From: Bacteroidota bacterium
GTDB lineage: Bacteria > Bacteroidota > Rhodothermia > Rhodothermales > UBA10348
Direction of reading: 5' to 3'
NCBI GenBank assembly: GCA_029262775.1
Contig: JAJCYR010000091.1
Location: forward strand, 26,080-90,079
DNA: 64,000 bases
This document shows positions 1-64,000 of the stretch, piece after piece; position 1 is the stretch's first letter, and every line of letters begins with the position of its first letter. Under the pieces are notes generated by a model. The model was not told the origin of the DNA. It saw only the letters and a list, made by a program, of their open reading frames with translations, and did not search any database. The translations under genes were made by a program, and so were the position numbers.

Positions 1-1
1 C

Positions 2-580
2 ATCCTGCTCTCGGCTGAGCTGATTGCGGCCTTGGTGCGGGCGCAGCTTCTGAACGCGTTTCTGGTCGTCATCATCCTGGTGGTTACGTCCATTCCCCTC
101 TGGCCATCGCTCCGCCGCGTCGAGCAGGCCGTCCATCTGCCGCGCACCCTGCATGCGGCGGTCGTGCTGTTCGTCATGGCCGCGCTGTTTCTCGGCGAAG
201 TGCGGGATTTCTACGCGCGCGTCTGGTGGTGGGACCTGTTGCTGCACGGTATGTCGGGCCTGCTGCTCGGAACAGCGGGCTTTTACCTGGTCTACGCGCT
301 GAACTCACTCGAGCGGGTCGGCATAACACTCAACCCGGGATTTGTGGCATTATTCGCCTTCATCTTCGCCCTTGCCATCGGTGCGCTGTGGGAAATCTTC
401 GAGTTTGCCGTCGACGAGCTCGCGGGCATGAACATGCAGAAGACCATGTTCAATGACCCGTCAGGACTCACCGACACCATGTGGGACATGGTCCTCAATA
501 CGGTCGGCGCCGCAATCGTGAGTGTCGCCGGGTGGCGGCTCCTGCAGCGACGTGAACGCAGTCCCGCCGGGCCTTACTGA
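2..580 (+). CDS. Integral membrane protein, YjdF/DUF2238-like (5'-truncated by window edge)
   Basis: Frame open from position 2; several TM helices; WWDLLLH, GALWEIFEF and DTMWDM motifs typical of this family. Confidence 0.7.
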   Translation: MLLSAELIAALVRAQLLNAFLVVIILVVTSIPLWPSLRRVEQAVHLPRTLHAAVVLFVMAALFLGEVRDFYARVWWWDLLLHGMSGLLLGTAGFYLVYALNSLERVGITLNPGFVALFAFIFALAIGALWEIFEFAVDELAGMNMQKTMFNDPSGLTDTMWDMVLNTVGAAIVSVAGWRLLQRRERSPAGPY

Positions 581-1095
581 ACCGTAATCGTTATTTTTTC
601 CGATATGACTGGCGGATCGTGCGGTGTGTGGGCCCAGTTTCCGAGAATCAGCTGCAGTGTATGCGTTCCCGGATCGAGGTCGACTGTGGTCTCGGTCTGC
701 CCTTTCCCGAAATGGATATGTTTGTCACTGGCCAGAAGCGGAGCGGTCAAATCCGGCAGTTCGTTGACATCGATCATGAGATGATGATGCCCCGTGTTGG
801 CCATCTGTACGCCAGCCGGAGCCACGCCCATTCCCTTCAGCCCGAAACGAACCGTCACGGGGCTGGATACGGTGGCGCCATCCTGCGGCGAAATGATGTA
901 ACTCTCGGCGCCATCCGGTGACGTGTTTGGCGGGGGCGTGGTATCGGTCGGGGGCGGAGGCGGAGCCGTTTCCGTCTGCGGCGCATCGGCGGTCGTACAC
1001 CCGGCCAAAAAGAGTGCGGCGACCAGCAGAGCTGCAGCGGTCGAAACCGGACTGGCAGGTAGATGGGTGGCACGTGGGAGCGTGGTGGGGCTCAT
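574..1095 (-). CDS. DUF4399 domain lipoprotein
   Basis: Lipobox LFLAGC, Pro-rich linker, then GHHHLMID...HIHFGKGQTE...GTHTLQL; start moved to ATG 1095 from the ORF-track 1347. Confidence 0.75.
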   Translation of the reverse strand: MSPTTLPRATHLPASPVSTAAALLVAALFLAGCTTADAPQTETAPPPPPTDTTPPPNTSPDGAESYIISPQDGATVSSPVTVRFGLKGMGVAPAGVQMANTGHHHLMIDVNELPDLTAPLLASDKHIHFGKGQTETTVDLDPGTHTLQLILGNWAHTPHDPPVISEKITITVQ

Positions 1096-1149
1096 GGAAA
1101 TGAACTGGATTGATGGGAATGGCACGTATGGAGAGCTGTACGCGCTCAG

Positions 1150-1330
1150 GGGGCGAGTTGTGCCCCACCCGATGCCGTAACCATCCGCTCCACGGGCGAA
1201 CGAAGCAAGCGCGTCCATGAGCGCACCGGCCTTGTCGGCGTCAGTGAACGCGAACGAAAGCGTTGAATACACCTCCCAGAGCCGCGCAGAGAACCACGAG
1301 GGTCGCTCCCCCTTCGTATCCGGCATTGGA
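1150..1330 (-). pseudogene. Possible degenerate DUF2892 (YgaP-like) small membrane protein
   Basis: Fragments in different minus frames (GATLVVLCAALG / VYSTLSFAFT / SPVERMV) resemble the DUF2892 pattern; DUF2892 genes often follow this RND permease type. Confidence 0.3.
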
Positions 1331-1352
1331 TACCCTTTGATATCCACTTCGC

Positions 1353-4300
1353 TCAGACCTTAACCATGTAGAAAATCAGGGGCACCGTGACGAGGGTCAA
1401 TGCGGTCGATGCAATGGCCCCGCCCATCAGCGAGATGGCAAGCCCCTGGAAAATGGGGTCGAAAAGGATGATGAAGGCGCCGATCACTACCGTCCCCGCC
1501 GTCAACAGAATGGGCCGTGTACGCACGGCGCCGGCCTCAAGGACAGCCTGCCTGAGCGGCTCCCCTTCCCGCAGGCGCAGCTCAATGAAATCAATGAGCA
1601 GCACAGAGTTACGGACCATGATTCCGGCCAGGGCAATGAACCCGATCATGGACGTCGCCGTGAAGAACGCGCCCATGATCCAGTGCCCCACCACAATTCC
1701 GACGAGCGAGAGCGGGATGGCCACCATCATGACAACCGGGGTCAGCAGGTTCTGGAACCAGCCCACAATGAGCAGATAAATCACAATGAGCACCACGCCG
1801 AATGCAATTCCGAGGTCGCGGAACACCTTGTACGTGACGCGCCATTCGCCATCCCATTTGAGGGTATAATCCAGCCCGAAATCCGGTGGCGCAGTGTAGA
1901 GCGTCTCAAATCCGTAGCCCTCCGGAATGCGGATATTGTCCAGGTGCTCCTCAATTTCAAACATGGCATAGACCGGGCTTTCGACCTTTCCAGCAACGTC
2001 ACCCGTGACGTAGATGACCCGCTGCTGGTTCTTACGGTCCAACCGCTTCTCAGCAAGCGTCTCTTCGATCTGGACCAGATCGCCAACGGGAATCATGTCC
2101 CCCGAGGCCGTGCGCAGCTGCAGACCGGCCAGGCGGTCCACACCCGAGCGCGCATCCTCGGCAAGGCGCAGCATGACGGGCACGAGCTCCTTCTCCTTCG
2201 GAAGGCGCATGCGCGAAATCTGTCGTCCACCGAGCGCCGTATTCACGTCCTCTGCAATGCGGCTGGCCGCTATCCCGGCGAGCGCCGCCTTCTCGCGATC
2301 TACCTTCAGCACGTACCGCATCCAGTCTTCGTCCACCATCCAGTCCACATCCACTACGCCTTCAGACGCGGCAAAAGCTTCCATGACCTGGCGCGCCACG
2401 CTGATCTGTACATCGGGATCAGGGCCGTAGATTTCAGCGACCAGCGTCGAGAGCACGGGCGGACCCGGAGGCACCTCGGCCAGTTTGATGTTGGCGCCGA
2501 GCGGCCGGGCAATGTCCTGCAGCCCTCCGCGCATGCGGCGCGCGATGGCGTGGCTCTGCTCGTTTCGCTCATCTTTCGGAAGCAGGTTCACCTGGATGTC
2601 CGCCTCATGCGGAGCACGCCGCATATCATAGTGGCGCACAAGGCCGTTCAGGTTCACCGGCCCCGACGTTCCTGTGTACGTCTGGACATGCGTAACCTCG
2701 GGCTGCTCGCCGAGCCACGCTTCCAGCTCCCGCACCACCGCGTGCGTGCGCTCGAGCGGCGTGCCCTCGGGCATATCGACCATGACCTGGAACTCGCTCT
2801 TGTTGTCGTGCGGCAGCATCTTCATGGACACCGCCCGGAAATAGAAGAGCGACAGCGAGGCCAGCAGCAACACGCCGAGTCCCCCCAGAAACCCCCATCG
2901 CAGTAGACGCCGGTCGAGCAGCGGATCCATCACCAGCCGGTACATGCGCCACGACCAGGTCTTTTCCAGGTCGTAGCCCTCCGCCGAGTCGTCGTCCGCA
3001 TCGTGGTTCTTGAGGAGCCGGAAAGCCAGATACGGCGTCACCATGAGCGCCACGAGCAGCGAAAACATCATGGCAATCGACGCCCCAATCGGCATCGGGC
3101 TCATGTACGGTCCCATGAGTCCCGATACGAAGGCCATGGGCAGCACCGCCGCAATCACAGTCAGCGTTGCCAGGATCGTGGGGTTGCCCACTTCACTGAT
3201 CGCGGCCATGGCGGCCTGCGCAAAGGGCCGCTTCCGCATCCTGAAATGCCGCTCCATATTTTCGGCCACGATGATGGAATCGTCCACCACAATGCCTGTC
3301 ACGAAAATCAGCGCAAAGAGCGTGATTCGGTTGAGCGTGTACCCGAACATGTAATACACAAAAAGCGTCAGCGCAAAACTGATGGGCACCGACAGAAAAA
3401 CCACCAGTCCGCCCCGCCACCCCATGGCGAGACCCACCACAATGGTCACGGCGCCGATAGCCACCATCAGGTGCAACAGCAGTTCCATCACCTTGTTGAG
3501 CGCACTTTCGCCGTAATTCCGCGTGGTGGTCAGGGTCACATCCGACGGAAGAAGCGTCGGCGAGAGCCGTTCCACGCCATGCAGCACCCGCTCGGCCACC
3601 GACATGGCATCCTGCCCGGGACGCTTCGCGATGGCAAGCGTCACTGCCGGCCGCGCACCCGCTGCGCGCGAGGAAAAGCCCACATAGCTCGTCGGTTCGG
3701 CCGGTCCATCAGCAACAGTCGCCACATCTGAGAGGTGAATGGGCTGTCCGCCATGAACGCCCACGACGATGCCGGCGGCGTCCGCTGCATCGGCCAGAAA
3801 ATGACCCGTTTCGACGGCGAACAGCTCGTCACCCTGCGCAAAGGTTCCCGCCAGCAGTCTGTTATTGGTCGATGCAACGGCCCGCGATATGTCCCCAAGG
3901 CCGAGCTCGTAGGCGGCGAGTTGCTCCGGGTTGGGCGTGATGCTCAGCTGGCGGGTGCGGCCGCCAATCACGTCCACACGGGCTACGCCGTCTATTTTCT
4001 TGATTTCCGCGGCCAGTTCCACGCCCATTCGGCGCAGGTCATAGTCGTCGTACGACGTGCTGTGGAGCGTGAGCGCAAGCACGGGGACATCGTCCACGTC
4101 GCGCGTCTTGATGAGCGGCATGGTGACGCCCTCGGGCATGGTTTCCATGCGCTTGAGCAGCTCTTCGTAGAGACCGACGAGGCTCTCCTCGACATTCTCG
4201 CCAACATACCATGTTGCGCTGATGAGCGCTTGGCCGGGAAGAGCGGTCGAAAAGATGTATTCGACGCCTTCGATGTTCCCCAGCAGATGCTCAATGGGCT

Positions 4301-4529
4301 GTATGACGACGCTCTCCATTTCCTCGGGGCTTGCCCCCGGCATGGCGAGCGCGATGTCGACCATGGGAACCTCGATCTGCGGGTCCTCTTCCTTGGGGGT
4401 GAGCACAGCGCTGTAGATGCCAATGCCCATGAAGACGGCCATGAGGAGTGGCGTCAGCTTGGAGTGGATGAAGACGGCCGCAATGCGGCCGGCCAGTCCT
4501 TCTCCCTGGATGTGGGGATGCGTTTTCAT
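1353..4529 (-). CDS. RND efflux transporter permease subunit (AcrB/CusA superfamily)
   Basis: 1058 aa; two large periplasmic loops; GIVVDDSIIVAEN and GIMVRNSVLLIDF...RTRPILLT motifs. Confidence 0.95.
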   Translation of the reverse strand: MKTHPHIQGEGLAGRIAAVFIHSKLTPLLMAVFMGIGIYSAVLTPKEEDPQIEVPMVDIALAMPGASPEEMESVVIQPIEHLLGNIEGVEYIFSTALPGQALISATWYVGENVEESLVGLYEELLKRMETMPEGVTMPLIKTRDVDDVPVLALTLHSTSYDDYDLRRMGVELAAEIKKIDGVARVDVIGGRTRQLSITPNPEQLAAYELGLGDISRAVASTNNRLLAGTFAQGDELFAVETGHFLADAADAAGIVVGVHGGQPIHLSDVATVADGPAEPTSYVGFSSRAAGARPAVTLAIAKRPGQDAMSVAERVLHGVERLSPTLLPSDVTLTTTRNYGESALNKVMELLLHLMVAIGAVTIVVGLAMGWRGGLVVFLSVPISFALTLFVYYMFGYTLNRITLFALIFVTGIVVDDSIIVAENMERHFRMRKRPFAQAAMAAISEVGNPTILATLTVIAAVLPMAFVSGLMGPYMSPMPIGASIAMMFSLLVALMVTPYLAFRLLKNHDADDDSAEGYDLEKTWSWRMYRLVMDPLLDRRLLRWGFLGGLGVLLLASLSLFYFRAVSMKMLPHDNKSEFQVMVDMPEGTPLERTHAVVRELEAWLGEQPEVTHVQTYTGTSGPVNLNGLVRHYDMRRAPHEADIQVNLLPKDERNEQSHAIARRMRGGLQDIARPLGANIKLAEVPPGPPVLSTLVAEIYGPDPDVQISVARQVMEAFAASEGVVDVDWMVDEDWMRYVLKVDREKAALAGIAASRIAEDVNTALGGRQISRMRLPKEKELVPVMLRLAEDARSGVDRLAGLQLRTASGDMIPVGDLVQIEETLAEKRLDRKNQQRVIYVTGDVAGKVESPVYAMFEIEEHLDNIRIPEGYGFETLYTAPPDFGLDYTLKWDGEWRVTYKVFRDLGIAFGVVLIVIYLLIVGWFQNLLTPVVMMVAIPLSLVGIVVGHWIMGAFFTATSMIGFIALAGIMVRNSVLLIDFIELRLREGEPLRQAVLEAGAVRTRPILLTAGTVVIGAFIILFDPIFQGLAISLMGGAIASTALTLVTVPLIFYMVKV

Positions 4530-5635
4530 TGTTCGCGCACCTCCTGGCCATCGGTGATCCGGCCGCGTGCCGAGAGCACGATCCGCTCGCCGGCGCGTAG
4601 TCCCGAGAGGACCTCGACCTCGTCGCCGCGGCGCGCGCCGAGCCGGACCCAGCGGAGCCGCGCGCGATTACTATCCGAAACGGCCCAGACTCCGGTGAGC
4701 TGGCCGCGCGTGACGAGCGCACCGGCAGGAATAATGATCCGTTCCTCATCGCCCACCGGTCGGACACTCACGTGGAGGCGGGCGTACATGCCCGGCTTCA
4801 GCCCGCCTCCGGAGCCGTCGCCGAGGGGTTCCAGCCGATCGACTTCAACCCGGTATTGCCGGGCAGGGGCGCTTGCGGCTTGGTTTATCGTGGCCAGCCG
4901 GCCTTGGAATCGGGCTCCGACGGCGTCCATATCGACAAAAACGGTGTCCCCCTCGGACAACTGGCTCACCTGGCTCTCTGGAACGAGCGCCACGACGCGC
5001 AGGTCGGACGTGGTTTCGACTTCCAGAATGGGTTGCCCGGGCTGCGCCATCGTGCCAGGGTCTGCATATCGGGCCACGGCGTGCCCGGTAACGGGCGATG
5101 TGATTACGGCGTATGTGAGCTGCTGCGCCACGGCTGCCACCGCACTCTCGGCCGCCGCCAGTGCAGCCTGGGCCTGTTCGTGCATGGTCCGAACCTCTTC
5201 CAACTCGCGCTCGGTCGCGCTTCCCCGCTCGCGAAGCGCTGTAAACCGGTCGAACTGATTGCGCGCAGCCGTGAGGGCCGTCTTCGCCTGCTGGCGCATG
5301 GCTTCAGCACGCGCTTTTTCGGCTCTCAGCGCTGACTGATCGAGTTCGACGAGCACGTCACCTTCCGCTACGCGATCCCCTTCCTGCACGGCAATCCGGT
5401 CAATCCGGGCCATGAGCGTAGTGCTCACCACCACGCGGCGATCTCCTTCCACCTGCGCGGGAAACGCGTACAATGCACTGGCCGCCGATGCCTCCACGGT
5501 CATCACCGTTACTGGGACGATCTGCTGGCCTGCAGGGGCATCGGAAGTGGGCGACGCGTCGTTTCCACACGCGCCGAGCAGAAGACTGGCCGCAGCCAAT
5601 ACGCGAAGTATGGGAGGGGTCATTGGACGAGCCAT
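4526..5635 (-). CDS. RND periplasmic adaptor (membrane fusion) lipoprotein
   Basis: Lipobox LLLGAC; V.EGD.V..GDVL lipoyl half-motif, coiled coil, LKPGMYAR; ATGA overlap with the permease. Confidence 0.92.
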   Translation of the reverse strand: MARPMTPPILRVLAAASLLLGACGNDASPTSDAPAGQQIVPVTVMTVEASAASALYAFPAQVEGDRRVVVSTTLMARIDRIAVQEGDRVAEGDVLVELDQSALRAEKARAEAMRQQAKTALTAARNQFDRFTALRERGSATERELEEVRTMHEQAQAALAAAESAVAAVAQQLTYAVITSPVTGHAVARYADPGTMAQPGQPILEVETTSDLRVVALVPESQVSQLSEGDTVFVDMDAVGARFQGRLATINQAASAPARQYRVEVDRLEPLGDGSGGGLKPGMYARLHVSVRPVGDEERIIIPAGALVTRGQLTGVWAVSDSNRARLRWVRLGARRGDEVEVLSGLRAGERIVLSARGRITDGQEVREQ

Positions 5636-6972
5636 TCGATTTTCTGTACGGTTGTATTCCAGGAATAGAGTGCATTGAGATGGGCCAGACGCTGCGTGGC
5701 GAGCTCCACTTCGGCAGCGAGTACATCCTGTGCTTTTTCCAGATTCTGTTCGTAGCGATCGCGCCGCATGCGGAGCATTTCGCGCGCGAGCGCCACGCCG
5801 CGCTCCGTGCGCGTGAGGCGCTCGCGCGCCACATCCAGCTCGCGGAGAGCGCTTCCAAGGGCGACTTCGTTCTGAAGTGCACGTTCCTTGAGGGCGAGGT
5901 CCGCTGCGCTCACGTCCGCCTTTGCACGCTGCACCGCCCCGACGCGCTGCATCCCGGAAAACAGGTTCCAGGAGAGCGTTATGCCCGCCATCCAGTTGTC
6001 TCCGCGCGTGCCGAAGGCCTGGTCATCGTTCAGTTCGTAGGCGCCCATGGCGTGGACCTTCGGCAAATATCCTGCTTTTTCGGCCTGGAGCTGGCTCCTG
6101 GCCCCCGATGCCACGCGCCTCAGGGCCTGCATGTCGGCCCGCTGCGTATTGACAGCCTCGAGGTCAATCAGCGCCAGGTTGATGCCGGCCTTCGTGAGCG
6201 GCGTCGTCGGAACAAGCAATACGTTGTCTGTCATGCCGAGCAACAGGCGCAGCTCGTGGGCGGCATTGGCATGCGCGGCATCTGCCTCGGCGCGCTGGCT
6301 TTCAAGGTCGAGAACCCGGACTTCTGCTCCCAGCACGTCCGCCCGGGGAGCCAGCCCCTGGTCAAAAAAGTCAGTCACAAGCTTCAGGTTGCTCCTCGCT
6401 GCCGTCAGTGCAGAATCGAGTACCGTCGTGCGCTCCCGGGCTACTGCGAGCCCGAAATAGACGTTTTTGACCTGGCGCACGGTGGTTTGACGCGTGCGCG
6501 CGGCCATGAGGCCTGTGGCCTCGGCAGTGGCTCCAGCCGCGCGGCGTTTCTGCAGGGCTCCCGGATCAAAAAGCGGCTGCTGCACCTGGACGATGGTGGC
6601 CCAGTTCGTGATGCGGTCGGGATTGTTGAGTGCTTCTGGCGAGAAAAGCGACATGTCCGCCCGCTCCTGTTTGAGTTGAAATGCAAAGGCATTTGCCGGG
6701 TCGTTGGTTGTCATGGCCTGCTCCATGACGGTAAGTTGTGGCAGAAAAGCCGCCAGCGACTGCGTTCTCTCACCCCGTGCCGCATCGTGTCTCGAAGCAG
6801 CTGCCCGGTTTCCGAAATTGCCTTCCTGCGCCAGCGTCAGCGCTTCTTCAAGCGATATCTCGCGCAGCGGGGCGCTCTGCCCAGGGGCGTTTTGTCCAAG
6901 GCTGCTCTGCCCACGGGCGGACGGGGCCACACAGACAAGCATCAGGCTCAGTGTCGCGATTTTCTTGGTCAT
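5620..6972 (-). CDS. TolC family outer membrane efflux protein
   Basis: Signal peptide from ATG 6972 (MTKKIATL); two OEP repeats (AFLPQL..., GYLPKV...); first gene of the RND operon. Confidence 0.9.
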   Translation of the reverse strand: MTKKIATLSLMLVCVAPSARGQSSLGQNAPGQSAPLREISLEEALTLAQEGNFGNRAAASRHDAARGERTQSLAAFLPQLTVMEQAMTTNDPANAFAFQLKQERADMSLFSPEALNNPDRITNWATIVQVQQPLFDPGALQKRRAAGATAEATGLMAARTRQTTVRQVKNVYFGLAVARERTTVLDSALTAARSNLKLVTDFFDQGLAPRADVLGAEVRVLDLESQRAEADAAHANAAHELRLLLGMTDNVLLVPTTPLTKAGINLALIDLEAVNTQRADMQALRRVASGARSQLQAEKAGYLPKVHAMGAYELNDDQAFGTRGDNWMAGITLSWNLFSGMQRVGAVQRAKADVSAADLALKERALQNEVALGSALRELDVARERLTRTERGVALAREMLRMRRDRYEQNLEKAQDVLAAEVELATQRLAHLNALYSWNTTVQKIEWLVQ

Positions 6973-7044
6973 ACGTAAAATCCGGTCGTGTCCATGTGGC
7001 GGTGTGGATGCACGTAATATATCGATACGGTTATATAGTTCCAA

Positions 7045-7238
7045 GTTTTATATTTTTGACTTTCCCAATAATGAAGCTTGTTTGTGATGATTTCATGTCA
7101 ATTCACGCCATAATCATCATGAAATTGCATTGAACGACACGCGTGGAACAAGACATATACATCACTGTATGCGCATACAGATCTATCTTACCGCCTCGTT
7201 TCTTCATTACTGCCGCGTTCGTCCAAACATCCCAGTCC
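7045..7238. promoter_or_regulatory. AT-rich divergent promoter region between tolC and arsR with candidate operator
   Basis: AT-rich island in GC-rich DNA; inverted repeat ATTTCATG (7090-7097) / CATGAAAT (7118-7125). Confidence 0.45.
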
Positions 7239-7553
7239 ATGGCAACCGACCTCGTCCCACGTGAAATCATGCACCGTGCTGCGCGTCGATTCAAGATGCT
7301 CAGTGAACCTGTACGGCTTGAAATACTGAGCCTGCTTCACGAGCGGGGTGAAATGAGCGTGCAGGAACTGGTTGAGAAAACCGGCCAGCACCAGGCCAAC
7401 ATCAGCAAGCACCTCGGCCAGCTCGCGGCAGAAAAATGCGTTAAACGCCGCAAAGAAGGACTATTTGCCTACTACTCGATCAGCGACCCCACCCTCTCTG
7501 CCATCTGTATGCTGGTGTGCGGACGCCTCCGCCAGGAAGCGGGCGCCGCGTGA
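7239..7553 (+). CDS. ArsR/SmtB family transcriptional regulator
   Basis: FKMLSEPVRLEIL...SVQELV...QANISKHL...RRKEG..AYY winged HTH; C-terminal CMLVC. Confidence 0.92.
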   Translation: MATDLVPREIMHRAARRFKMLSEPVRLEILSLLHERGEMSVQELVEKTGQHQANISKHLGQLAAEKCVKRRKEGLFAYYSISDPTLSAICMLVCGRLRQEAGAA

Positions 7554-7578
7554 CGAACACGTTCTACCCAAACTTCAT

Positions 7579-7608
7579 TTGCCCCTTTTGCCCGAATGGT
7601 GATATATT
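7579..7608 (+). promoter_or_regulatory. Candidate sigma70-type promoter of tRNA-Arg
   Basis: TTGCCC-18 bp-TATATT with TG extended -10, ending 18 bp upstream of the tRNA. Confidence 0.35.
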
Positions 7609-7626
7609 GCGGGTCCAATGAAACAC

Positions 7627-7700
<74 letters not shown>

Positions 7701-7701
7701 C

Positions 7702-7747
7702 ATTGAACGCTTGGTCGGCCCTGTGCCGGCCAAGCGTTCAATATTTT
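7702..7747 (+). terminator. Hairpin / rho-independent terminator after tRNA
   Basis: ATTGAACGCTTGG...CCAAGCGTTCAAT stem followed by ATTTT. Confidence 0.65.
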
Positions 7748-7856
7748 GCGGGGAGGTCGAACTCCTGAAAAGGGAGTTCAAACGAGCAGGCAACCACCCC
7801 AACAAAGCCTCGGCGACAGCCTGCGACTAACGGAGTCCGCAACAGCGGACGACGTA

Positions 7857-7879
7857 AATCTTCTCGGGCACACATTGAA
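7857..7879 (+). repeat. 23-bp direct repeat copy 2 (duplicated tRNA 3' end; att-like)
   Basis: Exact copy of 7685-7707, 172 bp downstream. Confidence 0.9.
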
Positions 7880-7914
7880 AAGGTCCATGGGCTCCCGCCC
7901 GTGGACCTTTTCAA
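7875..7914 (+). terminator. Hairpin after the duplicated tRNA end (likely the displaced original terminator)
   Basis: TTGAAAAGGTCCATGGGC / GCCCGTGGACCTTTTCAA inverted repeat. Confidence 0.6.
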
Positions 7915-7936
7915 ATTCTGTACGACAGGTTCGAAC

Positions 7937-8215
7937 TGAACCGCCCCGGGTTTGCTGGAGACTCCAGAATATGAGAGATTGGAGTCATGAAAGCAAAAAC
8001 AGGTTCTTGAGATACGCCCCAGAAGTCCGGGAACGAGCAGTGCGTTTGGTATTCGACCACACGCATGAATACACGTCGCATGGGCGGCGATTCAGTCGAT
8101 CGCAGAGAAAATTGGCTGTACGGCGGAGACCCTTCGAAGACGGGTCCGTCAATCGGAATACAACGCGCCAATAAGATCCCAGGAAGGCATCGGCCTATTT
8201 TGCCCAGCGGCGCCT
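7937..8215 (+). mobile_element. IS3-family (IS51/IS629-like group) remnant: left IR plus frameshifted orfA
   Basis: Starts TGAACCGCCCCGGGTTTGCTGGAGACT; broken translation RYAPEVRERAVRLV...WAAIQSIAEKIGCTAETLR...ASAYFAQ; no orfB or right IR seen. Confidence 0.8.
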
Positions 8216-8362
8216 CTCAGGGTAGTTGTCGCATGATTGGTTTCATGAAGCGGGCCGGATTCCAAGCGACCATCACGACTCCCTGCCCGACATCAACCAA
8301 ACTGACGTCGTCGTATCTTCCGGACCCAACACTTGAATCCGAATTTGCCCGCTCACACCGCC

Positions 8363-8614
8363 ATGCCCATCGAACTCAGAAAGGAAAACCGGAAGGAAGC
8401 CATCCAGTCGCTCCAGGCCTACATGCGCGACGAACATGACGAGGACATGGGATCCATAGCGGCGGGCAGCCTGCTTGACCACGTGCTCGCCGACATAGGT
8501 CCAAGCATCCGAAACGAAGCCATCAGAATAGTCCAGGAGAGCCTGGCTGCTCGACTGGCTGAACTGGATGTGGAATTCGGCGAAATGGAATTTCCGGTCT
8601 CCCGCCGGAAGTAG
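8363..8614 (+). CDS. DUF2164 family protein
   Basis: 83 aa MPIELRKE...AIQSLQAYM...MGSIAAGSLLD...IGPSIRNEA pattern. Confidence 0.7.
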   Translation: MPIELRKENRKEAIQSLQAYMRDEHDEDMGSIAAGSLLDHVLADIGPSIRNEAIRIVQESLAARLAELDVEFGEMEFPVSRRK

Positions 8615-8634
8615 TGCCGCTGTACGACACACCA

Positions 8635-9084
8635 TCACGCGAGGCGCCCTGGGTCGAACGCCGAATCGAACGGATTGATAAACGTGACGCCTTCCAGCGT
8701 ACCATTGGATCGAAAGTCCTCGCTGAGCACGACCGGAATCTGATTCAGTCGGGCCACCGCCCAGATCTGCGAGTCGTAATAAGACAGGCTATATACGCGA
8801 ACACCTCGAACAGCTTCCAGTACTATGGCTGCTGTCAGTGGTAGTACGGGGATGGCCCGCATATAGTGCTCTACGATGGCATAGACTCGTTCCGTCCCAC
8901 TCGGTTGCGGTACGTTTTTCAGCGAGACGTTGGCGAATTCAGCGAGAACCTGCGCCGTAATCACAGCACTTTCGGCCGAGACCACAGTTTCCAGCACTGT
9001 GTTTGCCCGCATCATCCGGGTAGGATCGGAATGGTCGATGGCATACACCAATACATTGGTATCGATCAGACACGTCATACGCAT
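8635..9084 (-). CDS. PIN-domain ribonuclease toxin (VapC-like)
   Basis: LIDTNVLVYA, QVLAEF, LSYYDSQIWA, LSEDF acidic PIN motifs. Confidence 0.9.
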   Translation of the reverse strand: MRMTCLIDTNVLVYAIDHSDPTRMMRANTVLETVVSAESAVITAQVLAEFANVSLKNVPQPSGTERVYAIVEHYMRAIPVLPLTAAIVLEAVRGVRVYSLSYYDSQIWAVARLNQIPVVLSEDFRSNGTLEGVTFINPFDSAFDPGRLA

Positions 9085-9368
9085 TGATCCGATCCAGGCT
9101 CGCGCACGCTCCGCTCTTCGTACCCCTTCATTCGATCGAAGACAAAACTCTTTCCGAACGTTACGTTTCGCGACAGGTCGACATTCGCTTCCACGAGTTC
9201 CCTGGCCAGGCTGGCCTGATCGCGATGCAGGCCAGTACCACTGGTCTTGGTCAGGTAGGCGACCAAGGCATCCCGGACGACCCCTGCTTCTGATTTCCCT
9301 TCGGCTTTGGCGCTGGCTTTCAGGGCCTGTTCCTGCTCATCCGTTATGTAGAGTTGTTTCCGGACCAT
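9075..9368 (-). CDS. CopG/ribbon-helix-helix antitoxin
   Basis: MVRKQLYITDEQEQALKASAKAEGKSEAGVVRDAL RHH fold; directly upstream of and overlapping the PIN gene; start reassigned to ATG 9368. Confidence 0.85.
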   Translation of the reverse strand: MVRKQLYITDEQEQALKASAKAEGKSEAGVVRDALVAYLTKTSGTGLHRDQASLARELVEANVDLSRNVTFGKSFVFDRMKGYEERSVREPGSDQCV

Positions 9369-9382
9369 GTCTACCCGAATAA

Positions 9383-9407
9383 GTAATGTATACATCATAT
9401 ACATTAC
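9383..9407. promoter_or_regulatory. Palindromic operator of the TA operon
   Basis: Perfect GTAATGTATA-N5-TATACATTAC inverted repeat 14 bp upstream of the antitoxin start. Confidence 0.7.
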
Positions 9408-9552
9408 ATTGAGATTCGTGTTCCGCCAAACTTTCGACGCCACACGGGTTTGTATGTATCGACAAGGAAACATATCGTGAGCCACACACACGAAGCGTGC
9501 GCAGGCCCTCTGTAACCCACCCCCAGGTCGTCCGCAATCTATCCCATAGCCC

Positions 9553-11061
9553 ATGAAATCCGTTCTCAAGTTCATTTTTGCTGCCATTTTCTTCTTCATC
9601 GGGCTGTACCTGATCATCTTCTTTCCGCTGCCGAGCGTGCTCGTCATTGCATGTACCGTCGTTCTTGTGGGGCTGCACGATGTGACGCAGAAAGAGCATA
9701 CCATCCTTCGGAATTTCCCGGTGATCGGGCACTTCCGGTATCTTTTTGAGGGGATTGCGCCTGAAATCCATCAGTATTTTGTCGAATCTGATCTGGATGG
9801 CAAGCCGCTCAACCGAATCCAGCGGCGATACGTGTATACGCGCGCCAAAAAAGCCGTTAATACGCATCCGTTTGGGACCGAGCACGACCTGCAGCGCGAA
9901 AACATGGAGTGGACGGCGCATTCTGTTTTTCCGAGCCCAGCCCTGGACGAGGCCCCGCGCGTCCGTATTGGGACGGATGCCTGCACGCAGCCCTACGAGG
10001 CGAGCCTGCTGAACATATCGGCCATGAGTTACGGTTCGCTCAGCAAGAACGCCATCATGGCGCTCAACAAGGGGGCGGCCGCTGGCGGATTCTACCATAA
10101 CACGGGTGAGGGCGGCGTGTCCGACTATCATCTCACGGGTGGTGACCTGGTCTACCAGGTTGGTACCGGGTACTTTGGATGCCGCGACCCGGAGGGCAAT
10201 TTTTCGGAGGAGCGCTTCAAAGAGACCGCCGCCGCGCCCGAAGTCAAAATGATAGAAATCAAGCTCTCACAAGGGGCCAAACCGGGGCATGGTGGCATGC
10301 TACCGGCCAAGAAAAACAACGAGGAAATTGCCCGGATCCGCGGCGTCGAGCCTTGGACCCAGGTGCTCTCCCCTCCCGGGCACTCCGCGTTCACGTCCGC
10401 AGAAGGACTCCTTGAGTTTGTGGATCGGGTTCGCACGCTCTCGGGCGGAAAGCCGGTTGGCTTCAAGCTCTGTATTGGACGCGAACAGGAGTTTGTGGAT
10501 ATCTGCGAGGCCATCGTGAAAACCGGCCTGATGCCGGACTTCATTACGATCGACGGCGCGGAGGGTGGCACAGGCGCAGCCCCGGTCATCTTCTCGGACC
10601 ACGTAGGCATGCCGTGGGAGAACGCGCTGGTGTTCGCCGTGAACACACTTCGGCGGTACGCCCTGAAGGACGACATCAAGGTCATCACGGCGGGCAAAAT
10701 CATCGACGGTTTCGACATGTTCAAAGCGCTCTGCCTCGGCGCCGACATCTGCAACTCAGCACGCGGTATGATGCTCGCGCTCGGCTGCATCCAGGCGCTC
10801 GAATGCAATCTGAACACGTGCCCAGCGGGAATTGCCACCAATAATCGAGCAAAAATGCGTGGCTTGGTGGTCGAAGACAAATGGATTCGCGTCAAGAACT
10901 ACCACGACGGCACGCTCGAAGACTTCCTGGATCTCTACCGTGCGGCAGGTTGCACTTCGCTCGCCGATTTGAATCGCTCCCTCATATTCCGCCAGCGCAA
11001 CCACAAGGTCGAGGCGTTTGCTGACCTGTATCCGGAGATGGCCGTGCGCGAAACGATCTGA
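9553..11061 (+). CDS. FMN-binding glutamate synthase family protein (membrane-anchored)
   Basis: NISAMSYGSLS, NTGEGG, EIKLSQGAKPGHGG, CIQALECNLNTCPAG (3Fe-4S-type Cys motif). Confidence 0.92.
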   Translation: MKSVLKFIFAAIFFFIGLYLIIFFPLPSVLVIACTVVLVGLHDVTQKEHTILRNFPVIGHFRYLFEGIAPEIHQYFVESDLDGKPLNRIQRRYVYTRAKKAVNTHPFGTEHDLQRENMEWTAHSVFPSPALDEAPRVRIGTDACTQPYEASLLNISAMSYGSLSKNAIMALNKGAAAGGFYHNTGEGGVSDYHLTGGDLVYQVGTGYFGCRDPEGNFSEERFKETAAAPEVKMIEIKLSQGAKPGHGGMLPAKKNNEEIARIRGVEPWTQVLSPPGHSAFTSAEGLLEFVDRVRTLSGGKPVGFKLCIGREQEFVDICEAIVKTGLMPDFITIDGAEGGTGAAPVIFSDHVGMPWENALVFAVNTLRRYALKDDIKVITAGKIIDGFDMFKALCLGADICNSARGMMLALGCIQALECNLNTCPAGIATNNRAKMRGLVVEDKWIRVKNYHDGTLEDFLDLYRAAGCTSLADLNRSLIFRQRNHKVEAFADLYPEMAVRETI

Positions 11062-11160
11062 GCCGCGTCAGCAGCCTTTCAGGATACACCCGGCTATGGC
11101 CGAGAACAATACAGAAGGCCGCTCATACAACGCGCCTTATCACAACATCACAGCCATTTC

Positions 11161-11664
11161 ATGCGCACTTCTTTACTTCTCCTGCTGGTCGTTCTTCTTG
11201 TCCCGGCGTGTGGTTCTGAATCGGAGCCCGCCGTATCGAGCGAAAACAATGCGGCCGACAACGTTGCGACGACCGAACAATCCGAAGCCAAGGAGACCGG
11301 AAGCGCCCCAGCCCCATCATCAGAACTCATGATTGACGTTATTGCGGAAGGAGAAGGAGAAGCCATTGAGCCCGGCAAGACGGCCGTTGTGCACTACACC
11401 GGATGGCTCTACGATACATCGGCCCCGGAGAATCGCGGCACGAAGTTCGACAGTTCACGCGATCGCGGACAGACCTTTTCCTTTCCACTCGGCGCAGGAC
11501 GCGTCATTACCGGCTGGGACGAAGGCGTGAAGGGTATGAAAGTTGGTGAGCGCCGCATTCTGACGCTCCCGCCTGAGATGGGTTATGGTGCACGCGGCAC
11601 AGGCGGCGTTATTCCGCCGAACGCCACACTCATTTTTGACGTCGAGCTGCTCGGAATCGAGTAG
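11161..11664 (+). CDS. FKBP-type peptidyl-prolyl cis-trans isomerase lipoprotein
   Basis: Lipobox VPAC; VHYTGWL...KFDSS...VITGWDEG...GYGARG...IPPNATLIFDVEL. Confidence 0.95.
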   Translation: MRTSLLLLLVVLLVPACGSESEPAVSSENNAADNVATTEQSEAKETGSAPAPSSELMIDVIAEGEGEAIEPGKTAVVHYTGWLYDTSAPENRGTKFDSSRDRGQTFSFPLGAGRVITGWDEGVKGMKVGERRILTLPPEMGYGARGTGGVIPPNATLIFDVELLGIE

Positions 11665-11716
11665 CCACCGGCGCCATCAAGTAGCGATCGGCGCCATCAA
11701 ATAGCCACCGGCGCCC
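11661..11716. repeat. 20-bp tandem repeat (~2.8 copies) between convergent genes
   Basis: gtagccaccggcgccatcaa / gtagcgatcggcgccatcaa / atagccaccggcgccc. Confidence 0.75.
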
Positions 11717-11718
11717 GC

Positions 11719-12330
11719 TCAGTCGCCCCGGGCCGGCGGGCTCTCGTCCCACAGAAACGCCCCCGCAAAATCATCGGGCACGGATTTTTTCTTGCCGGAC
11801 CACTCGTCGATATCAATCCGGTAAACGGTTGTTCGCGCTATTTCCTGTTCCGTGATGGGACGATAGTCCCTGCCCGGGGTGAGGTGCGCCATGTATTTGT
11901 CGAGCACGAGTTGCAACGCGACCCGCGCTTCGTCCTCGTTGTCCACAATGCGGGCTCGCCCGAAGACCGTCACGCCGGCATACTCTACGCTCATTTCGAG
12001 CGCGGTGTCGGCGGGCAGCAGGCGGCCCATTTCATGGACCGAGAAGCAGACCGGTGCTCCACTGGCCGTGGGGGCGTCACTTGGGCCGTTACCCCCCGCG
12101 CCGCCCTGCTCAATATTGGTTCGCGTGCGCCCAATATGCGCCGTATGCATGAAAATGCAGTGGCTCTCTGGTACGTACACGAAGATGTTGCTGTTCAAAA
12201 ACGGCTGCCCGTCATGCACCGTCGCCAGCGTGCCGACAGGCGCGTTGGCCAGGAAATCCCTGATCCCGTCTGGACTGTCCATACTCCTGTCGCTGCGACG
12301 CATGTCTGTCAATTTCAGGGCTTTGCCCAT
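11719..12330 (-). CDS. Pyridoxamine 5'-phosphate oxidase-like (NimA-type) flavin-binding protein
   Basis: MRRSDR...VGTLATV..GQPF...HTAHIGR...SVEYAGVTVFG...WSGKKK; start assumed at ATG 12330. Confidence 0.8.
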   Translation of the reverse strand: MGKALKLTDMRRSDRSMDSPDGIRDFLANAPVGTLATVHDGQPFLNSNIFVYVPESHCIFMHTAHIGRTRTNIEQGGAGGNGPSDAPTASGAPVCFSVHEMGRLLPADTALEMSVEYAGVTVFGRARIVDNEDEARVALQLVLDKYMAHLTPGRDYRPITEQEIARTTVYRIDIDEWSGKKKSVPDDFAGAFLWDESPPARGD

Positions 12331-12415
12331 TTTTCCAAATGAAAAGTGATATACTGGAATTTCGTGATCCCTGTTCACGTTTACCACCACACTGTTCACT
12401 TCTCCCAGAAAAGCC

Positions 12416-13741
12416 ATGAAAACATGCCACCGCGTTTTCGGCTACGCCCTGGCGGGCCTTGTCCTGCTTTCTTCGAGCGCGACCGCTCAGAATCACACGG
12501 TAATTGACGCCGGCCACCTCCTCGACGTCGTGAACGGCCGCATTCTCGACAACCAGCAGATTCTTGTCACGGACGGCCATATTGCCGAGGTTGGCCCGCG
12601 CGTGACCACACCTCAGGGTGCGCATCGCATTGACCTGTCGGGCAGCTACGTCATGCCCGGCCTGATCGATGCTCACACTCACCTTGCCCTGCAGGAAATG
12701 GACGGATCCGACATCAACGACCACGGATCCTATTACTACGCCAGCCTGATAGAGGACACATCCATGCGCGTGGCCCAGGGCACCATGCTGGCCCGTGCCA
12801 TGCTTGAAGCGGGGTTCGTATGGGTCCGCGACACCGGTAACAACGGGCTCTATGGAGACGTCACGCTGCGCCGCGCCATCGAGGGCGGATGGATTCCCGG
12901 TCCCAACATGGTAACGGCCGGTCGCATGATTGCGCCCTTTGGCGGCCAGTTCCAGATGAACCCGGAGAAACCCGCGCTCGGCGAACCGGAGTACTTCTAC
13001 GCCGATTCGCATGAGGAAATTATCCGCGCTGTCCGCGAAAATGTGCACTACGGCGCCACGTTCGTGAAACTCATCATTGACAACCAGCCCTACATCTATT
13101 CCGAGGAGGACGTCCGCGTGGCTGTTGAAGAAGCCCACGACATGGGCGTCAAGGTCATGGCGCATGCCACGAGCGACGAAGGCATTCGGAACGCCGTACT
13201 CGGCGGCGTAGATTCCATAGAGCACGGTTTTGATCCGTCCGATGCGACGCTCCAGCTCATGGCCGACCGCGGCACGTATCTGGTAGGCACGGACTTCCCC
13301 GCCTCGCGTCTCGGCGAGACGCGCTACTGGTCAAACGTTGAGCGCAACAAGCGCGCCTACGCCACCGGCGTTCCCATGGCCTTCGGGTCGGACGTCGTGT
13401 ACTACGAGGAGGGTAAGACCCGGGGTGAGCAGACGATTGGATTCCTGTTCAGCTATGTGGATGCCGAGCTTCCGAACGCGCACATCCTGCGCATGGCAAC
13501 GATGCATGCCGCCGACCTGCTCGGCGCCAACTCGGGCCGCATTGAAGCGGGCCGGAATGCCGATATCGTCGCCATGCCGGCAAACCCACTGGACGACATC
13601 TCGGCGCTGTACGGGGTGTCGTTCGTCATGAAGGACGGGCGCGTGTACAAGGAAGGCGGCCAGTTCCGGTGGGACATTCCGACAAAACTCAACAACCCCC
13701 GCCGTAAGCAGCCCCGGGGAAACATGCTGAAGCAACATTGA
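12416..13741 (+). CDS. Secreted amidohydrolase family protein (Xaa-Pro dipeptidase-like)
   Basis: Signal peptide; PGLIDAHTH, FVKL, MAHA, SIEHG, FGSD metal ligands. Confidence 0.9.
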   Translation: MKTCHRVFGYALAGLVLLSSSATAQNHTVIDAGHLLDVVNGRILDNQQILVTDGHIAEVGPRVTTPQGAHRIDLSGSYVMPGLIDAHTHLALQEMDGSDINDHGSYYYASLIEDTSMRVAQGTMLARAMLEAGFVWVRDTGNNGLYGDVTLRRAIEGGWIPGPNMVTAGRMIAPFGGQFQMNPEKPALGEPEYFYADSHEEIIRAVRENVHYGATFVKLIIDNQPYIYSEEDVRVAVEEAHDMGVKVMAHATSDEGIRNAVLGGVDSIEHGFDPSDATLQLMADRGTYLVGTDFPASRLGETRYWSNVERNKRAYATGVPMAFGSDVVYYEEGKTRGEQTIGFLFSYVDAELPNAHILRMATMHAADLLGANSGRIEAGRNADIVAMPANPLDDISALYGVSFVMKDGRVYKEGGQFRWDIPTKLNNPRRKQPRGNMLKQH

Positions 13742-13769
13742 ACCACCCATGGAATACGGAGGTAACGCC

Positions 13770-14195
13770 ATGACCATCAAACTCATTCTCAACCAAAAAG
13801 GACGCGACGTCTGGTCGGTAGCGCCCGATGCATCGGTCTATTCAGCCATTGAAATCATGGCCGAAAAGGGTGTCGGAGCCCTCGTCGTTACGGACGGCAA
13901 CCAGCTCGTTGGAATCATTTCCGAGCGGGATTACGCCCGGAAGGTGATTCTGAGGGGAAAGGCATCGAAAGATACCCTTGTTTCCGACGTCATGACCCGA
14001 GACGTCATTACAGCGACGGACTCCGTCACCATCGACGAAGCCATGTCGCTCATGACCGATCGGCGCATTCGCCACCTTCCCGTTGTGGAAGACGGAGCGG
14101 TCACCGGCGTGGTCTCGGTGGGCGATCTGGTCAAATTCAAACTGAAGGACCAGGAAAACCTGATTGAGCATCTGGAGAATTACATCACGCGGTGA
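13770..14195 (+). CDS. CBS domain-containing protein
   Basis: Tandem CBS: LVGIISERDYARK...MT...RIRHLPVV...GVVSVGDLVK. Confidence 0.92.
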   Translation: MTIKLILNQKGRDVWSVAPDASVYSAIEIMAEKGVGALVVTDGNQLVGIISERDYARKVILRGKASKDTLVSDVMTRDVITATDSVTIDEAMSLMTDRRIRHLPVVEDGAVTGVVSVGDLVKFKLKDQENLIEHLENYITR

Positions 14196-14231
14196 CGTGG
14201 TGTAATATACCGATGTATTTATATTTGGCGA

Positions 14232-14880
14232 ATGCCCCGCTCCTCCCCAACCCATCCGCAAGCCTGGCGCCAGCTGCAACTTCGCAAATGGCTCCTCGAC
14301 GGCCGCCGCTTCAACGCGACCCAGGCCGCCGAGGAACTCGAGGTCAGTCGCCGGACCATCATGAAGGACCTGGAGCACATGCGCGCGTTCGGTCATGCCA
14401 TCGAGTACAACACGGCAGCACGAAGTTGCGAATCACTGAGGAGTCCGGAGAGCTTCCGCTCGCGCAGATCCGCCGCTCGGAGCTGGCAGCCATCGAATTG
14501 GCGCAGGACGTGCTTGAGCAGTTCGGGGCTGCTCCCCCTCCCTGTCCATCCTTCGGGGACCTGCTCCGGATGAGCCCCTGCCATGGCTCGAGGAGTTCTC
14601 CACGTACATTGCCGAGACGCGTACCGTTCGCATGCGCTACTACACCATGTACCGGATCCGCGAGGTTGAACCCACGGAATCCTTTTTCGACACGGCGGAA
14701 GCCTTCGATCTTGAACAGTTTCTCGGATCCATGTTCGGCATGTTCCGCGATCGCGAACCCTTCACGGTCAAAGTCCGCTTCAGCCCCTGGGTAGCCCGGT
14801 GGATCAAGGAGGACCGCTGGCATGACAGCCAGATCATGACCGACCTGTACGACCCAAAGCAACCCAGCCTGACGACATGA
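14232..14880 (+). pseudogene. Degraded HTH_11-WYL (YafY/PafBC-like) transcriptional regulator
   Basis: HTH AAEELEVSRRTIMKDLEHMR, then frameshifted pieces; WYL core appears deleted (MRYYTMY joined to RIREVE); WCX-like VRFSPWVARWIKEDRWHDSQ truncated. Confidence 0.7.
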
Positions 14881-15434
14881 ATACAGCCCAACAGATTCCC
14901 ATCAAGGCCACGTTCGATCCTAAACTGCGGCTGTATCTGTACGTGATCAGCCTCGTCACCCTCGTGGTAACAATTGTCGGCATCGTCCTCGTACCGTTCT
15001 GGATATTCATTGGCTGGTGGTGGTCCCGGCGGTCGTTTGAAGCACTCCGTTGCGAACTGGACGGTAAACGACTGCATATCCACCGGGGCGTGGTTTTCCA
15101 GAAGGACATGACAATCATGCTCGACAAAATCCAGGATATCAGCCTCTCTCATGGCCCCCTCCTGCGAAAATTCGGACTCATGACCATGCAGATCGAAACG
15201 GCAGGCCAAAGCGGCCCCGAAGGCCAGTCCGACGCCAAGCTCACCGGTATTGTCGACATCCACGCGTTCCAGGCCGCCATCATCGCGCAGCGGGACCGAC
15301 TGACCGAACGCCATGCCTCCGATCCCACCCTGGCTCCGGCGGAAGTTATGGATCGAAATGAATCGATCGCCCTACTGACGGAGATTCGCGATGCACTGCA
15401 TCGCCTGGAATCCCTGGCCCAATCCGATCACTAA
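14877..15434 (+). CDS. Membrane protein with bacterial PH (bPH_2) domain
   Basis: Two TM helices, then RGVVFQ...LDKIQDISL.HGPLLRKFGL...IETAG. Confidence 0.85.
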   Translation: MNTAQQIPIKATFDPKLRLYLYVISLVTLVVTIVGIVLVPFWIFIGWWWSRRSFEALRCELDGKRLHIHRGVVFQKDMTIMLDKIQDISLSHGPLLRKFGLMTMQIETAGQSGPEGQSDAKLTGIVDIHAFQAAIIAQRDRLTERHASDPTLAPAEVMDRNESIALLTEIRDALHRLESLAQSDH

Positions 15435-15447
15435 ACCTGTTATATCC

Positions 15448-16320
15448 ATGAATTACCTTCGCCGAATTCCCGTCCTGCTCCTTGTTTTTGCCATCTTCTC
15501 TGGCTGCGGAGATCCGGAAAACGATGCGGCGGGTCATGCCGATGCTCCCGCCGACGCCTCCATGACTGACGCCGTCACGGCTGCCCTTGCCGAACTTCCA
15601 GCGGCCATCATAGGAGAAGGCGGGCCGCTTCAGGGCAACAGTATAAACTATTTTCCGGTCGATGCTGCGACCACCGGCTACCTGGCCGTGCCCGACGGCG
15701 AGGGACCGTTTCCGGCGCTTGTCATCATTCATGAGTGGAACGGGCTCACGGACCGCGTGCGCCAGGTCGCCGACGATTTTGCCGCCGAAGGATACGTGAC
15801 ACTGGCGGCCGACCTCTATCAGGGTCGCACCGGTACGAACCGCGACGAGAATATTGCCCTCATGACGGAAGCCAACGAGAACATGCCGGTCGTGATTGAG
15901 AACCTGAACGCCGCGGTGGCCTTTCTGAAGCAGCGCAGCGACGTCACGGGCCGCATCGGCGCCATGGGATGGTGCTTTGGAGGTGGTATTGCGCTTTCAT
16001 TCGGACTCGACGGCGACAATCACGATGCGACCGCCATCTTCTACGGCCGCCTGATCGATGACCCCGAGGCGCTCGCGCACGTAGACCACGAAATCTATGG
16101 CACCTTTGCGCGGCTCGACCGCGGACCAGCCCCCGAGGCTGTGGAAGCCTTCGAAGTCGCCCTCGACGCCGCAGGCCTCGAGCACGATCTGCACATCTAT
16201 GACGATGTGAACCACGGATTCTGGCTGCGCGTCGACGAAGAACCCGACGTCCGGGCCGTACCCGCCGCCGACGCATGGAATCGTCTCAAGGACTACCTGG
16301 GGAGGACGCTCGGGGATTGA
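15448..16320 (+). CDS. Dienelactone hydrolase family lipoprotein
   Basis: Lipobox IFSGC; IHEWNGL, GWCFGG nucleophile, HGF. Confidence 0.9.
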   Translation: MNYLRRIPVLLLVFAIFSGCGDPENDAAGHADAPADASMTDAVTAALAELPAAIIGEGGPLQGNSINYFPVDAATTGYLAVPDGEGPFPALVIIHEWNGLTDRVRQVADDFAAEGYVTLAADLYQGRTGTNRDENIALMTEANENMPVVIENLNAAVAFLKQRSDVTGRIGAMGWCFGGGIALSFGLDGDNHDATAIFYGRLIDDPEALAHVDHEIYGTFARLDRGPAPEAVEAFEVALDAAGLEHDLHIYDDVNHGFWLRVDEEPDVRAVPAADAWNRLKDYLGRTLGD

Positions 16321-16419
16321 GGACACGTGGCCAGTAGCACCGGCCAAGCCTAACCCTTGATCGAAGCCTGCCCCGGAGACATCGGCGACACGCCCGAGAC
16401 TACATGTACGAATAGTCAC

Positions 16420-18078
16420 ATGTCATCGATTGTACCCAAATTCTTTTCCCTCCTTCGCGAGCCTTACACGCGGAAAATGGCGTCGCGGGACATCTCCGCT
16501 GGCCTCGTAGTAGGGATTGTGGCGCTCCCGCTGGCCATTGCGTTCGCAATTGCGTCCGGCGTGCGGCCCGAACAGGGCCTGTATACCGCCATTATCGCTG
16601 GATTCCTGATTTCAGCACTGGGTGGAAGCCGCTTTCAGATTGGCGGTCCAACGGGGGCTTTCATTGTATTGACCTACGCCATCGTCCAGGAGTTTGGATA
16701 CGATGGGCTGGCGGTCACGACGCTGATGGCTGGCCTGATGCTCGTTGTTTTTGGCATAGCCAGGCTGGGTACGCTCATCCGGTACGTGCCCTACCCCGTG
16801 ACCGTTGGGTTCACATCGGGAATTGCCATTGTCATCGCGTCGGGGCAAGTCAAGGACGGCCTCGGGCTGACCATGGATACGGTACCGGTTCATTTTGTAT
16901 CGAAGTGGCTCGCGTATGCCGATGTATTGACCACGGTCAATTTTTGGAGCGTTTTTCTGACGGCTGCGACGGTGCTGATCCTCGTTTTCCTTCCACGACA
17001 TCTCAAGCGCATCCCCGCTTCGCTCGTCGCACTCCTTTTGGCTTCGGTCGTCGTATCGGTCTTCAACCTTCCCGTGCCCACGATTGGATCGGAACTGGGC
17101 GATGTCCCATCCTCCCTGCCATCGTTCCGCCTACCGGTGGTCGATTGGGCGATCATGCCAGACCTTGTCTCGGCAGCGGTATCGGTCGCTCTACTCATTG
17201 CCATCGAAAGCCTGCTTTCGGCCGTTGTTGCCGATGGTATGACGGGGCGTCAGCATCGATCCAATGCCGAACTCATTGGCCAGGGCGTGGCCAATATGGT
17301 CGCGCCATTGTTCGGTGGCATTCCTGCCACGGGCGCCATTGCACGCACGGCCACCAACATAAAGAATGGCGCCGCCAGCCCCGTTGCTGGCATGGTACAT
17401 GCGGCAACGCTCACCGTCGTCCTCCTCGTAGCCGGAAAATGGGCCGCGCTCATTCCCATGCCAGTACTCGCGGGTATTCTACTGGTTGTCTCCTGGAATA
17501 TGTCTGAAGCACACCTTTTTGGGCGCATTCTGCGCAGCACACGGAGCGATGCCCTGGTACTTCTCGTGACGTTTCTGCTGACGGTCTTCGTTGACCTGAC
17601 CATCGCTATCCAGGTGGGCGTCGTTCTGGCTGCCTTTTTATTCATGAAGCGCATGTCCGATGTCGCTCAGATCCGGATGATGACGTCGGAAGAAGACGAT
17701 CTGCTGCCTTCTGAAGCGGAGCGTCTGGCGCATCTGCCACCCGGCGTGGAGGTGTATGAAGTCAACGGGCCGTTCTTCTTCGGCGCCGCACATAAATTCG
17801 CGACCGCGCTCTCGGCCATGCAGCGCCGGCCCGATGTACTGGTCATTCGGATGCGCAACGTCCTCGCGCTCGACGCCACCGGTCTTCGGGTGTTAGAGGA
17901 ATTCCTCTGCGAGGCGGACAAGCACGGACCGGCCATTGTCCTCTCGGGGCTGCACGCTCAACCGCTTGTACTGCTGGAGCGGGCTGGTTTCATGGACCGA
18001 ATTGGCCGTGACAACGTGATCGGATCATTCGACGATGCACTGGAGCGCGCACGCATTCTCTGTGAGAACAACCGGTAG
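16420..18078 (+). CDS. SulP family inorganic anion transporter with STAS domain
   Basis: ALPLAIAFAIASG, GGPTGAF, IPATGAIARTATN, C-terminal STAS (GPFFFGAA...LDATG). Confidence 0.95.
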   Translation: MSSIVPKFFSLLREPYTRKMASRDISAGLVVGIVALPLAIAFAIASGVRPEQGLYTAIIAGFLISALGGSRFQIGGPTGAFIVLTYAIVQEFGYDGLAVTTLMAGLMLVVFGIARLGTLIRYVPYPVTVGFTSGIAIVIASGQVKDGLGLTMDTVPVHFVSKWLAYADVLTTVNFWSVFLTAATVLILVFLPRHLKRIPASLVALLLASVVVSVFNLPVPTIGSELGDVPSSLPSFRLPVVDWAIMPDLVSAAVSVALLIAIESLLSAVVADGMTGRQHRSNAELIGQGVANMVAPLFGGIPATGAIARTATNIKNGAASPVAGMVHAATLTVVLLVAGKWAALIPMPVLAGILLVVSWNMSEAHLFGRILRSTRSDALVLLVTFLLTVFVDLTIAIQVGVVLAAFLFMKRMSDVAQIRMMTSEEDDLLPSEAERLAHLPPGVEVYEVNGPFFFGAAHKFATALSAMQRRPDVLVIRMRNVLALDATGLRVLEEFLCEADKHGPAIVLSGLHAQPLVLLERAGFMDRIGRDNVIGSFDDALERARILCENNR

Positions 18079-18113
18079 AACGCTGGTGAACGCTGGTGAA
18101 CGCTGGTGAACGC
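18078..18113. repeat. 10-bp tandem repeat (GAACGCTGGT x~3.5)
   Basis: Directly visible between convergent genes. Confidence 0.85.
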
Positions 18114-18130
18114 ATGGAACGCAGTGCCGC

Positions 18131-19042
18131 TCATCTGTACAGCAACTCTGCCATACCCTCTTCGATTTCCGATGCCACCCAGCGCAAAAAGGCAGGGTGC
18201 GGTGCAAATCCTGCGCCGAGTCGGTAGTTCAGCCCGTCCAGATAGTCATTCTCCGGTCCCTGCATAATGGTCCGGACCGGAATAACGAGCGCTACGCCGC
18301 CGTCGACGCCCGCCTCCTCCACCATTTCACGGATAGCGGCCACCGCTGCGTCCCGCTTGTCAGGCCAGTCCTCGCGCCACGTACCTACCCGGATGTCCCG
18401 AAAGGGCAGGCCCGGCTTGCTGCGGATGTAGTCGGCAATCGATTCCAGGTTGTGCTTCCAGTGCATGTCTTCCTCGTCTTGACCAGCGCCGTGCCCGAGG
18501 AGAATAACGGTTTCCCGTTCCGGATTCCTGCTCAACTCCCGAGCCCTGTCCGCCATCGCTTCAGCCAGCAATGGATGCGCTTCCATTCCACCCGTCGTCA
18601 CTACCCGAAGTGGCGTCTCTATGCGCCGCATGGTGTGCATTCCCCTGGGCATGGGGGCAGAGTCGTCGTAGTCCGACAACCCAAGCATGTACTCTGTCGC
18701 CGTACGAAAACTGTTTTCCAAGGAAAATATTCGGACCACCACGGCCCCGCGCATGCCTTGCGCTTCCAATTTACGAAGCGCCGCCTCCACAATGTCCGGG
18801 TTGGCCATGCCGAACGCGTTGACCGTCACATAGTGATCTGAAAGTGGCAGGAGGGCCTGCCGCATGGTGGCATTCCATAGGCTGTCGGCACCATGCGGCA
18901 TAAAAACGACGCCGATTTCGCTTCGCGACAAATTTGTTTCGTGCGACGCTTGCGCCGTGGCAGACCCGAGCCCCACTCCCGTCATGAGAGCGGCTATCAG
19001 CAAAAACTGTGAGAGGAATGTGTCAAGGCGGATCATGTTCAC
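18131..19042 (-). CDS. Secreted CbiX/SirB-like chelatase-fold protein
   Basis: Signal peptide (...ATAQA); duplicated His motifs VFMPHGA and ILLGHGAG; HPLLAEAMADRA. Confidence 0.7.
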   Translation of the reverse strand: MNMIRLDTFLSQFLLIAALMTGVGLGSATAQASHETNLSRSEIGVVFMPHGADSLWNATMRQALLPLSDHYVTVNAFGMANPDIVEAALRKLEAQGMRGAVVVRIFSLENSFRTATEYMLGLSDYDDSAPMPRGMHTMRRIETPLRVVTTGGMEAHPLLAEAMADRARELSRNPERETVILLGHGAGQDEEDMHWKHNLESIADYIRSKPGLPFRDIRVGTWREDWPDKRDAAVAAIREMVEEAGVDGGVALVIPVRTIMQGPENDYLDGLNYRLGAGFAPHPAFLRWVASEIEEGMAELLYR

Positions 19043-19060
19043 AGGCAGGGGTTGGTTCTT

Positions 19061-19079
19061 ATTTAGAATCGTTCTAAAT
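19061..19079. promoter_or_regulatory. 19-bp palindromic operator, Fur-family-like box
   Basis: ATTTAGAA-TCG-TTCTAAAT in the 78-bp divergent gap between the chelatase-like and iron permease genes. Confidence 0.65.
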
Positions 19080-19120
19080 TAGGAGCCAAACTATTCCAAT
19101 GTCAACTCTGCCCGCATGGC

Positions 19121-21127
19121 ATGCGCATTCTTCTGTCCCTGACCGTTCTTGTTTTGTTCGCCGGGCGGCTGGCACCGGACCGCGCGGCACACGCTCAGAC
19201 CCCTTCCGGTCAGAGGGCCCTCGACCAGACCAGCTCCAGCCAGAATCCACCGGATGCAGCCGCCACATCGGCCGAGTCGCTGGCGCGGAGCCTGGTTCAT
19301 GTGCTCGACTACATGGCCGCCGACTACGCAGCAGCGGTGCAGAACGGCGAGGTCATCAACCAGGCCGAGTACGAGGAAATGCAAAATTTCGCGCAGTCGG
19401 CGGCCTCCCTGCTGGGTGACATGACGCGCATGGGTCTGATTGACGCGTCGCGTGCGCCGAACAATGTGGCATCGCCGAGCGACAGAATCGCTCAACTCTC
19501 GAGCCGAATCGACGAAAAAGCGGCCCCGGACGCGATAGCGGCGCTGGCGCGGGCTATCCGAAATGACATTCTGGCCCGGACCCATGTCCTCAGCATGCCC
19601 ACACAGTGGCCTGACTGGGCGCGCGGCGAGGCCATTTACGTTCAGCAATGCGCCGCGTGTCACGGTATCTCGGGCGCGGCAGACGGCCCAGCCGCAGCAA
19701 CTCTTAGCCCACCGCCAACCCTGTTCAGCAGCGGCGACCGAATTGCCTCTATATCGCCGTTCCAGGCGTACAATACCATCCGTCTTGGTGTTGAAGGTAC
19801 CTCCATGCCCGCCTTTCAGTCCCTATCGGACCAGGAAGTATGGGACGTTGCATTTTTTGTCAAATCACTTCAGCACGAATCCGGTACGGGCCGCATGCCT
19901 CCCGGCGACCTGCTCGGTGCAGTCGCCATGCTGGGAGATGGTGCGCTGAGCGACTCGCTCCGCCGCCGCGGCATCATGGATCCAGAGGATGCCGTTCACG
20001 CACTTCGCACGCATCGACCCGTCCAATTGTTTGAGACGGCCTTGGACCAAGCCGAGGCCCGGCTTGACAGCGCACTCGTGGCCTACACGGCGGGGCGCAC
20101 AAGCGACGCGCGTCAACTCGCACTCCGCTCCTATCTGGAAGGAATTGAACCTCTCGAGCCCGCTATTGGCGCGCGCGACGGCACGCTCCTCATTGAGATC
20201 GAAAATCGCATGACGGCCGTTCGAAACGACATCGAAAATGACGCTGGCGTAACGGCGCTCACCCACGCCGTAGACCGTGCCAAAGCCACCATTGAATCGG
20301 CCCGTACCACGCTTGCCGCCGAGAGCGGTGGATTCTGGTTTTCGTTTCTGGTCGCCGCTTCCATCCTGCTGCGCGAGGGACTGGAAGCGTTCTTGATCAT
20401 TCTGGCCATTTTGGGGGTCCTCCACGCCGCCGAACAGCGCCGCGCCTCCCGCTGGGTACACGGCGGATGGCTGGCGGCCGTAGCCGTAGGCATTGCCGGC
20501 TGGTTCCTGTCCGATCTGCTACTGGATTTCCAGGCCGCCCACCGCGAACTCATGGAAGGCGCCATTGCCCTCCTTGCGGTCGTCGTTCTCCTGTACATGG
20601 GCCTGTGGATGCACAGCATGACAGCTGCCCGCCGGTGGCAGGCCTTCGTTGAGGAGCGCATTATGCGCAAACTCGGGACGGGAAGCCTCTTCGGCCTGGC
20701 ATCGTTGGCTTTTTTTGCGGTCTTTCGAGAGGCTTTCGAATCGGTGCTGTTCCTCTCCGCCCTCTCGCTCGAAGCGGGCGACGGCACGAAAAGCGCCGTG
20801 GTCGGCGGGGCGCTTTCTGCCATGCTCGTCATCCTGATGTTGGCGCCACTCGCCCTGCATCATTCCCGGCGCCTGCCTATCCGTGATATATTCCGGTACT
20901 CTGCATTCGTACTCGGCTTACTGTGCGTCGTATTGGCGGGAAAAGGGATTCATGCACTCCAGGAGGCCGGTTTTCTACCCGTGACGGTGCTCGATACGTC
21001 GTTTCGCGTGGACCTCATAGGCCTGTACCCGAGCGGTGAAAGCCTGCTCGCACAAGGCGTAGTCGTTGTTATCCTGCTGGTCGGAATGTTTTCGTCCGGA
21101 GTCCTTTCTCGTCGAGCCGCATCCTGA
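19121..21127 (+). CDS. Cytochrome c / FTR1 family iron permease fusion
   Basis: Signal peptide; LDYMAADY; CAACHG heme motif and TSMPAF; REGLE and REAFE iron-permease motifs. Confidence 0.92.
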
Positions 21128-21207
21128 CGCTGGTGGGCGGCTTGGTGGATATGTACCGAGCCGGGATACGTAGGAACCCGACGCGTCCCGTGCGTACATG
21201 CACGGCC

Positions 21208-22782
21208 ATGAGTAAAGAACAGATTCGACAGAGCGATCGTCGCCGCACATTCGGCATTATTTCCCACCCAGATGCCGGAAAAACCACGCTTACCGAGCAG
21301 CTTCTGCTCCTTGGTGGCCTCATCCGGGAGGCAGGGGATGTGCGGGCGCGCAAGACAGATCGGTACGCCACCAGCGATTGGATGGCCATCGAGAAAGAAC
21401 GGGGTATCTCGGTCACGTCTTCCGTCATGCAGTTTGAGCACCGCGGCCGCGTCGTGAACCTGCTCGACACGCCCGGTCACCATGACTTTTCGGAAGATAC
21501 CTATCGCGTTCTGACGGCTGTCGACAGCGCGCTCATGGTCATTGACAGCGTCAAGGGCGTCGAAACGCAGACCCATAAGCTCATGGAAATCTGCCGGATG
21601 CGCACGACCCCCATTCTCACGTTCATCAACAAAATGGACCGCGAGGGCCAGGGGCCGCTCGAGCTGTTGGATGACATTGAAACCTCTCTCAAAATTGACG
21701 CGGTGCCGCTCTCCTGGCCCATCGGCGCCGGAGCCCGGTTTCAAGGCACCTACGACCTGCAGCGCAAGGTACTGCACCTTGTTGACGAGGAGGACCCCAT
21801 CCCCATGCCCGATTTGTCCAGCAGCCAGCTCGACGCGCTCCTCGGCTCCGCCGCGAATGATCTCCGCTTCGATGCGGAACTCCTGCTGGAGGCCGGCACA
21901 GAATTTTCTGTAGATGCGTACCTCGCGGGAGAACAGACCCCCGTGCTCTTTGGCAGCGCCCTCGACGGATTTGGCGTCCCGCAACTGCTCGATACGTTCG
22001 TTGAGATTGCCCCGCCGCCGAGCAGGCGTCAAACGACAACACGGCCCGTATCGCCGCACGAGACCGCGCTCTCGGGCGTGGTGTTCAAAATCCAGGCCAA
22101 CATGGACCCGCGACACCGCGACCGGGTGGCATTTTTTCGCATATGCTCCGGCAAATACGAGCCCGGCATATGGGTACGCCATGGACGCACCGATCAGACC
22201 TTCCGGCTTGCGAATGCCATGGCCTTCATGGCCCAGGGGCGCGAGGGCACGGACGAGGCCTGGCCGGGCGATATCATCGGCATTCCCAACCACGGCACGC
22301 TCCGCATTGGCGATACGCTGACCGCGCAGGAACCCCTCCAATTCACAGGCATCCCGAGCTTTGCGCCCGAGCATTTCCAGAAAGCCCGCATCAAGAATGC
22401 ACTCCGCGCCAAGCATTTGGAGAAAGGACTCCAGCATCTGGTCGAAGAGGGCGCCATCCAGATGTTTCGTCCATTAGTGAACACGGATTACATACTGGGC
22501 GCTGTGGGGCCCCTCCAGTTCGAAGTCGTCCAGGAGCGGCTCAGGAGCGAATACAATGTGGAGGTGATCATGAGCGCCATGTCGTACGCCGGCGCGCGCT
22601 GGGTGGAGTCGAGTGATGAGGAAGCCCTGCGCGAGTTCACGCGCAAACAGGCCGGCAACCTGGCCCGGGATGTGGACGGTTCGCTGGTCTACATGGCCCC
22701 CTCCATGTGGTGGCTCAATGACACCGTCGAAAAGTGGAAGACGCTCACGTTCCGCAGCACAAAAGAGCACGTCTTCGACTGA
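21208..22782 (+). CDS. prfC: Peptide chain release factor 3
   Basis: [60 protein letters not shown]. Confidence 0.97.
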
Positions 22783-22906
22783 GCCGCGCCGGGGTTTCCC
22801 CTACGCCAAACAGAGGGCAACAAGCCCACGGTCCGGTCGTTTGCCGCTGTATTCGGAGTTTTTACTCTACAATGACAATTCTTCGGGGCGATACGGTGCC
22901 AAGTCC

Positions 22907-24358
22907 ATGATCAACTTACCTTCCATCATCCAGGGCGGCATGGGTGTGGGCGTTTCGAACTGGCAACTGGCGGCGGCTGTGGCCCGCCGGGGGCAATTGG
23001 GTGTGGTCTCCGGGACGGCGATCAGTCACGTGGTGGCCAATCGCCTCTTCGAAGGGGACCCGGCGGGCCACATACGGTCCGCCCTCGCGGAATTCCCGTT
23101 TCAGGAGTCGGCGCGCCGTATGATTTCACGCTGGTTCCGCGAGGGCGGACCGCAACCCGGTGAGCAGCTTCCCTCGCACCCCATCTACTCCATTACGCCA
23201 CCCCGCTTTCTGGATCAGATTACGGCCATGTCGAATTTCGTGGAAGTGCATCTGGCGCGACGGGGCCACTCTGGACAGGTCGGACTCAATTTGCTCGAGA
23301 AAATCCAGCTCCCCACGCTCGCATCGCTCTATGGCGCCATGCTGGCGGGTGTAGACTGGGTGCTGATGGGGGCCGGTATTCCGACCCAGGTCGCGGGCCT
23401 CCTGGACAAGCTCTCGCGCCACGAAGCCGTATCGTACCGCCTCGACGTAAAGGGGGCCAAGCCGGGCCCGCGGGAAGAGGCCATATCCATATCCTTCGAC
23501 CCGGAGCGCATTTTTCCAGGCATTGCCGCGCGCCTTGGCCCCCTCAAGCGGCCGCGCTTCGTGCCCATCGTGAGTTCGGTGGTTCTGGCCTCCGCGCTCA
23601 TCAAGAGGAGCGAAGGCGAAGTGGACGGATTCGTAGTGGAACTCCCCGTCGCAGGCGGTCACAACGCCCCGCCGCGGGGGAAAATGACCCTGAGCGAAGA
23701 CGGTGAGCCCATCTACGGGCCCAAGGATGAGGTGGAACTCGACGGCATGCGGGCACTCGGCAAGCCCTTCTGGCTTGCGGGCGGCTACGGCCGAGCCGGA
23801 GCACTCACGGCCGCGCAAACGACCGGCGCCACAGGCATTCAGGTAGGCACAGCCTTCGCGCTGTGCCACGAATCGGGCATCCGGAAAGAACTGCGGATGG
23901 AACTGCTCGAGCGGGTGGCGAGGGGCGAGGCGGACATGAAAACGAGCCCCGTCGCATCGCCCACGGGATTTCCCTTCAAGGTGGCGCAGCTTGCGGGGAC
24001 CATGTCCGATGAGGCCGTTTACGAGGCGCGACCCCGGCTGTGCGATGTGGGCATGCTGCGGACACTCGTCCAGGATGACGACGGAAACGTCGCATACCGA
24101 TGCGCCGCTGAACCGGTCGAGGACTACGTGGCCAAGGGTGGCCGCACGGAAGACACCGAGGGGCGGCGCTGCCTGTGCAACAACCTGCTGTCGACGGCTG
24201 GTGTCGTCAAGGTGCAGAAAAACGGGTATGTGGAAGCGCCCATTGTGACCATAGGAGACGACTTCCCGCTGGTGCGCCAGTTCCAGACCGGGGAGCAGCA
24301 GACTGGGGAGCAGCTGTCCTACTCGGCAGGTGACGTGCTGCGTGTGCTGCTGGCATGA
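22907..24358 (+). CDS. Nitronate monooxygenase / FabK-like flavoenzyme with C-terminal Cys cluster
   Basis: IIQGGMGVGVS, MGAGIP, AGGHNAPPRG, GIQVGTAF, SPTGFPFK; C-terminal C..C..CLC. Confidence 0.85.
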   Translation: MINLPSIIQGGMGVGVSNWQLAAAVARRGQLGVVSGTAISHVVANRLFEGDPAGHIRSALAEFPFQESARRMISRWFREGGPQPGEQLPSHPIYSITPPRFLDQITAMSNFVEVHLARRGHSGQVGLNLLEKIQLPTLASLYGAMLAGVDWVLMGAGIPTQVAGLLDKLSRHEAVSYRLDVKGAKPGPREEAISISFDPERIFPGIAARLGPLKRPRFVPIVSSVVLASALIKRSEGEVDGFVVELPVAGGHNAPPRGKMTLSEDGEPIYGPKDEVELDGMRALGKPFWLAGGYGRAGALTAAQTTGATGIQVGTAFALCHESGIRKELRMELLERVARGEADMKTSPVASPTGFPFKVAQLAGTMSDEAVYEARPRLCDVGMLRTLVQDDDGNVAYRCAAEPVEDYVAKGGRTEDTEGRRCLCNNLLSTAGVVKVQKNGYVEAPIVTIGDDFPLVRQFQTGEQQTGEQLSYSAGDVLRVLLA

Positions 24359-24429
24359 AGTTGGTGCTCCTGTGCACGCATTCGGCCTGGCGGCGGAACC
24401 ATGGGGGGCCGATGGAATAGGCGGCTTTC

Positions 24430-24999
24430 ATGTCGCAGACCACTGTACATTTCGATTCCGGAACCGAGCCCTCCATGGCTGGCAAATTCGTCGCTGCGTG
24501 GGGTCTTTTGGGGTTTGCACTCCTACTTGCCCGCGGCATTTGGCGCCTGTGGCCCATGGCAGCCGGGGCGACATTCGAGGAATTCAGCGCGTGGCACTGG
24601 GCAGCGGTAGGGGCAAGTCTCATTGCATTTGGCTACGGAGAAGGGTACCGGGCCATCCACCGCAAGGTCATACCGAGACTGCGTAGACGCGCCGTTCAAC
24701 TGGCCGTGGGTGAGGGCCTGGGCGAGGGTTCGGGGCGCGGCGAGGGCTCGAGGCGCGGCGGCGCGCACGTCATCTACAGCCTCCTTGCCCCGCTCTACTG
24801 CATGGGGCTCCTCGGCGCCGAGCGCCACCTCCTGGCCCGCAGTTGGGGAATGGTCACGGCTATCGTACTCATGATTCTGGGCATGCGGTTTGTCCCCGCT
24901 CCGTGGCGGGAAATTATCCTCATTGGTGTCAGCGCGGCCCTTGTGTGGGCGCTCCTCGCGACACTCGTCGAGACCGCTCGCATGCTTCGGGATATGTAA
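24430..24999 (+). CDS. Hypothetical membrane protein
   Basis: Four to five hydrophobic segments; co-oriented after the NMO-like gene. Confidence 0.65.
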   Translation: MSQTTVHFDSGTEPSMAGKFVAAWGLLGFALLLARGIWRLWPMAAGATFEEFSAWHWAAVGASLIAFGYGEGYRAIHRKVIPRLRRRAVQLAVGEGLGEGSGRGEGSRRGGAHVIYSLLAPLYCMGLLGAERHLLARSWGMVTAIVLMILGMRFVPAPWREIILIGVSAALVWALLATLVETARMLRDM

Positions 25000-25070
25000 C
25001 TCTTATTGTTACACTTTTAATATCATCCCGGAGCCTGCCGATAACGGCGGAACACACCACCAATCACACC

Positions 25071-25577
25071 ATGTTTTACCCCAAGACCACCATTGCCATG
25101 GTGCTTCTTGCGGGTATTCTCGGATACCGCGCCCTGCCACGACCCGTGGCCGAAGCGTGGATCCTGGACCCCTCTGCCCGTGTGCTCGCACACGCGAACA
25201 GGACCGTACAGCACACGCGTTGGGCGTGGCTCGAATACCGGGCTGGCAGCGGCGATGCATGTGCGCTCGTCATGACGGGCCTCCAGCAGCTGTCTCCCCC
25301 GCCTCCCGATCTGTTTTTAGGCAGGTTCATCGCGCGCCGCGTTGAACAACGTCCGGAACGGGCGCGCCTCGCCGACCCGGTGTGGCTCACAGGCGTGGAC
25401 CGCTCACCAGCCGCTGGCCTCAAGCGCATTCGGCGCGGTCTGAGTAGGAACCATGCACATACAGGCGCAGCGGGCGCCACCGCGGCAGACGCGCCTATAG
25501 ATTCTGCGGCATGTTCGGGCGTGGCCATCCCGGATTGGGTCCTCGCGGCCGCCAAAGGCGACGTACCCTTGCCATAA
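25071..25577 (+). CDS. Hypothetical exported protein
   Basis: Hydrophobic N-terminus from ATG 25071; fills an otherwise empty gap; no recognised family. Confidence 0.4.
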   Translation: MFYPKTTIAMVLLAGILGYRALPRPVAEAWILDPSARVLAHANRTVQHTRWAWLEYRAGSGDACALVMTGLQQLSPPPPDLFLGRFIARRVEQRPERARLADPVWLTGVDRSPAAGLKRIRRGLSRNHAHTGAAGATAADAPIDSAACSGVAIPDWVLAAAKGDVPLP

Positions 25578-25654
25578 CATGGAAGGCCACTGCCGGGCAG
25601 GTATTCCTGCGGCTGCCGTATACTCGGGTTTCACCACCACCCCGAGCCTCACCC

Positions 25655-28600
25655 ATGTACCCGATTCTCCGAGAGCGTGCACGCGCGGCATGCGGCGTGC
25701 TCGCAGCCGTTCTGCAGCCTCTCAGCGCCTGTCTCCTGTCCACTGCCTGCCTCCTCGCCCTTGCCCTTGCCACCAACCCGGCGCACGCCCAGGTCGACAC
25801 GCCCCCCGACCTGCCGTCTGTCAACGTCGCCGAGGCCCCCTCCATCCGCATGGATAACCTGGACTTGACCGATGGCATAGGTCAAGGCACGATATACCAG
25901 ATCACGCAGGATAGCAAGGGCTTTCTCTGGTTCGGGACCCAGGGAGGGCTGCACCGCTACGACGGGCACGAATTCAAGATTTACGAACCTGTCGCCTTCG
26001 ACACCACCTCTATCGGAAACGGGTGGGTGTGGGGCGTCAATGAATCGAAAGATGGCAGCATGTGGGCGGCTACTCTGACGGGATTGTCTCGTCTCGACCC
26101 TGAAACCGGGCATTTTGAGAATTTTGTCCACGATCCGGCCGATTCCACAAGTTTGGCATCCGGCATCGTGTTCGCCAGCCTCGAGGCCAGCGACGGCACC
26201 ATATGGGTGGCTTCCGACGACGGTCTGAGCCGACTGGATGCGGCGCGCACCGGTGTATTCGAGCGGTTCGAGCCCGTGGCTGGCGATTCCACCAGCCTCC
26301 CGGGATCCAGCTATTTCTTCCTGCGCGAAGGTCCTGACGGTACCATCTGGGTCAGCACGGACGACGGGCTCGCTGGCGTGAACCCGGCGACAGGCGCTAT
26401 CCGCCGGTATTTCTCGACCGGCCAGGTGCAGGGTAATTCCGCGCCGCAGGTGGTCTATGGAAGCGCGTCGGATGCTCGCGACGAACAGTTTTTCTGGTAC
26501 GGACTGGGCCGAGGGCTTATGCGTTTTGACTCTCACACGGGCGAACGCACCGTTTGGGTCCCGTATCCCGATGAACCCCTTTTCAGTGAATTGAACGTGG
26601 TTTTGACCATCACAAACGATCCACTCAGCGACGACGTCCTGTGGATCGGCACAAGCGGAGGTGGACTTCTTCGCTTCGACACCGTATCGAAAACGTTCAG
26701 CACATACAACCATGACCCGGAGGACCCGAATTCGATCGCGTCGGATATGGCGAATACGGTGTTTGCCGACCACTCTGGCACGGTCTGGGTCGGCTACGGC
26801 AACAAGGGGCTGGGCAAGTTCAATCCGACATCCGTCAGTATAGCCCACATTCGGAACGATCCTGAAAACGCCGACACACCCGTAGCCGATGGGAGTATCT
26901 GGGCCATGCTCGAAGCACGTGGCAACCTCTGGACGGGCGTCTCATCGAATGCCGGCAAGCATATCCTTACGCGCTACCATCTCTCGTCGGGAGAAGCCCG
27001 GCGCATCACGGCTGACCCAAATAACGACTTGACCTTTTGGCCGGGCACCATCCAATCTCTCATGGTTTCTGAATCCGGACAACTGTGGGTGGGGACATCG
27101 GGCGTCAGTGCATGCAACCCGGCAACGTTGATCTGCCGCCGCCTGCCGCGCTCCCGTACCGATTCTACGCAAATCGACGGGAGCTCCGTTCATGCGCTCT
27201 TCGAGGCGGCTGACGAGCCCGGTACCATCTGGGTCGGCAATTTTGGAGGGCTGCACCGCTTGGATGCCACAACGGGCACGGTGCGCCGCTTTGCTACGCC
27301 CACGCTGGACCCGGCGCTCACCATGATACCGGCGCATATCATTCTTGGCAGTGACGGGGCGCTCTGGATATCTACTCTCGGATCCGGGATCTCCCGGTTC
27401 GAGCGCGAGGCGGAAACGTTCGAACACTATCCGTACAATGTCCGCGACACGACAACGATCGCCAACAACCACGCGGAAGTCATCCTCGAGCGCGCCGTCG
27501 AGCCGGGCATTCTGTGGGTTGGCACGATGGGGGGCCTGGATCGTTTCAACATGAATACGCGCACGGTGGAGCGCCATTTCAATGAGCAGGCGGGGCTTGC
27601 CAACAATCACATCTATGGCATGCTGGAAGATAATAATGGCATGCTTTGGATCACGTCCAACCGGGGTGTTTCCATGTTCAATCCCGACACGGGGGCTTTC
27701 CGGAACTACGGTACCGAGGATGGTTTGCGCGAGTTGGAGTTCATGCAGAATGCGTTCACGAAAGGGAGCGGCGGCATGCTCTACTTCGGGGATGTGCGTG
27801 GCATCACGGCTTTCGTACCGGAGCGATTGACCACCAACGGCGTAGCTCCCCCGGTCGCCTTCACGGCGCTCCGCGTGAATGGCGAGGAGCAGGAACTGGT
27901 TGCTGCACTCGAGATCCCGTACGCCCGGAACAGTTTTTCTGTAGATTTTGTGGCACTGCATTTCACGAATCCGACCCGAAACACGTTCTCCTATCAGTTG
28001 GAGGGGTATAGTGACGACTGGGTGAACGCCGGTACGCAGCGCACGGCCGCCTATACGAACCTCCCACCCGGAGAGTATACACTGCGCGTCAAAGCAGCCA
28101 ATTCCGACGGCATATGGAATACTACCGGCATTTCCATGGATGTCTCGGTGCTTCCCCCATGGTACCGCTCAGCGTGGGGGTATCTGCTTTTTGCGGCACT
28201 TCTGATTGGTATCGTTGCCGGGGGCGCGCGCGTGCAGCACGCGCGTGTCGTAAAGCGCGAACGCACCCGCTCGGAAATCAAAGAAATCGGGCTTCGGGCC
28301 GAGGCGGCCGAGTCAGAAGCCAAGGCCCTGCAGGCAGAGAATGCGCGCCGCAGGAATATTGAGCGGCTGTCCGAAATTGGCAAGGAAATTACGTCATCAC
28401 TCGATTTTGAAACGATTTTCGGTCGGCTCTACATGCATGTAAATGAACTCACCAACGCTCCCATTTTTGGCGTAGGCATTTACAATGAGAAAGAAGCCCT
28501 GCTCGACTACCGCATGGCCATCGAGGACGGCAAACGCTATGCTCCCTACACACGCGATATGCGCGACGTGAACCAGTTTCCGGTCTGGTGTATTTCGCAT

Positions 28601-29683
28601 CGCGAGCCAGTCTTCATCAACGACATCGAGAGCGAGTACAGCAAATACCTCGATTCGCTCGAGACCACGAGTGGCACGCTTGAAGACGGATCGGTGAGCC
28701 GCCAGCCGCTATCGCTGATTTACCTGCCGCTGACGACACAGGACCGCGTCCTGGGCGTCATCACGGTTCAGAGCTTCAAGCGGAATGCATACACGGAAGA
28801 CGACTTGAACCTACTCAAAACCATGGCGGCCTATGCATCGGTCGCGCTCGACAACGCGAACGCCTACCGGCAATTGAATACGACCGTCGAGGAGCTCAAA
28901 CAGACCCAGCAGCAATTGGTGCAGCAGGAAAAAATGGCATCTCTTGGGCAGCTCACGGCGGGTATTGCCCACGAGATCAAGAATCCGCTCAATTTTGTGA
29001 CGAACTTCGCCGACGTGAACGCCGAGTTGGCATCGGAACTCAGGGAGCTTTTCGACGCCAACGATGGGGAGCGTCTGGCGAGCGTGCGCGCCGAGATCGA
29101 GGACCTGGTGTCCGGGCTGCATCTCAACGCCAAGCAGATTTCCAAGCATGGAAAACGAGCCGATTCCATTGTGCGGGGCATGATGGAGCATGCCCGTCAG
29201 GGCGATTCAGAGCGGTTCGATGTGTCCATCAACGGATTCGTGGAGGAGTACGTGAACCTGGCCTGGCATGGCTACCGCGCCCGCTTCCAGGACCTGCAGG
29301 TGGACGTCAATACGTCGTTTGGCCAGGAGGTTGAAAACGCCCGGATATCCCCGCAGGATATGGGACGCGTGCTGATCAACCTCGTGGGAAACGCGCTCGA
29401 TGTCGTTCGCCCGCTCAAGAACGGAATGCTGTCGGTCGCGACGCGGCGTCTCGATGATCACGTGGAAATACGGGTCTCCGACAACGGACCGGGCGTCCCG
29501 GAGCACCTTCGAAGCCGAATATTCGAGCCTTTTTTCACGACGAAGCCTACGGGCGAAGGAACAGGGCTCGGGCTGAGCATGTCTCATGAGATTGTCACAC
29601 AGGGCCACGGCGGCACGTTGACGCTCGAAGACACGCCCGGCGGTGGCGCCACATTCGTGATTACGCTTCCCCTTTCCGGTTGA
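25655..29683 (+). CDS. Sensor histidine kinase: Reg_prop beta-propellers, Y_Y_Y, TM, GAF, HisKA, HATPase_c
   Basis: QDSKGFLWFGTQGGL repeats, YTNLPPGEY, PPWY, GAF, EKMASLGQLTAGIAHEIKNPLN, DNGPG...FFTTK..GEGTGLGL. Confidence 0.93.
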   Translation: MYPILRERARAACGVLAAVLQPLSACLLSTACLLALALATNPAHAQVDTPPDLPSVNVAEAPSIRMDNLDLTDGIGQGTIYQITQDSKGFLWFGTQGGLHRYDGHEFKIYEPVAFDTTSIGNGWVWGVNESKDGSMWAATLTGLSRLDPETGHFENFVHDPADSTSLASGIVFASLEASDGTIWVASDDGLSRLDAARTGVFERFEPVAGDSTSLPGSSYFFLREGPDGTIWVSTDDGLAGVNPATGAIRRYFSTGQVQGNSAPQVVYGSASDARDEQFFWYGLGRGLMRFDSHTGERTVWVPYPDEPLFSELNVVLTITNDPLSDDVLWIGTSGGGLLRFDTVSKTFSTYNHDPEDPNSIASDMANTVFADHSGTVWVGYGNKGLGKFNPTSVSIAHIRNDPENADTPVADGSIWAMLEARGNLWTGVSSNAGKHILTRYHLSSGEARRITADPNNDLTFWPGTIQSLMVSESGQLWVGTSGVSACNPATLICRRLPRSRTDSTQIDGSSVHALFEAADEPGTIWVGNFGGLHRLDATTGTVRRFATPTLDPALTMIPAHIILGSDGALWISTLGSGISRFEREAETFEHYPYNVRDTTTIANNHAEVILERAVEPGILWVGTMGGLDRFNMNTRTVERHFNEQAGLANNHIYGMLEDNNGMLWITSNRGVSMFNPDTGAFRNYGTEDGLRELEFMQNAFTKGSGGMLYFGDVRGITAFVPERLTTNGVAPPVAFTALRVNGEEQELVAALEIPYARNSFSVDFVALHFTNPTRNTFSYQLEGYSDDWVNAGTQRTAAYTNLPPGEYTLRVKAANSDGIWNTTGISMDVSVLPPWYRSAWGYLLFAALLIGIVAGGARVQHARVVKRERTRSEIKEIGLRAEAAESEAKALQAENARRRNIERLSEIGKEITSSLDFETIFGRLYMHVNELTNAPIFGVGIYNEKEALLDYRMAIEDGKRYAPYTRDMRDVNQFPVWCISHREPVFINDIESEYSKYLDSLETTSGTLEDGSVSRQPLSLIYLPLTTQDRVLGVITVQSFKRNAYTEDDLNLLKTMAAYASVALDNANAYRQLNTTVEELKQTQQQLVQQEKMASLGQLTAGIAHEIKNPLNFVTNFADVNAELASELRELFDANDGERLASVRAEIEDLVSGLHLNAKQISKHGKRADSIVRGMMEHARQGDSERFDVSINGFVEEYVNLAWHGYRARFQDLQVDVNTSFGQEVENARISPQDMGRVLINLVGNALDVVRPLKNGMLSVATRRLDDHVEIRVSDNGPGVPEHLRSRIFEPFFTTKPTGEGTGLGLSMSHEIVTQGHGGTLTLEDTPGGGATFVITLPLSG

Positions 29684-30146
29684 GACCGCTCCGGATGGCG
29701 TCAGCGGACTGGATACGTGGCCACACGGCGCGGACGAGCACCCCGATGCCCGCCATCTGAAGCGCCATTCCGGCCACTCGGAAACCATTCAGGAGCTCGT
29801 CCGCGCCGGGCTCTCCTGCCACAAGCGGTGCGGCGGCAACGACGACGACACCCAGATTGAGCGCCGCCGTGGCCGAGAGGAGGATCGCTTTCCCCAGTCC
29901 TGCGCGTCGCCGGTTCCGCGGAAGGATCCAGAGTGCTACGCCGAGCGCGAGTTGGATCATAAAGCCCGTCAGCATGATCCAGGCATGGGAGGGGCGAAGC
30001 ATCCAGATGCCGCTCCAGTCGCCGCCGGAAAGCCAGTTGCCACTGGCCAGACCGGAGCGCTCGAAGAGCATGGCTACTCCGAGCAGTACGCCGGTCATGA
30101 ACCACAGGAGTGCGCATCGCACAAGCAAAACACTATGCTGTGGCAT
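29661..30146 (-). CDS. Small 4-TM heme-copper-oxidase-homology membrane protein
   Basis: HAWIMLTGFMIQLALGVALWILPR motif; paralog of the adjacent gene; in the nirK operon. Confidence 0.7.
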   Translation of the reverse strand: MPQHSVLLVRCALLWFMTGVLLGVAMLFERSGLASGNWLSGGDWSGIWMLRPSHAWIMLTGFMIQLALGVALWILPRNRRRAGLGKAILLSATAALNLGVVVVAAAPLVAGEPGADELLNGFRVAGMALQMAGIGVLVRAVWPRIQSADAIRSGLNRKGEA

Positions 30147-30158
30147 GGCGGGAAGGCG

Positions 30159-30530
30159 TTATCTGCGGGTTTTGACGCGGCTCCAGAAGTAGACGACCAG
30201 CAGCGCTGCGGCGGTTGCCTGAAGTAGCGATGAGGCCACGAGCAGACTTCCCCAGGGGTCGATGTGGGCCCGAGGCTCAGACGGAATGCGCAGTATAAGC
30301 CCGGCGTTGAGAAGCCCCCAGGCCGCACCCACCAAGTGGTGATGGCCGTAGGGAGATTCCTTCGAGTACCGCGGGAACAGCCAGTAGGCCACGCCGAAAA
30401 TGAGCTGGGTCAGCCATCCGACCGTGAGCACGTGGAATACGGCCGGATGGGACCAGAAGACGCCCATGACAAGACCGGCGAACAGGTGAATGAACGCGGT
30501 TTTGATGAAGAGCCTGCTCAGGAGCGGCAT
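30159..30530 (-). CDS. Small 4-TM heme-copper-oxidase-homology membrane protein
   Basis: HVLTVGWLTQLIFGVAYWLFPR motif; directly downstream of nirK. Confidence 0.75.
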   Translation of the reverse strand: MPLLSRLFIKTAFIHLFAGLVMGVFWSHPAVFHVLTVGWLTQLIFGVAYWLFPRYSKESPYGHHHLVGAAWGLLNAGLILRIPSEPRAHIDPWGSLLVASSLLQATAAALLVVYFWSRVKTRR

Positions 30531-30558
30531 GACGTGCGGGGGTAATGCGTGGGCCTGG

Positions 30559-31968
30559 TCAGTGCTCGCTACGGGCCTTGCTCACGTCCATCGGGCTGAT
30601 CTCGGGACCGTCATTACCCCACGAGTTCAGAACGAAGGTCACAACGGCAGCCACTTCAGCGTCCGAGAGGCGCACGGCCGGCATGACGCCGTTGTAGGTC
30701 TCGCCGTTAACGACAATCTCTCCGGAGAGCCCATGTACGACGGCATTCACGGCCCGAAAAGGGTCGTCAAGAAGGTAGTCTGAGCCTGCGAGTGGTGGGA
30801 ACGAACCCCGAAGCCCCTGACCATCCGGCTGATGACAGGCGGCGCAGTTCGATGTGAAAATACGTGCTCCGGCCACCATCGGGTCTTCGATTTCGGCGTC
30901 GGGCGCCTCGGTCAACGGAACATTCTGGATGCCACCACCTTCGGGCAGGTAGACCGTCTCCTCCTGCAGCCCGGAGTAGATGGCCTCGTTCTCTTCCCCC
31001 GCAACCACGAGGCTGCCGAGCGCCCCCTTGTTGAAGGCGCGGAAAATGGCATGGTCCACCAGGATCAGGTTGCCCGGCACATCTACGCCGAACTCTACTA
31101 TGGCTGCGCCGCCGGCAGGCACGAGCGTCGTCTGGACGTTGTGCTGTGAGACGAGCGTGCCACCCTCCTGGTAGACGTTGTCGAAAATTTCCCCAATCAC
31201 GTGGAACGAGGAGATAAGGTTGGGACCACCGTTGCCCACGAACAGGCGTACGGTTTCCCCCACGTTGGCAGCGAGCGCATGCTCGCCCGCGAGTGCGCCG
31301 ACCGCGCCGTTGAAAACCACATAATCGGCATCTTCCTCAATGGCTTTGCCCATGTCGAACGGCTGCAGGCCCGGATCGCCGTAGTCGCCCCTCGTGTAGA
31401 ACTCGCTCTGCATTACATAATACTCACGGTCCACAGCAGGCAGCCCTTCTTTGGGCTCGACCAGAATGAGCCCATACATGCCGTTGGATATGTGCATACC
31501 GACAGGAGCCGTGGCGCAGTGGTACACAAATAGGCCCGGGTTGAGCGCGGTGAAGGAGAACGTGGTACCCGTCCCGGGAGCCGTGAACGATGCGGCAGCT
31601 CCCCCACCGGGACCCGTAACCGCATGCAGGTCAATGTTATGCGGCATTTTGCTGGTTGGGTGGTTGTTCAGGTGAAATTCGACCAGATCTCCTTCGCGTA
31701 CGCGGATGAACGATCCCGGCACATCGCCACCGAAGGTCCAGAACTCATATTCGACGCCATCGGAGAGTCGTCCTTTTTTTTCGACGGTTTCCAGTTCCAC
31801 TATCACCTTGGTGGGGTAATCCCGCGTAAGGGGCGGCGGAACGTTTGGTGCAGCGGTCAGGACGGCCTTTTCCTCGCCCTGGATGGTATTGGGCGCACAA
31901 TTCAGGTTGACGAGTGAGGCCGACACAAGACACAGGATAGGCAGGGATGGGCGCAGGAGAGCAGACAT
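30559..31968 (-). CDS. nirK: Copper-containing nitrite reductase with C-terminal cytochrome c domain
   Basis: [45 protein letters not shown]; C-terminal CAACH...GVMP. Confidence 0.95.
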
Positions 31969-31981
31969 GGTAGGCGGGTAC

Positions 31982-32021
31982 GTGGTGGAGTGGTGGAGTG
32001 GTGGAGTGGTAGAGTGGTAGA
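31982..32021. repeat. 8-bp tandem repeat (GTGGTGGA / GTGGTAGA x~5) upstream of nirK
   Basis: gtggtgga gtggtgga gtggtgga gtggtaga gtggtaga. Confidence 0.8.
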
Positions 32022-32114
32022 CGCCAAGTCTACACCATGGCACAGCGCACGTGCAAGAAACCAAATAATATTATCTCGTTTGCCGGTCCGAAATCCATTT
32101 TTCGCATGAATTAT

Positions 32115-32137
32115 ATAAAGACTTAATACTCTTTTGT
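32115..32137. promoter_or_regulatory. Candidate NO-responsive (Rrf2-type) operator in the nirK/eNOR divergent promoter
   Basis: ATAAAGACTTAATACTCTTTTGT, imperfect palindrome in AT-rich DNA; 16/23 identical to the motif upstream of ric. Confidence 0.55.
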
Positions 32138-32189
32138 ATATAATACAGATGGATCCCTGCTCAACGCCGACATCAACCCACATACACCC

Positions 32190-32348
32190 ATGTCTGAACC
32201 CTTTGAATCGCCGGAAAACGAACGCCCCTGGCAGGTCGAGCTCTTTGACAGTATCTGGCTCCTTGCCGGCGCGGCCATCGTGTTCTTCGTGCTCTCCTAC
32301 ATCGTGTGGGGGCTCGTCGATATTCTCACTATCCCTACTGGAGGTTGA
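32190..32348 (+). CDS. 52-aa single-TM protein, probable small subunit of the heme-copper enzyme
   Basis: MSEPFESPENERPWQVELFDSIWLLAGAAIVFFVLSYIVWGLVDILTIPTGG; stop 2 bp before the subunit II ATG; not in the ORF track. Confidence 0.75.
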   Translation: MSEPFESPENERPWQVELFDSIWLLAGAAIVFFVLSYIVWGLVDILTIPTGG

Positions 32349-32350
32349 TC

Positions 32351-32890
32351 ATGAGCTCACCACTTCACTCCCCCCAGGGCAACTGGTGGATTGCAGGCGT
32401 ATCGGTGCTCGAAAAGACCTGGATCCGGATCAGTGTTGTCTGGTGCCTTCTCCTGTTCGCATCCATGATCGTGTGGGCCTCCTATGGCAAGCAGAACCAG
32501 GCCGGACCGACCTACCGCGTCTCCACGGCCGAGTTCATGCAGAAGGTGCAGGATTTCAAGAAGGCCGGTACGCAGACGGAAGACGGTATCATCCCTGCCG
32601 ACGAGCATGTATATGTAGCGGCGGCACGATTTTCGTTCGACGGATTTCCTGTCGTACTCGAAGCCGGAAAGCAGTACCAGGTGCACATGAGCAGCTATGA
32701 TGTACAGCACGGACTCTCCATCCGGCCCGAACATGCGCTCAGCAAGCAGATGTCGCTTCAACTCCTGCCCGATTACGAATGGGTCCTGCCCATGAAGTTC
32801 GACGAACCGGGCGTGTATCACGTGGTCTGCAACGAATTCTGTGGTGTCGGCCATCGGACCATGCACGGCTCATTCATCGTGCGGAGGTAA
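32351..32890 (+). CDS. CuA-containing heme-copper oxidoreductase subunit II
   Basis: One TM, DVQHG and CNEFCGVGHRTM CuA ligands; GGAGG RBS before ATG 32351. Confidence 0.92.
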   Translation: MSSPLHSPQGNWWIAGVSVLEKTWIRISVVWCLLLFASMIVWASYGKQNQAGPTYRVSTAEFMQKVQDFKKAGTQTEDGIIPADEHVYVAAARFSFDGFPVVLEAGKQYQVHMSSYDVQHGLSIRPEHALSKQMSLQLLPDYEWVLPMKFDEPGVYHVVCNEFCGVGHRTMHGSFIVRR

Positions 32891-32893
32891 CCC

Positions 32894-34600
32894 ATGATCA
32901 AAGAACTGTTTACCAACGACTACGGGCCTGACGGATTTCGCACCTGCTCCGTGACGGGCATGAAAATTGACCGCACGGCCGAGAACTTCGTCAAGATATT
33001 CGGCCTGACGGCCGTTGTCGCCCTCGTACTGGGAGGGCTTTCCGCGATCCTTGTCGTGCTGACCCGCTGGGAAGTGGTCGGACTGCTGCAGCCCGCCTCC
33101 TTCTACAATTGGCTCAGCGTGCACGCATGGAATCTGCTCATCTTCTGGATGGTCTTCATGGAAGTGGCCATCCTGTATGTGGGCGGTCCTATGGTGCTGG
33201 GACGCAGGTTACCCGCTCCAAAGCTCGCCTTGATCGGTTATGTGCTCATGCTCGGCTCGGCCGTTGCAATCAACTGGGCCATCATGACGACGTCGGCCCC
33301 GGATCATGCGCCCGTCCTGACATCGTATGCGCCACTGCCGTCCTCTGAATGGTTTTATCTCGGCGTCATTGTCTTCATTCTGGGTACGGTGATTGCAGCC
33401 CTGCCCTTCTTTGTCGCCATTTGGCAGGAAAAAATCCAGCATCCGAACAAAAGTCTACCACTCGTTGCGTTTGGCGCCTTCATTACGGCCATCATCGCCG
33501 TGGAGGCACTCCTGGGTGGATTGATCACCTACGTTCCGACGTATATGTGGCGGATTGGTCTGCTCGAGCACATCGATGCCGCCTGGTACCGACAGATGTA
33601 TTGGATCATTGGTCATGGAACCCAGCAGATCAATCTTGCCGCGATGATCACGGTATGGTACTTCCTGACCCACGTGGTGGGCGGCGCCGAGGTGGTGAGT
33701 GAGAAAGTCTCGCGCTCCGCCTTCATTCTGTATCTCTTCTTCATCAACATGGGCGCCGCACACCACCTCATGGCCGACCCCGCGCTTGCCGCCAGTTGGA
33801 AGGTGTGGAATACGTCCTACGCGGTCTATGGCGCCGTGCTGGCAAGCATGATCCATGCGTTCGCCATTCCAGCCGGTCTTGAAGCAGGTCGCCGCAAGCG
33901 GGGTGCCGGTAAGAGCCTGTTCGGATGGCTATGGTCGGCACCCTGGAGCAACCCGGTGTTCTCGGCCGTCATCTTCTCCATCGTGCTGTTTGGCTTCATG
34001 GGAGGCATTACGGGGGTTCTGATGGGTCAAATGCAGCTCAACCTGGCCTGGCACAACACGTGGGCCACGGTGGGCCACTTCCATGCCACGGTCGTGCTTG
34101 GAACCACCATGACGTTCATGGGGCTGGTGTTTTTTGTCATCCAGACCATGTTCAAGAAGGAGCTGATCCTGGCACCCCTCGCCCGTATCCAGCCCTGGTT
34201 CTATTCCGGATTCATGGCACTGGCCACACTCATGATGATGTACCTCGGAATCCTGTACGGCATTCCGCGGCGTCATCCGTCGGTCATGAACATCCCGGGC
34301 ACGGACTTCAACTTCGCGGCTGCGGAGCCTCTTTTCGTAATATTCGGTATTGCGGCGCTGTTGGCTATCGTTGGGGGCATCCTGTTCGCCGTTATCTCCG
34401 TCGGATCGCTGCTCTTCGGTCGGAAACTCGAACCATCGACCGTATTCAGACCGCTCCATTCCTGGCACGGTGACGGAAACCCCGTACACCTGCAGTCCAT
34501 GCGAGGCACATTCATGTTCACACTCATTTTCCTGGCCGTGTTCGTGATTGCCTACATACTGAACTGGTACCTGCTGTCGCGTCTGTGGGAAATCGGGTAA
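32894..34600 (+). CDS. Heme-copper superfamily subunit I, B-family-derived nitric oxide reductase (eNOR-type)
   Basis: Six His ligands (SVHAW, GHGTQQ, AHHL, GHFHA), GIPRR; Gln at the H+4 cross-link Tyr position; divergent from nirK. Confidence 0.85.
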   Translation: MIKELFTNDYGPDGFRTCSVTGMKIDRTAENFVKIFGLTAVVALVLGGLSAILVVLTRWEVVGLLQPASFYNWLSVHAWNLLIFWMVFMEVAILYVGGPMVLGRRLPAPKLALIGYVLMLGSAVAINWAIMTTSAPDHAPVLTSYAPLPSSEWFYLGVIVFILGTVIAALPFFVAIWQEKIQHPNKSLPLVAFGAFITAIIAVEALLGGLITYVPTYMWRIGLLEHIDAAWYRQMYWIIGHGTQQINLAAMITVWYFLTHVVGGAEVVSEKVSRSAFILYLFFINMGAAHHLMADPALAASWKVWNTSYAVYGAVLASMIHAFAIPAGLEAGRRKRGAGKSLFGWLWSAPWSNPVFSAVIFSIVLFGFMGGITGVLMGQMQLNLAWHNTWATVGHFHATVVLGTTMTFMGLVFFVIQTMFKKELILAPLARIQPWFYSGFMALATLMMMYLGILYGIPRRHPSVMNIPGTDFNFAAAEPLFVIFGIAALLAIVGGILFAVISVGSLLFGRKLEPSTVFRPLHSWHGDGNPVHLQSMRGTFMFTLIFLAVFVIAYILNWYLLSRLWEIG

Positions 34601-34607
34601 CAACAGA

Positions 34608-35372
34608 ATGACGTTCATTGAGCAGTCCATGCATATTGAACGCTCGGTCGACCGACCCCGAAACAAACCTCGCCACCAGCCAGGCCAGCGAAAGAAACAC
34701 GGGGCCCTGAAATCCCTGTGGCTGGCCTACAAGGCCCTCTACTACGCCAGCACGCCATCCTGGCGGTTCATGAAAAGCGGAGCCCTTTTTCTGTTCGGGT
34801 TCTTCTGTTGGTCAGCAGGCAACCTCCTGCTATCCTATGAGCCCTCATGGACGTGGGTCCAGTTCATTGCAGCGTATGGCTTTCTGGTCATCATTTGGGG
34901 TCCCACTACGCATTTGCTGCTCGTCCCCATTGTGACGCCATACATGAGACGATGCTTCGATTCGAACCCCGGGAAATGGTTGGCCAAACACCTCTCGCTG
35001 GTCAATTTCCTTGTGTTCATGGTGCATGTCATTCTGTTCGGGTTGTATCCACCCGAGCATGTGCTCTTCGAATTTGGCACGATTGCGAGCAGTAATCCCG
35101 AGGTCGATGTCAACCCCACACTCGATTGCGGCAGGAACCGGGACGCCGCGCGCCTGACCTGCACGGTGAGTCCCGGGGACGGGATAGGACGGCTGGAAAT
35201 TGAAACAGCCGGAAAGCCGCTCAGTCGCCTCGATGAGGCACCGTGGACGTTCACGCTGCGGGAACAGGACCTGGCGCGCGTGGTCGGACAACAACAGTTC
35301 GAAGTGCTGGTCATGACACCCGGCGGCAACGTGATCCGCAGTTACACCAAATACGTGGCGACCATTCCCTGA
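34608..35372 (+). CDS. Hypothetical membrane protein (3 TM plus soluble C-terminal domain) in the eNOR operon
   Basis: 7 bp after subunit I; YYASTPSWRFMKSGALFLFGFF segment; stop overlaps the next start. Confidence 0.7.
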   Translation: MTFIEQSMHIERSVDRPRNKPRHQPGQRKKHGALKSLWLAYKALYYASTPSWRFMKSGALFLFGFFCWSAGNLLLSYEPSWTWVQFIAAYGFLVIIWGPTTHLLLVPIVTPYMRRCFDSNPGKWLAKHLSLVNFLVFMVHVILFGLYPPEHVLFEFGTIASSNPEVDVNPTLDCGRNRDAARLTCTVSPGDGIGRLEIETAGKPLSRLDEAPWTFTLREQDLARVVGQQQFEVLVMTPGGNVIRSYTKYVATIP

Positions 35373-36595
35373 TGTACACCGTCGAAAAACGCGTGTGGAT
35401 GGGGGCCATCGCGTGTTTCATCCTGGCCGCCGGAACCGGATTCTTTTTCCGCAGCATACAGTTTCTGGGCATTCCAGCCGAGTTTCCGTGGCCGGGAGGA
35501 GCCGTACCACTCGACATGGGCCACATCCGGCACGCACATACCCACGTCATGTACTTCGGGTGGGTGACGCCCGTTGTCATGCTCCTCATGCTCCCTGAAC
35601 CGGCGAGGTACGGCCGCCACATCATGGTGCTTCTGGTACTGGCCGTGCTGGCCTGGGCACCCTTCCTGCTGCTGGGCTACAAGCCCCTCTCTATCGTGCT
35701 TTCGACTTCCACCATGCTGACCTGGTACGCATTCGGTATCCGGTACCTGCGGGACCGCTGGCGTGGGAAATTGTCGCCACAAGGTGGGCCATCGACCGCG
35801 GAAGACGCTGGCGGCATTCCTCGCCGCGACGTCCGCCACATGCACGACGCCGCCCTGATGCTGCTCATCGTCGCATCAATGGGTGCATGGGGCCTCGGAA
35901 TGACCATGGCGATGGGGCTGGACCACTCGCTGGCGTACGAGCTTTCGCTGCACGTTTTCCTGGATTTATTCGCCGAGGGGTGGCTCATGCTGAGCGTCCT
36001 GGCGGCCATGCTCCGCTCGGCCCACCGGTCCATTCCCCGGCATGCCTTCTGGCTTCTTGTGGCCGGTATTCCCACGCTTTTCCTACTGGGGGTTGCGCCC
36101 GAACGCCTTCCGTGGGCTCTTCGGCTGGTGGGTAGTTTGGGAGCGCTCCTTACGGTGGCTGGACTGTGGCTCGTCCTGCGGACGGTTCGTACGCGACTGC
36201 ACCGGGTATGGACATTGCCGGTGACGCTCATGTACGTAAAAATTGTCGTACACGTGGGACTCGCCATTCCTCAGATCGCATCGTGGGGCCTGACGGCCGG
36301 ACTCCGCATTCCATGGCTCCACCTGGTGCTACTCGGAATTGTCACAACGGGCCTCGTGGCCGCGGTGCACGACCGCTTCGGCAGCAGATGGACACGCGGC
36401 TGGCCCACCTTGCAGATCTCGATCATACTCGTCCTCATGAGCCTCTTCCTACTGACCGGGCTCTGGCCCGAGAGCCTGCGGGGGACCTGGGCAGGCCCTG
36501 TCGTTGCCGGGATTGCCCTGCTTCCACTCATTGCCATGACCCGTATGCTGGTAGCCACACTTTGTCTCCCAACTACGCCACCCCACAGGTGTTGA
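35372..36595 (+). CDS. ~12-TM heme-copper-oxidase-homology (NnrS-like) membrane protein
   Basis: Three His repeats: HAHTHVMYFGW, HVFLDLFAEGW, HLVLLG; TGATG translational coupling. Confidence 0.65.
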   Translation: MYTVEKRVWMGAIACFILAAGTGFFFRSIQFLGIPAEFPWPGGAVPLDMGHIRHAHTHVMYFGWVTPVVMLLMLPEPARYGRHIMVLLVLAVLAWAPFLLLGYKPLSIVLSTSTMLTWYAFGIRYLRDRWRGKLSPQGGPSTAEDAGGIPRRDVRHMHDAALMLLIVASMGAWGLGMTMAMGLDHSLAYELSLHVFLDLFAEGWLMLSVLAAMLRSAHRSIPRHAFWLLVAGIPTLFLLGVAPERLPWALRLVGSLGALLTVAGLWLVLRTVRTRLHRVWTLPVTLMYVKIVVHVGLAIPQIASWGLTAGLRIPWLHLVLLGIVTTGLVAAVHDRFGSRWTRGWPTLQISIILVLMSLFLLTGLWPESLRGTWAGPVVAGIALLPLIAMTRMLVATLCLPTTPPHRC

Positions 36596-36659
36596 TCTGG
36601 GCCTCTCGAACGGAGGAGTTACGGGTTGGAGCGGGCCGCGAGCCAGCGGAGGTACACCT

Positions 36660-36697
36660 TGTGGAGTTCCATGGTTACAACCACGGTCAACTCCACA
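36660..36697. repeat. Long imperfect palindrome at the end of the P-type ATPase remnant
   Basis: TGTGGAGTT-CCATGGTT-AC-AACCACGG-TC-AACTCCACA. Confidence 0.6.
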
Positions 36698-36699
36698 CC

Positions 36700-36999
36700 C
36701 AGGAGCAGATGCTGGAAAGCCTGACTACTTTTCTCAGCCATTCATTCCTGCACGCCGCCGATCAGGGCATTGAGACCCACCACCACCCCAATGAAACCGG
36801 CATCGTGGACGTGCCCAATCAGAACGGACACGACCGCTGCCGCTGCCAGGATGTAAATGAGTGGGCTTCGGAGCTGCCGGAGCCCGACCTGCCACCATGA
36901 GGGCAGCGGTTTTTCCGGGAGCACGTTGGGGCCATGGAGCGCGAGCAGTGTGCGTGCTTCCGCGCTTGTCAGGCCGTCGTGCACAGCATCATTGGGCAA
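36700..36999 (-). pseudogene. N-terminal remnant of a cation-transporting P-type ATPase
   Basis: GLTSAEA...HGPNVLPE...RQLRSPLIYILAAA...LNALIGGVQE*MAEKSSQAF; in-frame TGA and the rest of the gene missing. Confidence 0.8.
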
Positions 37000-37741
37000 G
37001 GAAGCCACCATCCACTGGGTAGTAGGATCCGGTCACAAAACTGGCTTCGGGAGACGTAAGCCAGTAGACCAGTTCAGCGACTTCGTGGGGCTTGCCCAGC
37101 CGTCCCACGGCGTGCAGCCCGGTCAGCATCTGATGCATGTCTGGATCGTTCTCGAAGTCCGAAATCATGGGCGTGCTTATGAACGCAGGACCCACCGAGT
37201 TGACCCTGATACCTTGTTCGCCGTATTCGAGGGCCGTCGCTTTGGTCAGCCCGACGACGCCGTGCTTGGCCGCCGTATAGGCCGGGGCTCCGGCAAACCC
37301 AACCGCGCCCAGGATGGACGCCATGTTGACAATCGATCCACCGCCGCTTCGGAGCATGGCAGGAATCTGATACTTCATGCCGTAGAAGACACCTGACAGG
37401 TTGATGGCAATGACGTCGTTCCAGGCATCTACCGGATACTCCGCCGTCGGATGCAGCTCGCCTCCGATTCCGGCGTTGTTGCACGCCATATCCAGTCGTC
37501 CAAAGTGCGTCAGTGCCTCCTCCACAGTCCGCTCGCAGTCTTCGGGCCTCGACACGTCGGCCTTCACGAACACCGCCTCCCCGCCGCTTATGCGCAGCGC
37601 TTCGGCCAGCGATTCACCAGCCTTTTCATTCACGTCGCTCAGCACGACGGCCGAGCAGCGCGATACGTACAGTTCAGCAATGGCGCGTCCAATTCCGGAT
37701 GCGGCGCCAGTAACCAAGGCAACTCTTCGTTCGGTGTTCAT
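36989..37741 (-). CDS. SDR family NAD(P)-dependent oxidoreductase
   Basis: TGAASGIG, NNAG, YTAAK, IRVNSVGP, VDGG. Confidence 0.95.
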   Translation of the reverse strand: MNTERRVALVTGAASGIGRAIAELYVSRCSAVVLSDVNEKAGESLAEALRISGGEAVFVKADVSRPEDCERTVEEALTHFGRLDMACNNAGIGGELHPTAEYPVDAWNDVIAINLSGVFYGMKYQIPAMLRSGGGSIVNMASILGAVGFAGAPAYTAAKHGVVGLTKATALEYGEQGIRVNSVGPAFISTPMISDFENDPDMHQMLTGLHAVGRLGKPHEVAELVYWLTSPEASFVTGSYYPVDGGFLAQ

Positions 37742-37885
37742 GACAGGCCTCCAATCGTGGGTGGTCTGCCATGTTATACGGCGAGGCGGAACAGACGTTG
37801 TTCATATTCAGGCCGGGAATCCCCGCTTCCGAATGCAGGGAATCGCCCGGCGAACGGTCGTCGGTCCCAGCCGCGCCGCCGCGGG

Positions 37886-40099
37886 TCAGAGCTGGATCAC
37901 GTACGTCAGTTTGGCAATTCCCACGCGGTCGTTCAACAGGGCGTTCCGGACATCGAACTGGTCGTCTTCGCCCGTGAAATTATAACTCGTGTTGAACACG
38001 ATGAAGAGGTCCGCTCCCGGCGAATGAATCCAGTCAATACGGACGTTGGCCTGCAGATCGCCAGAAAAATTATCGTACTGAATAAGCGTGTTGGCGAACA
38101 GCTTACGGCTCCATGCGGCATTCAGGTTCATACCGAACGTGGTGGCGTTGAAGGCTCCGTTGGCCACTGGCAGGTCAAATTCCTGATGGGAGATGGTCGC
38201 ATCCATATTCAGATACTTTCCTGTCCGGAGCCCAATACCGGCCCGATAGGTTGTCCGGTCGCCCCCGAAGAACTCTGCATAGCGCAAATTGCCACTGGCC
38301 GAGAAGAACTTGCTGTTGTCTGTCCGGAACCCAATCGACCCCGAATTCGAGACGTAGTCCCGGGGCAGCAATTCGACGTCGCTGCGCAGGAAGAACGACT
38401 CCTCGAGGCGCTCGAAATTGCGTCCCAACGACCAGTTTATCCGGTCGTTTGTCCGAAAGCGGAAGTTGCCATTGAGTCCCAAATCGGAAGACTGTTTCTG
38501 GTTGTCCTGTCCGTTGATGAGTTGGGCGCTCGCCGAGACCGCGTAGGAGCGGAAAAACCCGTCTCCGAGAAACGGATTGTACGTGGCATTGGTCGCGTAA
38601 CTTTTCATGTCGCGGCGGCGCACGAAGCCGAGTGCCGGATTGAAACGCTTGCCCACGTTGTCGTGCGCCGCGCCCAGGGACCAGTCGGCAGATCTGAGAG
38701 CCAGGTTCACCGACCCCGCACCGTCCGACCTGTCGGGGTCCTTGTCCTCAATGCGCGAGAACCAGGCGGAAAACTCACTGTTGCCCCAAAAGCGGCGACG
38801 CAGGTCAGCACCGTACCCGCGGTTCCAGGAATTGTCCTGCTCCAGGTTGGTGAAAATCGCGCCGACGGTGGTACGGTCAATCACGTCCACCCGGGCCCGC
38901 AGTACGGTATTGTTGCCTCCCGGTAGGCCGAATTCATCGTTGTCGTCAGTCTGCAGATTCATGGCCCCGATCGATACCTTGTCGAACTGGCCGACGAGAC
39001 GACCACCGGCCAGTATATCGTTGGAGATCCCGATCCGCCGTGAGAAAAAGGTCTGCGTCTGCCCCGTATCACCAAACTCGAAAAGACCCTGTCGCTCCAG
39101 AAAAAATTCTCTTTTTTCGGGGAAAAACAGATTGAAACGGGTCAAATCAAGCTGCACGTTGTCCGATTCCACCTGCGCAAAGTCGGTGTTGACGGTCGCA
39201 TCGAACGTAAAATTGGGGGTCATGGCCCATTTCACGTCCAGACCAAGATCCTGATCGGTGTCGGTCTCGAAACCGTTTTCGGTAACACGCGACTTCTGCG
39301 CGCCTGAAATGACATACGGCTTGATAAGCACATTGCGTCCCGGCTTGACGCCTTCAATGCCCTCGAGGTCGGCGTACTGGGACACCTGGAATATCCCAGC
39401 GGAAAAACTGCGGGGAATGTAGGGCCAGAGCGAGCGCTCGCCCGTCCGGTTCAAAAACCGCATGATGGCCACGCCCATCGTCAATTCGTCCTCGTTGTCG
39501 AATCGAATGGTTTTGAACGGAATGGCCAACTCCACGTGCCAGCCATCGTCGGCAATGCGGCCCTCGCTCTCATAAATACCGTCCCACTGCCAGTCGCTGA
39601 ACGACATGCTTTCGTCCGTGATAATGGCATCGTCCTGCGTACCCAACACATTCGTCTCGAACAGATACGCGTTGCGATCGTCGTTGTACGTGTCGATCAG
39701 CAGCCAGAACATGTCGTCGTTTCCGTTCGGCCCGCCACGCTGCAGGTTGCGCGCCCGGATCTGATCCGGGTCGCTGTCATAGAAACTCAGACCGAAGTAG
39801 AGATTCTCCCGGTCATATGCAATACGCATGGCCGATGGCTGGCTCGGCGGTGCCCCATCAACGGGGTCAAGTTGGACGAAACTGTCGGCAACGGGCGTTT
39901 GCTTCCAGATCTCATCGTCCAGAATGCCATCGATCCGGGGTGCCTGATCAGCAAAAATGGCCTGAAGGCTGTTTTCGGAACCGATGGGCTGAACATGCAA
40001 CGTGGCGCCGCCATCCTGCGTCTGGGCGTGGAGGGGAACTGGCACCGCAAGCGCAACGCCCACGGTAAGAACTGCGAGGCGAGAGGTACAACGGATCAT
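37886..40099 (-). CDS. DUF5916 / CBM9-like outer membrane protein
   Basis: Signal peptide; PRIDGILDDEIW (CBM9-like), NTDFAQVESD...RFNLFFPEKREFFLE, FFSRRIG; barrel-like C-terminus. Confidence 0.85.
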   Translation of the reverse strand: MIRCTSRLAVLTVGVALAVPVPLHAQTQDGGATLHVQPIGSENSLQAIFADQAPRIDGILDDEIWKQTPVADSFVQLDPVDGAPPSQPSAMRIAYDRENLYFGLSFYDSDPDQIRARNLQRGGPNGNDDMFWLLIDTYNDDRNAYLFETNVLGTQDDAIITDESMSFSDWQWDGIYESEGRIADDGWHVELAIPFKTIRFDNEDELTMGVAIMRFLNRTGERSLWPYIPRSFSAGIFQVSQYADLEGIEGVKPGRNVLIKPYVISGAQKSRVTENGFETDTDQDLGLDVKWAMTPNFTFDATVNTDFAQVESDNVQLDLTRFNLFFPEKREFFLERQGLFEFGDTGQTQTFFSRRIGISNDILAGGRLVGQFDKVSIGAMNLQTDDNDEFGLPGGNNTVLRARVDVIDRTTVGAIFTNLEQDNSWNRGYGADLRRRFWGNSEFSAWFSRIEDKDPDRSDGAGSVNLALRSADWSLGAAHDNVGKRFNPALGFVRRRDMKSYATNATYNPFLGDGFFRSYAVSASAQLINGQDNQKQSSDLGLNGNFRFRTNDRINWSLGRNFERLEESFFLRSDVELLPRDYVSNSGSIGFRTDNSKFFSASGNLRYAEFFGGDRTTYRAGIGLRTGKYLNMDATISHQEFDLPVANGAFNATTFGMNLNAAWSRKLFANTLIQYDNFSGDLQANVRIDWIHSPGADLFIVFNTSYNFTGEDDQFDVRNALLNDRVGIAKLTYVIQL

Positions 40100-40216
40100 G
40101 AACCGGCTGGATCTGGGTGGATGCAATCGGATGTACCGTACGTTCACATTAGCTCCCAGGATTCACTCGCCGTTCATATTATGCGCCCGTCGCCCGTCGC
40201 CTGCTGCCGAGGACTG

Positions 40217-41032
40217 TCAGTTCAGGCGAACCAGCGGCAACACCCTGCTGAACGTCTCCCCCTCAACGCGTATCCAATACATGCCTCCCGCCAGTCCCTT
40301 CATGTCCACCCTGAAGGACTCGTCGGCCGATATCGATCCACTGTAGATTTTCGAAACCTCGCGACCCAGGATGTCGTGGAGGGTGATCCGCATCTGCTCC
40401 GTCCGTGCGAGGTGCACGTCAAACGAGGCGGCATCCCGAACCGGATTGGGGTAGACAGGCGAAATGGTGACGCCCGATGGGAGAGCCCCGTTGTCGTCCA
40501 CAGACGTTACAATGCCGTTCGGAGCGCCAGGAGACGGCTCGGCCGCCTCCCAATTGTCCGGGCCGAACACATTGAAACTGGCGCGGGCCATGGACTGCCC
40601 AGATGCCGGCGTGGTGACGAACGCACCGCTTTCCCAGAAACCGTTCGACACGGCCAGGGGCTCGCGCGTATGATTCCCGGATCCGTACTCCATATAGTCG
40701 ATCATGCTGTCTGCGTCTCCAAAATCGGACGTTCCGGGCACATAGAGCCCGACCTCTCCACTCGCAGGAGCCAGCGCGCTGAAGGACACGGCCAGATACT
40801 CTCCCGGCGCGAGCAGGCGATTGCCCGCGACCATATTCAGCCCCTGAATGGATGCGTAAGTGGGGAATTGACACAGGAAATAGGCCCCCGTATCGATGGC
40901 TTCGGTACCCGCATTGACAAGTTCGACCCATTCTTCCTCGGCGTGAACCTCGCTGATCATGAGGCCGGCGGTCTGGGCCCGCGAGGGGGACGTGAACAGG
41001 ATCAGAAAAGAGAGCAGTATCGCGTTACGCAT
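40217..41032 (-). CDS. T9SS type A sorting domain-containing secreted protein (lamin-tail-like N-domain)
   Basis: Signal peptide; ISEV...WVELVN; PSPGAPN; C-terminal VYPNPV...DILGREV...LAGGMYWIRV. Confidence 0.85.
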   Translation of the reverse strand: MRNAILLSFLILFTSPSRAQTAGLMISEVHAEEEWVELVNAGTEAIDTGAYFLCQFPTYASIQGLNMVAGNRLLAPGEYLAVSFSALAPASGEVGLYVPGTSDFGDADSMIDYMEYGSGNHTREPLAVSNGFWESGAFVTTPASGQSMARASFNVFGPDNWEAAEPSPGAPNGIVTSVDDNGALPSGVTISPVYPNPVRDAASFDVHLARTEQMRITLHDILGREVSKIYSGSISADESFRVDMKGLAGGMYWIRVEGETFSRVLPLVRLN

Positions 41033-41163
41033 GTAGTTGTTCGGAGATGTGGATTTTCGGGCTGGAAGTAGTCACAGGAGAGAAGATCGTCACCCATGGG
41101 TACTTTGGATGTTCAATTTATTACATTGCAAGCGTCGTATCCATCCAAAAATCTGTCCCTACC

Positions 41164-41889
41164 ATGCATCCCGTTCCCACCACGCGTTCTGTCACGTCCA
41201 TACGTATGCTCCCCGCCGGCCTGCTTTTCGGCCTGGGTGCTCTCCTCTTGGCAGCATGTGCCCAGCCGGACACACCCCCCTCCATGGAACCGGAGTCTGC
41301 CTCTGACGCCCAGACTGCCGTTACGGTGGCCGACAACATGTCGTTTTTTATTACGAGCCGGAATCCGGGGGCAGGAGCCGATCTGGGCGGCCTTGACGGC
41401 GCCGATGCGCTGTGCCAGTCGCTCGCAGAGGATGTCGGCGCGGGAGACGGGACGTGGCGCGCGTATCTGAGCACGACGACCATCCATGCGCGTGACCGCA
41501 TTGGCAGCGGACCCTGGGTAAACGCTGCAGGCGTCCAGGTCGCGGCCAATCTTGACCAACTACATGGAGATAATTTTCTGACGAAGGCCACGCAGCTGAC
41601 CGAACGCGGCGACACGCTCAACGGCCGCGGCGACGCGCCCAACATGCACGATATTCTGACGGGCTCCCGCTTGGATGGCACCTCGTTTGGAGACGACGAG
41701 ACGGACCACACGTGCGGCGACTGGACAAGCTCTGCCGAAGACGGCAGCGCCCAGGTAGGTCATCATGACCGCACGGGTGGCGGTGCCAACCCCGAATCCT
41801 GGAATTCAGCGCATCCTTCCCGCGGTTGCAGCCTGGAAAACCTTCGGGCTACTGGCGGTGACGGCCGGTTTTACTGCTTCGCCAACTGA
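41164..41889 (+). CDS. Lipoprotein with lectin/endostatin-like Cys-containing domain
   Basis: Lipobox LLAAC; FFITS...LGGLDGADALCQ...WRAYLS...HDILTGS...CGDWTS...FYCFA. Confidence 0.7.
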   Translation: MHPVPTTRSVTSIRMLPAGLLFGLGALLLAACAQPDTPPSMEPESASDAQTAVTVADNMSFFITSRNPGAGADLGGLDGADALCQSLAEDVGAGDGTWRAYLSTTTIHARDRIGSGPWVNAAGVQVAANLDQLHGDNFLTKATQLTERGDTLNGRGDAPNMHDILTGSRLDGTSFGDDETDHTCGDWTSSAEDGSAQVGHHDRTGGGANPESWNSAHPSRGCSLENLRATGGDGRFYCFAN

Positions 41890-41916
41890 TCTTCCAGAAG
41901 GGCGCGCTCTGATTTT

Positions 41917-42621
41917 TCAACAGCCTTCCAGCACCCGCTTGAACAGCACGTTGTTCTCCAGGTGTACGTGGGCGTGCAGGTCTTCCTCAAACTCCTCGAG
42001 GCCGGCATAAGCAGCGCGAAACGTATTGCAGGCACCTTCAGGGGGCGTAAAGTCATGCGTCAACTCGCGTAGGCGGGCCATGGCACTCCCCGCGGCCTCG
42101 TGCTCCGATTCCAACCCGCTGATCAACTCGGACAGGTTTTCCACAGAATCACCGCTCGTAACGAGGGGAAAGACGCGCTGCTCTTCGTCATCCATGTGCG
42201 CCTCCAGTTCCTCTGCCAGGCCCGAGAAGACATCCCGGATTTCCGCGAGTTCTGTATAGTGGTGCCCATGCACGGCCGCTACGCGCCTGGTGAAGGCCTT
42301 CAGTACCGGAATGCGTTCACGGACCCATGTGTGGTGCTCGTTAACGATATAGTCGGACAGGAATGCCGGTGACCATGAGCCCGCCTGGGACGGAACGCTC
42401 CGCCCCGATGCGGCCTGGGCGGACGCGAGTGCCTGGTGCAGCGTTTCTGGTGCAATACCTTTGGCTGCACATACATCGGCCACGGTTTTGCCGCCCCCGC
42501 AGCAGAAGTCTATACCAAACTGTTTGAAGACGATACCCCGTCTGAAGTCTTCCGACACGAGGTCTGCTATGGTGCGCTCCGTGAAGGGAGCCGTCGCGGG
42601 TTGGGACTGAATGATTTCCAT
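41917..42621 (-). CDS. ric: Iron-sulfur cluster repair di-iron protein (Ric/ScdA/YtfE)
   Basis: GIDFCCGG, IVNEHH, VHG, HMDDEE, EHEAAG, ACNTF, HVHLENNVLF. Confidence 0.95.
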   Translation of the reverse strand: MEIIQSQPATAPFTERTIADLVSEDFRRGIVFKQFGIDFCCGGGKTVADVCAAKGIAPETLHQALASAQAASGRSVPSQAGSWSPAFLSDYIVNEHHTWVRERIPVLKAFTRRVAAVHGHHYTELAEIRDVFSGLAEELEAHMDDEEQRVFPLVTSGDSVENLSELISGLESEHEAAGSAMARLRELTHDFTPPEGACNTFRAAYAGLEEFEEDLHAHVHLENNVLFKRVLEGC

Positions 42622-42663
42622 GGCCGTACGGTGCGTTATGAAAAGTGGAGATCGTTTTGTAGA

Positions 42664-42686
42664 ATAAAGACTCGTTTGTCCTCTGT
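42664..42686. promoter_or_regulatory. Candidate operator upstream of ric (same motif as nirK/eNOR)
   Basis: ATAAAGACTCGTTTGTCCTCTGT, 42 bp upstream of the ric start. Confidence 0.55.
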
Positions 42687-42736
42687 TGCTCTCTACCCGC
42701 TGCTTTACGCTGCGTTCCATGTAATCAGTGTGAACA

Positions 42737-43690
42737 TCACGTGTTCTGATGAGCCGCGTTTCGGTCCCTGCCGGTCAGTGTAATGAGCCCAAAGAGCGTC
42801 AGGTTAAGCAGTTTATCGAGTCCCGCAGCGACTACCAGCATGCTTGCCAGCGGGGCCTGCGCCACACTGAGTGGTCCGGACAGTCCAAGGCCGATACTGG
42901 TGAATACCAGCATCTGGTTGGGCAGGAACGGAATACGGGACAGGATAATACTGACAGCCGCATACGTGAACCACACTGTCAAGGGCACATCGGGCATGAC
43001 GACGGCCCACATTCCGATCTGGAGTATTTGGCCGGTAATGAGCCGCCCGACCTGGATGAGCAGAATAATCCCGGCCGTTCGCCACTCCATACTGAAGAGA
43101 AAGTGCCGAAAACGGATCCATAATGGAATCAGGATTACAAATCCAACCACAGAGAGCAAAAACCACATGACCATACGCTCTCCCACCAGACGGTCCAGTG
43201 ACAACTCACCCGCTGTCAGGAAAATACTCACCAGGACTACCGACACGACGGTCGATGCCACCGACGAAATAATGTTGTTGTCACGAATGGTCTCGGCAAT
43301 GGCACGCTTCGGCAGTCCTACCTGTTTTCTCGCCCACTCAAAGAAATAGACTTCACCCGAATATCCAACGACATCCTTGTTGAAAATCCGTTTCTTTATA
43401 AAGGCCGGAAACGCTTTGAGAACATCAAACTCCCACGTTACTCTGTAAATGAACGACTCTGCAACTGGAAGCAACACGTACAATAAGAGGAAAAGCAGAT
43501 AGAAAAGCGGATGAACCGGTAGATTTCGAAACACCTCCGACCAGCCGACCGACGTGAGTTGCCATCCGAGGAGCACCAGAATACCCACCAGCAATACCAC
43601 CCGAAGTGTGCTGACAAACGCATGACCTGCGCGGGTCTCGCGAAAGCGCCGCCACTTCTCAAACGCAGTCTGAAATTGAACGTATGTCAT
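42737..43690 (-). CDS. Polytopic membrane protein, possibly LPG-synthase TM / flippase-like
   Basis: About 8 TM; IFNKDVVGYSGEVY and ILSRIPFLPN segments; family call tentative. Confidence 0.55.
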   Translation of the reverse strand: MTYVQFQTAFEKWRRFRETRAGHAFVSTLRVVLLVGILVLLGWQLTSVGWSEVFRNLPVHPLFYLLFLLLYVLLPVAESFIYRVTWEFDVLKAFPAFIKKRIFNKDVVGYSGEVYFFEWARKQVGLPKRAIAETIRDNNIISSVASTVVSVVLVSIFLTAGELSLDRLVGERMVMWFLLSVVGFVILIPLWIRFRHFLFSMEWRTAGIILLIQVGRLITGQILQIGMWAVVMPDVPLTVWFTYAAVSIILSRIPFLPNQMLVFTSIGLGLSGPLSVAQAPLASMLVVAAGLDKLLNLTLFGLITLTGRDRNAAHQNT

Positions 43691-44157
43691 ATCTGAACAG
43701 GGCAAAAAAATGGCTACTGGGCACGTTCCTGGTCTACGCCGTTTTGGTCAGCACGAATTTAGGGGAATTCTGGCCGTTTTCCATTTATCCAATGTTCTCA
43801 CAAGCCGGCAACCCTTGGGTGAGGGCTGTGGTCCGGGATATATCGGATAACGATACCGACACCATTCTATGGGAACCGACGTCGCGGGACCAGATTCTGG
43901 GCCTACCCTTCGCCGTCGAGCCCACGGGAATCAACCAGAATGACGTGGCAAATTTCGTATCCAAGTCCCGCGACTGGACGCCCCGTCGCACTGCCGCGCT
44001 TCGCAAACTGTTCCATACCAACCTGGCCGATCGCTCCCTCCTCATATACCGTGTCACAGGTGAACTCAGTGAAGACCGGTCCATCTCGGTGCGCTACGAG
44101 CCCTATATCGTCATGACGCCCGACACCACCATCCTACATCCGGAGATGACGCCATGA
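43684..44157 (+). CDS. Membrane-anchored hypothetical protein (WPFSxYPMFS motif), partner of the HTTM-like protein
   Basis: One TM, then GEFWPFSIYPMFS; ATGA-coupled to the next gene. Confidence 0.7.
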   Translation: MSYLNRAKKWLLGTFLVYAVLVSTNLGEFWPFSIYPMFSQAGNPWVRAVVRDISDNDTDTILWEPTSRDQILGLPFAVEPTGINQNDVANFVSKSRDWTPRRTAALRKLFHTNLADRSLLIYRVTGELSEDRSISVRYEPYIVMTPDTTILHPEMTP

Positions 44158-45047
44158 TGGAACGTATCATGCACATGCTGTTCCAGCCCGAACGTGTTGA
44201 AACGAGAGGCGAGATCCTGTTCTTCCGGATCTTCGAGGTTGTCATGGTCGGCTGGGCCCTCTGGTTCGGCTGGGAGTGGGGACGCTATATTCCGAATATT
44301 TCCGACGTGGTCCTGCCCCTCGGAATCGCCCGCTTCGTGGATATTTCGTTCATGTTCGATAACAATCTCTCTCTGGTCAACGCCGGCCTCATGTCGGTGG
44401 CGGCGCTCGTCGGTTTCTTCCGGCTGCACCGTAGCGGCTACATGCTGCTCGCAGTGTTTTTCCATCTGCAGTACGTGTCGCGCTACAGTCTCGGAGAAAT
44501 TTCCCATGGCTCGAACGTCGTGGGGCTTACCGCCGTTGCTCTGGGATTGGCGTACCTTGCCTTCCGGGAGGAGCAGCACAGTCGCCGGTTCGCCCTCGGC
44601 GTCATCATCTTCTTCCTGGGGCTTGGCTACACGACGGCCGCCATGTCCAAACTCATCGCATCCGGTCCCTTCTGGGTAGATGGCGGCCACATGTGGATGT
44701 GGATCCAGGAACGAACGGTCGATGTCTTCTCCAAGTCAGGGGAAATCAACATCAACCGCCTCCAGCAGTTCGTGCTGGATCAGTATCCGCTCGCCACGGC
44801 CATCCTGACTTTCGGCATTCTGACAGAATTGGTTGGTGTGCTCATCTGGTCCCCCCGTCTTCGCCCGTGGATCATGACGCTGCTCATTGCCATGCATATC
44901 GGCATTTTCATGTCCATGCAGATCAATTTTCCCGCCAACAACGCCATCCTGTTGCTGCTCGCCTACCCCTGGGCTGGCCTTATTGATCGCCTTCTGGAAG
45001 GCCCTCACTTCTTGAACGGCCTTCCAGGCAGCACCGCCTCCGCGTAA
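44154..45047 (+). CDS. HTTM-like membrane protein (vitamin K-dependent carboxylase / SdpB-related TM domain)
   Basis: GEISHG, YTTAAMSKL...GPFWVDG, TELVG, MHIGIFMSMQINF. Confidence 0.6.
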   Translation: MMERIMHMLFQPERVETRGEILFFRIFEVVMVGWALWFGWEWGRYIPNISDVVLPLGIARFVDISFMFDNNLSLVNAGLMSVAALVGFFRLHRSGYMLLAVFFHLQYVSRYSLGEISHGSNVVGLTAVALGLAYLAFREEQHSRRFALGVIIFFLGLGYTTAAMSKLIASGPFWVDGGHMWMWIQERTVDVFSKSGEININRLQQFVLDQYPLATAILTFGILTELVGVLIWSPRLRPWIMTLLIAMHIGIFMSMQINFPANNAILLLLAYPWAGLIDRLLEGPHFLNGLPGSTASA

Positions 45048-46201
45048 TGCACATACTCGTCGTCACCCAGGACTTTCCACCCGACGTCGGCGGCACGCAA
45101 ACCTACGCGGCAGAGGTTGCCCGCGGTCTGGCGCGGCACGGTCACCGCATCAGCGTCGTATGTCCGGATCGGCCGGATGCCCCGCCGCACGACAACGAGT
45201 TCGCCGCTGCTGGCGTGCACACGATCCGCGTGGCATCGAACCAGGACACGTTTCCCATCAAGGCCGTGCCCGCCGTACGGCGCCTCATGGCGGAGGCTAC
45301 CGTTGACGTCGCGTTTGCCGTGGCCTGGCCATCGGCGCTCGCGCTTCTCATGGCGGGTGTGCGTCGCCACCACATTCCCATCGCCCTTGCCGCACACGGC
45401 CGCGAACTCCTGCTTGAACCCGTGCGCGTACCCGGAGGGCAGGCCGTGTACAACGCCCTCCGACGCCGCATCGTCCGCAGCGCCGACCTTCTGCTGCCGG
45501 TGAGTCGCTATACAGCCTCCCTCCTGGTCCCGTTCGGCGTTCTCGCCATGCAGATCCAGATCGTCAACAACGGCACCGACCCTTCTGTTTTTTTTCCGGT
45601 CGATACGGCGGAGTGCGCTGCCCTTCGGGCAAAACTGGGCCTGCCCGATGGGCCCCTGATTCTGACCGTCAGCCGACTCGTGGGCCGAAAGGGGGTGAAT
45701 ACGGTGCTTGAGGCCTTTCCGGGTGTGCTTTGTACACATCCCCGTGCCTCCTACGTCGTGGCGGGCGACGGGCCGGACCGGGATGCCCTCGTTGCACTCG
45801 CCAGCCGCCTCGGGATCTCGGAGCGCGTCCATTTCCTGGGCCGTATTCCGTACGCCGAGCTTCGCACCCTCTACTCGGCGGCCGACGTGTTCGTGTTGCC
45901 AGCGCGGGAGGCGCGTCCCGATGTGGAGGGATTCGGGATCGTGTTCCTGGAGGCCAACGCGTGCGCTACGCCGGTAATCGGCGCCGACACAGGCGGTATT
46001 CCAGATGCCATTGAACACGGCCATACCGGACTGCTTATACCTCCCGACGACGCTGCTGCGCTGGGAAAGGCACTGTCGGGGCTACTCGCAGATCCGGAGC
46101 GAGCGGCAGCCATGGGCGCAGCCGGTAGAAAGCGGGTCGTAGACGCCTTCAACTGGCAATGCGCCGCTGATCATATTGAAGCACGTCTCTCCCACCTGTA
46201 G
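45047..46201 (+). CDS. Glycosyltransferase family 4 (PimB-like)
   Basis: DFPPDVGG, AHGRE, VSRYT, RLVGRKG, EGFGIVFLEA. Confidence 0.92.
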   Translation: MHILVVTQDFPPDVGGTQTYAAEVARGLARHGHRISVVCPDRPDAPPHDNEFAAAGVHTIRVASNQDTFPIKAVPAVRRLMAEATVDVAFAVAWPSALALLMAGVRRHHIPIALAAHGRELLLEPVRVPGGQAVYNALRRRIVRSADLLLPVSRYTASLLVPFGVLAMQIQIVNNGTDPSVFFPVDTAECAALRAKLGLPDGPLILTVSRLVGRKGVNTVLEAFPGVLCTHPRASYVVAGDGPDRDALVALASRLGISERVHFLGRIPYAELRTLYSAADVFVLPAREARPDVEGFGIVFLEANACATPVIGADTGGIPDAIEHGHTGLLIPPDDAAALGKALSGLLADPERAAAMGAAGRKRVVDAFNWQCAADHIEARLSHL

Positions 46202-46213
46202 CCCGACATTGCC

Positions 46214-46930
46214 ATGTTTTTTCGCCGGATTCCCGCCCGTCCCGCTTTTTCCATCCTTGCCGCCAGCGCGGTTGTCGTCTGGGGGTGCACGACAAACCCC
46301 GAAACACCCGCAACCCAATTCGTGGCCATTTCGGACGCCGTTCCGGACGCTGTGCTGGATATCCGGTATGCCGGACCGAAGAACTTTCTGGGCCTACCCG
46401 TGCGCGGATACGAAGGCCCGGAGTGCCTGCTCACGCCCGAAGCAGCCAAGTCCCTGAAACGGGCGGCTGCTGCCCTCTCCCGTGCCACGCCCGGCAGCTC
46501 CCGACACAGCCTGCAGCTCCATGTTTTTGACTGCTTCCGGCCACAACGCGCCGTGGACCACTTCGTCACATGGGCCGCGGACGCAGCCGACACACTGGAA
46601 AAGTCGGAGTATTACCCTGACGTACCCAAAGACAGCCTGTTTGCCCACGGCTACATTGCAGCCCGCTCCGGCCACAGCCGCGGTAGCACCATCGACCTCA
46701 GTCTGTCCCGGGAGGGCGTGCTGCTCGACATGGGTACCCCGTTCGATTACTTCGACCCCACGTCAGCGACCGCCGACACGACGATTTCAGGTATTGCCCA
46801 GGCCAACCGCACCTTGCTCAAGGCCCTCATGGAAGAGGCGGGGTTCCGGAATTACAGCGCTGAGTGGTGGCATTATACGCTCATCGACGAGCCATGGCCG
46901 GATGTGTACTTCGACGGTTTGGTGCGGTGA
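46214..46930 (+). CDS. D-alanyl-D-alanine dipeptidase (M15, DdpX/VanX-like), lipoprotein
   Basis: DIRYA..NF, FDCFRPQRAV, SGHSRGSTID, DMGTPFD, EWWHY. Confidence 0.92.
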   Translation: MFFRRIPARPAFSILAASAVVVWGCTTNPETPATQFVAISDAVPDAVLDIRYAGPKNFLGLPVRGYEGPECLLTPEAAKSLKRAAAALSRATPGSSRHSLQLHVFDCFRPQRAVDHFVTWAADAADTLEKSEYYPDVPKDSLFAHGYIAARSGHSRGSTIDLSLSREGVLLDMGTPFDYFDPTSATADTTISGIAQANRTLLKALMEEAGFRNYSAEWWHYTLIDEPWPDVYFDGLVR

Positions 46931-46937
46931 AAATGGG

Positions 46938-49900
46938 TTACGACTGCCGCTCGTCCCGCCACAACACGGCCACAACACGCTCGACGTATGCCATACTGGC
47001 CCCGGGATGGCGGCGCTGCAATTGCAGCGCCGCATCCGAGGCCGAGAGGGACTCCTCTCTGGAAATGAACCCGTTCTCTTCCAGATACGCACGGAGCTCT
47101 TCCCGCTTGTCCCCGTGAAAGTGCTTCACCTCTCCCGCTTCGAGCCCGTCGACGAGCGCCGCGGCCCGAAAATCTTTGTTCCGTGCCAAGTCCCATACCT
47201 CAGGTAGTTTGCGACGTGTCACGCCGGGAGCCGCCTCGAGGACATCGCGTGTCAACGGCCTACCGCGTCCGCGCTTCCACAGGGTCAGGGCGTCTTCCAG
47301 CACATCAATGCGCTCATACACCGCAGATCGATCGGCCTCCGAACCCGTGGCCTGGTGACCACCGCTTGCCAACACGCGGAACTGACCAATGGTTTGAACA
47401 CGGCGGACCAGAAGCCTGTATACGTCTTCTGCGCTGTCCAGCACATGCCAGATATGCACGGCCCCCACATCCTCTTCGTGCGGACGAATCCCGGGAACCC
47501 CCAGTACCTGCCCATAGGAATCATGGTCATGTCCCCTGGGTGCCGGAACTGCGGGCTGCGACTCATATCCCGTACGCGACGGAAGAGGGGCCGCTGATTT
47601 CGCCGTCCCCATGCGTACGGCGGCCAGATCCGTCACGCGTTCTTCAGCCGACCCGGGAAGCTTCTGTAGCATTTCCAGCCACTTCCCCACTTCATCCGAC
47701 TGTGCCGTGAAATAGAACAGCTGTCGTCCACGTGAGGCGAGCTCCATCAGCGCGCTGAGCACAGCCCGCGACCGCTCGTCGTCCGTCGTCCCCAGCGCCT
47801 CGTCGAGAATGAGCGGCAAGGCGGACGCCTCCTCCTGCTCCAGAAAGGCCATCCGAACGGCCATGAGTAGTTGGACCCGTTCCCCAACGGACAACTCAGC
47901 AACCGGACGTGCCCGCAGGGATCCATCCGTTTTGGCCAGAAATCGAGGTTCCTGTGACTCCAGGTCCAGATCCAATTCAAGCGCACCGGCCGTGAAGCCG
48001 GCCAGAAGATTCCGGGCACGCACAAAGACCTGCGGCAAGGTGCCCTGAACCGTCTGTTCACGGACGAAGCGGACGACTTCGCTTCCAATGATTGCCCGCT
48101 CATTTTGGGCTTTGGCGCTGTCCAGTGCGTCCTCGGCGACATCCCGCGCCGCGACGGCCCGGGCAACATCCTGGTCGCGGAGCGCCACACCAAGTTCGGC
48201 CTTGATCCTTTCCATGCGCTCTGTCAGTTCGTCATGGGACGCCGCCTGCTCCTCCAGATGCCTCTTCCGCCTGTCAAGCTCTGCTTCCTCCAACACGAGC
48301 AGCGACTCCACGTTCTCCTTCATATCATCGGGTGGCGGTGACGTACTCAACGCGCGCTCGGTCCGCTGCACGTCGTGTTCGGCCACGCGCTTCGCCTCGC
48401 TGGCCGCTATCCACGTATCGCGGAGTTCCAACAGTCTGGAAAGCCCGACATCATCCCCCGGCGAGAGTCCCACCCCAGCAAACAACTGAGCCATCTCGCC
48501 CTTGACCTCCTCCAGATCGGGTCGCCACTCCGTTTCCAATCGTCTCATAAAGGCAGTCCGTTCCTGCTGCGCCGTTTCGAGTTCCTGAATCCGGTTCTCC
48601 AGCAGGTCCAGTACCTCGCGGGCTGCCCCAGCGCTACCAGGGGCGGCGTCGATTCCAAGGGCATTGGTGAGTTCAACGAGGTCTCCCAACAGGCGATGCA
48701 GCTCTTTCCTGGATGATTCCTGGGCAGCCGCAGCCTTTGTCAGTTGTGCCTGCAGGTCTCCGTGCGCGACCAGATCTTCTGACAAGCGGATCAGCCAAAG
48801 CCCCTGTGCCATCAGGTCACCATCCTCGGCCGCGTCCTTCTCCGTCAGGGGCCACCCTATCTTCTGACCCAGTGCCGCCAATTCCGAAAGTGCACGTATG
48901 CGCTCTGCACGCCACGTCTTCCTGTCTTCTTCCCATCCCTGCATGCGCACATCGAGTGCATGTCCGTCCTCGGCAATACGTTCGCCCTTTGCCAGCTGCT
49001 CAGACAGGGCCTTATGGGTCTCGATAACGTCTTCTTTGGTCCAGGAGGCAGGTGCCGGAACACCAGTTTCGTTCCACAGGCGCTCGATGTCGGGCCGCCG
49101 GGTGATCTCCGGCGGCCTGCGCCCCTGCCGATAGAGATAGAACAGCACGGCGGCCAACACGGAAGCGAGAAGAAACGCGGGGCCAACAAAAAGGGCCGAG
49201 ACCACGCCTGTGACGACCGCCAGCACAGCAAGCGCCACAACCCATACGGCGGCGCGCTCGTGTGGACGGTCCGGTTCAGGCGCCCTGAGCCACGCCTCCA
49301 GCTGCCGGAGCGCCATTCGAAGGGCGTCGCCGGGCATCCCGCCACCAGTACGGATGTGCTCGTCCAGCTTCAAACGGGTCACCTCATGTGCCCGTCGCTG
49401 CTGTTCCAGTAGCGCGCCCTGGCCTTCGATGTTGATCCAGTCGCGGAACAGGCGGCCGAGCACACGCGCCATGTCCCGGGACAGCGACACCGTTGCCATC
49501 GCTCCCGCTGTATCACTCAGCCTGCTTTCGAGCACCTGAAGCGCGTCTTCTGCTTCGATCCTGGCTCTGCGATACTCATTCAAGTCACGCTCGCAGTCTT
49601 CCACCTGCTTTACGAGCGACTTCCAGTGCCCTCGGCGCGTGGCATCCACAGGATCACCCGCAAGAGCCTTTTCGGAAATCAGGCGATCAAGGCGCGCCAC
49701 GTCGTGCTCTGCCTTTTTGATTTTTTCGACCAGTCCGGACTCCCTGGACCGAAGATTCTGCAGTGCTTCCTGTTCGTTGCCGCGCAACAATCCAGCGGCT
49801 ACGGGAATTTCTTCCAGTGTGTTCATCGCCGCCTGCAGGGTCGATCGCGCACGCACTACAGCCAGGACCCGCTCCACGACAGCAGCTTCGGCGCGGGCAC

Positions 49901-50483
49901 GGTCTGCGTCCCGGCGCTCCGTCTCCAGTTGCGTGAGCGCCTGCCGGCTCTTTTCCAGACCGCGTGCACGTGCCCGGGCTTCTTCCAGAGCCTGCCGGGC
50001 TGCCTTCAATCCGGTCTTCAGTTTACGCGACTCCGTCGGATATGCGGCGAACCCGAGCGCTGTGGCTGCAGCATCCAGATCATGTCCCCCAAGACTTTCA
50101 CGCAACACACGGGCAGCGAACTCCGCGTCCGTCCCTGACTCCGACATGACCAGATCGTGCAGCGCCAACAGGTATCGGGGGCGCCTGTCCGGCGAGCCAA
50201 AGTCGGGCCGCCCCCCCTGGGGCCCATCGTGGACCGCGTATCCGGCCTCTATGCTTACATTCCACGGCGTCCCGTCTGCATCCAACCGGGCATCGAGAGT
50301 GGGCCGGTCAAGCTCTGTACTTCCCGGCCAGAGGGCTTCCTGCAGGGCCAGTGCAAGCGTTGATTTGCCGACGCCATTGGGTCCATGGATGACGTTGATG
50401 TCGGGTGCCAGATGCTCCACGTGGAGTGCAGCTCCGGTCCCCCGGAGCCGCCTCAGATGAATACTGTTAATGCGTACGCTCAT
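46938..50483 (-). CDS. SMC/Rad50-like ABC ATPase (YhaN-like)
   Basis: Walker A GPNGVGKST, long coiled coil, signature LSVGERVQ, Walker B LILDE; extra C-terminal region. Confidence 0.88.
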   Translation of the reverse strand: MSVRINSIHLRRLRGTGAALHVEHLAPDINVIHGPNGVGKSTLALALQEALWPGSTELDRPTLDARLDADGTPWNVSIEAGYAVHDGPQGGRPDFGSPDRRPRYLLALHDLVMSESGTDAEFAARVLRESLGGHDLDAAATALGFAAYPTESRKLKTGLKAARQALEEARARARGLEKSRQALTQLETERRDADRARAEAAVVERVLAVVRARSTLQAAMNTLEEIPVAAGLLRGNEQEALQNLRSRESGLVEKIKKAEHDVARLDRLISEKALAGDPVDATRRGHWKSLVKQVEDCERDLNEYRRARIEAEDALQVLESRLSDTAGAMATVSLSRDMARVLGRLFRDWINIEGQGALLEQQRRAHEVTRLKLDEHIRTGGGMPGDALRMALRQLEAWLRAPEPDRPHERAAVWVVALAVLAVVTGVVSALFVGPAFLLASVLAAVLFYLYRQGRRPPEITRRPDIERLWNETGVPAPASWTKEDVIETHKALSEQLAKGERIAEDGHALDVRMQGWEEDRKTWRAERIRALSELAALGQKIGWPLTEKDAAEDGDLMAQGLWLIRLSEDLVAHGDLQAQLTKAAAAQESSRKELHRLLGDLVELTNALGIDAAPGSAGAAREVLDLLENRIQELETAQQERTAFMRRLETEWRPDLEEVKGEMAQLFAGVGLSPGDDVGLSRLLELRDTWIAASEAKRVAEHDVQRTERALSTSPPPDDMKENVESLLVLEEAELDRRKRHLEEQAASHDELTERMERIKAELGVALRDQDVARAVAARDVAEDALDSAKAQNERAIIGSEVVRFVREQTVQGTLPQVFVRARNLLAGFTAGALELDLDLESQEPRFLAKTDGSLRARPVAELSVGERVQLLMAVRMAFLEQEEASALPLILDEALGTTDDERSRAVLSALMELASRGRQLFYFTAQSDEVGKWLEMLQKLPGSAEERVTDLAAVRMGTAKSAAPLPSRTGYESQPAVPAPRGHDHDSYGQVLGVPGIRPHEEDVGAVHIWHVLDSAEDVYRLLVRRVQTIGQFRVLASGGHQATGSEADRSAVYERIDVLEDALTLWKRGRGRPLTRDVLEAAPGVTRRKLPEVWDLARNKDFRAAALVDGLEAGEVKHFHGDKREELRAYLEENGFISREESLSASDAALQLQRRHPGASMAYVERVVAVLWRDERQS

Positions 50484-51718
50484 GACATCAGGCGGTCAAG
50501 CAGGTCGAGCGAAGTCTGCCGCACCGTCCGTGCTACGGTTGCATCATCGACATCATACGACATATCAGCGGCCCGGCGCGCCCGGCGAACGAGTGCCTGC
50601 ACGTCCGGAACGGCCGCGCCCGCCGGAAGGGCGGCGCCGTCGAGCGCCAGCACCAGCCGGGCCAGTTCGCCGGGCGCGCCGGGCCGTGATGCCAACTCCT
50701 CCAGGTTCAAATCGGGTGCCGTGTGGTCCTGCGTGCGATCGACCACGACTTCAAGACCATCCACGCTGTCCGTGAACTGGTCCAGCGCAGCCATTTCTTC
50801 GGGTATCACGTGCTTGAGCGGCGTGCGTCCGCGGAATACTGGACGCAGCGACGCCACACGTGCTTCCGGGTTGTCACTGGCCAGGGCCCGGGCGGTGCGC
50901 AGGAGCGCGGCCTGCGCATCGACCAGGAAATCCGTCCAGGACGACACGTCATATTCCGGCGCGGCATAGATGACGCTGGACAGGGGCACGTGCCGGGGCA
51001 TTTGCACGCGTCCGTTCGCGATTTCTATCAGCCAGGCACCATGCGGCCCCGTTTCACCCGGGTCAAGGGCCTGCAAAGAGCCCGGATAGAGCAGAAACGG
51101 CGGGCCCTCTTCGTAGAGCGGCGCGTGGATGTGTCCCAGCAGCCACCCGGCTACCGCGTGCTGGCCCAGCCGCTTCCGCGAGAGCGGTGCATAACGCGAA
51201 TCGCGCACATCCAGATCTCCGTGCACCATGGCAAGCACGGGAACGTGGGGATCGGCGGGCAGATCACGACGTTCGGTGGGATCGGTAGTGACCGTGCGCG
51301 ACGGGAACGACCATCCGTCGATATGCACCACGTCCCTGCCATCGCTATCCTTGAGCGTAACCCGCTCCCACGGCCCGTTGCGCCCGACGAGATGGAACCA
51401 GTTGGGGGACAAATCGGCGGTCAGGCGGGGAAACACGTCCCAGTCATGATTACCGGAAACGGCAAGGGTCCGAATACCCGCGTTCGCGAGTAGCTCCACG
51501 CCGGCACGGAATGCACCGGTAGTTTCCCAGAATGCGTTGCCGCTGTCAATTACATCGCCCGTCAGGCACACCGCGCTGACCGCTTCGGACACGGCTACGT
51601 CCACGGCGCGGTTCCAGGCAGCTGCAGACGTATGCGCAGGATCACCGGAGCGTGTCGCCGCGCCGAGGCGCGACGATGTCCGTCCCATGTGAATGTCACC
51701 GGTAACCAGAATTTTCAT
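50480..51718 (-). CDS. Mre11/SbcD-like metallophosphoesterase nuclease (YhaO-like)
   Basis: GDIHMG, GDVID, GNHD, HGD, LGHIH, YPGS. Confidence 0.92.
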   Translation of the reverse strand: MKILVTGDIHMGRTSSRLGAATRSGDPAHTSAAAWNRAVDVAVSEAVSAVCLTGDVIDSGNAFWETTGAFRAGVELLANAGIRTLAVSGNHDWDVFPRLTADLSPNWFHLVGRNGPWERVTLKDSDGRDVVHIDGWSFPSRTVTTDPTERRDLPADPHVPVLAMVHGDLDVRDSRYAPLSRKRLGQHAVAGWLLGHIHAPLYEEGPPFLLYPGSLQALDPGETGPHGAWLIEIANGRVQMPRHVPLSSVIYAAPEYDVSSWTDFLVDAQAALLRTARALASDNPEARVASLRPVFRGRTPLKHVIPEEMAALDQFTDSVDGLEVVVDRTQDHTAPDLNLEELASRPGAPGELARLVLALDGAALPAGAAVPDVQALVRRARRAADMSYDVDDATVARTVRQTSLDLLDRLMS

Positions 51719-52620
51719 GACGCAAAGATATCGAATCCGGTGTGCAGAACAGCTTCACGGTACATGTCAGACAATCGCTGCGTCATGGGGCCTGGCGCGC
51801 CGGTGCCGACAGGGCGCCCGTCGAGCCGGGTAATGGCTGCCAGCTCACCCATTGTACCCGAACAGAACATTTCGTCCGCGCGGTAGGCGTCGGTCGTTGA
51901 AAAATGATCTACGCGCGTCGGGATACCGACATCACGACACAGCTCGAGCACCGTAGCGCGGGTTATGCCCTCCGGACAGGCATCGGTCCTGGGAGTACAG
52001 ACCACTCCCCCCACGACGAGAAACACGTGCGTGGCATTGGCCTCGGCCAGAAATCCCTGCCTGTCCAGCATGAGCGCGGCGTCGGCGCCGGCCGCGTTGG
52101 CTTCTATTTTGGCGAGTATCGACGGCAAGAGGTTGTTATGATGGATTTTAGGGTCCAGGCAGTCGGGCGGAAACCGCCGGACGGACGATGTCACGAGGGT
52201 AAGACCACTTTTGTCATACACGGGCGCCTTCCACTCGGCAAGCACAATAAGAGTGGGTCCGGACTGGTTCAGACGCGGATCCATGCCAGACGTAACCTTT
52301 TCGCCCCTCGTAAGGGTCAAGCGGATGTGGACGCCATCCCGCATTTCATTGGCCTCCAACGTCTTGCGTATTTCTGTAACCAGTGCATCGAACGACGGAA
52401 TAGACGCGAATGCGAGCGCCTTCGCCGAACCCACCAGCCGTTCAAGGTGCTCCTTCAGCCGGAAAATCCGTCCTTCATACAGGCGCAGACCCTCCCACAC
52501 GGCGTCGCCTCCCTGCACCACCGAATCGAACGGACTGATACCCGCCAGGGCCCGCGTGTACATCACGCCATTGATATTCACAAGCAGGTCGGTATTGCGG
52601 GGATCGACGGTCTGGAGCAT
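51715..52620 (-). CDS. Aminotransferase class IV (branched-chain / D-amino acid type)
   Basis: GDAVWEGLR, HLERL, KIHHNNL, EANATH, GITR, ADEMFCSGT. Confidence 0.92.
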   Translation of the reverse strand: MLQTVDPRNTDLLVNINGVMYTRALAGISPFDSVVQGGDAVWEGLRLYEGRIFRLKEHLERLVGSAKALAFASIPSFDALVTEIRKTLEANEMRDGVHIRLTLTRGEKVTSGMDPRLNQSGPTLIVLAEWKAPVYDKSGLTLVTSSVRRFPPDCLDPKIHHNNLLPSILAKIEANAAGADAALMLDRQGFLAEANATHVFLVVGGVVCTPRTDACPEGITRATVLELCRDVGIPTRVDHFSTTDAYRADEMFCSGTMGELAAITRLDGRPVGTGAPGPMTQRLSDMYREAVLHTGFDIFAS

Positions 52621-52634
52621 GCAGCGCAGGGTTT

Positions 52635-54032
52635 TCAGTTCGTAGGTGAACGGGTGGTGCTTTCTGGCCCGTGGGGACCCGGCTCCCGGCCATCACGGCG
52701 ATCACGACCCCGTAGCCAGAACCAGGCAACCGGCAGCCCCGTGAGCACGAACGCCAGGTCGACCAGCGATTCGCGCCACTGGAAGACGGCGCGAAACAAC
52801 AGGAGTCCGACCACACCCACAAGATACAGGACGGGCAGCACCGGATAGAGAGGAATCCGGAAGACCTTGTGAGGCTCCCCGTCCGAACTGGTCTCGCCCA
52901 CTCCCTCGCGCCTGAACTTGAAAAGAGCAAGCGTCGTCATGGTGTAGAAGATCAGGATGGCGAAAATCATGCCGGCAGCAATGGACTCGAACGAACCCCG
53001 CACGACGAGCAGCACGCCGCCCCAGATGACATGCATTAGGATGGCACGCGTCGGCGTACGGAACCGCGGGTGTACATAATCCAGCGTCTTGAAGAAAAGA
53101 CCGTCACGCGCCATGGCGTAGTACACCCGGCTCGACGACAGCATCGTCCCGTTTATCGAGGATATGGCCGATACAATGGCCAGGAGCGCAATCACCGTCG
53201 CGCCCACAGATCCAATCATTTCCTGGGCCACGGCGGCCGCTGGGATGGTGGTCGCCCGGAGCGCATCCATCCCGAGTACGTGGTGATAGATCGTGATCAC
53301 ACTCACGTAAACGCCGATAACAATGCCGAGTCCGATGACCATGCTGCGCGGGATTACATCCCTCGGGTTCTTCATTTCCCCGGCCACGTACCCCACACGG
53401 TCGAAGCCGGTATGAGTGAACACGATGAGCATGAGCGCGGGAATCAGGTTGGGCAAAAATCCGTCGTCCTTCAGCGGCGCCGACACCGTGTCCAACTGGC
53501 TTTCCGATCCGGAGAGCAGGAACAGGAAAAGAACCGCGAAGAGGACAAGTCCACCTACTTTCATGACCGTTGTGACGCGCTGGAACAGCGCCGACCAACG
53601 CACGCCTACATAATTGAACACCCCCAGAAGGGCAATAATCGAAAGCCCCACAAGCGTATGCGAAAAACCCGTGAGCGGCACAAAGAACCCGATATAGTCG
53701 CTTGCCACGATCGCCAACCCGGCCGCCGGACTCGTCCGGATGATGATCAGCTGTGCCCAGCCAAAGAAGAAACCGGCCCAGTCCCCCCAGGCCCGCCGAA
53801 TGTAGGCATACTCTCCTCCCGTCGTGGGCATGCGGGTTCCGAGTTCGGCATACACAAGACCGCCCGTGAACACGAACGCTGACACCACGAGCCACGTTGT
53901 GAGCACCGCGGAGAATGACCCGAAATACCCAGCGATCAGGTACGGTGTCGAATAGATGCCGGACCCGATGGTGATCCCGATCAACAGAGCGACCCCATCG
54001 AACGTGGTCAGGCTTTTCTTCAGCGTCGTCAT
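52635..54032 (-). CDS. APC family amino acid permease
   Basis: IGSGIY, YAELG...TGGEYAY, AGEMKNP, SRVYYAMARDG, HPRFRTP. Confidence 0.93.
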   Translation of the reverse strand: MTTLKKSLTTFDGVALLIGITIGSGIYSTPYLIAGYFGSFSAVLTTWLVVSAFVFTGGLVYAELGTRMPTTGGEYAYIRRAWGDWAGFFFGWAQLIIIRTSPAAGLAIVASDYIGFFVPLTGFSHTLVGLSIIALLGVFNYVGVRWSALFQRVTTVMKVGGLVLFAVLFLFLLSGSESQLDTVSAPLKDDGFLPNLIPALMLIVFTHTGFDRVGYVAGEMKNPRDVIPRSMVIGLGIVIGVYVSVITIYHHVLGMDALRATTIPAAAVAQEMIGSVGATVIALLAIVSAISSINGTMLSSSRVYYAMARDGLFFKTLDYVHPRFRTPTRAILMHVIWGGVLLVVRGSFESIAAGMIFAILIFYTMTTLALFKFRREGVGETSSDGEPHKVFRIPLYPVLPVLYLVGVVGLLLFRAVFQWRESLVDLAFVLTGLPVAWFWLRGRDRRDGREPGPHGPESTTRSPTN

Positions 54033-54131
54033 GGGGGTGGCGGACCGGATGGGCGTAATAAGGACAAGTAATAAGGACAACAGGTACTGGGCACAAATGG
54101 GCGCTCCATGATACATTGCAATACATCATCC

Positions 54132-55475
54132 ATGCATCCTGCTGTCATGCAAAAACCCCCGCCTGCCCTCACGTCCTTCCTGGCGACACCCTTCCCGGCA
54201 CTACCTGTACTGGCGATAATCGCCCTGGTGCTGATCGCACCCCCTGGCGCCACCGCCCAGAATCTCACCGTCCGCGCCGGACACCTCGTCGATGTGGAAG
54301 GCGGGTCTGTCCTGCGCGACCAGGAGATCGTCGTCCGGGACGGCGTCATTGAGCGGATAGGCCCGTGGCGCGGCGGTGTGGGCCATGCGCCTGAAGACAG
54401 CGTGCTGGACCTCAGCGACCGCTACGTCATGCCTGGCCTGTTTGATACGCACACGCACATGTCCCTGGTCGTGGATCGCAAAAAAGACGGCGGCAACTTC
54501 TTCGTGACATCGCTCCTCGACAATACACCCTACCGGGCCATCCAGGGCGTGGCGAATGCCCGCGACATGCTGGCAGCTGGCTTCACGACCATTCGGGACG
54601 TCGGCAACAGTGGTAATTATGGCGATACGGCGCTCAAGACGGCCATAGCGGAAGGCCTCGTGCCCGGCCCCACCATGCACACCGCCGGGCGCATTATTGC
54701 GCCATTCGGAGGCCAGTTCTTCCTGCAACCCGAGAAGAAATCTCTCGGCGAACCCGAGTATTTCTACGCCGACACGCCTGGTGAAATCGTGAAGGCTGTG
54801 CGCGAAAATCTACATTTCGGAGCCGATTTCATCAAAATAGTAGTCGACGACCAGCGCTACATCTATTCTGTCGATGAAATCAGGCTCTTCGTGGAAGAAG
54901 CGCGCCGCGCCGGCACGTACGTCTCGGCGCACTGCTGGACCGAAGAGGGCGCCCGCAACGCCATCGCCGCGGGCGTGCACACGATCGAACACGGCCCGTA
55001 CATGTCCAATGAGGTGCTCGAAGCCGCCAAGGCAGCCGGTGTCTGGATTGTAGGCACCGAGTTCACTGTCGAGGGCCTGTCACAATCATTCACCGGCGAC
55101 GATTTATCGGCTATTGAAGCGGAACACGAGGCCTTCGTGGACCGACTTCGCCGATCCCATGCCCTCGGAGTACGGTACGTTTTCGGATCGGACATTGTGT
55201 ACACCAAGGAAGGCGAGACGCGCAGTTCGTTGACCTTTACTATTCTGGAAAACTTCCGAAAGGCCGGTATTTCCCCAGCCGATCAGCTTCGCGCCATGAC
55301 GCTGAACGCCTCGCTCATGATGGGTCTGGAGGGGGAGCGCGGACTGATCAAAAAGGGATGGGCGGCCGACATTGTGGCCATGCCGTCCAACCCGCTGGTG
55401 GACACGCACGCCCTCGAAGCCATTGACGTCGTCCTGAAGAACGGACGCCTGTTCCGAACAGCCGGGGGAATATAG
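54132..55475 (+). CDS. Secreted amidohydrolase family protein (paralog of 12416..13741)
   Basis: PGLFDTHTH, FIKI, SAHC, TIEHG, FGSD; start uncertain. Confidence 0.88.
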   Translation: MHPAVMQKPPPALTSFLATPFPALPVLAIIALVLIAPPGATAQNLTVRAGHLVDVEGGSVLRDQEIVVRDGVIERIGPWRGGVGHAPEDSVLDLSDRYVMPGLFDTHTHMSLVVDRKKDGGNFFVTSLLDNTPYRAIQGVANARDMLAAGFTTIRDVGNSGNYGDTALKTAIAEGLVPGPTMHTAGRIIAPFGGQFFLQPEKKSLGEPEYFYADTPGEIVKAVRENLHFGADFIKIVVDDQRYIYSVDEIRLFVEEARRAGTYVSAHCWTEEGARNAIAAGVHTIEHGPYMSNEVLEAAKAAGVWIVGTEFTVEGLSQSFTGDDLSAIEAEHEAFVDRLRRSHALGVRYVFGSDIVYTKEGETRSSLTFTILENFRKAGISPADQLRAMTLNASLMMGLEGERGLIKKGWAADIVAMPSNPLVDTHALEAIDVVLKNGRLFRTAGGI

Positions 55476-55482
55476 ACAGGCC

Positions 55483-56301
55483 CTACAATCGTGGTGCCGA
55501 GACTTCCCTGAGAAAGTGGAAATGATCCGTTGGTCCATGTCCCGCCCCGATGGACAAGCCAGCACGGATGGCCTTGGTCACGTAGAGTTTGGCCCTCGCC
55601 ACCGCCGCGTTCAGGGCCATTCCCTGCGCCAGGTTTGCGGCAATGGCCGATGCGTACGTACAACCGGTCCCATGCGTGTTTTTCGTGTGGATGCGCTCCT
55701 CGCGATATACCCGGAAATCCCGCCCATCATAGAGCACGTCAATGGCGTAGGTTTCATCTTCCAGATGCCCACCCTTGAGCAGCACGGCGCGTGGACCCAT
55801 TTCATGGATGATACAGGCCGCCCGGCGGGCATCAGTCTCGGTCCGGATGGATGACATGCCGGTAAGACGCATGGCTTCCTGGACGTTGGGCGTGCAGACC
55901 ATTGCCAGAGGCAACATCCGGTCCCTGAGGGCCGTCATGGCGTGGGGATGGAGCAGGTCAAAACCGCTCTTCGAAATCATGACCGGATCCACAACGAGGT
56001 TCCCGACGCCGTAGTGGGCCAGGCGTTCGGCGACCACCTCGATAATTGCCACCGAAGACAGCATCCCGGTCTTCACGGCGCGAACCGGTAAATCCTCCAT
56101 GACGGCATCGATCTGCGCGGCAATGATATCCACAGGCAGGTCCATGGCCTGCGTGACCGCCACGGTATTCTGCGCGGTGATGGCCGTAATGACCGATGCG
56201 GCATAAACACCGTTGGCCTGCATGCTTTTGATATCGGCCTGGATTCCGGCTCCACCGCCGGAATCACTGCCGGCAATGGTAAGTGCAACGGCTGGCGTCA
56301 T
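55483..56301 (-). CDS. thiD: Hydroxymethylpyrimidine / phosphomethylpyrimidine kinase
   Basis: [42 protein letters not shown]. Confidence 0.96.
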
Positions 56302-56314
56302 GGTATGCAGGATA

Positions 56315-56935
56315 TCAGGTTTCAAGGGCGGTGAGATAGCGGGAGACCGTATCGGTGTGTTCAATGTTCCGTAGCAGACCGGAGTGCGCCGCCACACCGT
56401 GGGCGCCCGCGCGCAGACAATCGGCCACCCGCTCCGGGGTAATCCCACCAAGGGCGATCACGGGAATCTCGGATACGGCCTGGCAGACCTTTGCCAGAAT
56501 ATCCACGCCCCACCCTTTCTGTCCGGGATGACTGGGCGACTCGAACACAGGGCTGAACGTGACATATTTCGCGCCATCCCGGAATGCGTCCACCGCCTCG
56601 AACCGGGAATGCACCGACGTGCCCACCAGGTGCTCGTCTCCCAGCACATTCACGGCCTCGGTTGTTGAAACCCCATGGAAACCCGTATGCAGGGGCAGGT
56701 TCAGGGCTTCGGCACGGGTCAGGCGGGAGTTCATGGATATGAGCACGTCGGGATTGATCCGGTACAGATCCCGAAGGAGGGCACCCGTGGCAAATTCAAT
56801 GGCATCCATCGACGCCTCATGATCCCGGAGTTGCACCCAGGGTACGCCCCGCTGAACCGCCATTCGAATCCGGTGCGCCACGTCTTCGCGCGTGAAGCGG
56901 TCGGCAATCAGGAGGAGTCTGGGCAGCGTTTTCAT
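56315..56935 (-). CDS. thiE: Thiamine phosphate synthase / TenI-like protein
   Basis: [28 protein letters not shown]; inside the thi operon; ThiE versus TenI not resolved. Confidence 0.75.
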
Positions 56936-57735
56936 GTCGGCGTGGCTTCAATGCGACCTTCGAGCGGCGAAGAGGCCTGGGCGTAGCCGCGCCGCGGAAT
57001 GCGGCCTGCCCGCCACGCCAAACGCCCAGCCTCAACGGCAAACCGCATGGCCGTCGCCATTTGGACAGGATGTTTGGCCTGTGATACGGCCGTATTCAGC
57101 AGAATCCCATCGTACCCGAGTTCCATGGCGTGCGCGGCGTCACTGGCGGTCCCGATGCCCGCATCGACCAGAAGAGGAATATCCGGAAGAAATTCGCGGA
57201 TGAGTGCCAGGTTGAACGGATTTGTGAGCCCCATGCCGCTGCCAATGGGAGAGGCAAGGGGCATGACGGCGGCGCACCCCATATCGGCCAGCTTCCGGCA
57301 CGTAACCGGATCATCATTGGAATATGCCATGACCGTGAACCCGGAATCGATCAGGGTCCGTGCGGCTTGGAGGAGCTGCTCCACATCGGGCATAAGGGTC
57401 TCGTCGTCTCCAATCACCTCGAGCTTGATGAGGTTGGTTTCCAGCGCTTCGCGCGCCAGTTCAGCGACGAGAACCGCTTCTCGGGCGGTGTAGCACCCTG
57501 CCGTGTTTGGAAGCAGATGGATCGGAAGCGAGCGAAGCATGCCAAGCAGACTCTCCCCGGATGTGTCTCCGAGGTTCACGCGCCGAATGGCCACCGTGAG
57601 CAGCTCGCTACCGGATGCCTCGACAGCTTCCATCATGACCTGCGGGCTCGGATATCCGCTGGATCCGATGAGCAGTCTCGACCGGAGTCGCAGGCCGCCG
57701 ACTTCAAACTGGTCTTCCTGTTCCATAACGCTCAT
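56932..57735 (-). CDS. thiG: Thiazole synthase
   Basis: [43 protein letters not shown]. Confidence 0.97.
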
Positions 57736-57950
57736 CCGCCTTGCTGTGCAGTGACAATTTCGACCCGGTCGCCGTGGTTCACAAGTGCCCCGGACCACTC
57801 ATTCCTGCGAATTACGGTATTATTGAGCGCAACAGCAACTCCCCGGACCGTCTCCGGATCGAGACCTTCCGCTCGAACGAGGCCCGAAATGGTCATCCCG
57901 GTCCCCAGTGCGCGTTCCTCTCCGTTGACAAAACAGTGGCGTGCTCTCAT
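57732..57950 (-). CDS. thiS: Sulfur carrier protein ThiS
   Basis: VNGE...VAVALN...GDRVEIV, C-terminal GG; ATGA-coupled on both sides. Confidence 0.92.
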
Positions 57951-59086
57951 GCCTGCGTCTGGAATCGGGTGGGAGAAAACGGGTGCATGATGGTTGGCAT
58001 GTCGCGGCCCAGAAGCGCGTCGGCGGCAGCATCGGCCGTCGCAGATGACAGGATGACACCGTGACGGTAATGGCCGGTAGCCACGAAAAGTCCAGGTACG
58101 GCACTCCAGCCGACGATGGGCTGGTGGTCCCGACTGCCCGGCCTGAGCCCCACATTGGTCTCCATGACGGGCAGGTCGTGAACTCCTGGCACAAGCTCCC
58201 GAGCTCCGTCCAGGATGGACCACATGCCCCCTGCCGTAAGCTCCGTATTGAAACCCATTTCCTCACTCGTGGCACCGATCACCAGCCGGCCGTCGGAGCG
58301 GGGCACCAGATAGGCCCGGGCTCCCCGGACCACGTGCTCCAGTTTGAAGGGAGCCTCCATCCGAAGGGTCAGGATCTGCCCTTTGACCGGGCGCACGGGC
58401 GGACGCACCTCATCTGGCAGTCCTGGGACGCCGTGGGACCACGCCCCGGCAGCGAGGACAATCTGCGGTGCCGTCCACTCGGTGTTTCCAGGGGCGGTTC
58501 GGACGTGGTGGTTGCTGCCCGATGCATCCATCGTGATTTCCGTGACGGCGGTCTGTTCTTCGACGCGACCGCCGAGTTTACGTATGGCGGCGACAAGGGC
58601 ATGGATGACGGCGCGATTGTCCACCGAATGGTCATCGGCCGCATAGACGGCCGCGGCAATCCGGGGCGAGAGGAACGGCTCGCGTTCCAGCGCCTCGGCG
58701 CGGGTCAGCCACTGCACTTCAAATCCGTGCTCCTGCTGGAATTCAAACGCACGGCGCAGCGCACGGGCCGCATCCGGATCGCGGGCAACGACCATGGTAC
58801 CCTCCGATCGGAAATCGACGGGTATTCCGCTGTCCTCCTCGAGCTCAGATGCAAACGATGCCCACCGAATAACCGAGTGCGTGCATAGCGCATACAGATC
58901 GAATTCCTCGTAGCCCACCTCGGCGGTGGCCGCCAACATACCAGCGGCCATACGGGAGGCATGCGCACCCGCCGTATCGCGTTCCAGTACGGTGACCCGG
59001 TGACCGGTCCGGGCCAGTCGCCATGCTATGGAAAGGCCAATAATGCCCCCCCCTACAATAAGTGTATCTGCATTTCTTGCGCTCAT
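57947..59086 (-). CDS. thiO: Glycine oxidase
   Basis: GGGIIG, AAGML, RPVKGQ, GLRPG, GHYRHG. Confidence 0.93.
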   Translation of the reverse strand: MSARNADTLIVGGGIIGLSIAWRLARTGHRVTVLERDTAGAHASRMAAGMLAATAEVGYEEFDLYALCTHSVIRWASFASELEEDSGIPVDFRSEGTMVVARDPDAARALRRAFEFQQEHGFEVQWLTRAEALEREPFLSPRIAAAVYAADDHSVDNRAVIHALVAAIRKLGGRVEEQTAVTEITMDASGSNHHVRTAPGNTEWTAPQIVLAAGAWSHGVPGLPDEVRPPVRPVKGQILTLRMEAPFKLEHVVRGARAYLVPRSDGRLVIGATSEEMGFNTELTAGGMWSILDGARELVPGVHDLPVMETNVGLRPGSRDHQPIVGWSAVPGLFVATGHYRHGVILSSATADAAADALLGRDMPTIMHPFSPTRFQTQA

Positions 59087-59174
59087 ATCGGGATGGCTAC
59101 TGTGCGGCAGTGGTCGGTGTTGCGTAACGTACGCATGGTAATCACTCTATTCCGCACCACGAAGACGGTCAACT

Positions 59175-60302
59175 GTGAAGAGTGTGTATGATACGCTGAT
59201 AGTGGGCGCAGGTTTGGCTGGCGCCTGTGCAGCGGCAGCGCTGTCGCGGCACGAATGCGTGCTCCTCGCAGATGCCATTGGCCCCGCCGCTGGAGCCAGT
59301 GGCGTGGGTGCAGGACTGGTCAATCCGCTCATGGCGCGCCGGGCGAATGTGCCGTGGAGGGCCCGGGAAGCCCTTTCGTCGCTACACACCCTCCTCAATG
59401 TCACGGAGTACTCAGCGGGAGCGGGAGCCGGCGCAGGAAGTGCTCCCGGCGTGCTCCGTCCAGCCCAGGACGAGGCGCAGGCGACTGACTTTGAGCGGGC
59501 AGCGCGGGACCATCCGGATCTCGGCACCTGGATTCCGGAGCCCACGGACTGGCCGCACGTTCATGCCCCGTTTGGACTGCTTCGCGTCGACGCTGGCCAA
59601 TCCGTCTCCATTCCCCGACTGGTCCGGGCCGCTGTGGACCTGGCGGTGAAGCGCGGAGCAGATACGCTGTTTCCTGCCGCACTCATGTCCTGGCGCCCCG
59701 CGGATCAGCCCGGCGCCTTGCCCCGTCCACCCATCGATGTTAAACTCAACGGCCTGGACACCCCGGTCCGCACACGGCGCCTGCTGCTCTGTCTGGGCAA
59801 TAACCTCATGCGCCCGTGGTCGAGCAGCTTCCTGCACGCGAGCCTGCCCCGGCTGCACCTGCATGCCGTCAAAGGACAATCAGTCCGCGTGGCACGGCCC
59901 CTGGGCCTGCCTCCTCTGCCCGCGCTGTCGGGCCATGGGTACATCGTGGACGAGGGCGACACGCTGTTCGTGGGCAGCACCTACGAACATACCTTTGTGG
60001 ACATGTCCCCCGACCCGGACATCGGGGACGCCCTCCTGTCCCGGGCTGCCCGCATGGTTCCCGCCCTCCAAAATGCCCAGATTGTGGAACGGATGGCGGG
60101 CTGCCGCGCCACAGTGCCCGGCACCCGGCTTCCCATGATCGGCCCCGTCCCCGATCAGCCCGACGTGTGGGTTTTTACGGGCCTCGGCTCGAAGGGACTT
60201 CTGCTCGCCCCGCTCCTGTCCGGCGAACTTCACCATTATTTCCGCTCTCCCGCAGCCATTCCGGACGAACTTCAACTTGCCCGATGGCCTCAAAACCGGT
60301 AA
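59175..60302 (+). CDS. FAD-dependent oxidoreductase (DAO family, MnmC2-like)
   Basis: GAGLAG, GASGVGAG, VKGQ, GSTYE, RLPMIG, GLGSKG. Confidence 0.82.
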   Translation: MKSVYDTLIVGAGLAGACAAAALSRHECVLLADAIGPAAGASGVGAGLVNPLMARRANVPWRAREALSSLHTLLNVTEYSAGAGAGAGSAPGVLRPAQDEAQATDFERAARDHPDLGTWIPEPTDWPHVHAPFGLLRVDAGQSVSIPRLVRAAVDLAVKRGADTLFPAALMSWRPADQPGALPRPPIDVKLNGLDTPVRTRRLLLCLGNNLMRPWSSSFLHASLPRLHLHAVKGQSVRVARPLGLPPLPALSGHGYIVDEGDTLFVGSTYEHTFVDMSPDPDIGDALLSRAARMVPALQNAQIVERMAGCRATVPGTRLPMIGPVPDQPDVWVFTGLGSKGLLLAPLLSGELHHYFRSPAAIPDELQLARWPQNR

Positions 60303-60335
60303 CATGGGGTAACCAACACACTTTCGGATCCATCC

Positions 60336-61415
60336 ATGCCAGATCTATCCATTACCCGCATTGCCGACATCCTTGGCGACGAAGCCACCCTCCTGCTCGA
60401 CCACCGGAGCACGACCATTGACAAGAGTCTCCTGCACCTTCCAGGGCCGGATTTCGTGGAGCGGGTCTGGATGGACTCCGACCGCAGCCCCCAGGTCCTG
60501 CGATCCATGCAACAGCTCTTCGGAAACGGCCGGCTCGGGGGCACGGGATTCATCTCCATTCTTCCGGTCGATCAGGGTATTGAGCACGCTGCCGGCGCCT
60601 CGTTTGCCAAGAACCCCATCTATTTCGACCCTGAAAACATTGTCAAGCTGGCCATTGAGGGTGGATGCAACGGTGTCGCTTCCACATACGGCGTGCTCGG
60701 TGCGGTCGCCCGTCGGTATGCCCACCGAATTCCGTTCATTATGAAATTCAATCACAATGAACTCCTGACGCACCCCAATACCTACGATCAGATCCTGTTC
60801 TCGCGCATCGAGGAGGCCTGGAATATGGGATGCGTGGGCGTCGGTGCAACGATTTACTTCGGCTCGGAAGAGTCGAATCGCCAGCTTGAGGAGGTCTCCG
60901 AGATGTTCGCCATTGCGCACGAATTCGGACTCATGACCATTCTGTGGTGCTACATGCGCAACTCCGGCTTCAAGGTGGACGGTGTCAACCACGAGTCCAG
61001 TGCCGACCTCACAGGACAGGCCAATCATCTCGGGGCGACCATACAGGCCGACATTCTCAAGCAGAAGCAGCCCACACAGAACGGGGGGTACAGGGCCCTG
61101 AACTCGGGCAACTCCAGCTATGGAAAACTCGACGAACGCATCTACACGGAGCTTTCTTCAGACCATCCGATAGACCTCACGCGCTACCAGGTGGCCAACG
61201 GATACATGGGGCGCGCCGGGCTCATCAACTCGGGTGGCGCATCGGGAGACAATGACCTGCAACAGGCCGTGAAAACGGCCGTAATCAACAAACGTGCTGG
61301 TGGCATGGGCCTGATTTCGGGTCGGAAGGCATTCCAGCGACCCATGAACGATGGCGTCGACATCCTCAACGCCATCCAGGACATTTACCTCAACAAAGAC
61401 GTAACCATTGCCTGA
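60336..61415 (+). CDS. fbaB: Class I fructose-bisphosphate aldolase
   Basis: [48 protein letters not shown]. Confidence 0.96.
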
Positions 61416-63171
61416 CGCCCACGAGCCCTCCCTGCTGGAGAAGTACACGGCCCATTATCCCGACTGGGCACGTGATTTTGCCCGCAAGTACTTCACCAAG
61501 ACCCTCACCCAGTTCATTCTGTTTGGCGCGGTAAGGGATCTCGTGCCCACGCTGGACGAAACCGGCGAAGAGACGTACGTGTCGCTCACCGACTTCCTGG
61601 TGGGTGACCTGTTTGCCTCGCGCGACGTGGTGCTGTTCTACGACCGCTCCAGCGGCATTCATTTCGCCGACAAGGCCTCCCGCAAGGATTTCAACCAGGC
61701 ACTCAGCGGGTATGACACCATATTCGGCACCGAGTATGCCCAGAAGCTCCCGAAGGACCCGGTCCGCGTCTTTTCCATCCTGGAGAACTATTTCCGGATC
61801 CGGCTCGCCGATGGCAGGCGCATTGCGTGCGTAATTGATTATGCGGAAACGGTGGTTCCCATGTCGGAAGCGGGTTCCTACTCGTCCGAAGACCGGAATG
61901 CACTCGTTTTCCTTCAAAAATGGTCCCATGACCCGCTTTTCATGGCCAGTGACTTCACCGTCACACTCGTCGCACAGAATCTGTCGGAGCTGAACCAACA
62001 GATGGTTCAGAGCCCGTACACAGCCGAAATACAGATTCCTATTCCCGCCGAAGCGCCGCGGCGTGCTTTTGCGTCGTGGTACCTTCGGGGCCGTGAGGAG
62101 ACCTTCGCGTCCCGGTCTGAGGTGGACGTTGACGCGCTCGCCGCGCAGACCGCCGGCCTCGGGTTCATACAGCTTCGGACCATTCTGGCCGATGTGCTCG
62201 AGAATGGTACATCGCTCACGTTCGACACGCTGTCCGACCTCAAAAAGGAATTCATCGAGGCCGAAGCCTACGGCATGCTGGAATTCGTCGAGACAGATAT
62301 GACGCTGGGTCATGTGGCGGGTCACTCGGAGGCGAAATCACACCTGAGGAAGGCAGCCAAGGCCCTGCAGGCCGGACACCGCGATGTGTTGCCCATGGGC
62401 TATCTGGTGAGTGGGCCGGTGGGTACGGGTAAGACATTCACCATTCTGTGCTTCGCCGGCGAGCTCGGCATTCCGATGGTGAAATTGAAAAATTTCCGGA
62501 GTCAGTGGCAGGGCCAGACCGAAGCCAACCTGGAGAAAATCCTGGCGCTGCTGGAGGCCATGACGCCCGTAGCCGTCATGATAGACGAGGCCGATGCTGC
62601 GCTCGGCGACCGGGATGCCGGCGGCGACTCAGGAGTCTCGAAACGGGTATTCGGCCAGATTGCTCAGTTCATGAGTAACACCGAGCACCGCGGGAAGATC
62701 ATTTTCTTTCTACTCACCGCTCGCCCCGACTATATGCCCGTCGACCTCAAACGGCAGGGCCGGGCCGAGGAGCACATTGCCCTCTTCTACCCATCAACAC
62801 GGGAAGAACGCGAAGAATTGCTCACCGTCATGATGAAGCGAACCGGGGTCGCCCTGAAGATGACCGATGTGCCCGATGCCCTGCTCAATGGCGAGCGGAC
62901 CTATTCGGGGGCCGATATGGAAGCGCTTCTGATCCGTGCCCGTTTCCGGGCAGCGGCCGATGGGCGTACGAAGGGCCATGTGACGCCCCGGATCCTGAAG
63001 GAGGTGGTCGACGACTTCATGCCCCCGACCTATCCACTTGAAGTGGAGTTGCAGACGCTCGTAGCCGTCATGGAATGCACCTCCCGGGCCCTGCTTCCGG
63101 AGCGCTATCGGAACATGGACCGGGAAACCGTGGTCCGGCGCATTGAGGAGCTGCGCCACCTCGTAAAGTAG
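61408..63171 (+). CDS. AAA+ family ATPase (degenerate N-terminal AAA-like region plus C-terminal AAA domain)
   Basis: [22 protein letters not shown]; TTG start overlaps the fbaB stop. Confidence 0.88.
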
Positions 63172-63256
63172 AGGATGGATTTTTGCCGGAACTATCCAGA
63201 CCGTCTGTGTACATTACCGGAAATACATGTTCCATGTTCAATGTGACCCCACCCAC

Positions 63257-63535
63257 ATGCAACTCTGCCGCGTAACCGGGACCATCGTATCGACCCGGAA
63301 AGAAGAACCTTTGAGAAGCGGCAAGCTCCTCATTGTCCATCCAGTCGACACGCTCGGTGATCTGGACGGTGAACTCGACATGCTCGCCATGGACCCGGGT
63401 TATGGTGCGGGTGTAGACGACATTGTGGTTGTGGCCCGGGAAGGTGCCGCCGTCCAACAGCTCATGAAGGCCTCCGATGTGCCGGCCAACGTCATTATAC
63501 TGGGCGTAGTGGACGAATGGTCTGCAGAAGCCTGA
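63257..63535 (+). CDS. EutN/CcmL family microcompartment pentamer (BMC-P) protein
   Basis: VTGTIVSTRK...KLLIV...D..YGAG...ILGVVD; 92 aa. Confidence 0.9.
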   Translation: MQLCRVTGTIVSTRKEEPLRSGKLLIVHPVDTLGDLDGELDMLAMDPGYGAGVDDIVVVAREGAAVQQLMKASDVPANVIILGVVDEWSAEA

Positions 63536-63552
63536 AACAGAATATTTACAAC

Positions 63553-64000
63553 ATGATACAACAAAAATATTTTCTGGCACCCGGCCTCTTATCGGTGATC
63601 CTTGCGGGACTCCTTGTGGCAACCGTCCCGCCTGCTGCCCAGGCACAATCGGGCAGCGACATCCCGTCTGTCACGGGCGCCTGGGCCATCCAGAATGCCC
63701 GAATCATTCAGGAACCCGGCCAGGTTATTGAACGCGGTACGGTCGTTGTCCGCGATGGCGTCATTGAATCGGTTGGACGGAATGTCTCCATTCCCTGGGA
63801 TGCCGCCATCATCGAGGGCGATTCCCTGACGGTGGTCGCCGGCTTCATCGATGCCCTCTCGAACGCGGGCATCCCCGAGCCCAAGCGGCCGGATAATCTT
63901 CCGCCCGTTCCAGACCGGTCAAATCCAACACCGGAACGCGCAGGTATTCAGCCCCAGGTTGACGTGCGTGACCACCTTGACCCGTCCGACAAATCGGTCG
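63553..64000 (+). CDS. Secreted amidohydrolase-family protein (3'-truncated by window edge)
   Basis: Signal peptide MIQQKYFLAPG...AQA; AIQNARII...GTVVVRDGVIESVG...AGFIDA; absent from the ORF track because it has no stop in the window. Confidence 0.75.
   Translation, partial: MIQQKYFLAPGLLSVILAGLLVATVPPAAQAQSGSDIPSVTGAWAIQNARIIQEPGQVIERGTVVVRDGVIESVGRNVSIPWDAAIIEGDSLTVVAGFIDALSNAGIPEPKRPDNLPPVPDRSNPTPERAGIQPQVDVRDHLDPSDKSV

Follow-up and report, generated by a model that had tools for sequence, protein, structure and literature searches.

A nitrite-to-N2O gene module of known kind in a Rhodothermales genome, with separate add-on membrane proteins that probably handle nitric oxide

Do the small and large membrane proteins encoded around a nitrite reductase gene and a nitric oxide reductase operon in this member of the Rhodothermales form a single new machine, as the initial annotation had proposed, or are they separate additions to a system that is already known? 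An ORF check of the window (the whole stretch of 64,000 nucleotides that was analysed) found all eight ORFs of the module where they had been placed, in the divergent, close-packed layout already described:

29661..30146, minus strand: hcoA, 161 aa, 4-TM and HCO-like, with H54 as its one invariant His; terminal gene of the nirK operon
30159..30530, minus strand: hcoB, 123 aa, 4-TM and HCO-like; H33 is its one invariant His, and the Glu E85 is invariant as well
30559..31968, minus strand: nirK with cytochrome c fused at its C-terminus; at its longest the ORF extends to 32064, and the likely ATG at 31968 is read from the sequence
31969..32189, no strand: divergent AT-rich control region, in which AAGACTTAATACTCTT (32118-32133) is a candidate operator-like site
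32190..32348, plus strand: s52, 52 aa, single helix, opening the eNOR operon
32351..32890, plus strand: eNOR subunit II, CuA cupredoxin; the ORF opens with a GTG at 32306, but the ATG at 32351 is the likely start
32894..34600, plus strand: eNOR subunit I, matching COX1
34608..35372, plus strand: p254, 3-4 helices and a C-terminal Ig-like domain, a conserved member of the eNOR operon
35372..36595, plus strand: tm12, 407 aa, 12-TM protein with the HCO subunit-I fold, its start overlapping the p254 stop

The intergenic spacing across the module is 12, 28, 2, 3, 7 and -1 nt. The likely start of subunit II yields a protein of 179 aa, which matches the length of its homologues; the ORF of tm12 is open from 35243, and the ATG within the TGATG overlap with the p254 stop, a translationally coupled arrangement, gives the length found in its relatives. 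The same close spacing and coupling are present in the closest relative (locus L007), and the locus is identical, with zero differences, in contigs of three sibling samples from a single study. The arrangement is more than chance, because most of the 80 eNOR loci that were fetched keep s52, subunit II, subunit I and p254 in synteny. The window contains no norB, nosZ or ctaA, as had been noted, but the accompanying claim that it contains no regulator was too loose: a sensor histidine kinase of 1390 aa (Reg_prop/Y_Y_Y, GAF, HisKA, HATPase) adjoins the module and overlaps the 3' end of hcoA by 23 nt. No tie of this kinase to denitrification was found.

The core of the locus is a nitrite-to-N2O module of a known kind, a cytochrome-c-fused NirK encoded divergently to an eNOR-type, B-family-derived, CuA-containing NO reductase. 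NirK scored 360.2 bits with TIGR02376, for which the cut-off is 296.3, and Cytochrom_C matched its 501-aa ORF at residues 398-482 with 48 bits. Subunit II, which is present in 78 of the 80 eNOR loci, reached 34.5 bits with TIGR02866 and 18.8 bits with COX2, under the cut-off of 22; its translation contains a legible copper motif, C-x-E-x-C-G-x-x-H-x-x-M, which we take to be the CuA motif. Subunit I matched COX1 with 172.5 bits, and its best solved relative is the ba3 oxidase of T. thermophilus (E 1.4e-35). In the alignment to ba3, subunit I keeps the HH and HFH motifs together with the His residues for Cu/Fe-B and haem, and GHPIVY of ba3 aligns to GHGTQQ, so that a Gln stands at the position of the active-site Tyr. 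The eNOR of R. marinus, a proven NO reductase (PMC11214002), has the same Gln and the CuA motif in subunit II, and subunit I is 71-72% identical to that of Rhodothermus sp. eNOR loci, all of which bears out the earlier reading of NirK and eNOR.

Both nosZ and ctaA, for which a genome-wide search had been suggested, are present elsewhere in the genome: a clade II Sec-type nosZ (927.7 bits) with an Rrf2 regulator gene upstream lies on contig C51, and ctaA lies together with ctaB on contig C56. Neither napA nor narG was found in the genome, which is weak evidence of absence at 94.7% completeness and 5.25% contamination. From this gene content the host is predicted to carry nitrite reduction through to N2, and the earlier expectation that it may release N2O fails on the presence of nosZ.

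Two of the accessory genes belong to eNOR itself. When neighbours were sought by tblastn in the 80 eNOR loci, which come from Rhodothermales, haloarchaea and Gemmatimonadota, s52 was found directly upstream of subunit II in 73, in bacteria as well as haloarchaea, and p254 was found in 65; both are members of the eNOR operon across bacteria and haloarchaea. Neither matched a Pfam or NCBIfam family. s52 would be a small structural helix; it presumably resembles subunit IIa of the Thermus thermophilus ba3 oxidase, a tiny single helix encoded together with a one-helix CuA subunit II in a B-family-type enzyme, although s52 is longer and the likeness comes from size and gene position. In p254 the residues W38, Y45, W52, K56, H102, C174 and C185 are invariant (alignment A2), a Big_7 Ig domain was recognised in 16 of 41 members, and the AlphaFold2 model (pLDDT 86.8) gave Ig/FN3-like Foldseek matches only. 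It may be an eNOR-specific subunit or assembly factor with an anchor of 3-4 helices and an Ig-like domain outside the membrane. It is not essential to eNOR chemistry, because it is missing from the Gemmatimonadota eNOR loci. The main text of the R. marinus eNOR paper (Murali et al. 2024, PMC11214002) describes neither s52 nor p254.

tm12, again without a Pfam or NCBIfam family, belongs to a family of 1,492 representative clusters at E<=1e-3. Its AlphaFold2 model (pLDDT 92.4, pTM 0.92) found only HCO subunit I or NorB structures among the top 39 Foldseek matches, with a TMq of 0.68-0.73 against cbb3 CcoN, and on the strength of this model the HCO subunit-I fold can be assigned with confidence. 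Invariant residues (alignment A1) are R53, H54, A55, H56, H58, M60, Y61, F62, W64, D198 and H317, and H194 is conserved in at least 90% of the sequences. With CcoN, NorB and ba3 it shares the twelve helices and His residues in helices 2, 6 and 10 (helices 2 and 10 placed from AlphaFold2 helix limits), and the haem and CuB ligand positions of HCOs include these three helices. Unlike HCO subunit I, it has one His site only in each of them, including helix 10, and lacks the helix-7 His pair, so that a binuclear centre is impossible; it also lacks a dedicated CuA or cytochrome c gene as partner, and the window protein does not match PF00115, which 5 of 35 relatives match below threshold. tm12 could carry one bis-His haem, possibly together with a metal.

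hcoA and hcoB likewise matched no Pfam or NCBIfam family above threshold, in agreement with the initial description of the accessory proteins as uncharacterised. Sub-threshold COX1 matches link residues 9-140 of hcoA to profile positions 7-136 (E 1.2e-6) and hcoB to positions 345-393 (E 5e-3). The hcoA family comprises 10 clusters; hcoB has 274 at E<=1e-3, of which many carry precomputed but weak matches to PF00115 and a few carry matches to PF11070 or PF05940. Their invariant residues listed above are from alignments A3 (hcoA) and A4 (hcoB). The two are paralogues (hhalign probability 99.5%, E 2.7e-22) and have in common the N-terminus MPxxS..(V/I)(R/K)xAL, which supports the full-length start of hcoA, whereas profile comparison of tm12 with hcoA/B gave a probability of only 7-10%. 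In length (~130-140 aa) and in having four helices they are like the small membrane proteins of DUF2871 (PF11070), on whose function the titles and abstracts of 4 of the 5 papers using this term offer nothing; weak PF11070 matches occur in a few hcoB relatives and in 3 of 35 tm12 relatives, but hcoA and hcoB of the window have none at E<=0.1. They are 'one-third oxidase' proteins of four helices with one invariant His each, and they may pair. A complex prediction lends this weak support, with a score of 0.38 against 0.00 for the best control; the partner pLDDT was 81 or higher, and the runs shared at least 98% of contacts. Among solved complexes 58 of 80 attain this mark, as do 2 of 110 mismatched pairs, but a score up to 0.60 is more often wrong than right unless there was prior reason to expect the pairing.

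Could tm12 and hcoA/hcoB act in electron transfer, as membrane b-type cytochromes supplied by the quinol pool or by an alternative complex III and donating to the NirK cytochrome c domain or the eNOR CuA? The conserved His residues at HCO low-spin haem ligation positions, the COX1 regions matched by hcoA and hcoB, cupredoxin genes recurring nearby and a cytochrome b/4Fe-4S fusion protein encoded between an eNOR-like operon and tm12 (locus L130) would fit such a role. A quinol site and a redox partner have no support, however, 22 of 48 tm12 genomes have no nirK match (some are incomplete MAGs), and the genes most often found right beside tm12 encode a regulator and a globin, as is typical of stress regulons; we hold this role to be quite improbable. 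In the best 30 tm12 loci with their short flanks of 1.5 kb, the only unbiased set, the counts were 11 for Rrf2, 8 for globins, 4 for hcoB and 3 for nirK; neighbour counts from 20 longer regions are biased, as these were picked partly for nirK or hcoB already on the contig. Among Rhodothermales genomes, nirK is present in 26 of 48 with tm12 versus 40 of 237 without it.

hcoB was found in 37 of 285 Rhodothermales genomes, 24 of which contain nirK, and in 13 of the 14 that bear eNOR; the co-occurrence counts are of related genomes, and as the 14 span 4 genera, the Fisher p-values make the association look stronger than it is. This co-occurrence raises the possibility that hcoB/hcoA, and perhaps tm12 and p254, are eNOR maturation factors that would insert haem As or FeB/CuA, by analogy to Surf1, CtaA/CtaB or SenC. 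In favour of this, 3 of 5 Gemmatimonadota eNOR genomes contain the hcoB-hcoA tandem pair, tm12 is coupled to p254, a UbiA-family prenyltransferase gene lies between subunit I and p254 in a haloarchaeal locus (L014), and the unusual haem As of eNOR and a CtaA homologue in many eNOR operons have been reported (PMC11214002). On the other hand, none of hcoA, hcoB, tm12 and p254 matched PF02628 (CtaA) or another assembly-factor family, 24 of the 37 hcoB genomes lack an eNOR at the level of at least 63% and 20 lack any eNOR-like gene, tm12 occurs mostly without eNOR, and in a Rhodothermus-like genome hcoB-hcoA stand beside RIC, ferredoxin and Fe-S assembly genes (L139), far from eNOR (L140). A maturation role appears unlikely, though not negligible. 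hcoB is not essential to eNOR chemistry, because it is missing from all 5 haloarchaeal eNOR genomes.

The proposal of one dedicated assembly, cofactor-delivery or NO-sensing apparatus for NirK and eNOR, made up of tm12, hcoA/hcoB, s52 and p254, draws on the close packing or coupling of these genes with nirK or eNOR here and in L007, on the frequency of hcoB in eNOR genomes of the order and on SCO1/SenC and CopD-like genes, which recur in the wider neighbourhoods. The phyletic patterns speak against it: per 80 eNOR loci, tm12 was found in 1, hcoA in 2 and hcoB in 3, as against the high counts for s52 and p254, 35 of 48 tm12-holding Rhodothermales genomes have no eNOR-like gene, and a congener (G231) has eNOR-tm12 on one contig but nirK and hcoB-hcoA on a second. 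The phylogenetic profiling proposed at the outset therefore split the set: s52 and p254 track eNOR, and hcoB does so in bacteria, but not in haloarchaea, and tm12 does not. Because the distributions differ, the HCO-like extras are separate add-ons and not a single new machine, and we give the one-apparatus proposal little credence.

Each accessory protein nevertheless has a comparative-genomic tie to NO metabolism. In other Rhodothermales, Pfam matches identify Rrf2 (NsrR-like) regulators, truncated globins, RIC/YtfE-type di-iron proteins and nirK, and further cupredoxins, SCO1/SenC and NirV-like proteins, beside tm12 and hcoB/hcoA. We therefore favour, with moderate confidence, a known nitrite-to-N2O module with three independent accessory layers, s52/p254, tm12 and hcoB/hcoA, the HCO-like proteins of which resemble stripped-down respiratory oxidases and probably handle NO. 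Gene content, folds, synteny and co-occurrence are observed; from them we infer that tm12 and hcoB/hcoA would be haem-bearing membrane proteins of an NnrS-like, NO-responsive kind, with a role in binding, buffering or sensing NO within the membrane. In this genus the eNOR operon would have gained tm12, and the nirK operon hcoB/hcoA. NnrS (PF05940), a 12-TM membrane protein that contains haem and copper, belongs to NnrR/NsrR regulons. tm12 is like it in its ~400 aa, 12 helices, conserved His residues and N-terminal motif of the HAH..FG(F/W) type, and in its place beside nirK, NsrR-type regulators and globins; possible operons that join nnrS to nsrR or hmp have been reported, and in Proteobacteria NnrS belongs to NsrR regulons that also include hmp and dnrN (PMC1274295). 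Unlike NnrS, tm12 does not match PF05940, nor do hcoA and hcoB; hhalign to one NnrS sequence was not significant (E 0.05, probability ~1%), and the nearest NnrS-bearing Atlas cluster, in which 33% of members are annotated, has a score of only 0.80. The context suggests that tm12 works like NnrS, of whose family it is at most a putative member. Canonical NnrS exceeded the cut-off in only 2 of 285 genomes of the order and 1 of 301 sampled genomes of the phylum, and weak matches to the NnrS model land on hcoB genes.

The eNOR and NirK system of Rhodothermus marinus is among the closest known counterparts, and the genome here likewise has nirK, nosZ and ctaA. The Rhodothermus-like genome mentioned above (G115, assigned from 72% subunit I identity) has the same order s52, subunit II, subunit I, p254 in L140. 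What sets the present locus apart is the fusion of nirK to cytochrome c, its divergent orientation to eNOR, and the added genes, tm12 in the eNOR operon and hcoB-hcoA in the nirK operon; G115 has nirK, eNOR and hcoB-hcoA at scattered sites, and none of the 7 genomes of its genus yielded tm12. The candidate operator-like site in the control region is a palindrome, AAGAC-N6-GTCTT, with one mismatch. The genome itself (3.2 Mb) contains 0 exact and 47 one-mismatch sites, and 299 kb of related loci contain three unique exact copies, each upstream of tm12, nirK or hcoB genes, which amounts to a weak lead.

All eight open reading frames that the initial annotation had assigned to the nirK-eNOR module were confirmed in the window. 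They are separated by gaps of 12, 28, 2, 3 or 7 nt or overlap by 1 nt. The likely start codons are ATG at 31968 for nirK (longest ORF 501 aa), ATG at 32351 for the putative CuA subunit II (a cupredoxin, ORF of 194 aa) and ATG at 35372 for tm12, the gene of a 12-TM protein, where the start overlaps the stop codon of the gene for the 254-aa protein p254 as TGATG. The core of the module, NirK and eNOR, is an already known kind of system. The nirK ORF passes TIGR02376 (360.2 bits, cut-off 296.3) and carries a C-terminal Cytochrom_C domain (48 bits, cut-off 21.3), and the 568-aa subunit I passes COX1 (PF00115) at 172.5 bits, its closest solved relatives being structures of the T. thermophilus ba3 subunit I (E 1.4e-35). 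In the HMMER alignment the ba3 motif GHPIVY is matched by GHGTQQ, with the HH and HFH ligand motifs conserved, and thus the cross-linked active-site Tyr of ba3 is replaced by Gln in subunit I. PMC11214002 treats a missing active-site Tyr as a criterion for recognising new NOR families, and states that the eNOR of R. marinus was shown to reduce NO, not O2. The translation of subunit II contains the Cys/His/Met copper motif, with scores below the cut-offs for COX2 (18.8 versus 22 bits) and TIGR02866 (34.5 versus 147.7).

A scan with subunit I of one genome per species yielded 417 relatives; the 80 best loci (61-93% identity) were retained and include Rhodothermus sp., many haloarchaea and Gemmatimonadota. 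Across its 568 aa, subunit I is 71-72% identical to L010 and L011, both titled Rhodothermus sp., and likewise 71-72% identical to six genomes of one genus. Two further subunit I genes are present in the host genome (499 and 400 bits), but no NOR-like gene besides eNOR, which is therefore its only candidate respiratory NOR. It was proven only recently that eNOR is an NO reductase, and a large share of N2O formation that has gone unrecognised may be due to it. Thirteen Rhodothermales genomes have a second class of eNOR-like subunit I, of 40-44% identity (42-44% in the profile of the order) and with the same GH..QQ motif. In one locus of this class (L130:3544-10360, genome G112) an Rrf2 gene and subunit II precede subunit I, which is followed by SCO1/SenC, a cytochrome b / 4Fe-4S / FlpD fusion protein of 709 aa and a homologue of tm12.

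The suggestion that the host may release N2O unless nosZ lies elsewhere did not survive the whole-genome search, which revealed a Sec-type clade II nosZ (927.7 bits) on another contig (C51:20041-22953), about 700 nt downstream of a gene for an Rrf2-family regulator. Given this nosZ, the host is not predicted to be a source of N2O. A ctaA gene was found at C56:118658-119224, with ctaB adjacent, and neither napA nor narG was detected at E<=1e-20 in the 94.7%-complete genome. The gene content thus predicts a pathway from nitrite to N2, not from nitrite to N2O. In genome G178 (L135), a nos cluster has an Rrf2 gene and a homologue of tm12 beside it.

The initial annotation had further proposed that the accessory membrane proteins form one undescribed apparatus. 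It was borne out that these proteins exist, that they are uncharacterised and that they have a tie to NO metabolism, but they do not behave as one apparatus: the 52-aa protein s52 and p254 are eNOR operon members, and tm12 and the two small HCO-like genes hcoA and hcoB are two separately distributed kinds of orphan with an oxidase-type fold. When all eight proteins were searched by tblastn in the 80 eNOR loci, some of which are short, so that misses include truncated contigs, subunit II was recovered in 78 loci, s52 in 73, p254 in 65, nirK in 24, hcoB in three, hcoA in two and tm12 in one. Phyletic profiles across 285 genomes of the order, the host included, gave tm12 in 48, hcoB in 37, nirK in 66 (61 over the cut-off) and eNOR, at 63% identity or more, in 14. 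Thirteen of these 14 eNOR genomes contain hcoB, the exception being a 68%-complete MAG. The nirK gene occurs in 26 of the 48 tm12 genomes versus 40 of the 237 others; eNOR occurs in six of the 48, and either eNOR-like class in 13. The hcoB genomes contain nirK in 24 and tm12 in 21 of 37 cases. It should be noted that the genomes are related and that the 14 eNOR genomes fall into four genera, so that the significance of these co-occurrences is overstated. Outside the order, a tandem hcoB-like pair is present in three of five Gemmatimonadota eNOR genomes and in none of five haloarchaeal ones, the latter yielding one weak match (E 3.5e-4) inside a 635-aa ORF.

The gene arrangement points in the same direction. 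The compact nirK/eNOR divergon is common only to the host, genome G229 and locus L007, and in a congener (G231) eNOR and tm12 lie on one contig (C1), with nirK and hcoB-hcoA, 26 kb from one another, on a second (C14). This split, together with the restriction of the divergon to three cases, argues that the accessory genes are movable modules and not parts of one fixed machine.

Of the two eNOR operon members, s52 would be a small structural helix, and p254 may be an eNOR-specific subunit or assembly factor. Neither they nor the 12-TM protein have a match in Pfam or NCBIfam. The order s52, subunit II, subunit I, p254 is kept in a genome (G115, L140) that is probably a Rhodothermus, judging from 72% subunit I identity. 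The Rhodothermus-like genomes carry hcoB-hcoA in addition to eNOR, s52 and p254. Among the 80 loci, tblastn did not find p254 in those of Gemmatimonadota, nor in L068, the single locus of Salinibacter sp. (63% identity). The possible likeness of s52 to subunit IIa of ba3, a small single helix packing on subunits I and II, is one of position, size and conservation. The p254 alignment comprises 41 proteins (40 of the 65 hits and the window's own protein; 24 further hits were left out for size, and the homologues of L045 and L060 were dropped because of internal stop codons) and has W38, Y45, W52, K56, H102, C174 and C185 invariant. The Big_7 Ig domain is matched by 16 of the 41, and the AlphaFold2 model (pLDDT 86.8) consists of helices to about residue 146 followed by a C-terminal beta sandwich. 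With this model, Foldseek returned Ig/FN3-like domains only; the protein Atlas gave nothing usable (best 0.78). Separating true eNOR genes such as s52 and p254 from lineage-specific add-ons sharpens annotation and guides purification and structural work. Descriptions of s52, p254, tm12 and hcoA/hcoB are absent from the text of PMC11214002 and from that of the preprint, as far as these were available, the figures or supplements of which may show the gene neighbourhood in R. marinus or the subunit make-up of its enzyme.

A role of p254 as a compact haem A synthase was considered because of its invariant His and Cys pair and because a haloarchaeal locus, L014, has a UbiA-family gene as neighbour. 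It was rejected, since the CtaA model PF02628 gave no signal and both Cys lie within the Ig-like domain; this model matched neither p254 nor tm12, nor any of the 41 p254 relatives at E<=1. The UbiA-family prenyltransferase of L014 (11753-12802, plus strand), a candidate haem O synthase, separates the p254 homologue from subunit I, and a TrmB-type regulator follows. This order is that of one haloarchaeal operon, L014; in other loci p254 lies about 1.1 kb further downstream. In a Gemmatimonadota locus (L030) an Rrf2 regulator comes after eNOR.

The tm12 protein belongs to a large family that has no Pfam or NCBIfam model. A word-indexed search returned 71 clusters, all of them either unnamed or annotated as hypothetical and none with a recorded Pfam domain; one relative is from Longibacter salinarum. 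An exhaustive profile search returned 1,492 representative clusters at E<=1e-3, of which 1,102 were at E<=1e-10. R53, H54, A55, H56, H58, M60, Y61, F62, W64, D198 and H317 are invariant, and H194 is present in at least 90%. The AlphaFold2 model (pLDDT 92.4, pTM 0.92) has the twelve-helix fold of HCO subunit I: the best 39 PDB matches in Foldseek are all HCO subunit I or NorB, with the cbb3 protein CcoN first (TMq 0.68-0.73). Sequence comparison gave weak COX1 matches in five and weak DUF2871 matches in three of 35 relatives; a profile of the relatives produced only a chance match among the PDB sequences (E 2.4), and the protein Atlas returned unnamed clusters (best 0.95), a NnrS cluster appearing only at 0.80. 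The conserved His residues are 54, 56 and 58 in helix 2, 194 in helix 6 and 317 in helix 10, with none in helix 7; by the helix limits of the model the sites lie near the starts of helices 2, 6 and 10. The full set of binuclear-centre ligands of an HCO is one His in helix 6, a His pair in helix 7 and two His in helix 10. With no His in helix 7, a binuclear centre would therefore not be possible in tm12, which lacks the ligand set of a catalytic HCO subunit I. Helices 2 and 10 could hold a bis-His haem between them.

The hcoA (161 aa) and hcoB (123 aa) proteins, with COX1 matches below threshold, are paralogous according to hhalign (probability 99.5%, E 2.7e-22). Both begin with MPxxS and have four predicted helices; early in helix 2 of each there is a single invariant His, after which comes the motif G(W/F)..QL..GVA.W..P(R/K). 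Their weak COX1 matches cover profile positions 7-136 (hcoA) and 345-393 (hcoB). These stretches represent the first third and the last third of an oxidase, where the two low-spin haem ligands are. Complex prediction lends weak support to a possible hcoA-hcoB heterodimer. The pair scored 0.38 and the best control 0.00, partner pLDDT was at least 81, and the runs had at least 98% of contacts in common. Of the solved complexes 58 of 80 reach this mark, as do 2 of 110 mismatched pairs, and a pass at or below 0.60 is wrong more often than it is right, except where the pairing is likely beforehand. Comparison of hcoA or hcoB with tm12 gave a suggestive register at a probability of 7-10%, which is not significant, and aligning the single sequences of hcoA, hcoB and subunit I to the tm12 profile with hhalign gave no useful signal. 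DUF2871 (PF11070) was not matched by hcoA or hcoB at E<=0.1; a few relatives carry precomputed PF11070 matches, and the titles and abstracts of the papers listed for the term hold no functional information.

In 20 longer regions, with genes called by a GC3 heuristic, clustered, and cluster representatives scanned with Pfam, the recurrent neighbours of tm12, hcoB and hcoA were Rrf2 regulators, a bacterial-like globin, a plastocyanin/azurin-type cupredoxin, SCO1/SenC, an FGE-sulfatase (NirV-like), ScdA_N-hemerythrin-DUF2249 proteins (RIC/YtfE-type), ferredoxin, an Fe-S assembly protein, CopD-like proteins, nirK and nos genes. This set is biased because the regions were chosen partly for nirK or hcoB already seen on the same contig. 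An unbiased count over 1.5 kb on each side of the best 30 tm12 loci gave Rrf2 in 11, globin in eight, hcoB in four, and nirK, cupredoxin and eNOR subunit I (the last in the host's own genus) in three each, with at least one listed neighbour in 17. Some of the regions also contain a polytopic membrane family of 365-415 aa with no Pfam or NCBIfam match (L127:5009-6106 and L133:9567-10766, both minus strand; L125; L128), which has no member in the window. Its motifs, of the type H..(L/F)..(C/V)GF, recall those of NnrS, and it is located directly upstream of hcoB in two loci (hcoB-hcoA in L127), beside RIC/YtfE-type genes.

The presence of nirK and NO-responsive regulators near tm12 is the type of genomic association known for NnrS. 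In Proteobacteria, according to PMC1274295, nnrS is found in NsrR regulons with hmp and dnrN, and in possible operons with nsrR or hmp. The company of tm12 (regulator, globin, nirK) is the same as that of proteobacterial nnrS, and the orphan families are variants within the HCO superfamily that, by context, probably work like NnrS. The NnrS model PF05940 matched none of the eight module proteins at E<=0.1 and nothing in the host genome at E<=1; sub-threshold matches (19-25 bits, cut-off 28) fell on hcoB genes of other genomes. Canonical NnrS above the cut-off was found in two of the 285 genomes of the order and in one of 301 sampled genomes of the phylum. A homology test between NnrS and tm12 was not significant; it rests on one NnrS sequence (G251) because the phylum-wide search gave NnrS in only that one of 301 genomes. 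Of the two canonical NnrS genes in the order, L144 (G251:C8:29368-30501, minus strand) contains one in-frame TAG, i.e. it is a pseudogene or contains a sequencing error.

A wider reading, which is rather improbable, is that hcoA/hcoB and tm12 together constitute a non-catalytic and hitherto undescribed branch within the oxidase superfamily, made up of haem proteins of the membrane that bind NO or buffer it. In such a branch hcoA would resemble oxidase helices 1-4 and hcoB helices 9-12, and their eight-helix heterodimer would rebuild only the low-spin haem pocket, with one His per chain. The tm12 protein would be a fused twelve-helix version with one His site per four-helix repeat. The branch would be under Rrf2/NsrR control and would replace NnrS in Bacteroidota, Gemmatimonadota and Chloroflexota. 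If these proteins do bind haem and NO, they would offer a testable handle on how denitrifiers protect their membranes from their own NO, and would show how a twelve-helix oxidase fold can be built from four-helix units. Whatever their function, they are two uncharacterised families, the hcoA/hcoB pair having an oxidase fold that lacks a catalytic centre, in NO-responsive neighbourhoods of phyla in which canonical NnrS was almost never found.

A weak lead to their regulation is the palindrome AAGAC-N6-GTCTT, which has three unique exact sites in 299 kb of fetched regions, all of them upstream of tm12, nirK or hcoB and all extending to TTAAGAC-N6-GTCTTAA. A copy with one mismatch is located at 32118-32133 of the window, between nirK and eNOR, and is conserved with its flanks in L007; the 3.2-Mb host genome contains no exact copy and 47 copies with one mismatch. 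Judging from these sites, the palindrome may be an operator of the neighbouring Rrf2 proteins. Scans of the module for sigma-70 promoters (one versus 2.5 expected from shuffles) and terminators (four versus 5.7) gave none above shuffles.

The contig itself (C91), of which the window takes up positions 26080-90079, is a perfect palindrome of 233,570 bases, identical to its own reverse complement. This is a hairpin-type assembly artefact, and the real contig has about 116.8 kb. The second copy of the module in whole-genome searches is thus an artefact as well, every gene of the window being doubled. Contigs that cover the locus in other assemblies all come from one study and may include siblings of the source sample; no single one covers the entire locus, and one (X2 record 5) joins the region upstream of nirK to subunit II. 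A short tandem repeat of GGTGGAGT-like units at 31975-32020, just upstream of the likely nirK start, gives rise to the HHSTTPP repeats of the over-long nirK ORF. Assemblies break at this repeat, and very short high-depth contigs accumulate there in sibling samples. Three further ORFs flank the module:

25511-29683, plus strand: sensor histidine kinase of 1390 aa (Reg_prop/Y_Y_Y propeller, GAF, HisKA, HATPase)
36742-37011, minus strand: ORF of 89 aa, by sequence only like the N-terminus of a cation-transporting P-type ATPase
36989-37741, minus strand: short-chain dehydrogenase (SDR) gene, after tm12

The histidine kinase gene runs towards hcoA, and the 3' ends of the two overlap by 23 nt. The SDR of L128 (10732-11496) clusters with genes at L137:1381-2097 and L140:1336-2181, the latter in the eNOR region of the Rhodothermus-like genome G115, which may be coincidence. 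The 89-aa ORF overlaps the end of the SDR gene of the window and is possibly a gene fragment.
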